Counted from the first letter of the stretch, positions 1 to 30,579 are shown. The stretch: DNA of 30,579 nt from an uncultured bacterium (GCA_937881155.1 CALGFI010000037.1:1-30579), one strand, 5' to 3'. The notes: generated by a model not told the origin, from the sequence alone. Made by a program: numbers and translations.

Positions 1-1
1 G

Positions 2-88
2 GCCAACCAGCTCACGCCATGGGTGAGCGATTCCGGCGAGTTCGCGGTGGTGTTCCGTCCGCTCCTGCCAGACGAGCACACCTGCTGA
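2..88 (+). CDS. 3' end of an upstream CDS (partial, unknown product)
   Basis: Frame 2 is open from the window start (ANQLTPWVSDSGEFAVVFRPLLPDEHTC) to TGA at 86-88, and a strong hairpin follows. Confidence 0.4.
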   Translation, partial: ANQLTPWVSDSGEFAVVFRPLLPDEHTC

Positions 89-95
89 GGTCCTC

Positions 96-130
96 CCGTG
101 GGACCGGACGCCCGTCGTTCGGTCCCACGG
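96..130 (+). terminator. GC-rich hairpin, probable terminator
   Basis: Perfect 11-bp inverted repeat ccgtgggaccg (96-106) / cggtcccacgg (120-130), 8 nt after the stop; no clear U-tract. Confidence 0.55.
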
Positions 131-267
131 CTACTCAAAGCTCGTTTCTGGCGTGACGTGTCCGGGCCTCGTCCCCGAACGGGCCTACTGACACACCCTC
201 GGTCTGTAGACGGTCAACTCCCCCCTTCGACGAGCCGATATCTACGGCACGGAGAGAAAGGGAGTAC

Positions 268-2136
268 GTGGACCCGACGTCCCACCAGGGACGCGTGCCT
301 GCGTTGGCTGCACTGCGGGAGCTCCTCGATCATCTCGGGGAGTTGCCCGAGCGTGCGCGTGAGCTCCTAGACGTCATCGGGGACGACCTCCACCGGGTCG
401 ACTCCGAGCTTCGGGAGCTCGACGCCAGGTACCGCGCCCTCGTCGAGCAGATCCCGGCGATCGTCTACGTCGACCTGGCCGACGAGTCCATGGCCACCAC
501 GTACGTGAGCCCCCAGATCGAGGCCCTCCTCGGTTTCACACAGCAGGAGTACATCGACGACCCGGAGCTCTGGACGAGACAGCTGCACCCCGACGACCGG
601 AAGCAGGCGCTCGACACGTACACCCGAGGACGGGAGGCGGGTGAACCGTTCACGTTCGAGTACCGGCTCATGTCCACCGACGGGCGACAGGTGTGGTTCC
701 GGGACAGCGCCGTCGTCATCCACGACGAGAACGGCGATCCCGCCTTCATCGAGGGCGTCATGCTCGACATCACCGACCGTAAGAACGCGGAGGAGCAGGC
801 CGCGTTCCTCGCCTATCACGACAAGCTGACCGGCCTTCCGAACAAGGCGATGTTCGAGGAGCTCCTCAGCCTCGCGATCGCGCGAGCGCGCCGCCACGAC
901 ATGGCCGTCGCGGTGATCAGCACGGATCTCGACGACTTCAAGCTCGTGAACGACAGCCTTGGTCACGAGAAGGGAGACGAGCTCATCCGTCAGCTCGCCG
1001 ACCGCCTCCGCGAGGCGACGCGAGAGACCGACCTCGTGGCCAGGCAGAGCGGCGACGAGTTCCTACTGCTCCTCGCCGACATCGACCGTTCAGGCCCGCC
1101 GGGCTCACCCGACGCCGCTGTGCTCGTCGCCGAGGGTGTGGCCGCGCGCGTTCGCGAGGCCCTCATCGCGCCGTTCGATCTCGGCGACACCGAGGTGTAT
1201 CTCAGCGCCAGCATGGGCATCGCGCTCTACCCGAACCACGCCCACGAGCCGGCCGAGCTGCTGAGGAACGCGGGCGCTGCGATGTTCCGGAGCAAACGAA
1301 ACTCGTCGGGCGGCTACTCCACCTACGCCCACGAGAACGTCGACGCGCTCGGACGGCTGTCGCTCTCGACGCTGCTGCGCAAGGCCGTCGAGCAACAACA
1401 CTGGGAGCTCCACTACCAACCGATCGTCGACCTCGCCGACGGAAAGACCATCGGCGTCGAGGCGCTGATCCGATTGAACGACCCGAACGGCGGTCTCGTG
1501 CCGCCCGGCGAGTTCATCCCGCTGGCGGAGGAGATGGGCCTGATCGAGATGATCGGTGACTGGGTCATCGAGGAGGTCGCGCGACAGGACGCCGCCTGGC
1601 GTGAGGAGGGACTCGAACTCGAGCTGTCCTTCAACCTGTCGCCGCGTCAACTGTGGCAGCCCGACGTCGCCACGCGGATCCTGACCAGGCTGGCCACGCG
1701 GGACGTCGCGGCGCCCCGAACGATCGTCGAGGTGACCGAGTCCACGGCGATGACGGATCCCGATCGCACCCTGCGGACCCTGTGGGACCTCCACGCGAAG
1801 GGCCTGCGCCTGGCGATCGACGATTTCGGCACGGGGTACTCGTCGCTGTCGCGCCTGGCGCACATGCCCGTCGACGTCTTGAAGATCGACCGTTCCTTCA
1901 TCCACGAGGTTCACGCCGACGAGCAGGCGGGCAACATGGTGAAGGCGATCATCCAGCTCGCCGAGGGTCTCGGCATGACGCCGCTCGCCGAGGGCATCGA
2001 AACGGCGCAGGAATGGCAGTTCCTCGTCGAGAACGGCTGCCGGCTCGGGCAGGGCTACTACTTCTGCAAGCCCGTCCCCGCGGCGGACGTCCTGGCGCGT
2101 CACCGTCGCGCTGGGCTACAGGTCGTCGGCGACTAG
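268..2136 (+). CDS. PAS-GGDEF-EAL c-di-GMP metabolism protein
   Basis: SD GGAG before GTG. PAS (W..QLHPDDR); DLDDFKLVNDSLGHEKGD; RETD I-site followed by SGDEF; EAL, EVTE, DDFGTGYSSL, KIDRSF, EGIE and QGY motifs all present. Confidence 0.95.
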   Translation: MDPTSHQGRVPALAALRELLDHLGELPERARELLDVIGDDLHRVDSELRELDARYRALVEQIPAIVYVDLADESMATTYVSPQIEALLGFTQQEYIDDPELWTRQLHPDDRKQALDTYTRGREAGEPFTFEYRLMSTDGRQVWFRDSAVVIHDENGDPAFIEGVMLDITDRKNAEEQAAFLAYHDKLTGLPNKAMFEELLSLAIARARRHDMAVAVISTDLDDFKLVNDSLGHEKGDELIRQLADRLREATRETDLVARQSGDEFLLLLADIDRSGPPGSPDAAVLVAEGVAARVREALIAPFDLGDTEVYLSASMGIALYPNHAHEPAELLRNAGAAMFRSKRNSSGGYSTYAHENVDALGRLSLSTLLRKAVEQQHWELHYQPIVDLADGKTIGVEALIRLNDPNGGLVPPGEFIPLAEEMGLIEMIGDWVIEEVARQDAAWREEGLELELSFNLSPRQLWQPDVATRILTRLATRDVAAPRTIVEVTESTAMTDPDRTLRTLWDLHAKGLRLAIDDFGTGYSSLSRLAHMPVDVLKIDRSFIHEVHADEQAGNMVKAIIQLAEGLGMTPLAEGIETAQEWQFLVENGCRLGQGYYFCKPVPAADVLARHRRAGLQVVGD

Positions 2137-2174
2137 CGGCCTCGCGACGGAACGGCGGCCGGCAGAGCCGCGAC

Positions 2175-3371
2175 CTAGACGAGCCGCCGGCGCCTGGAGC
2201 GAAGACCCGATCGTCGCCCCGACGCGGACGCGGAGTACACCACGCGTGGCGGCGCGACCCTCATGCCATCGAGCTCGAACGCCTCGTGCAGCGCGAGACG
2301 CGCGGCCATCCGGCCGACGTCGCCCTGCTGCTCGGCGGTGACGAGCGTGATCCCGGTACCGGTCCTGCCCGCGCGCGCCGTTCGACCGATCCGGTGGACG
2401 TACGACTTTTCGTCCTGCGGCGGGTCGTAGTTCACGACGTGAGTGATGCCGTCGAGGTCCAGCCCGCGGGCGGCGACGTCCGTCGCAACGAGAACGTCGA
2501 CCCGTGCCGCCTCGAAGCGCTCGAGCGCGCGCTGACGAGCCACTTGCGTCATGTCGCCGTGGAGCGGGGCGGCTTTGATGCCCTTCTCGGCGAGTTTGCG
2601 GACCAAGCGGTCGGCGCCGCGCTTGGTGCGGACGAACACGAGCGTGAGCCCGTCGTCGTGCCGGAGGAGCTCGGCGAGCGCGTCCGCCTTCGAATGTGCC
2701 GAGACGGAGACGAATCTGTGGTCGACACCCTCTGCCGACTCGATGCTCGCTTCCACCTCGTGCAGGACGGCCTGACGCGTGTACAAGCGGGCCATCGCGC
2801 CGACGGCTCCGTCGAGCGTCGCCGAGAAGAACATCGTCTGGCGATCCTTGGTGATGCGGCCGACGATCTGGTCGACCTGGGGCTGGAACCCCATGTCGAG
2901 CATTCGGTCCGCCTCGTCCAGGACGAGGATCCGAACATGGCCGAGATCGACGAGCCGACGTTCCGCGAGGTCCCGTAGCCGGCCGGGCGTCGCGACGAGC
3001 ACGTGTGCTCGCCTGATATCGCGTGCTTGCTCGCGCACCCTGGTACCGCCGTACGCGACGCCCACGCGAAGACCCTTCGCCTTCGCGACGGCGTCGAAGT
3101 CGTCGGCGACCTGCTGCGCGAGCTCACGTGTCGGGACCAGGACGAGGGCGACCGGCGCGGCTTCTTCGGCACGCACTCGCTCCACGATCGGCAGCGCGAA
3201 CGCGAGCGTCTTGCCCGAGCCCGTTCGCGAACGGGCGAGGATGTCGCGACCGGAGATCGCGTCGGCGATCACAAGAGACTGGACGGGGAACGGTGTATCG
3301 ATGCCGAGCGCGCGCAGCGCCTCGACGACTGGTTCGGACACGCCGAGCTCGGCGAAGGTAGCAGTGGGCAC
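2175..3371 (-). CDS. DEAD-box ATP-dependent RNA helicase
   Basis: Q motif (FPVQ), GSGKT, PTRELA, TPGR, DEAD, SAT, ARGLD, HRIGRTAR; basic C-terminal tail; SD AAGGAG. Confidence 0.97.
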   Translation of the reverse strand: MPTATFAELGVSEPVVEALRALGIDTPFPVQSLVIADAISGRDILARSRTGSGKTLAFALPIVERVRAEEAAPVALVLVPTRELAQQVADDFDAVAKAKGLRVGVAYGGTRVREQARDIRRAHVLVATPGRLRDLAERRLVDLGHVRILVLDEADRMLDMGFQPQVDQIVGRITKDRQTMFFSATLDGAVGAMARLYTRQAVLHEVEASIESAEGVDHRFVSVSAHSKADALAELLRHDDGLTLVFVRTKRGADRLVRKLAEKGIKAAPLHGDMTQVARQRALERFEAARVDVLVATDVAARGLDLDGITHVVNYDPPQDEKSYVHRIGRTARAGRTGTGITLVTAEQQGDVGRMAARLALHEAFELDGMRVAPPRVVYSASASGRRSGLRSRRRRLV

Positions 3372-3516
3372 GTTCTCTCCTTACTTGCACCGGCGGATCA
3401 CGCCGCGGGCGATCGTGGGGAGGTTTCGATCTTGGCCCCGAGACCGCCTGAAGGAGGAACGAGGGGGAGGAGCGGAACCTCACAGGACGGCGACGCCGTC
3501 CTTGGCATTCACACTA
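3371..3516 (-). promoter_or_regulatory. Promoter and structured 5' UTR of the DEAD-box helicase gene
   Basis: Extended -10 TGgTAGTGT (hexamer 3511-3516), 5' hairpin at 3484-3502, and an anti-SD segment at 3451-3461 complementary to the SD/start region 3371-3382. Confidence 0.55.
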
Positions 3517-3527
3517 CCAGGAGCGCT

Positions 3528-4160
3528 TCACCGGACGACGAGCGCGACCATCGCGAAGTGGCAGGCGGCGGCCGCGACCTGGAAGACGTGCCACACCTCG
3601 TGGTAGCCGAACGTCGCCGGACGAGGGTCGGGACGACGCCTCGCGAGCACGATCGCGCCGCCCGTGTAGAGGAGCCCGCCGACAATCATCAGAACCGCAC
3701 CGGCCAGCCACATCGCGTCCACGAGTTGCGGGAGCGCGACGACGGCCAACCAACCAAGCGCGATGTACAACACCGCGCTCGCGACGCCGAGCCCGTCCGG
3801 ACGCGCAAGCTTCAGCGCGACACCGACCGCGGCGCCGGACCACGCGATGGACAGCAGGACCGCCTCCCATGGCCCGCGCAGCGCGAGGACCGTTACCGGT
3901 GTGTAGGTTCCGGCGATCAACACGTAGATCATCGAGTGGTCGAGGCTCTTCATGCGCACCCGCGCCCGCGGCGACCATCGACCGACGTGGTACGCGGCGC
4001 TGGCGCCGAACAGCGCAACCAGGCTCGTCGCGTAGATCGATGCCACGGCCGTCGCCACGGCGCCGCGCGCGATCAGCACGAGCGCGATCGCGGCCGGCAG
4101 GGAGACGAAGAAGGCGGCCTGATGAATCTTGCCTCGGAGGCGAGGCACCGGCGCTTCCAC
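3528..4160 (-). CDS. Hemolysin III / PAQR family membrane protein
   Basis: RLRGKIH, SAAYH, LDHSMIYVLIAGTYTP and FGYHEVWH motifs, with about 7 hydrophobic segments. Start placed at GTG 4160, 8 nt after a TAGGAT -10 (leaderless). Confidence 0.92.
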   Translation of the reverse strand: MEAPVPRLRGKIHQAAFFVSLPAAIALVLIARGAVATAVASIYATSLVALFGASAAYHVGRWSPRARVRMKSLDHSMIYVLIAGTYTPVTVLALRGPWEAVLLSIAWSGAAVGVALKLARPDGLGVASAVLYIALGWLAVVALPQLVDAMWLAGAVLMIVGGLLYTGGAIVLARRRPDPRPATFGYHEVWHVFQVAAAACHFAMVALVVR

Positions 4161-4203
4161 GGCGGCCGATCCTACCGGCAAAACGTTCCGGTACCCTCCG
4201 GGC

Positions 4204-5925
4204 ATGGCGCGCGACCTCGCCCGCAGACTGGCAGTCGCGAGGGGCGACGAGCCCGCCGATGTCGTACTTCGGGGCGGCACGGTGCTCTCGGTGTTCACGG
4301 GGGAGCTCGTCCCCGCGGACGTCGCCATCTCGGGCGAGTACGTCGCGGGCGTCGGCGAGGGCTACGAAGGGTCTGAGATCGCCGACGTCTCGGGCCTGAT
4401 CCTTCTTCCCGGTCTCGTCGACGGCCACATGCACATCGAGTCGACCAAGCTGATGGTCGACGAGTTCGCTCGCGCCGCCCTCCCGTGGGGAACGACGACG
4501 GTCGTGCTCGATCCGCACGAGATCGCGAACGTCTTCGGCCTCGACGGTGTTCGGTCGATCCTCCGGAGCGCGGACCAGGTACCCCTCGACTACTTCGTCA
4601 TGGCATCGTCGTGCGTTCCCGCCTCGCCGTTCGAATCCAGCGCCGCGACCGTCACCGCCGACGACATCGCGCGATTTCTCGCCGAGGAACCGAACGCGAT
4701 TGGGCTCGCGGAGATGATGGACTTCCCCGGTGTCGTCGGCGGAGCCGACGACGCCATTGCCAAGATCGAAGCCGCGACCGGCCGGCAGATCGACGGGCAC
4801 GCTCCGGGTCTTTCGGGACGCGCGCTGAACGCCTACCTCGCGGCCGGCGTCAGGAGCGACCACGAATGCACGACGTTCGATGAGGCGCTCGAGAAGCGAC
4901 GCCTCGGCATGTGGATCATGATCCGCGAGGGATCGGCGGCGAAGAACCTCGAGGCCCTTGTTCCGCTGGTGCGGCGCTTCGGCCCAACCAACTGCCTGCT
5001 CTGCACGGACGACCTCGAGCCGGATCATCTGCTCGAACAGGGTCACGTCAACGACCTCGTCCGGAAGGCCGTCGCCTTGGGAGTCGCACCCGCCGACGCG
5101 GTCGTCATGGCGACGCTGAACGCCGCGCGGTATCACCGCCTGTACGAGCACGGCGCCGTTGCCCCCGGTTACCTCGCAGACGTGGTCGCCGTTCCGGACC
5201 TCGCGTCGTTCCGACCCGCGCGCGTTTGGAAGCGGGGACGCCTGGTCGCCGAGGACGGGCGGGCCCTCCCCGTTCCGAAGGTCAAAGCCCCGGACTGGAT
5301 GCGGGGCAGCGTCCGCGTGCGGCAGCTCTCGGGTGGTGACTTCGCGATCGTCGCCAACGGGCGCGTCCGAGTGATCGGTGTCGAGGCCGGACAGATCGTG
5401 ACGAAGGCGCTCCAGGACGAGCCGGGCCGCCGCAACGGAGTCGCGGCCGCCGATCCGGAACGCGACCTGGCGAAGATGGCCGTCGTCGAGCGTCACAAGG
5501 AAACGGGTCGCATCGGGCTCGGGTTCGTCCGCGGCTTCGGTCTCCAGCGCGGCGCGCTCGCGTCGACGCACGCGCACGACGCCCACAACGTTGTCGTCGT
5601 TGGAGTCGACGACGACGACATGGCCGCCGCGGCGAACAGACTCCGCGAGATCGGCGGCGGTCAGGTCGCCATGGCGGACGGTCGCGTCGTCGGCGAGGTC
5701 GCTTGCCCGATCGGCGGACTGATCTCTGACCGCCCCGTCGAGGAGGTCGCGTCGTCCGTGCACGCGATCGGCGTCGCCGCGCGCGAACAGCTCGGGGCGA
5801 CGCTCCCCTCGCCGTTCATGGCGATGTCGTTCATGGCGCTGTCGGTCGTTCCCGAGCTGAAGTTGACCGATCGCGGCCTGATCGACGTCGATCGGTTCGA
5901 GATCGTCCCGCTCGAGGTCGGTTAA
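4204..5925 (+). CDS. ade: Adenine deaminase
   Basis: DGHMHIES, DPHEIANVFG, DGHAP, SDHEC, REGSAAKNL, CTDD and HDAHN motifs. ATG at 4204 lies 6 nt after TACCCT. Confidence 0.95.
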   Translation: MARDLARRLAVARGDEPADVVLRGGTVLSVFTGELVPADVAISGEYVAGVGEGYEGSEIADVSGLILLPGLVDGHMHIESTKLMVDEFARAALPWGTTTVVLDPHEIANVFGLDGVRSILRSADQVPLDYFVMASSCVPASPFESSAATVTADDIARFLAEEPNAIGLAEMMDFPGVVGGADDAIAKIEAATGRQIDGHAPGLSGRALNAYLAAGVRSDHECTTFDEALEKRRLGMWIMIREGSAAKNLEALVPLVRRFGPTNCLLCTDDLEPDHLLEQGHVNDLVRKAVALGVAPADAVVMATLNAARYHRLYEHGAVAPGYLADVVAVPDLASFRPARVWKRGRLVAEDGRALPVPKVKAPDWMRGSVRVRQLSGGDFAIVANGRVRVIGVEAGQIVTKALQDEPGRRNGVAAADPERDLAKMAVVERHKETGRIGLGFVRGFGLQRGALASTHAHDAHNVVVVGVDDDDMAAAANRLREIGGGQVAMADGRVVGEVACPIGGLISDRPVEEVASSVHAIGVAAREQLGATLPSPFMAMSFMALSVVPELKLTDRGLIDVDRFEIVPLEVG

Positions 5926-7781
5926 CCCAAGAGCGAGCGAACGGTCTCGGCGATCTTCGACGCCGAGATGCCCGCCCACTCGCGCATCTCTTCGGGCTTG
6001 CCGGATCCGGGCATGTCACGAACCGCGATGACGTGCACTCGGCCGGCGATCTCACCTTCACTCGCGAGCGCGCCCAGCACCGCCTCTCCGAGACCGCCCT
6101 CCGGCCAGTGGTCCTCGACGGTCACCACTAGTCCCGTCTGGGCGAGCGCCGTATGGAGCGTACCGGCGTCGATCGGCTTGATCGAGAACGCGTCGATCAC
6201 GCGCGCCGAAATGCCGTCGTTGGCGAGCGCGTCGGCCGCCTTCATCGATTCGAACACCGTGACGCCGGCGCCGACGAGCGTGACGCGGTCGTCTGCCGAC
6301 GAGCGGACCACGACACTCCCGCCCACCTGGAACTCGACGTCCGCGTCGTAGAGCTTCGGCGTCTTCTCACGCGTCGTCCGCAGATACGAGATGCCCGGAA
6401 GGTCGGCCATCGCGACGACGAGCTTGGCCGTCGAGTTGCCGTCCGCGGGGTAGAGGACGGTCGATCCGTGGACCGCGCGCATCATCGCCAGGTCCTCGAG
6501 CGCCATCTGCGACGGTCCGTCCTCGCCGATCGAGACGCCCGCGTGCGAGCCGGACAACCGAAGGTCCGCGCGGCTGATCGCGGCCATCCGGACGAAGTCG
6601 TACGCACGCGTGAAGAACGCGCCAAAGGTCGCGGCGAACGCCGTCTTGCCGAGCGACTGCAGGCCGACGGCCATGCCGACCATGGCCTGCTCGGCGATGT
6701 AGCTCTCGACGAAGCGCTCGGGAGCGACCTTCTGAAAGTCCTCGGTGTGGGTCGAGTTCGACACCTCTCCGTCCAGGACGACGACCTCCGGCCGGGCGGC
6801 CAGCGCGGCGAGTGTCTCGCCGAACGCCTTCCGCGTGGCGATCTCTCCCTCGTACGTCGGCACCGTCACGGCGCCGCCGCGTTCGACCGGCCAGGCCCCA
6901 GCCTCCGGTTTCGGTGGAGTCACGTGGAGGTCGCGTACGCCGCCGAGCTCCGCGATCGCGCGCTCGGCCTCCTCGGACGACAACGCCTTGCCGTGCCACC
7001 CGTCCTTGTCCTCCAGGAACGAGACGCCGTGACCCTTCTGCGTCTTGGCCACGACGAGCGCCGGGCGCCCGGCGGACTCGGCATCGCGGTACGCGGCATC
7101 GATCGCCTCGACGTCGTGACCGTCGACCGTGACCGCGTACCAGCCGAACGCCCTGACGCGCTCGGCATAGACGTCGCCCTGCCACTCGAGCATCGTCGGA
7201 CCGCGCTGCCCCAGCCGATTCATGTCGAGGATCGCGATCAGGTTGTCGACGCCGTGGAACGACGCGTTCTCGAACGCCTCCCACACGGAACCCTCCGTCG
7301 ACTCCGAGTCCCCGAGCATGACCCACACGCGCGCGGGGATCCGGTCCAGCTTCATCGCCAGCGCCATTCCGAGGCCGATCGGCAGCCCCTGCCCGAGCGA
7401 TCCCGTGGCCACGTCGATCCACGGCATGTCGGGGAGCGGCACCGGATGGCCTTGGACCGGCGAGCCGAACCTCCGGAACGTCATCAGCTGCTCGTCGTCG
7501 ATCGCCCCGATCGCCTTCAACGTCGCGTACATCAGCGGCGACGCGTGACCCTTCGACAGGACGAACCGGTCGTTCGCGAGGTTCTTGGGATCGGACACAT
7601 GGGTGCGCAGATGCGCCGTGTACAGGACGGCCACCAGATGAGCAGCCGAGAGGGAGGACGTGGGGTGTCCCGATCCCGCCGCCGTCGACGAGCGGATCGA
7701 GTCGACGGCGAGCTGGGCTGCGAGCTCTCTCCACTCGTCCCGCGACGTGGCCGGTTCGGATGCGCGAACGTCGTTCTGCAT
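5922..7781 (-). CDS. tkt: Transketolase (short, ~620-aa single-chain type)
   Basis: SGHPTSS, SKGHA, GSLGQG, ThDP motif GDSE..EG..WE...N, IAEQ, SIGEDGPSQ, VEDHW; SD GGAGGT. Confidence 0.93.
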   Translation of the reverse strand: MQNDVRASEPATSRDEWRELAAQLAVDSIRSSTAAGSGHPTSSLSAAHLVAVLYTAHLRTHVSDPKNLANDRFVLSKGHASPLMYATLKAIGAIDDEQLMTFRRFGSPVQGHPVPLPDMPWIDVATGSLGQGLPIGLGMALAMKLDRIPARVWVMLGDSESTEGSVWEAFENASFHGVDNLIAILDMNRLGQRGPTMLEWQGDVYAERVRAFGWYAVTVDGHDVEAIDAAYRDAESAGRPALVVAKTQKGHGVSFLEDKDGWHGKALSSEEAERAIAELGGVRDLHVTPPKPEAGAWPVERGGAVTVPTYEGEIATRKAFGETLAALAARPEVVVLDGEVSNSTHTEDFQKVAPERFVESYIAEQAMVGMAVGLQSLGKTAFAATFGAFFTRAYDFVRMAAISRADLRLSGSHAGVSIGEDGPSQMALEDLAMMRAVHGSTVLYPADGNSTAKLVVAMADLPGISYLRTTREKTPKLYDADVEFQVGGSVVVRSSADDRVTLVGAGVTVFESMKAADALANDGISARVIDAFSIKPIDAGTLHTALAQTGLVVTVEDHWPEGGLGEAVLGALASEGEIAGRVHVIAVRDMPGSGKPEEMREWAGISASKIAETVRSLLG

Positions 7782-7864
7782 GGGGGACCTCCGGAGCTCG
7801 CGTTCGGACCATTCAGCTTACGAGCGCCTGCGGCCCAACGAGGCCCTGCTACCCTGAGCGACGA

Positions 7865-8152
7865 ATGGCCGACTACAAGGAAGTTCGCGTCGAGCGCCTG
7901 TACCTCAAGGTGCCGAACACCGACAAGCTTCGGAAGAACGCCGCCGGACGACACCGCCATCTTCTCGCGGCGGGGTGGCGGGAGGTCGAGCGGAAGCCGC
8001 AGGTCGATCATCTATGGGTGCGCTACGAGCGCTCCGGTCCGCCGCCGCTCAGGCTGCGACTGCCCCGTCCCGACAAGGACGCAGGGCGGTTCGAACGCCG
8101 CCCACGGGGCGGGCGAGACTTCGGGCGGGGCGGCCCGCGCGGACGTCGCTGA
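7865..8152 (+). CDS. Hypothetical 95-aa basic protein with RG/RGG-rich C-terminal tail
   Basis: ATG at 7865 after a TACCCT -10-like hexamer; high GC3 codon bias; ends just before a strong terminator; tail RRPRGGRDFGRGGPRGRR. Confidence 0.7.
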   Translation: MADYKEVRVERLYLKVPNTDKLRKNAAGRHRHLLAAGWREVERKPQVDHLWVRYERSGPPPLRLRLPRPDKDAGRFERRPRGGRDFGRGGPRGRR

Positions 8153-8185
8153 CGCCGGGCGGCAACGCCGGATCCACAGAACGTG

Positions 8186-8215
8186 ACGAGGGACCCGCGA
8201 TCGCGGGTCCCTCGT
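8186..8215. terminator. Bidirectional terminator between convergent genes
   Basis: Perfect 30-bp palindrome acgagggacccgcgatcgcgggtccctcgt, followed by a T-rich run on the + strand. Confidence 0.8.
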
Positions 8216-8241
8216 TCTCGTTCTTGCGTTCGTTGAACGGT

Positions 8242-8445
8242 TCAGCCGACGAGGCGGACGTTCGTGGCCTGCGGACCCTTGTCCCCCTGCGTCACCTCGA
8301 ACTCGACCTGCTGGCCCTCCTCGAGGTTGCGGTAGCCGGCGCCCTCGATCGCGCTGAAGTGCACGAAGACGTCCGGTCCACCTTCCTGGGAGATGAAGCC
8401 GTACCCCTTCTCCGGGCTGAACCACTTCACCGTACCGGTTGCCAC
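8242..8445 (-). CDS. cspA: Cold-shock protein (CSD)
   Basis: [12 protein letters not shown] (RNP1) and VFVHFSAI (RNP2); 67 aa; SD AAGGAGG. The symbol is a family-level name only. Confidence 0.97.
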
Positions 8446-8751
8446 TGAGCGATCCCTCCTTCCTCGGCCGTCCGGGCCTGTGGTGCCGCCCGTCGGGCCT
8501 CCGGCGCCCCGGCGCCGGGAGGGAACTGCTCGCGTTGCCGAACAACCGTGCGGTGCCCTCGACAGCCGACGATATCACCATGCCTAGGCGCGCCGCCTCG
8601 CGAGTCGGGCACGCACTTGCCGCCCCAAACTCCCGAATGATGTTCGGAGATCCGGCTGTTCGACTGAACGAACCGCGGGTACGATGTCCCGGTACCCTGA
8701 TCCTTCCGGCGCCCCGGCGACCCGGAATCGGCGCCGATGAGGGAACGAGCG

Positions 8752-10164
8752 ATGGAGACAACACCCCAGGACAGGACCCGTCCGCGCCACGAAGCCGGGC
8801 ACGCCCACGCGGCGGAGCAGCCGTTCACCTATCCGCTCACGCGCCAGTACGCCGAGCCTGACTGGACCAGGATCCCCGGCTACCGCGAGGTCACGAAACA
8901 GGAGTGGGAGTCCGCGCAGTGGCAGCGCGCCCACACCGTGAAGAACCTGAACGAGCTCAAGCGGGCGCTCGGCGAGCTCCTCGACGACGAGCTCTACGCC
9001 GACATCGAGCGCGACCAGCGTGAGCGCGCCACGATGTCGATGCTCCTCCCTCCGCAGATGCTGAACACGATGGACTTCGCCGATCTCCGCGCCGATCCGG
9101 TCCGCCGGTACATGGCACCCGCGTTCAGCGATCGCGCGACCGAGTTTCCCTCACACCCGATGGCCTCACGCGACTCCTTGCACGAGGCCGACATGTGGGC
9201 CGTCGAGGGACTCACCCATCGCTACCCGACCAAGGTTCTCGCGGAGCTGATCCCGACCTGTCCGCAGTATTGCGGTCACTGCACGCGGATGGACCTCGTG
9301 GGCAACGACACCGAGCAATTCCTCAAGTACAAGTTCGAGGCGAAGCAGAACGAGCGCTGGGACGCGATGCTCGATTACCTGCGGCGCACGCCGAGCGTTC
9401 GCGACGTCGTTGTCTCCGGCGGCGACATGGCGAACGTCCCCATCAAACGGTTGCAGGAATGGCTCTTCCAGCTGCTCGACATCGAGAACGTTCGAGACGT
9501 TCGCATCGCCACGAAGGGCTTGATGGGCATCCCGCAGCACTTCCTCCAGGACGACGTGCTCGCCGGCTACGAGGCGATCGCCGAACGAGCGCACCAGCGC
9601 GGCGTCGAGGTGGCGATCCACACGCACGTGAACGCGGCGCAGCAGGTGACGCCGCTCGTCGGCAATGCCGTTCGGAAGCTGCTCGACATGGGCTACCGCG
9701 ACGTCCGCAACCAGGGAGTGCTGCTCCGCGGCGTGAACACGACCCCGAACCAGGTCCTCGAGCTCTGTTTCATGCTGCTCGATCACGCCAAGGTCATGCC
9801 CTACTACTTCTACATGTGCGACATGATCCCGAACAGCGAGCACTGGCGGCTTTCGGTATGGGAGGCGCAGGAGCTCCAGTTCGCGATCATGGGATACCTG
9901 CCGGGGTTCGCTACTCCTCGCTTCGTGTGCGACGTCCCGTTCGTCGGTAAGCGCTGGGTTCACATGGTGAGCGGATATGACCGCACGAAGGGGATCTCTC
10001 ACTGGCGCAAGAACTATCGGACGGGAATCGAGCACGACGACCCGGAGGCGCTCCAGCGCGAGTACGCCTATTACGACCCGATCTACACGCTCCCCGAGGA
10101 GGGTCAGGCTTACTGGCGCGAGTTTCTCGCGCGCGAACGAGGCCTCGAGCTCACCCCGGTCTGA
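8752..10164 (+). CDS. kamA: KamA-family radical SAM enzyme (lysine 2,3-aminomutase-like)
   Basis: HRYPTK, CPQYCGHCTR (CxxxCxxC), SGGD, NQGVLLRGVN, PYYFYMCD, and VCDVPFVGK with the likely PLP lysine. Confidence 0.88.
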   Translation: METTPQDRTRPRHEAGHAHAAEQPFTYPLTRQYAEPDWTRIPGYREVTKQEWESAQWQRAHTVKNLNELKRALGELLDDELYADIERDQRERATMSMLLPPQMLNTMDFADLRADPVRRYMAPAFSDRATEFPSHPMASRDSLHEADMWAVEGLTHRYPTKVLAELIPTCPQYCGHCTRMDLVGNDTEQFLKYKFEAKQNERWDAMLDYLRRTPSVRDVVVSGGDMANVPIKRLQEWLFQLLDIENVRDVRIATKGLMGIPQHFLQDDVLAGYEAIAERAHQRGVEVAIHTHVNAAQQVTPLVGNAVRKLLDMGYRDVRNQGVLLRGVNTTPNQVLELCFMLLDHAKVMPYYFYMCDMIPNSEHWRLSVWEAQELQFAIMGYLPGFATPRFVCDVPFVGKRWVHMVSGYDRTKGISHWRKNYRTGIEHDDPEALQREYAYYDPIYTLPEEGQAYWREFLARERGLELTPV

Positions 10165-10210
10165 CCGCACAATCCTGCCACTCCACAAGGGTGAGATAGG
10201 GTTCGCGGCC

Positions 10211-11578
10211 GTGCGCCGGATCTGGTTCCCGCTCGTACTCGCGCTGGTGTTCGCAATCCTCGCCGCGGCGTGCTCCTCAGACGACGAGCCGTTCGTGTGG
10301 GATCCGCTTCCGCCAGCCGACTACGGCACGGCGCCGGACCGCGTCGACGTCCGCGAGTTCGAGACGCTCACGCCGATCAAGCACGTCGTGTACGTGATCA
10401 AGGAGAACCGGACGTTCGACAACATGTTCGGGTTGTTCCCCGGCGCGAACGGCGTCAGCGTCGGTGTCGACCGCGGCGAGCAGCGGCCGCTCACGCGCGC
10501 TGCCGACGTACTGCCCACCGACATCAAGCACTGCTACCGGTGCGCGCTGGATGCATGGAACGAGGGCGCGATGGACGGGTTCGCCACGATCAGCGAGGCC
10601 GCGGACCAGTATGCGTACACGCAGTACCTGCCCGAGGATCTCCCCAACTACTGGCATTGGGCGACCGAATACGTCCTCGGCGACAACTTCTTCGCCAGCG
10701 CCCACGGCCCTTCGTTCCCGAACCACCTGTACACGATCGCCGCCCAGTCCGGCGGCGCGCACGAGAACCCCGGACAGAACCAGGTGCTGCTCCGCGAGCG
10801 ACACCGCAGGACCGGGCTGTTCAAGTCGTGGGGATGTGACGCGCTCGACACGGCCTACGTGAACATCGTCGACAGCGAGGGCGTCGAGAAACGCGTGCCG
10901 CCGTGCTTCGACTTCCTGACGGAGGGGGACCTGTTGTCCAACGCGGGGATCCCGTGGGCCTATTACGCGGCGACGCAGTACCAGAACGGCTACATCTGGT
11001 CGGCGTACGACGCCGTTCGCCACATCCGGGAGGACGAGAAGTACTGGGCCGAACACATCTTCCCGGTCGACCGGTTCGCCCGGCACGCGCGGGAGGGACT
11101 GCTCCCGCCGGTGACGTGGGTGACGCCGCGGTTCGAGGTATCCGAGCACCCCGAGTACAGCATGTGCCACGGCGAGAACTGGACGACGAGGATCGTGAAC
11201 GCCGTCATGGAGAGCCCGGACTGGGAGGACACCGCCATCTTCATCACCTGGGACGACTACGGCGGGTTCTACGACCACGTCCCGCCACCGCAGGTCGACG
11301 ACTTCGGGTTCGGGATCCGCGTGCCGCTGCTCATGATCTCGCCCTACGCGAAGCGCGGCTTCGTGTCGCACGAGCTCGGCGAGTTCTCGAGCGTTCTGCG
11401 GTTCATGGAGGACAACTGGGGATTGACGCAGCTCACGCACCGAGACCGCGAGGCGACGCCGCTCCTGTCGGCGTTCGACTTCGAGCAGGAGCCCCGGCCG
11501 CCCGATCCGCTCCCACTCCGCGCCGATTGTGAGGGTCTGAAGTTCCCGGATCCCCGCCGCTACGAGGGACCGGGGTGA
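10211..11578 (+). CDS. Phosphoesterase (AcpA/PlcH, phospholipase C family) lipoprotein
   Basis: Lipobox LAAAC; IKHVVYVIKENRTFD, GPSFPNHLY, WDDYGGFYDHV, GFGIRVP. Start GTG 10211 lies 8 nt after TAGGGT. Confidence 0.9.
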   Translation: MRRIWFPLVLALVFAILAAACSSDDEPFVWDPLPPADYGTAPDRVDVREFETLTPIKHVVYVIKENRTFDNMFGLFPGANGVSVGVDRGEQRPLTRAADVLPTDIKHCYRCALDAWNEGAMDGFATISEAADQYAYTQYLPEDLPNYWHWATEYVLGDNFFASAHGPSFPNHLYTIAAQSGGAHENPGQNQVLLRERHRRTGLFKSWGCDALDTAYVNIVDSEGVEKRVPPCFDFLTEGDLLSNAGIPWAYYAATQYQNGYIWSAYDAVRHIREDEKYWAEHIFPVDRFARHAREGLLPPVTWVTPRFEVSEHPEYSMCHGENWTTRIVNAVMESPDWEDTAIFITWDDYGGFYDHVPPPQVDDFGFGIRVPLLMISPYAKRGFVSHELGEFSSVLRFMEDNWGLTQLTHRDREATPLLSAFDFEQEPRPPDPLPLRADCEGLKFPDPRRYEGPG

Positions 11579-11580
11579 GC

Positions 11581-13209
11581 TCAGTCGAACGGTGAGCCGA
11601 TCGTCCGAAGGTACGGCCAACCCGCGCGGAAGTGTGCGGACGACGTTCCGTATGGGCATTCATCCCGGAGCGGGAGCACCAGCTTCTTGAACCTCGGATT
11701 CCCAAAGTCGAAGGCGCCGAGCAACGGATCCGCCTGCCCATCGCGCGCCGTCATCGGTTCGAGGCCGAACAGCTGCTCGATGAACGCCAGCACCGAGCTG
11801 AACTCGTAGGTCGTCTTGTCGACGTACCCGCCGTCGCGGCTTTCGCCGGACCGTGTGTACGGGCTGATGATGAGCGCCGGCGTGCGCGGGCCGAGACCCA
11901 TGATGTCCGTCTGCGGCGGAGGCACGGGGTCGTAGAACCCGCCGAAGTCGTCCCACACGATCACGATGGCCGTCGACTCCCAGTACTCGCTGTTCATGAT
12001 CGTGTTGACCTGGTGCACGGTCCAGTTCTCGCCGGCGCACACCGACTTCCCGCCTCCGGGATGCTCGTTGTAGGACTCGGACGGGACGATCCAGGAGACC
12101 TGCGGCATCTCGCCGGCGCGGACGTCCCGAACGAAGTTCTCGGGCGGCTGGACCTTCCTCCACATGGGGCCGCGTCGGACGTGGCGGATCATTTGTAGGG
12201 CATTCATCCATGAGTTCTCGTTCGCGTAGTACTTCCAGCTGATGCCGGCCCCCTCCAGCTGGTCGGGAAGCACCTCGATGTCGAAGCACAGACGGATGCT
12301 TCCCCAGTACTCGGCGAGGTCGTACGTGTTCGATCCGTTCGACGTGATGTCTCGTTCGAGCTCGAGGATCCGCTCCTCGTTCGCGCGCGCGGCCGGAGGG
12401 TTGAACCGTGTCGCGTACTCCGTGGTGTCGTCACAGTAGTTGCCCTCGTGATCCGTCGTCGACTTGTTGTCGACGATGTAGTTCGCCTGCGCCGCAACCG
12501 TGTACAGGTGTTCCGGCAGCGTCGGCCCGTACATCGACGTGAAGAAGTGATCGGCCAGCACGAATCGGTCGGCGTAGGCCCAGTAGTTGGGCAGTGTGTC
12601 GCGGTCGTGGTAGACGTACCCGGAGAGGTCGCGCCCGAATTCCGCCGCTCGGTCCCCCGACATCGGGATGACCCCGTTCATCCGGTTGAACCCGTTCATC
12701 TTCCCGCCGTTGATCGCAGTCAGGCCGCACCGGAAGCAATGCGTCAGGTCGTGCGGCTGCACGTCGGTCGCATGCCGGAGGCGGACGATCGGCCCATCGC
12801 TGCACCCGTCCTCGGTGCACTCGATCGTGCCGCCGAGCGTCGCACCCTCCGCGCCGGGATACGTCGCGAAGTAGTTGTTGAACGTTCGGTTCTCCTTGAC
12901 GATGAACACGACGTGCTCGATCGGCGTCTCGCCGGGCACGATCACCGTCGGCTCGGACCCGTCGCCGTTCCCGTCGGGAGGACCACTCGGCGACGGCCCG
13001 CCGTTGCCCGCGCCGTTCGGCGATGGAGCGACCGCCGACCCACCGTTCCCGTCCGGACGCCCCCAGGCCCAAACCATCACCGCCGTGAGCACGACGACGA
13101 CGACGACGAAGATCAGGAAACCGCGCCGGCGAGCGGCACGTCGTCGCTGGAAGCGGATGCGGCTTCGCGGCACGGGCACGCGGGAGCCGGGCCCGGGCGT
13201 GTAGCTCAC
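11581..13209 (-). CDS. Phosphoesterase (AcpA/PlcH family), N-terminally membrane-anchored paralogue
   Basis: Arg-rich N-terminus, then a TM segment and a Gly/Pro linker; IEHVVFIVKENRTFN, GPTLPEHLY, WDDFGGFYDPV, GLGPRTP. TAGGCT lies 6 nt before the GTG. Confidence 0.9.
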   Translation of the reverse strand: MSYTPGPGSRVPVPRSRIRFQRRRAARRRGFLIFVVVVVVLTAVMVWAWGRPDGNGGSAVAPSPNGAGNGGPSPSGPPDGNGDGSEPTVIVPGETPIEHVVFIVKENRTFNNYFATYPGAEGATLGGTIECTEDGCSDGPIVRLRHATDVQPHDLTHCFRCGLTAINGGKMNGFNRMNGVIPMSGDRAAEFGRDLSGYVYHDRDTLPNYWAYADRFVLADHFFTSMYGPTLPEHLYTVAAQANYIVDNKSTTDHEGNYCDDTTEYATRFNPPAARANEERILELERDITSNGSNTYDLAEYWGSIRLCFDIEVLPDQLEGAGISWKYYANENSWMNALQMIRHVRRGPMWRKVQPPENFVRDVRAGEMPQVSWIVPSESYNEHPGGGKSVCAGENWTVHQVNTIMNSEYWESTAIVIVWDDFGGFYDPVPPPQTDIMGLGPRTPALIISPYTRSGESRDGGYVDKTTYEFSSVLAFIEQLFGLEPMTARDGQADPLLGAFDFGNPRFKKLVLPLRDECPYGTSSAHFRAGWPYLRTIGSPFD

Positions 13210-13251
13210 GTCGAGAGCCTATCGTCGGGCGGCGACGGGACCGCCGCAGTA

Positions 13252-14505
13252 TCAGGAGCCGGGCGAACGCGCGTCCAACCAACCACCGTCGCGTTCGTGG
13301 CGGGCGGCGACGACCCCGGCAGCGATCGACAGTGCGATCTCATCGGGTGTCCGTCCGCCGAGATCAAGGCCGACCGGCGAACGGATCCGCCCCAGCTGCT
13401 CGTCGTCGAATCCGCGTTCACGAAGCTCCGCGACATACGGCCCAACGTGGCGGCGGCTCCCCATCACCCCGATGAACCGCGCGGGTGTACGCAGAGCATC
13501 GGAGAGCGAATCGGCGATCCCCGGCGCGTCGTGATCGGTGAAGATCACGTCGGTACGAGCGTCGAGGCGAGCCTCGGCGATCGAGGAGACCACCCGTCCG
13601 CCCGCGCGATCGTCGGCTCCGACCCGCTCCGCCCGTGGTTCGACGAGGATCGTCTCGTCGCCGAGACGAGCGGCATGACGCCGAAGCGCACGCGCGACGT
13701 CGGTTGCGGAGATCACGACGAGCCTTGACGTTCGGGGAGGCGGCTCGAAGAACACGAGCACTTCGCCGCTCTCGTGTCGGTACCGGCGCGTCTGCGGTTC
13801 ACCCGTCTTCGAGATCTCGGCCGCGTCTCGCACCGCCGCGTCGTCGAACTCCGCACAACCGAGCGTGCCGTGGACCTCGCCGCCGGGGACGATTCGCATC
13901 GAGTTGCCGACCTTGCACGGCGGCGCGCCCTCGACCTCGACGGCCCGGACGTCGACCCATGCACGTTCGTCGTCGTGCGCATCATGATCTGCGTGCCCCG
14001 TGGGGTGCTCGCCGGTTCGCCCGCCGAGCAGTTCGATCGCGTGCGGAACCACGGGGAGAACGGCCTCGAGGCCTTCGCGTACCCCCTTGGGGCTCCCCGG
14101 CAGGTTCAGGACGAGCGTCGAGCCGCGGCTCCCGGCGACGGCGCGAGAGAGCGCGGCGAGCGGCGTCTGTTCGAGTCCCGTTCGCCGCATCAGCTCGGCG
14201 AGCCCGGGCGCCTCGCGATCGATGACTGCCCGTGTCGCTTCGGGCGTCACGTCGCGGGGGCCGAACCCAGTTCCACCGGTCGTGACGACGAGGGCAGTCC
14301 GGTCTCGATCGCTCAGTTCGCGAATGGCGTCCTCGATCCGCTCGCGCTCGTCCGGCACGACGACGCGCCGGACCACGTCGAGGCCGTGCTCGGCGAGCAG
14401 GGACTGCGCGACGTCGCCGGACTCGTCGGTGCGCGTGCCGTGCGATACACCGTCGGACACCGTCACGACGGCCGCGGAGCGACGCGAGCGTTGCACGCGC
14501 CTCAT
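13252..14505 (-). CDS. MogA/MoaB-like molybdopterin adenylyltransferase fused to an XdhC/CoxI-family Moco chaperone domain
   Basis: N-half: VTVSD, VVPDE, TTGGTG, RDVTPEA, LNLPGSP. His-rich linker. C-half: [36 protein letters not shown]. One continuous frame; start at 14505 is uncertain. Confidence 0.85.
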
Positions 14506-14602
14506 CCTGTCAGAAAGGTCGGCCCGGACCGTCGACGGCACCACATCGCGGCCTCGCGCGGACTAGGTTCTGGTCGATGCCGATCCGAACGAGGAGGGAC
14601 CG

Positions 14603-14872
14603 ATGGAACGGTGGATCGACGAGCTCGCCGACGCGCTCGACGCCGAACGGCTGTCGAAGGACGAGGTCGCTCGGTTGCTCGGAGTGGCGCGCGACGTCGC
14701 TCATCGCGTCGAGCGCAAGGTGACGCCCCTCGCGACGTTCGTGCTCGGAGAGGCGGTGGGCAGGAGCGTGGCGGCGGGGACGGAACGCTCCGTCGCGCTC
14801 GACCAGGTCCTCGAGACGGCGAGCTCGCTGCTGCCGACGCCGTCCGAGGCGGAGGGCTCGCCGAACGAATGA
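14603..14872 (+). CDS. DUF6457-like small protein (Moco/MobA-associated)
   Basis: Strong SD GAGGAGG. The pattern W..EL..AL / LL..ARDVAH.VER...PLATF.LG resembles DUF6457 from memory, and the Moco gene context fits. Confidence 0.7.
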   Translation: MERWIDELADALDAERLSKDEVARLLGVARDVAHRVERKVTPLATFVLGEAVGRSVAAGTERSVALDQVLETASSLLPTPSEAEGSPNE

Positions 14873-14903
14873 GGCCCCCGCCCGGGTACGATGGCGAGAA
14901 CCC

Positions 14904-15929
14904 ATGAGCGTCCACCCGGCCCCGTCGGCCGCACCGTTCACCAACGAGCCGCTGCTGGATACGTTCGGCCGCGTCGCCGACGACCTACGGCTCTCGGTGA
15001 CCGACCGATGCAACTTCCGGTGCACGTACTGCATGCCGGCCGAGGGCCTGAAGTGGCTCCCGAAGGACGAGATCCTCTCGTTCGAGGAGCTGGCCCGGTT
15101 GCTGCGTCTGTTCGTCCGGCTCGGCGTCCGATCCGTCAAGGTGACCGGCGGCGAGCCGACGGTTCGCGCGGATCTTCCGTCGCTCGTGGCGATGCTTCGC
15201 GAGGCTGCGCCCGGCGTGGACATGTCGATGACGACGAACGGAGTGCTCCTCGACCGGCTGGCGCGCCCGCTGGCGGACTCGGGCCTCGACCGCGTGACGG
15301 TCTCGCTCGACTCGTTGCTCCGTCACCGGTTCGAGGAGATGACGCGGCGAGACGCGCTCGATCGCGTGCTCGCCGGGATCCGCGCGGCCGAGGACGCCGG
15401 CCTCGTGCCGATCAAGATCAACTGCGTGGTGATCGGCGGCACGAACGAGGACGAGGTCGTCGAGTTCGCTCGGTGGTCGCGCGAGCACGGGCACGCCGTT
15501 CGGTTCATCGAGTACATGCCGCTCGATGCCGAGCACGCGTGGGAGCGCGCGAAGGTCGTCCCGTCGGCGCGGATCCTCGAGGCGATCGACGCGGTGTACC
15601 CGCTCGTCGCCGATGGGCCCGATCACGAGCCCGCGACGAGCTACCGGTTCGCCGACGGCTCTGCCGGGGGGGTCGGCGTGATCGCCAGCGTCACCGAGCC
15701 GTTCTGCGACTCCTGTAACCGTCTTCGAATCACCGCCGAGGGGCAGCTGCGCGCGTGCCTGTTCGCGCTCGACGAGTCCGACCTACGAACTCCGATGCGC
15801 TCGGGCGCCGTTGACGAGGACCTCGAGGAGCTGATCCGCTCGAACGTGTGGGCGAAGTGGTCGGGGCACCGGATCAACCACCCCGACTTCGTGCAGCCCG
15901 AACGGAGCATGTCCGCGATCGGCGGCTGA
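14904..15929 (+). CDS. moaA: GTP 3',8-cyclase MoaA
   Basis: LRLSVTDRCNFRCTYCMP, TGGEP, TTNG, RFIEYMP, FCDSCNRLR...LRACLF, C-terminal IGG. Confidence 0.97.
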   Translation: MSVHPAPSAAPFTNEPLLDTFGRVADDLRLSVTDRCNFRCTYCMPAEGLKWLPKDEILSFEELARLLRLFVRLGVRSVKVTGGEPTVRADLPSLVAMLREAAPGVDMSMTTNGVLLDRLARPLADSGLDRVTVSLDSLLRHRFEEMTRRDALDRVLAGIRAAEDAGLVPIKINCVVIGGTNEDEVVEFARWSREHGHAVRFIEYMPLDAEHAWERAKVVPSARILEAIDAVYPLVADGPDHEPATSYRFADGSAGGVGVIASVTEPFCDSCNRLRITAEGQLRACLFALDESDLRTPMRSGAVDEDLEELIRSNVWAKWSGHRINHPDFVQPERSMSAIGG

Positions 15930-15945
15930 CAGCCGCCGGTCTGGT

Positions 15946-16656
15946 TCAGCCCTCCTGCACGCCCGCGAGCCGCGCGAGGCCCGAGATCTTCCGCAGCACG
16001 AAGCGCCGGCCGTCGCGCTCGACGTAGCCGCGTCGCTGGAGGTCCGAGAGGATCCGCGTGACGTTCTCCCGGCTGCCGCCGCACAGGCTCGCCAGGTCCG
16101 CGTGCGTCACCACCGAAGGAAGGACTGCGCCGTCGGGCGGGAGGTCGTCGAGCGACGGCGCCACGAGCTGCAGCAGCCGCTTGGCCACGCGTCCCTTGAG
16201 ATCGAGGAACAGCAGGTCTTCGACGAAGGCCTCGTGCGATTGCACCTGCCGCGCCAGCGCGCGGAGGATGGCCCGCGAGGCGGCCGACTCTTCCGTCACG
16301 AACTCGACGAAGGTGGGACCCTGGACCGTCCACACCGACGACTCCTCGAGCGCGAGCGCCGCGGCCGTGCGAGGCATGCCTCCGAGCACGCCGAGCTCGC
16401 CGAAGAACTGGGGACGGTCGAGCGTCGTGTGCAGCTGCCGGTGGCCGCTCGCCGAAAGGGAGCTGATCTCCACGCGGCCTTCCACGAGGAAGAAGACCTC
16501 GGGGGACTCGTCACCCTGGTGGAACAGGTACGTGTTCCGCCGGTACCTGCGGACCGAACCGCGGTCGGCGAGTCGCGCGATCGTCTCGGCCGAGGCGCCC
16601 TCGAACAGCGGGGTACTCGCCATCATCGCTTCGAGGCCCGACACGCCGACCGCCAT
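15946..16656 (-). CDS. Crp/Fnr-family transcriptional regulator (CRP-like)
   Basis: cNMP domain (LFHQGD, FGELGVL..MPRTA) and HTH THADLASLCGGSRENVTRIL. Start could be ATG 16656 (after TACGCT) or GTG 16683. Confidence 0.93.
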   Translation of the reverse strand: MAVGVSGLEAMMASTPLFEGASAETIARLADRGSVRRYRRNTYLFHQGDESPEVFFLVEGRVEISSLSASGHRQLHTTLDRPQFFGELGVLGGMPRTAAALALEESSVWTVQGPTFVEFVTEESAASRAILRALARQVQSHEAFVEDLLFLDLKGRVAKRLLQLVAPSLDDLPPDGAVLPSVVTHADLASLCGGSRENVTRILSDLQRRGYVERDGRRFVLRKISGLARLAGVQEG

Positions 16657-16705
16657 ACGGTCGTCAGCGTAGCCAGTCCGCACCTCCCCCGGGAGGCATC
16701 ACAAA

Positions 16706-16736
16706 GCAAGACCCGGGAACTCATCCCGGGTCTTGC
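16706..16736 (-). terminator. Intrinsic terminator of the small basic peptide gene
   Basis: Perfect 13-bp stem gcaagacccggga/tcccgggtcttgc with a 5-nt loop, followed by TTTGTG on the minus strand, 24 nt after the stop. Confidence 0.8.
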
Positions 16737-16760
16737 GAAACGGCGAGTGCGAACCGCGGC

Positions 16761-16889
16761 CTACTTGGCCGCCTTCCGCGCGCGCTTGGCCTTCCTCAGC
16801 CTCTTGGTCACCCGCGTCGCCGGCTCCGTCTTCGACGTCTTCGCCGTGGACTTCGTCGCCACCTTGGGAGTGATCTTCTTGTCCGCCAC
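16761..16889 (-). CDS. 42-aa Lys/Arg/Thr-rich peptide (candidate precursor or signalling peptide)
   Basis: SD GGAGGTGA-cgag-GTG at 16889. MADKKITPKVATKSTAKTSKTEPATRVTKRLRKAKRARKAAK. Codons are almost all G/C-ending (AAG, ACC, GCG), and the gene has its own promoter and terminator. Confidence 0.8.
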   Translation of the reverse strand: MADKKITPKVATKSTAKTSKTEPATRVTKRLRKAKRARKAAK

Positions 16890-16957
16890 CTCGTCACCTC
16901 CCCCGGGAGATCCGGCCCCTCCGATGAGGGGGGCTTCACCAGGAACGCTCGAGGCGC

Positions 16958-17048
16958 ATTTTGCGACGCCGAGCACGAGATCGATGTGTCGGCGGTCACC
17001 CACCCGGGCGTGACGTCGGTCACGGTTCCGATGTGACGGCCGTCACAT
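16958..17048 (-). promoter_or_regulatory. Crp-dependent promoter with three tandem Crp-like boxes
   Basis: TGTGTcggcggTCACC (16985-17000), CGTGAcgtcggTCACG (17009-17024) and a perfect TGTGAcggccgTCACA (17032-17047). Minus-strand -10-like CAAAAT at 16958-16963. Confidence 0.8.
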
Positions 17049-17261
17049 TTTCTCGTCGAGCTCCGGCAGGGAGAGCGGATCAGGCCGAGGTGTGCATGCT
17101 CCGCAGTACAGCGCGTCCTCGACGATGAGTGCCTGCGTCACATCGCCGGGCTTGAACAGATCGACCACGTACGGGAGGGTCTCCACGTGGTCGGCGCAGA
17201 TGCCTCGACCGCAGAACCGACAGCTCCCCACGGCGGTCTTCCGACAGTGCCAGCAATCCAT
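17043..17261 (-). CDS. 72-aa Cys/His-rich zinc-finger protein (DUF2180-like pattern)
   Basis: CWHC..AVGSCRFCGRGICADH..CGAC (7 Cys and 2 His); SD GAGGAGG overlapping the upstream stop codon. Confidence 0.8.
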   Translation of the reverse strand: MDCWHCRKTAVGSCRFCGRGICADHVETLPYVVDLFKPGDVTQALIVEDALYCGACTPRPDPLSLPELDEKM

Positions 17262-17275
17262 CGGGTGGTCCCTCC

Positions 17276-19444
17276 TCAGTGCTCAGCTGTGCGCTCGATC
17301 GGAGCCGCGGACACGGCGCCCCGGCGGAAGATGCCGGCTACGACTTCATCGAACCCCTCGCGGTCGAGCTCGAACACGCGCATCGGCGTTCGGGCGACCA
17401 CGGAGGCCGTGCGGGGGATGTCCATGAGCAACGCGAGCTCGCCGAAATGCTCCCCCGCGCCGAGCGACCGGATGGCCTCGTCGTCCTGGAGCACCTCCGC
17501 GCGTCCGGACCCGATCACGTAGAACGCATCTCCCTGGTCGCCCTGCTCCACGAGGACCTCATCGGGAGCGACGCTGATCCATCGACCACGACTGAGCAAC
17601 TCGGCGATCGATGCCGACCCGAGCGACGCGAACGGTGGGAGGGACCGAAGCTCCGCGGCTTGGTGAAGCGTCGGAGCGAATTCAGGAAGGTTGACGCTGT
17701 CGCTCAGTAGGCGGTCGAACGTGCTCTCGTCGATCTCGAACAGCTCGGCGTCATCGACCGGACGAACGGTCGCCGACCGCCGGGCACCGTCGACCAGGCC
17801 GAGCTCACCGAACATGTCACCTCGCTCCAGGGTTCGGATGACGTTGTCCTTGCCGGTGTTCTCGTCTTCCTCGACCACCTCGAGCTTTCCCCGTCGGACC
17901 ACGTAGAACGCATGCGGTCGATCTCCCTGTCGAAATACGGGCTTGCCGCCCGGATATCGCTTCAGCTCGACGCGTCCCGCGAGGTCGGACAGCACATCCT
18001 CCGGTAGGTCCTCGAACATCGGCGAGCTGTCGATGAGCTCGGCCGCCTCGACGCGCCACCCCGTTTGGAGCTTGAACCGCAGCGCGTCGATCCACCCCCC
18101 GATCTTCTTCGCGACTGATCGCGCGAGCTTGATGACGCCACGGATCGCAGGACCCGCAACGAACAGGGCGAGCGCCACGAGGAGGAGACGGCCGAAGACC
18201 CCGCCATCCCACAGCGAGGAGATGAGACCACCGAAGATCGTCTCCCAGAAGAAGAACGCCGTGAAGACGGACAGGACGGTGAACGCGACGCCGACGATGC
18301 CATAGAGCGCCAGCCCGACCTCCTGCTTCGTCATACGCTCACGCCGGCGCAGCTTCCGCCACAGGTCATACCGGATGAAGCGCAAGGATCGCGGACGGAG
18401 ATCCGGAACCTGGATGACGTCGGCCAGGATGAAGTAGCCGTCGAGCTCGAGCAGTGGGATGAGGTTCATGAAGATGACGAAATAGTTGATGACCGCCCAG
18501 GTGAACAGGAACGGTGAGATCGCCGCGTCCGGGAACGCCCAGATGAAGATCGCGGCGATCCCGGAGAAGATGAGCTCTGCGTATGGTCCCGCGAAGGACT
18601 GGGCGATCCGCTCCCGGCGGTCGAGCATCAGCACCTCGGACGATTCGATGAAGAAGACGGGAGACCCGAAATAGATCATGAAACCGGCGCTCTTCACCTT
18701 GCGTCCGTAGTGGACCAGGACGACGGCGTGACCGAGCTCGTGGATGAAGGTCAGGACGTAGTCCATCCCCAACAGGACGAACGTCTGGGCCGCAGCCGAT
18801 CCGCCGCCGAGCTCGAAGCGACCGCTTCGGTACACGGCCGCGAAGGCGACCAAACCGAGAGCGGCCACGATTGCCGCGGCGATCCCCAGCGCCGGCGTGA
18901 AGAAGAAGCGAACGAAGCGCCGGTACAGCCAGTCGACGAGCCGGTGCGCTCCGGCCCAGTCGACGGAGAGCGTATTGACGAACTCGCGGGTCTTCGCCCG
19001 CGCCAGCGACGCCGGGTGCGCCGCCCGGTCCACGATCTCCCGAGCGTCGACGTACCGGTCGGTGAGGAAGTTCCCCACGCGCAGCTCGCGGACGAGATCG
19101 GCAACGCCCTCCAGCTCCATGTCGCCCGATTCCTGGAACCGCTCGACGACGATCTCGCCGACGGTCCGCGTTCCGTCCATCAGCTCGAGGAGCGGAACGT
19201 CGCTCAACGACAGCTGGTAGTGCAGGAGCTCCGTCGGGTTGGCGATCATCGCGTAGTCGTTGCCCCAACGAAGCTTGAACGTCTTGACCTCGACGTCGGG
19301 TCGGAGCTGCGGGCGGTACGTGGCCGGGTCGAGCCGCTCCGACAGCCTCGACCAGATCCCGCCTTCATGGTCTTGCTCCGGGGCTCTGGCGATCGCACCA
19401 CGTACGGCCCCGAAGACGCCACGCTCGCTCAGCGCCTCGGTCAC
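17276..19444 (-). CDS. RRE(PqqD-like)-M50 intramembrane metalloprotease with two C-terminal cyclic-nucleotide-binding domains
   Basis: aa ~45-127: three predicted strands plus helices with LLELMDGTRTVGEI. HELGH at aa 235 (18728-18742), AGP, NLIPLLELDG at aa 327-336, several TM helices. CNB motifs FRQGD..FGELGL..RRSATV and VEQGD..FGELAL..PRTASV. Confidence 0.88.
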   Translation of the reverse strand: MTEALSERGVFGAVRGAIARAPEQDHEGGIWSRLSERLDPATYRPQLRPDVEVKTFKLRWGNDYAMIANPTELLHYQLSLSDVPLLELMDGTRTVGEIVVERFQESGDMELEGVADLVRELRVGNFLTDRYVDAREIVDRAAHPASLARAKTREFVNTLSVDWAGAHRLVDWLYRRFVRFFFTPALGIAAAIVAALGLVAFAAVYRSGRFELGGGSAAAQTFVLLGMDYVLTFIHELGHAVVLVHYGRKVKSAGFMIYFGSPVFFIESSEVLMLDRRERIAQSFAGPYAELIFSGIAAIFIWAFPDAAISPFLFTWAVINYFVIFMNLIPLLELDGYFILADVIQVPDLRPRSLRFIRYDLWRKLRRRERMTKQEVGLALYGIVGVAFTVLSVFTAFFFWETIFGGLISSLWDGGVFGRLLLVALALFVAGPAIRGVIKLARSVAKKIGGWIDALRFKLQTGWRVEAAELIDSSPMFEDLPEDVLSDLAGRVELKRYPGGKPVFRQGDRPHAFYVVRRGKLEVVEEDENTGKDNVIRTLERGDMFGELGLVDGARRSATVRPVDDAELFEIDESTFDRLLSDSVNLPEFAPTLHQAAELRSLPPFASLGSASIAELLSRGRWISVAPDEVLVEQGDQGDAFYVIGSGRAEVLQDDEAIRSLGAGEHFGELALLMDIPRTASVVARTPMRVFELDREGFDEVVAGIFRRGAVSAAPIERTAEH

Positions 19445-19602
19445 GGGTCCGGATCCCTTCGGGCGCGTTCTGCCTCCAGCCGCCTCCGAATCACGTCGTA
19501 GACCGACTGTCGTGGGCGCGCGCGTCGTTTCTGCGCGTACAGGTTGCCCGCCACGGCACCGACCAGGACGATCAGCGCCAACGCCGCGAGCACGCCCTCC
19601 AC
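19441..19602 (-). CDS. 53-aa single-pass membrane protein with basic tail
   Basis: TTGCAC-18-CAAGAT-6-GTG (leaderless start). TM VLAALALIVLVGAVAGNLY, then an Arg-rich tail. Its stop overlaps the protease start (GTGA). Confidence 0.65.
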   Translation of the reverse strand: MEGVLAALALIVLVGAVAGNLYAQKRRARPRQSVYDVIRRRLEAERARRDPDP

Positions 19603-19746
19603 CCGGGCATCTTGGGCCCCTCCGTCGTTCCGGTGCAACGCGAGGGGGCGCGGTGTCGGATTCACGGCCCGGTCACATCACCGTCTCCGGCGCGACACAC
19701 CGAAGGGTTAGCGTCCAGTGTGCCAAGAGGCATGCGCCCCTCTGGA

Positions 19747-19780
19747 GCGGGGAGCCGGCCGCGAAGGGCCGGCTCCCCGC
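19747..19780 (-). terminator. Strong hairpin downstream of the HemK-like gene
   Basis: Perfect 14-bp stem gcggggagccggcc/ggccggctccccgc. Confidence 0.65.
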
Positions 19781-19820
19781 GCCCCCTCCGCCCCACCCAG
19801 TCGGTCCGACGGCAGCCGTT

Positions 19821-20681
19821 TCAGGGCGACCGACCGACGAGCACGCGCGTCACCTTGAACCCGCGATCCATCGTGCTCCGTACATCACGGAACCCAGTTC
19901 GCTGCAACACGGAGCGCACGGCGCGAGCGCGATCGGGACTCACCTCGATCAGCAGCCAGCCGCCCGGACGTAGCCACGCCGGCGCCTCGGTCGTGCTCCG
20001 TTCCACGATTCGCAGTCCATCGGGACTCCGGTCGGTGAGCGTATGCGCCGGCTCCCACCGTCGGATCTCCTCGGGCAACTCGCGGAGCTCCGACCTGGCG
20101 ACATAGGGCGGGTGCAAGGTCACGACGTCTACGCCGCCGCGGAGGTGCTTCGGCAGCCCGCCGAACAGATCACCGACCACGAACGTCGCTGGGAGGCGGA
20201 GCTTGCGCGCATTTGCCCGTGCGACCCGGATCGCTTCGGGGGAGATGTCGGTGCCGTAGACGCGGGCGCGCCGAACCTCGTTCACAACGGCCAGCGCGAT
20301 GCCCCCTCCGCCGGTCGCAACGTCCACGAGCACCGGTTGTCTCCTGCGACGCACCCGTCGAACGGCCTGCTCTGCGAGGAACTCCGTCGAGTCGCGTGGG
20401 ACGAACACGCCCGGCCGAGCGAGGACTTCCAAACCACGGAAGATCGCGTACCCCTTGATCAGCTGGACCGGCTCGCCCTTCGCGCGACGCTCGATCATCC
20501 GCTCGAAGCGACGCCGGGCGCCCGGGGAGACCTCGGTGTCGCGGTCGAAGTCCTCAGTACCGATCGCGTGCCCGAGCAGGTCTTCGGCCTCGATGAGCTC
20601 GCGATCTCGTTGCCAGTGATCGATCGCCGGGGAAGCCTTGAGTGTCTTGACGGCCTCGTCGACGAGATCCCCGGCGTTCAC
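19821..20681 (-). CDS. HemK/PrmC-like SAM-dependent methyltransferase (HPPY variant)
   Basis: RRAKGEPVQLIKG, GVFVPRDSTE, VDVATGGGGIAL, TDIS, GDLF, HPPY, EP..L..DG. TAGGTT lies 8 nt before GTG 20681. No prfA nearby, so the prmC symbol is withheld. Confidence 0.85.
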   Translation of the reverse strand: MNAGDLVDEAVKTLKASPAIDHWQRDRELIEAEDLLGHAIGTEDFDRDTEVSPGARRRFERMIERRAKGEPVQLIKGYAIFRGLEVLARPGVFVPRDSTEFLAEQAVRRVRRRRQPVLVDVATGGGGIALAVVNEVRRARVYGTDISPEAIRVARANARKLRLPATFVVGDLFGGLPKHLRGGVDVVTLHPPYVARSELRELPEEIRRWEPAHTLTDRSPDGLRIVERSTTEAPAWLRPGGWLLIEVSPDRARAVRSVLQRTGFRDVRSTMDRGFKVTRVLVGRSP

Positions 20682-20756
20682 GGGCGTGCAACCTACCAGG
20701 CGGTCTGCGGGATCCGCGGACGGGGTCAGTGGCTCGTCGCGTGCGACAATCGCCTG

Positions 20757-21122
20757 GTGAGCGCGGCGCCGAAACACAAGCCGAAAGCGCGAGGAAAGCG
20801 GACCCCCAAGGAAGAGGTCCGGCTCACCGGCGACCGGATCGTCGTCGAGAACCCGGAGGACGGCGAACGCAAGACGCGGGCCGGGCTGCTCATCCCGGCC
20901 ACGGCGGCGCCCGCGCCGAAGCGTTGCGTCTGGGGCGAGGTCGCGCTCGTTGGTCCTGACGTCCGCGCCGTTCGTGCCGGCGACCGCATCCTCTACCTGC
21001 CGCAGGCCGGTCTGGAGGTCGAGCTCGATGGGCGCGAGTACCTGCTCCTGCGCGAGCGCGATGTCCAGGCGATCGCGTCTCCCGCGAACGGCCGGGAGGC
21101 GCAACCGGGCCAGTACCTGTAG
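20757..21122 (+). CDS. GroES-like co-chaperonin paralogue (actinobacterial stand-alone type)
   Basis: GDRIVV, ERKTRAGLLIPATA, VGPDV..V..GDRILY, YLLLRERDV, C-terminal GQYL. GACAAT lies 6 nt before the GTG. Confidence 0.85.
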   Translation: MSAAPKHKPKARGKRTPKEEVRLTGDRIVVENPEDGERKTRAGLLIPATAAPAPKRCVWGEVALVGPDVRAVRAGDRILYLPQAGLEVELDGREYLLLRERDVQAIASPANGREAQPGQYL

Positions 21123-21132
21123 CTCGCTGGGG

Positions 21133-21537
21133 TCAGCCGCTCAGGAACGACAGCCGCACTCGGCGCGTGTCGTTCTCGTGGTTCGGATCGACGAGGACGA
21201 TCCGCTGCCACGTGCCGAGCGACACTCGCCCGCTCTGGACCGAGAGGACCAGTGACGGAGACACGAGGATGGGCAGCAGGTGATCGCCGCCGTGTCCGAC
21301 CGAGCCGTGACGGTGCGCGTATCGGTCGTCGCGCGGCAGCAGCCGCTGGAGCAGCTCCTCGAGGTCTTCCTCCGATCCCGATCCCGTCTCCATCAGCGCG
21401 AGACCCGCCGTCGCGTGCGGCGCGAACACGTGGAGCAATCCGTCGCCGCCGGAGCTCGACGCGAACGCCGCGACCCGATCGGTGATGTCCACGACTCGAC
21501 GGCCGTGCGTGTCGAGACTGAACTCCTCGACGTTCAC
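21133..21537 (-). CDS. yjbQ: YjbQ/UPF0047 family protein
   Basis: HATAGL, Y.HRHG..GH..DH, LGTWQ.I.LVD motifs; GTGA overlap with the upstream gene. Confidence 0.9.
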   Translation of the reverse strand: MNVEEFSLDTHGRRVVDITDRVAAFASSSGGDGLLHVFAPHATAGLALMETGSGSEEDLEELLQRLLPRDDRYAHRHGSVGHGGDHLLPILVSPSLVLSVQSGRVSLGTWQRIVLVDPNHENDTRRVRLSFLSG

Positions 21538-22094
21538 ACGGTCGGGCCGGGGTCGCTCGCGGCGATCTGTATCGACGATGGCACCTCATCGGCCTGGACT
21601 CGCGCCGCCGCGAGTTGCACGCCGGCGCCGACGACGGCGATGACGCCCCCGGCGATCACCACGTACAGGCCGATGCCCATGGAGATACCGATCTGCCCGC
21701 TGTCGATCAGCACGTCGAGGAGCGCTCGGAGCTCCTGGAACGAGACGCTCGTCGCCATCGCCGTTTCCTCTGCCACGCTGTCGAGGGCGCTGTCGGTGAG
21801 CGTCAGCGCGTCGAACAGGCCGAAACCGACACCGAAGGCGCCCACGATGCCCGCTGCTACGGCCAGCGGGCGTTGCGGTGCCGTCGTTGCCGCGATTCCC
21901 ACCGCGACGACCACGAGACCCGCCACGACCGTGACCCAGCCGTCAGTCATGTCCACGCCAGAAACGACCTCGCTCTGTCCGGCGCCGGAGAACTCCGCCC
22001 ACGACAGGAACGAGCCGATCACGAGCAGCGCGCCGCCGACGATCGCGAGGATCGCGCCGATCGGCGCTCGCGGTGGGGTCGTCTCTTCGCTCAC
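21534..22094 (-). CDS. Hypothetical membrane protein (about 4 TM)
   Basis: SD GGAGGT before GTG 22094; G..LL.IGSFLSWA and further hydrophobic segments. Confidence 0.75.
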   Translation of the reverse strand: MSEETTPPRAPIGAILAIVGGALLVIGSFLSWAEFSGAGQSEVVSGVDMTDGWVTVVAGLVVVAVGIAATTAPQRPLAVAAGIVGAFGVGFGLFDALTLTDSALDSVAEETAMATSVSFQELRALLDVLIDSGQIGISMGIGLYVVIAGGVIAVVGAGVQLAAARVQADEVPSSIQIAASDPGPTV

Positions 22095-22174
22095 GCGGAA
22101 CCTCCGATCGTCCGGTCGGGCCATCCTTCCATCGCCCCCGAAGCGCGCGCAACGCTCGCGGCCTCCGAGATCGG

Positions 22175-22203
22175 TTGACGTATGTCTGTAATCATGTAAT
22201 TCT
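22175..22203 (+). promoter_or_regulatory. Sigma70-type leaderless promoter overlapped by a TGTAAT direct repeat
   Basis: TTGACG-17 nt-(TGt)AATTCT-6 nt-ATG 22210; TGTAATcaTGTAAT at 22187-22200. Confidence 0.6.
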
Positions 22204-22209
22204 CGGGCC

Positions 22210-22734
22210 ATGAGACGATCATCATCCAGCGATGAGTTGCAAGGCTGGTTCGCCGGGCGCGTGCCGTCCGAGTGGTTCGTCGGATCGCCCGATGTAACGG
22301 CGGATCGCGAAGAGATCCTCGTCGTCGGGATGCTGTCGGATCCCGAGCTTCCCGAGGGCGCGACGCCCGAGGCGACGGCGGCGGCACGGCTGTCGCGGAT
22401 CGAGGGGTTCCGGGAAGACACGCGGGAACGCAGGATGGGCATCGCCGACGAGGCCCAGCATCGGTTCGGCCGGCGGGTCTCGTGGGGAGCGCGGTGCGGT
22501 GACGACCGCAAGCTGTTCACGACGGTGAGCGCGCCCGCCATGACACGCCTCAGGATGCCCGAACGCCGCGTGCTCGACACGCTCGTCGACGCAGGCGTCG
22601 CCCGCTCGCGCAGTCACGCGCTCGCGTGGTGCGTCCGGCTGGTTGCCGACAAGCAGGACGAGTGGCTGAAGGACCTTCGCCAAGCCCTCACGGACGTGGA
22701 GAAGGTTCGCGGGGAAGGCCCGGCGAACGTCTGA
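22210..22734 (+). CDS. Conserved actinobacterial hypothetical protein with a possible C-terminal ribbon-helix-helix-like motif
   Basis: Promoter directly upstream; high GC3; C-terminal PAMTRLRMPERRVLDTLVDAGVARSRSHALAWCVRLV. Confidence 0.75.
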   Translation: MRRSSSSDELQGWFAGRVPSEWFVGSPDVTADREEILVVGMLSDPELPEGATPEATAAARLSRIEGFREDTRERRMGIADEAQHRFGRRVSWGARCGDDRKLFTTVSAPAMTRLRMPERRVLDTLVDAGVARSRSHALAWCVRLVADKQDEWLKDLRQALTDVEKVRGEGPANV

Positions 22735-22755
22735 GGGGTCGCGGCTCGCCGGAAG

Positions 22756-22950
22756 CTACAAGACGGTGTCGGCGTCGATCGCCATCCGGTAGAGGCGCTC
22801 AGTGCCCTCGTACAGGACGACCTCCTGGACGCCGGTCTCTTGTAGGTCGGGCCAGCACGCGCCGATCCAGGCCTCTGCCGACTCCGCGTCGGGGAACCGG
22901 GGGGAGCGACCGAGCTCCTGCCCCAAATGATCCAGGTAGCTCCAGAACAT
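22756..22950 (-). CDS. Small hypothetical protein (64 aa)
   Basis: TGATG coupling with the upstream ORF. W.Y.D..G..F....AE.W....W..L...GV..V.L resembles a small actinobacterial family (from memory). Confidence 0.65.
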   Translation of the reverse strand: MFWSYLDHLGQELGRSPRFPDAESAEAWIGACWPDLQETGVQEVVLYEGTERLYRMAIDADTVL

Positions 22951-23159
22951 CACGCCCGCCGGATCGACACCATCATGTTCACGGCCCTACTCACCACGAC
23001 GCGCTCCCCTTCCTTCAAATCCCCAGGAATAGATTCGGCTCCCAGCCGTCCGGACTCAACCAGCCCATCGGGGTATTCGACGGTCACGTCCACGTAGGGC
23101 GACCCGTGGATCTGCAACCCACGGACCTCCCTCACGATTCCCTGTCGCTCGCCGAGCAC
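22950..23159 (-). CDS. Small hypothetical beta-rich (OB-fold-like) protein (69 aa)
   Basis: TAGCCT-8 nt-GTG 23159; alternating hydrophobic pattern; coupled to the downstream ORF. Confidence 0.55.
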   Translation of the reverse strand: MLGERQGIVREVRGLQIHGSPYVDVTVEYPDGLVESGRLGAESIPGDLKEGERVVVSRAVNMMVSIRRA

Positions 23160-23220
23160 GAAGGCGAAGGCTAGCGCAGCCAGGAAGGACCGAACACCCA
23201 AACCGACGACCGCCGCACTG

Positions 23221-23622
23221 TCAGCCCGACGGCGCCGCGTCCCGTTCGAGCGCGCCGCGTTCGTCCTGGGTGAGCGGTCGAGAGCGAAGCGTCGCGGGAT
23301 CGCGCGGCACGATCACCGACTCCGCCACGGCGGACAACGAACCATCGCGACGAACGATCTCCTCTCGCGTCCGGATGCTCGCGCGTCCCACCGACGCCAG
23401 CGAGCATCGAACGAGGACCCGCTCGTCGTCCTGCGTCAGTTCCTGCTTGTAGTCGATCGCCACGCGCGCGAGCACGAAGTGCCACGTATCGGTGACCGTT
23501 CCGAGCATCTCTTGGACCCACGCGTCGCGCGCTTCCTCCAGGTACGTCAGGTAGACGGCGTTGTTCACGTGGCCGTACGCGTCCATGTCGCGCCAGCGGA
23601 TCGCGATGGTCCGTTCGAGCAT
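23221..23622 (-). CDS. Acyl-CoA thioesterase (4HBT/YbgC hotdog family)
   Basis: IRWRDMDAYGHVNNAVYLTYLEEAR motif. Confidence 0.93.
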   Translation of the reverse strand: MLERTIAIRWRDMDAYGHVNNAVYLTYLEEARDAWVQEMLGTVTDTWHFVLARVAIDYKQELTQDDERVLVRCSLASVGRASIRTREEIVRRDGSLSAVAESVIVPRDPATLRSRPLTQDERGALERDAAPSG

Positions 23623-23849
23623 CAGTCGATCCGGTCCACCTGCAGGCCGATGTCCGCGAGCCAGCTCACGGCGTCGGCGATTCGGTCGTTGTCACCCTCG
23701 ACCTCGACGATGATCCAGCCGCCGCGTTCCTCGTCGAGGTTCGCCCGGCGGATGTTGGTGACCAGACCGAACTCCGTTCCCATCCGATGGATGACGGGCT
23801 CCGAGATGAGGTGCTCGGAGAACGTGAGATGAAGGCGAGCCTTCGACAT
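23622..23849 (-). CDS. Stand-alone NIL domain protein
   Basis: LTFSE...EPVI..M..EFGLVTNIRRA, GWIIVEVEG, L...G.QV. CAGGAT lies 7 nt before the ATG; TGATG overlap with the thioesterase. Confidence 0.85.
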   Translation of the reverse strand: MSKARLHLTFSEHLISEPVIHRMGTEFGLVTNIRRANLDEERGGWIIVEVEGDNDRIADAVSWLADIGLQVDRID

Positions 23850-23914
23850 CGCGGCAATCCTGACAGAAGCCCGGCGCCGCACGTCTTGGAACCAACCCAG
23901 GCGATTGAATGAGC

Positions 23915-23945
23915 GACGGCCCCGGAACGGGATCCCGGGGCCGTC
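23915..23945 (-). terminator. groEL terminator hairpin
   Basis: 11-bp stem gacggccccgg/ccggggccgtc about 55 nt after the groEL stop. Confidence 0.7.
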
Positions 23946-24000
23946 ACATCGGAGAGAGGGGGCTCCTCACTGAGGGATTCGTCGAGGAGCCCGCGTCGGT

Positions 24001-25623
<1,623 letters not shown>

Positions 25624-25707
25624 CTCCTGCCCTCCTCCGGTTTCTTCGGGGGCCGGCCTGGTCTGTCGCGGCCCCTCACCCGACCTACGGCTCGACGGCC
25701 CCGACTG

Positions 25708-25734
25708 CTAGCACTCGGGGCCTTCGAGTGCTAG
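25708..25734. promoter_or_regulatory. CIRCE element (HrcA operator)
   Basis: CTAGCACTC-N9-GAGTGCTAG, against the consensus TTAGCACTC-N9-GAGTGCTAA. Confidence 0.93.
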
Positions 25735-25738
25735 CGAA

Positions 25739-25767
25739 ATCCTAGCGACGACCGCCGGACCTGGCAA
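25739..25767 (-). promoter_or_regulatory. groEL sigma70-type promoter
   Basis: TTGCCA-17 nt-TAGGAT immediately upstream of the CIRCE element. Confidence 0.8.
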
Positions 25768-25837
25768 GGCGCCGGTCGCGGCGTCGGCTAAGTCGCGGGC
25801 CGGCAGCGAGCGTGGGTGGTTCGGGGAGCCTTTCCGG

Positions 25838-27805
<1,968 letters not shown>

Positions 27806-27990
27806 CTTGACCAGAACCCCCTCGTTGGGCGAGCCAGGCGCATCGTACGGCGGCCGGCCGAGACCGGGCCAACCGGCTCCGTGCCTGAGGTGACATGCTG
27901 GGTACTTGCATCCGTGCCTGGGAGAGGAAAGCATCGTGCCTAGAGGCCGCCATGGGCGGCCTCGAAGCCTGTTTGGGAAGGAGGCCCGCC

Positions 27991-28149
27991 GTGGCCGATC
28001 GCTACGAGGCGTACTGCGTGAAGTGCCGGGCGAAGCGGGAGTTCGACGGAACGATCGTGGAGCTCAAGAACGGTCGGAAGGCCGCTCAGGGCACGTGCCC
28101 GGTGTGCGGCACGAAGGTCATGCGGATCCTGGGCAAGAGCGCCAGCTAG
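27991..28149 (+). CDS. DUF5679-like small basic zinc-ribbon protein (52 aa)
   Basis: SD AAGGAGG; AYCVKCR...[17 protein letters not shown]. Confidence 0.8.
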
Positions 28150-28197
28150 GCCAGCAGACCACGAGCCGGCGCCTCCAGCGCGGGGCGCCGGTGTTGC

Positions 28198-28668
28198 TCA
28201 GTTCAGGCGGGAGAGCAGCTGCTCCGGCGTGAACACCTTGCTGCCCGCACGTTGCTGGTGCCGGGCGGCGAGGTCCGCCACGGTCGTCCGCTCGAAGACC
28301 TGCTGGATCGCGCCCGCCACGTCGCCCCAGAAGCCCTGGAGGCCGCAGCGCGAATCGGCGTAGCAGGTGTGATCGGTCGGCTCCAAGCAGAACATCGGGT
28401 AGAGCTGTCCCTCGATCGCGTCCGCGATCTGGGCGACAGTGATCTCGGACGGATCGCGGGCGAGCCGACACCCGCCGCCGGCGCCGCGGAAGCTCTCCAC
28501 GAGATGTGCCTTGTGCAACGCGCCGAGCTGCTGCTCGAGGAAGCGAAGCGGGATCTGCTGCGCCTGCGCGATCTCGCGTGCCGGCACCAGCAGCGCGGCG
28601 TCGCGGCGAAGTGCCAGCTCGATCATCGCACGCATCGCGTACTCGAGCTTCTGCGAGATCTTCAGCAC
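28198..28668 (-). CDS. Rrf2-family transcriptional regulator with three C-terminal Cys
   Basis: YAMRAMIEL, EIA..Q.IP.RFLEQ, LVES.RGAGGG..LAR.P.EIT, C-x7-C-x5-C. Confidence 0.93.
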   Translation of the reverse strand: MLKISQKLEYAMRAMIELALRRDAALLVPAREIAQAQQIPLRFLEQQLGALHKAHLVESFRGAGGGCRLARDPSEITVAQIADAIEGQLYPMFCLEPTDHTCYADSRCGLQGFWGDVAGAIQQVFERTTVADLAARHQQRAGSKVFTPEQLLSRLN

Positions 28669-28686
28669 GGCGCCCTCCGAAAGCCC

Positions 28687-28715
28687 AGCGTAGGGAGGCC
28701 TTTTCGGGGTGTCAA
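28687..28715 (-). promoter_or_regulatory. Rrf2 gene promoter
   Basis: TTGACA-17 nt-TACGCT. Confidence 0.8.
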
Positions 28716-28766
28716 CGAGCGTTCGACGCGCCGTGACCGGAGAGCCCCACAGCTAGACTCGCGCTC

Positions 28767-29351
28767 GTGCTCCCCGTCGCGCCGGTGCGCCCCAAGCGCA
28801 TCGACGACTACGCCGAGGCCGCGGGACGCGAGGCCGTCGACCGTGTCTGCCGGGCCGCCGAACCCCTCCGTGGGGCCCGCCTGCTGCAGGTCAGCAGCAC
28901 CGGGTTCGGAGGCGGCGTCGCTGAGCTGCTGCACGCGCACGTTCCGCTCCTGAACGACCTCGGCGTCGAGGCGACGTGGGTGGTGATCGAGGGCTCGGAC
29001 GAGTTCTTCTCGGTGACGAAGGCGGTCCACAACGCGCTGCAGGGAGCGGAGCAACGGTTGACCGACGAGATGCAGGCCATCTACTGGAAGCGGATCCGCT
29101 CCAACGCCGCCGGCCTGCCGCGCGATTTCGACTTCGTCCTGGTCCACGACCCGCAGCCGACGACCCTGCTCGGGCCGATCGAGGAGGAGGGCGGCCGATC
29201 GGGGCGGTGCCAGGCGATCATTCGGCTTCCGGAGGAGCCGAACCTCGGCGAGCGGATGGGCGAAGCGGCTCGCAGCGTCGTTCGCGAGCGGTTCCTGACG
29301 ACTCGGGAGCTCGAGGATCACCTCCAGCTGTTAGGGCGGCTGGCGGCATGA
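28767..29351 (+). pseudogene. treT: TreT-like (GT4 trehalose synthase) gene with a large in-frame internal deletion
   Basis: The N-domain motifs SSTGFGGGVAELL, HNALQG and HDPQP run directly into a TreT-type C-terminal helix (LGERMGEAARSVVRERFLTTREL) near 29205. Only 194 aa, against about 400 expected. Confidence 0.75.
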
Positions 29352-30579
29352 CCTCCTGGCCGCCGCTGATCGTCGCGTCGAACCGCGGGCCGGTGACCTT
29401 CGAGCGCGGGCAGGACGGGCAGCTCGACGCGCAGCGCGGCTCCGGGGGCCTCGTCACCGCGCTGCTCGGCGCGCTGCAGGACGCGGGCGGGCTGTGGGTC
29501 GCAGCCGCGATGTCGGATGGCGACCGCGAGATGGTGGCGCGTTCGGACGGCGGTCAGGTCGACATGGGAGCGTTCGGCGCGACATACCGCGTCCGATACC
29601 TCGACATCCCGTCCGACATCTACGACGGCTACTACAACAAGATCTCGAACGGCGTGTTGTGGTTCGCCCACCATTATCTGTGGGACACGGTTCGTTCGCC
29701 CGCGTTCGGCGACGACATCGAGGAAGCGTGGGCACAGTACGTCGAGGTAAACAGGCGCTTCGCGAGCGCGCTCGCCGAGGAGGGCGAGGCGGTTGGGAGC
29801 GAACCAGCGTACCTGGTGCAGGACTACCACCTCGCGCTCGTTCCGCGATTCCTTCGCGAGCTCCGGCCGGACGCGCTGATCGCGCACTTCTCACATACGT
29901 CGATGGCCGGCCCGACCTACTTCCGCATGCTCCCCGCCGATATGCGCGACCAGCTGCTGCGCGGGATGCTCGGCGCCGACGTCTTGGGGTTCCACTCCCA
30001 CGCGTGGGCCGAGAACTTCATGCTCTCGGCGCGCCAGGTCGCGGGCACGCGCGTCGACCTGGCGCGGGCACGGATCACGTCGGACGGACGCGACGTAGCG
30101 GTTCGGATCCACCCGATCTCCGTGGACGGACGCGCGATGCGAGAGACGGCATCGACGGCGGAGGTGCGCGAACGGCGCCGGGAGCTCGCTCGATGGCGAG
30201 GCGACGCCCGAATGATCCTGCGCGTCGACCGTCTGGAGCTGACGAAGAACATCGTTCGCGGGTTCCAGGCCTACGAGCTCATGTTGCAGCGCGCGCCGTC
30301 GTGGCGAACGCGCGTCCGCTTCCTGGCGATGTTGTCGCCGTCGCGGATGGACGTTCCCGAGTACCAGGAGTACGCGGAGCTGAGCCTGGCCGAGGCCGCC
30401 CGGATCAACCTCGAGTACGGGGAGGACGGTTGGAAGCCGATCGAGGTTCGCCTCCGGGACGACTACATCGGGGCGCTCGCTGCGTACGGGCTGTACGACG
30501 TGCTGTTCGTGAACCCGGTGATCGACGGCATGAACCTCGTGGCGATGGAGGGGCCGGTGCTGAACCGACGTCAGGGGGT
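29348..30579 (+). CDS. otsA: Trehalose-6-phosphate synthase (GT20), runs off the window end; absent from the ORF track
   Basis: ATG 29348 (ATGA overlap). LIVASNRGPV, GSGGLVTAL, YYNKISNGVLWFAHH, VQDYHL, HFSH, RVDRLELTKNI, DGMNLVAMEG; no stop before 30579. Confidence 0.9.
   Translation, partial: MTSWPPLIVASNRGPVTFERGQDGQLDAQRGSGGLVTALLGALQDAGGLWVAAAMSDGDREMVARSDGGQVDMGAFGATYRVRYLDIPSDIYDGYYNKISNGVLWFAHHYLWDTVRSPAFGDDIEEAWAQYVEVNRRFASALAEEGEAVGSEPAYLVQDYHLALVPRFLRELRPDALIAHFSHTSMAGPTYFRMLPADMRDQLLRGMLGADVLGFHSHAWAENFMLSARQVAGTRVDLARARITSDGRDVAVRIHPISVDGRAMRETASTAEVRERRRELARWRGDARMILRVDRLELTKNIVRGFQAYELMLQRAPSWRTRVRFLAMLSPSRMDVPEYQEYAELSLAEAARINLEYGEDGWKPIEVRLRDDYIGALAAYGLYDVLFVNPVIDGMNLVAMEGPVLNRRQG

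What the first reader, a model, noticed from the sequence alone, without database searches (positions are those of the whole stretch)
15946..19602. Candidate new system: a cyclic-nucleotide-gated peptide-processing module (Crp, cationic peptide, Zn finger, RRE-M50-2xCNB protease, small TM protein)
Seen: five co-oriented minus-strand genes. A 53-aa TM protein is translationally coupled (GTGA) to a 722-aa RRE-like/M50/CNB/CNB protein, whose stop abuts the SD of a 72-aa Zn finger. A separately transcribed 42-aa K/R-rich peptide with three Crp boxes follows, then a Crp. The locus holds three cNMP-binding domains within 3.5 kb. Established: RRE/PqqD domains bind precursor peptides; M50/S2P enzymes cleave within or near membranes; M50-type proteases occur in peptide clusters (B. 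subtilis YydH, daptide clusters). Inference: one cNMP signal both induces the peptide through Crp and gates the protease that recognises and cleaves it, a coherent feed-forward loop. No RiPP-modifying enzyme is inside the operon, so the product may be an unmodified signalling, antimicrobial or nucleic-acid-binding peptide. I do not know of a described system with this composition.
Basis: partly seen in the sequence, partly recalled or inferred. Interest (0 to 1): 0.92.

Follow-up and report, generated by a model that had tools for sequence, protein, structure and literature searches.

The report
Cyclic-nucleotide-sensing membrane protease peptide module
An uncultured group of soil actinobacteria keeps together a membrane zinc protease with a peptide-docking domain and two cyclic-nucleotide sensors, a tiny zinc-finger partner, a very basic small peptide with unique Crp-type operators and a Crp regulator. 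This looks like an unstudied way of turning a cAMP/cGMP signal into peptide or protein cleavage.

Summary
All five minus-strand genes, the GTGA overlap, the stop/SD abutment, three cNMP-binding domains and the Crp boxes are present.

The gene order is conserved:
- In 80 species-level loci the Zn finger follows the protease in 79 of 79 testable cases.
- Among 69 loci with enough flank, 65 have at least two tandem GTGA-N6-TCAC boxes and 66 have the orthologous Crp. At least 52 have the basic peptide.
- The tandem-box array occurs nowhere else in four genomes searched, one of them closed.

The protease has intact M50 motifs and a PqqD/RRE-fold N-domain. Both cNMP pockets are conserved.

New here:
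- The invariant core is the protease plus a DUF2180 zinc finger. Distant homologues of the finger sit beside PrsW or other membrane peptidases, cNMP-binding proteins and class III cyclases.
- In sister lineages the gene after the finger is an NHLP-clan RiPP-type precursor with Lys-rich repeats.
- The "53-aa TM protein" is the remnant of a ~250-aa membrane-anchored protein.

The feed-forward reading is plausible but unproven, and it ignores the zinc finger. No paper describing the module was found. This scan has noted the same module on other genomes.

The parts
15946..16683 (-). Crp-family regulator (cNMP-binding domain plus Crp-type wHTH), the paralogue that is syntenic with the module
   Evidence: Pfam PF00027 E 1e-20 and PF13545 E 7e-15. 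It scores only 94 bits against GlxR and M. tuberculosis Crp structures. Orthologues at 55-98% identity sit in the same position in related loci. The sequence shows FGELG...RTA in the pocket and R-E-N-V-T-R in the recognition helix.
16706..16736 (-). Terminator-like hairpin after the peptide gene
   Evidence: 13-bp stem with 9 GC pairs, then TTTGTG. A strong hairpin lies at the same place in 21 of 22 orthologous loci, with different stem sequences.
16761..16889 (-). Gene for a 42-aa highly basic peptide: conserved N-part (A-D/E-K-K-I-T/S-P-K ... A-T-R-V-T-K) and a variable cationic tail
   Evidence: GGAGG lies 7 nt before the GTG. Nearly all codons end in G or C. The amino-acid motifs are conserved with synonymous codon variation in 22 loci. 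The peptide was found in at least 52 of 69 loci. No Pfam or NCBIfam hit.
16986..17046 (.). Array of three Crp-type boxes (GTGA-N6-TCAC) with 23-24 bp centre spacing; a -10-like CAAAAT lies at 16958-16963
   Evidence: Related loci have 2-5 tandem boxes with the same spacing. The tandem pair is unique genome-wide in G000, G003, G005 and G010, with zero hits for the reversed control. A -10-like hexamer at a fixed offset puts the proximal box at -41.5 in 13 of 20 loci.
17043..17261 (-). 72-aa DUF2180-type two-zinc finger (C3, C6, C14, C17, C22, H25, C53, C56) with a conserved flexible C-terminal tail P-R-P-D-P-x-x-L-P-E-L-D
   Evidence: Alignment A2. AF2 model with pLDDT 92.9. No PDB fold match. 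AFDB and Atlas place it with DUF2180 and B-box-like proteins. Pfam DUF2180 scores 21.1 bits against a cut-off of 22.2.
17276..19444 (-). 722-aa polytopic membrane metalloprotease: RRE-like domain, M50 core, then two cNMP-binding domains
   Evidence: It is a single-copy orthologue in 32 of 41 relatives.
19040..19327 (-). N-terminal PqqD/RRE-like domain (about residues 40-135), three strands then three helices
   Evidence: AF2 model m0bc719273151 (pLDDT 72). The best PDB matches are TbiB1 with leader peptide (5v1u), PqqD (5sxy) and lasso B1 (6jx3), with TM by target 0.60-0.66. Pfam PqqD hits 2 of 21 homologues, best E 1e-4.
18110..18922 (-). M50 core (about residues 175-445, about six hydrophobic segments) with HELGH at 18728-18742 and N-x-x-P-x-x-E-L-D-G
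   Evidence: H235, E236, H239, N327, P330, D335 and G336 are invariant in A1. NF041824 daptide_HExxH gives E 5e-46 over residues 62-443.
17330..18037 (-). Two tandem cNMP-binding domains (about residues 470-585 and 590-705)
   Evidence: Pfam PF00027 x2. F-G-E and R-S/T-A are invariant in both pockets. The best PDB matches are PKG and PKA regulatory tandem domains, E 1e-44.
19441..19602 (-). 53-aa TM helix plus basic cytoplasmic tail (S-V-Y..I-R-R-R-L-E-A-E-R); truncated remnant of a ~250-aa membrane-anchored protein
   Evidence: It matches the C-termini of L043:4243-5004 and L054:4195-4998. Full-length forms occur in about 45 loci.

Best explanation
This is a vertically inherited signalling and processing module of an uncultured soil Actinomycetota clade.

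Shown:
- The core is a six-pass M50 zinc protease. Its cytoplasmic N-terminus has an RRE (leader-peptide docking) fold, and its cytoplasmic C-terminus carries two intact cyclic-nucleotide pockets.
- The protease is always co-encoded with a DUF2180 two-zinc finger, here with stop and SD abutting.
- In this clade a separately terminated gene follows. It encodes a small protein with a conserved N-part and a fast-evolving cationic repeat tail.
- That gene is preceded by a genome-unique array of 2-5 Crp-type operators, with the proximal one at -41.5. A syntenic Crp paralogue comes next.

Inferred mechanism:
- cAMP or cGMP is made by some of the 20-50 class III cyclase domains of these genomes.
- The nucleotide loads the Crp paralogue, which activates the peptide promoter.
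- The same nucleotide binds the tandem sensor domains of the protease and relieves autoinhibition.
- The RRE docks the conserved N-part of the peptide as a leader.
- The M50 site cuts near the leader/tail junction and frees or destroys the cationic tail, which looks more like a nucleic-acid or polyanion binder than a pore former.
- The zinc finger is an obligatory regulatory subunit or second client. Its conserved disordered tail is a likely docking or cleavage motif.
For: Domains and motifs.
RRE fold.
Topology: about six hydrophobic segments lie between the RRE and the cNMP domains, so both termini face the same side (read from the sequence).
Conservation of order.
Co-occurrence of protease and finger: 38 of 39 genomes, always adjacent.
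Genomes of the order without the protease also lack the finger, the peptide and, in 4 of 5, the Crp orthologue.
Box array: unique in the genome and at class II geometry.
Terminator after the peptide gene: conserved in position.
Same slot in sister lineages: an NHLP-clan RiPP precursor with Lys-rich repeats (NF038399, 57 and 46 bits against a cut-off of 40). A distant finger is followed directly by a PF14407 peptide.
Distant finger homologues lie beside PrsW or zincin-like membrane peptidases, cNMP-binding proteins and cyclases.
Cyclase counts: 22-53 class III cyclase domains per genome in this genus.
Precedent: M50 enzymes act on RiPP peptides (EpeP, TglG/TmoG; PMC10885120).
Against: - No experiment exists and no transcript data were usable. 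Only DNA runs hold the locus.
- No modifying enzyme or transporter lies in the cluster.
- The window peptide matches no leader family.
- Protease lineages without this peptide type still keep the RRE.
- The finger also pairs with PrsW proteases that have no RRE, so the finger rather than the peptide may be the key client.
- Other Crp paralogues exist and could bind the boxes.
- The ligand (cAMP or cGMP) cannot be told from the sequence.
- The RRE model has only moderate confidence (pLDDT 72) and Foldseek E-values of 0.006-0.05.
Confidence: 0.5

Rival explanations
1. This is classical regulated proteolysis of a regulator. The protease's client is a signalling protein: the upstream bitopic membrane protein with its conserved cytoplasmic tail, or an anti-sigma factor in sister lineages. 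The zinc finger is the adaptor or the released factor. The basic peptide and Crp are a downstream, co-regulated output and not the substrate.
For: The upstream gene overlaps the protease start and keeps a conserved TM helix and tail in most loci. In lineage f18 an ECF sigma and a ZAS-like anti-sigma lie directly upstream of the protease. S2P enzymes normally cut anti-sigma factors (established knowledge). The finger also pairs with PrsW, the site-1 protease family of RsiW.
Against: The upstream protein has N-out/C-in topology, the opposite of usual S2P clients. It is reduced to 53 aa here while the rest of the module stays intact. The f18 anti-sigma candidates show no TM segment and carry an NHLP-like domain, which fits RRE docking. 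The RRE fold points to leader-type peptide recognition.
Confidence: 0.25
2. The zinc finger is the substrate or antagonist. It holds a DNA-binding protein (Crp here; a winged-helix protein or a sigma factor elsewhere) or the protease itself in check. Cyclic-nucleotide-triggered cleavage of its conserved C-terminal tail releases the output.
For: The finger is the only invariant partner and is more conserved (61-92% identity) than the protease (37-92%). Its tail is conserved across M50 and PrsW contexts and is flexible in the model. A DNA-binding protein is always nearby. TglG-type M50 enzymes trim C-termini (PMC10885120).
Against: There is no similarity to known anti-sigma or anti-activator folds. 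This reading does not explain the RRE or the leader-type peptides that follow the finger in three independent lineages.
Confidence: 0.2
3. This is a true RiPP biosynthetic cluster. An unrecognised maturase, possibly the zinc finger or a gene elsewhere, modifies the peptide. The M50 enzyme removes the leader and exports an antimicrobial cationic product.
For: The closest named families are RiPP peptidases. Sister lineages have NHLP-clan precursors. One distant locus lies next to a radical SAM/SPASM gene. EpeP is thought to both cut and export.
Against: There is no maturase, transporter or immunity gene in any of about 100 loci of this clade. The gene is single-copy and follows taxonomy, with identity falling from genus to order, which is unlike mobile BGCs. 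The peptide tail has few hydrophobic residues.
Confidence: 0.1
4. The arrangement is synteny without a shared function. The protease-finger pair and the Crp-peptide pair are independent units that happen to be neighbours in this clade.
For: The Crp orthologue and this peptide type are missing from the more distant protease lineages. G018 keeps a 55% Crp without the rest.
Against: The order and spacing are kept in 65-66 of 69 loci across several families. There is joint loss in 4 of 5 genomes. The first box overlaps the finger's stop codon. All three proteins read the same class of ligand.
Confidence: 0.07

Closest known systems
Daptide intramembrane metalloprotease (MpaP/DapP type; NCBIfam NF041824)
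   Same: It has an N-terminal RRE-like domain fused to an M50 core with HExxH. The alignment covers model positions 15-378 of 379, E 5e-46.
   Different: The score of 157 bits is far below the 300-bit cut-off. No daptide tailoring genes are present. The window protein has two added cNMP-binding domains, an obligatory DUF2180 partner, and a peptide unlike daptide precursors.
EpeP/YydH-LiaK epipeptide protease and TglG/TmoG pearlin proteases (M50 enzymes of RiPP pathways)
   Same: These are membrane M50 enzymes that act on small ribosomal peptides at the cytoplasmic face (PMC10885120). NF058609 gives E 2e-12.
   Different: The score of 47 bits is below the 225-bit cut-off. There is no radical SAM epimerase and no scaffold-peptide chemistry. 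Those enzymes have no cNMP sensors and no zinc-finger partner.
Site-2 protease signalling (RseP, RasP, Rip1, SpoIVFB)
   Same: It shares the M50 catalytic core in the membrane. Like the PDZ domains of RseP or the CBS domain of SpoIVFB, it has an accessory regulatory domain. In sister lineages it is linked to sigma/anti-sigma genes.
   Different: The sensor is a tandem cNMP-binding module. The docking domain has an RRE fold. No site-1 protease or type II TM client is evident here.
cAMP/cGMP effectors with tandem CNB domains (PKA R subunit, PKG) and actinobacterial Crp/GlxR
   Same: It has a tandem CNB arrangement with intact phosphate-binding cassettes. The Crp has R-E-x-x-x-R and TGTGA-type boxes.
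   Different: The output domain is a protease, which I know of in no described cNMP effector (my knowledge, and searches found none). The Crp is a paralogue at about 30% identity to GlxR and Mtb Crp.
NHLP-clan precursors (Os1348 family NF038399; PF14407 Frankia_peptide)
   Same: Sister-lineage genes in the same slot belong to this clan. Os1348 is a putative precursor tied to antibiotic activity (PMC7726476).
   Different: The window peptide has a short, unrelated N-part and matches no such model.

Membership tests
Peptidase M50 / site-2 protease | HExxH in a TM helix plus a second N-x-x-P-x-x-x-L-D-G motif; Pfam PF02163 above its cut-off | tested here: met
   HELGH and NLIPLLELDG are invariant in 9 diverse orthologues. 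PF02163 scores 36.8 bits against 27.2.
Daptide biosynthesis intramembrane metalloprotease (NF041824, equivalog) | Score above the 300-bit cut-off and a daptide cluster context (tailoring enzymes, daptide precursor) | tested here: not met
   157 bits. The neighbours are Moco-biosynthesis genes (MoaA, a MogA-type/XdhC fusion), a PrmC-like methyltransferase and UPF0047. No tailoring genes are present.
YydH/LiaK epipeptide protease (NF058609) | Score above the 225-bit cut-off and an adjacent radical SAM epimerase | tested here: not met
   47 bits. The only radical SAM gene nearby is MoaA.
RiPP recognition element (PqqD-like) | Three-stranded sheet followed by three helices (wHTH); PF05402 match; binds a leader peptide | tested here: inconclusive
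   The fold is met: the top PDB hits are TbiB1, PqqD and lasso B1, TM by target 0.60-0.66, on a model of pLDDT 72. The sequence test is weak: PF05402 hits 2 of 21 homologues and not the window protein, and hhalign gives E 0.02. Peptide binding is not testable here.
Cyclic-nucleotide-binding domain (PF00027) | Beta-roll with phosphate-binding cassette G-E-x...R-S/T-A | tested here: met
   Two domains in the protease and one in the Crp. The cassette residues are invariant. Ligand identity was not tested.
Crp/Fnr family regulator | CNB domain plus C-terminal Crp-type HTH; palindromic TGTGA-N6-TCACA sites | tested here: met
   PF00027, PF13545 and PF00325 all match. Boxes. It is not the CRP equivalog (NF008732 scores 84 bits against 266). 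Binding of this paralogue to the boxes was not tested.
DUF2180 (PF09947) | Small Cys/His-rich protein matching the Pfam model | tested here: inconclusive
   21.1 bits against a cut-off of 22.2, over the first 26 residues only. The AFDB fold neighbours and the Atlas clusters are DUF2180.
RiPP biosynthetic gene cluster | Precursor with leader and core, at least one modifying enzyme, leader protease | tested here: not met
   A candidate precursor and a protease are present. No modifying enzyme was found in the window or in related loci.
NHLP-clan precursor (NF038399 / PF14407) | Match to the leader-domain model | tested here: not met
   The window peptide gives no hit. The feature is met only by sister-lineage genes L176:6759-7238 and L174:7415-7744.

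The most novel reading that the evidence does not exclude
DUF2180 zinc fingers, membrane metalloproteases of at least two unrelated families (M50, PrsW) and cNMP sensors (fused or separate, often with a class III cyclase nearby) together form a previously unrecognised second-messenger-to-proteolysis pathway. In it a cyclic nucleotide directly gates cleavage of leader-tagged clients: cationic repeat peptides, or anti-sigma factors with NHLP-like handles. The zinc finger is the universal transducer.
Probability: 0.4. Interest if true: 0.9.

Novelty: new variant of a known kind. Interest (0 to 1): 0.8.

Why it matters
The cyclic-nucleotide outputs I know of in bacteria are transcription factors, an acetyltransferase, channels and a few enzymes. 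I know of no described protease gated by cAMP or cGMP. This module would add irreversible proteolysis to that list.

It would also assign a first function to DUF2180 zinc fingers. It would show that RiPP-type leader recognition (an RRE with NHLP-like handles) is reused for signalling.

The module is common: 375 species-level genomes hold a relative, and more than 1400 protein clusters match. It occurs in abundant but uncultured soil actinobacteria that carry 20-50 cyclase domains each.

The system is small, at five genes, and well suited to reconstitution.

Tried and rejected
- Rfam on the whole window gave no RNA family, so the peptide region is not a known RNA.
- The 80-aa extended ORF for the peptide was rejected. 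Only the 42-aa part is conserved.
- The idea that the module's Crp is the GlxR/Rv3676 orthologue was rejected. It scores 94 bits, and another paralogue is closer.
- A PDB sequence search with the zinc finger found nothing, and a Foldseek PDB search gave no match with E at or below 0.001.
- Literature searches for M50 with cNMP, for DUF2180 and for daptide with metalloprotease found no description of this architecture.
- A Crp box upstream of the TM-protease operon: none in the window. One single box lies there in G003 and was not pursued.
- Transcript evidence: 15 of 16 listed runs holding the locus are DNA or unclassified, and one possible RNA run holds 6% of the words.
- An S9 peptidase is often found upstream (about 30 loci), but at variable distance and it is absent here. 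It was not counted as part of the module.
- My crude GC3-based gene caller failed on the low-GC locus L183, so the ORF listing was used there.

Full report
**1. What is in the window**

The window is contig C37 of a 67%-complete metagenome-assembled genome of an uncultured soil actinobacterium with about 68% GC. Five co-oriented minus-strand genes are present as described:
- a Crp-family regulator, 15946-16683;
- a 42-aa basic ORF, 16761-16889;
- a 72-aa Cys-rich protein, 17043-17261;
- a 722-aa membrane protein, 17276-19444;
- a short TM ORF, 19441-19602 (up to 19665).

Pfam finds cNMP_binding plus HTH_Crp_2 in the regulator. It finds two cNMP_binding domains plus Peptidase_M50 in the 722-aa protein.

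The TM ORF stop and the protease start overlap as GTGA. The protease TGA runs straight into GGAGGG, then 8 nt, then the ATG of the zinc-finger gene.

GTGA-N6-TCAC occurs only twice in 30.6 kb, and both copies lie within 37 bp at 17010-17046. About 0.56 copies are expected in the whole window. A third box with one mismatch follows at 16986. The first box overlaps the zinc-finger stop codon.

A 13-bp GC-rich hairpin lies just after the peptide stop. It is the only terminator-like site found in the 4-kb region. No Rfam family matches anywhere in the window.

**2. The protease**

NCBIfam's best model is the daptide intramembrane metalloprotease (NF041824). The match has E 5e-46 and covers residues 62-443, which is almost the whole model. 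The score is 157 bits against a cut-off of 300. YydH/LiaK is a weaker second.

In nine orthologues down to 48% identity, these features are invariant:
- HELGH;
- the N-x-x-P-x-x-E-L-D-G motif;
- F-G-E...R-S/T-A in both nucleotide pockets.

The N-terminal about 100 residues were folded from 21 homologues (pLDDT 72). They give three strands followed by three helices. The best PDB matches are RRE proteins: TbiB1 with its leader peptide, PqqD, and lasso B1, with TM by target 0.60-0.66. Sequence support for this assignment is weak.

About six hydrophobic segments lie between the RRE and the sensor domains. Both ends should therefore be cytoplasmic, as are the peptide and the finger, which have no signal sequences. 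This is my reading of the sequence.

The tandem sensor region is most like the tandem domains of PKG and of the PKA regulatory subunit. Whether the ligand is cAMP or cGMP cannot be decided from the sequence.

**3. Conservation**

More than 1400 protein clusters match the full-length protein, nearly all from uncultured Actinomycetota. They are annotated only by domain.

The gene is single-copy in 32 of 41 relatives. Identity falls from genus (61-92%) to family and order (48-58%), which indicates vertical descent.

In 20 loci from the same order that were inspected by hand, the order TM protein, protease, finger, peptide, Crp is kept.

A census of 80 species-level loci gave these counts:

| Feature | Count |
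|---|---|
| Finger within 5-55 nt (once 596 nt) downstream of the protease | 79 of 79 loci with enough sequence |
| At least two Crp-type boxes | 65 of 69 loci with at least 1.5 kb downstream |
| Crp above 50% identity | 66 of 69 |
| Peptide, by a strict pattern | 52 of 69 |

The peptide misses include variant N-termini such as those of L039 and L054.

The tallies include the unpublished genome G029, and that also G041 and G154. No conclusion depends on them.

**4. The operator array and promoter**

Every orthologous locus has 2-5 boxes with 23-24 bp centre spacing upstream of the peptide gene.

A pattern of two boxes at that spacing occurs only at this locus in G000, G003 (a closed 3.5-Mb genome), G005 and G010. 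The reversed control finds none.

A -10-like hexamer ([A/C/T]-A-N-N-N-T, here CAAAAT) starts 22-23 nt after the proximal box in 13 of 20 loci. This places the proximal box centre at -41.5, the class II activator position.

A strong hairpin follows the peptide stop in 21 of 22 loci, with non-conserved stem sequences.

The Crp keeps the pocket residues and an R-E-x-x-x-R recognition helix, as seen in the sequence. It is one of at least three Crp paralogues and is not the one closest to GlxR or Mtb Crp. Which paralogue binds the boxes is therefore inferred from synteny only.

**5. The peptide**

The amino-acid motifs A-D/E-K-K-I-T/S-P-K and A-T-R-V-T-K are conserved with synonymous codon variation. 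The C-terminal tail changes quickly and is often a short repeat, such as KAVRAT, RVK, KVQ, KKL/KKM, KRQT or APRK. It therefore has the layout of a conserved leader plus a variable core.

No family model matches the window peptide.

In the sister lineage f18 the gene after the finger encodes an NHLP-clan RiPP-type precursor. It matches NF038399 (57 and 46 bits against a cut-off of 40) and PF14407. It is followed by Lys-rich, histone H1-like repeats. Other loci of that lineage (L173, L178) have short K/A-rich ORFs in this position.

A distant finger homologue is followed directly by a PF14407 peptide. Another lies near one.

In f18 an ECF sigma factor and a ZAS-like protein sit directly upstream of the protease. 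The C-terminus of that ZAS-like protein resembles the same NHLP domain (E 3e-5, below the cut-off). This hints that the RRE reads a leader-like handle on more than one client.

**6. The zinc finger is the invariant partner**

Eight ligands are conserved: C3, C6, C14, C17, C22, H25, C53 and C56. So is a C-terminal tail P-R-P-D-P-x-x-L-P-E-L-D.

The AF2 model is confident (pLDDT 92.9), with a less confident tail. It has no PDB counterpart. Its AFDB neighbours and Atlas clusters are DUF2180 and B-box-like proteins.

In a 401-genome sample of the phylum, 39 genomes have the full-length protease and 41 have the finger. Of the 39, 38 have both, and the two genes are always adjacent. The exception is a contig end. 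The finger is more conserved than the protease.

The family is small: 175 clusters among 1.84 billion representatives.

Distant members keep the ligands and mostly the tail. They lie in these contexts:
- directly after a PrsW-family intramembrane protease and before a small winged-helix protein;
- in PrsW, cNMP-binding protein, ParA-like ATPase, finger, 122-aa protein, next to a class III cyclase;
- after an FHA, zincin-like TM, 2xCNB protein and before a cyclase-AAA-TPR protein;
- beside a plain M50.

Two look-ups gave no informative context, or a different one.

M50 homologues that have the N-terminal region but no cNMP domains have no finger nearby.

**7. The upstream gene**

In most loci the gene overlapping the protease start encodes 200-270 aa. 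It has a signal peptide, an extracytoplasmic domain with no Pfam match, a C-terminal TM helix, and a basic tail S-V-Y..I..R-R-L..E-R.

In the window and its two closest relatives only the last 43-53 residues remain, right after the PrmC-like gene. This implies a deletion of about 3 kb, which in other loci also holds an S9 peptidase.

**8. Joint loss**

Five genomes of the order that lack the protease also lack the finger. Four of them have no close Crp orthologue. G018 keeps a 55% Crp next to rplS/trmD, with neither the peptide nor a box array.

**9. Reading**

The evidence shows a real, conserved and unstudied module that reads cyclic nucleotides at two or three points. The genomes of this genus carry 22-53 class III cyclase domains each.

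I rate as most likely (0.5) that the nucleotide both switches on the peptide gene through the Crp paralogue and gates an RRE-guided M50 cleavage of that peptide. In this reading the finger is an obligatory subunit or co-client.

Three rivals remain: cleavage of a membrane or anti-sigma regulator, cleavage of the finger itself, and a cryptic RiPP pathway. Pure coincidence of synteny is unlikely.

Literature searches found M50 enzymes in RiPP maturation (PMC10885120) and the Os1348 precursor (PMC7726476). They found nothing on a cNMP-fused M50 or on DUF2180.

**10. Earlier notes of this scan**

The same module was noted on other genomes, with similar verdicts. I reached the core points from my own searches.
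- the PrsW, cyclase and ParA contexts of the finger;
- the genome-wide uniqueness of the box array;
- the conserved -41.5 geometry across loci;
- the truncation of the upstream gene;
- the joint-loss pattern.

Noticed in passing
window 20800-21122 (+), inside the 5' extension of the 427-aa ORF 19821-21104 (-): The plus-strand ORF ends in a GroES/Cpn10-like sequence (…RIVVENPEDGERKTRAGLLIP…). The PrmC-like gene on the minus strand therefore probably starts much later than the longest ORF suggests. Its methyltransferase match begins near residue 167.
   Followed up: no
window 13252-14544 (-): A single ORF joins a MoCF_biosynth (MogA/MoaB-type) domain to XdhC_CoxI and XdhC_C domains. It lies next to DUF6457 (14603-14872) and MoaA (14904-15929).
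   Followed up: partly
G003, G005, G010 (same genus), whole genomes: There are 22, 27 and 53 matches to the class III adenylate/guanylate cyclase domain in genomes of 2.9-3.5 Mb. This is a very large cNMP-synthesis repertoire.
   Followed up: partly
L174:3900-4901, L176:3356-4337, L175:145-1036 (lineage f18): An ECF sigma factor and a soluble ZAS-like protein lie directly upstream of the cNMP-protease. The C-terminal half of the ZAS-like protein resembles the NHLP/Os1348 leader domain (E 3e-5, below the cut-off).
   Followed up: partly
L046:4298-4612, L167:4535-4876, L169:7207-7551: The basic peptide gene is duplicated in tandem in some genomes. G173 has two protease copies and three zinc-finger copies.
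   Followed up: no
L043:1976-3913 and about 30 other loci: An S9 (prolyl oligopeptidase/DPP-type) peptidase gene often lies upstream of the membrane-anchored protein gene. It is missing from the window together with most of that gene.
   Followed up: partly
G003:C1:596545-596558 and 3290582-3290595: Single GTGAC-N4-GTCAC boxes lie about 200 nt upstream of another Crp paralogue and near the start of the TM-protease operon in G003. The whole genome has 11 such boxes against 1 for the reversed control.
   Followed up: no
L184:7449-10925 (-): In one PrsW-finger locus the neighbour is a GGDEF-EAL-PAS-GAF protein. Some versions of the finger module may therefore be tied to c-di-GMP rather than to cAMP or cGMP.
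   Followed up: no
window 268-2136 (+): A PAS-GGDEF-EAL protein is encoded about 14 kb from the module. No link to it was seen.
   Followed up: no
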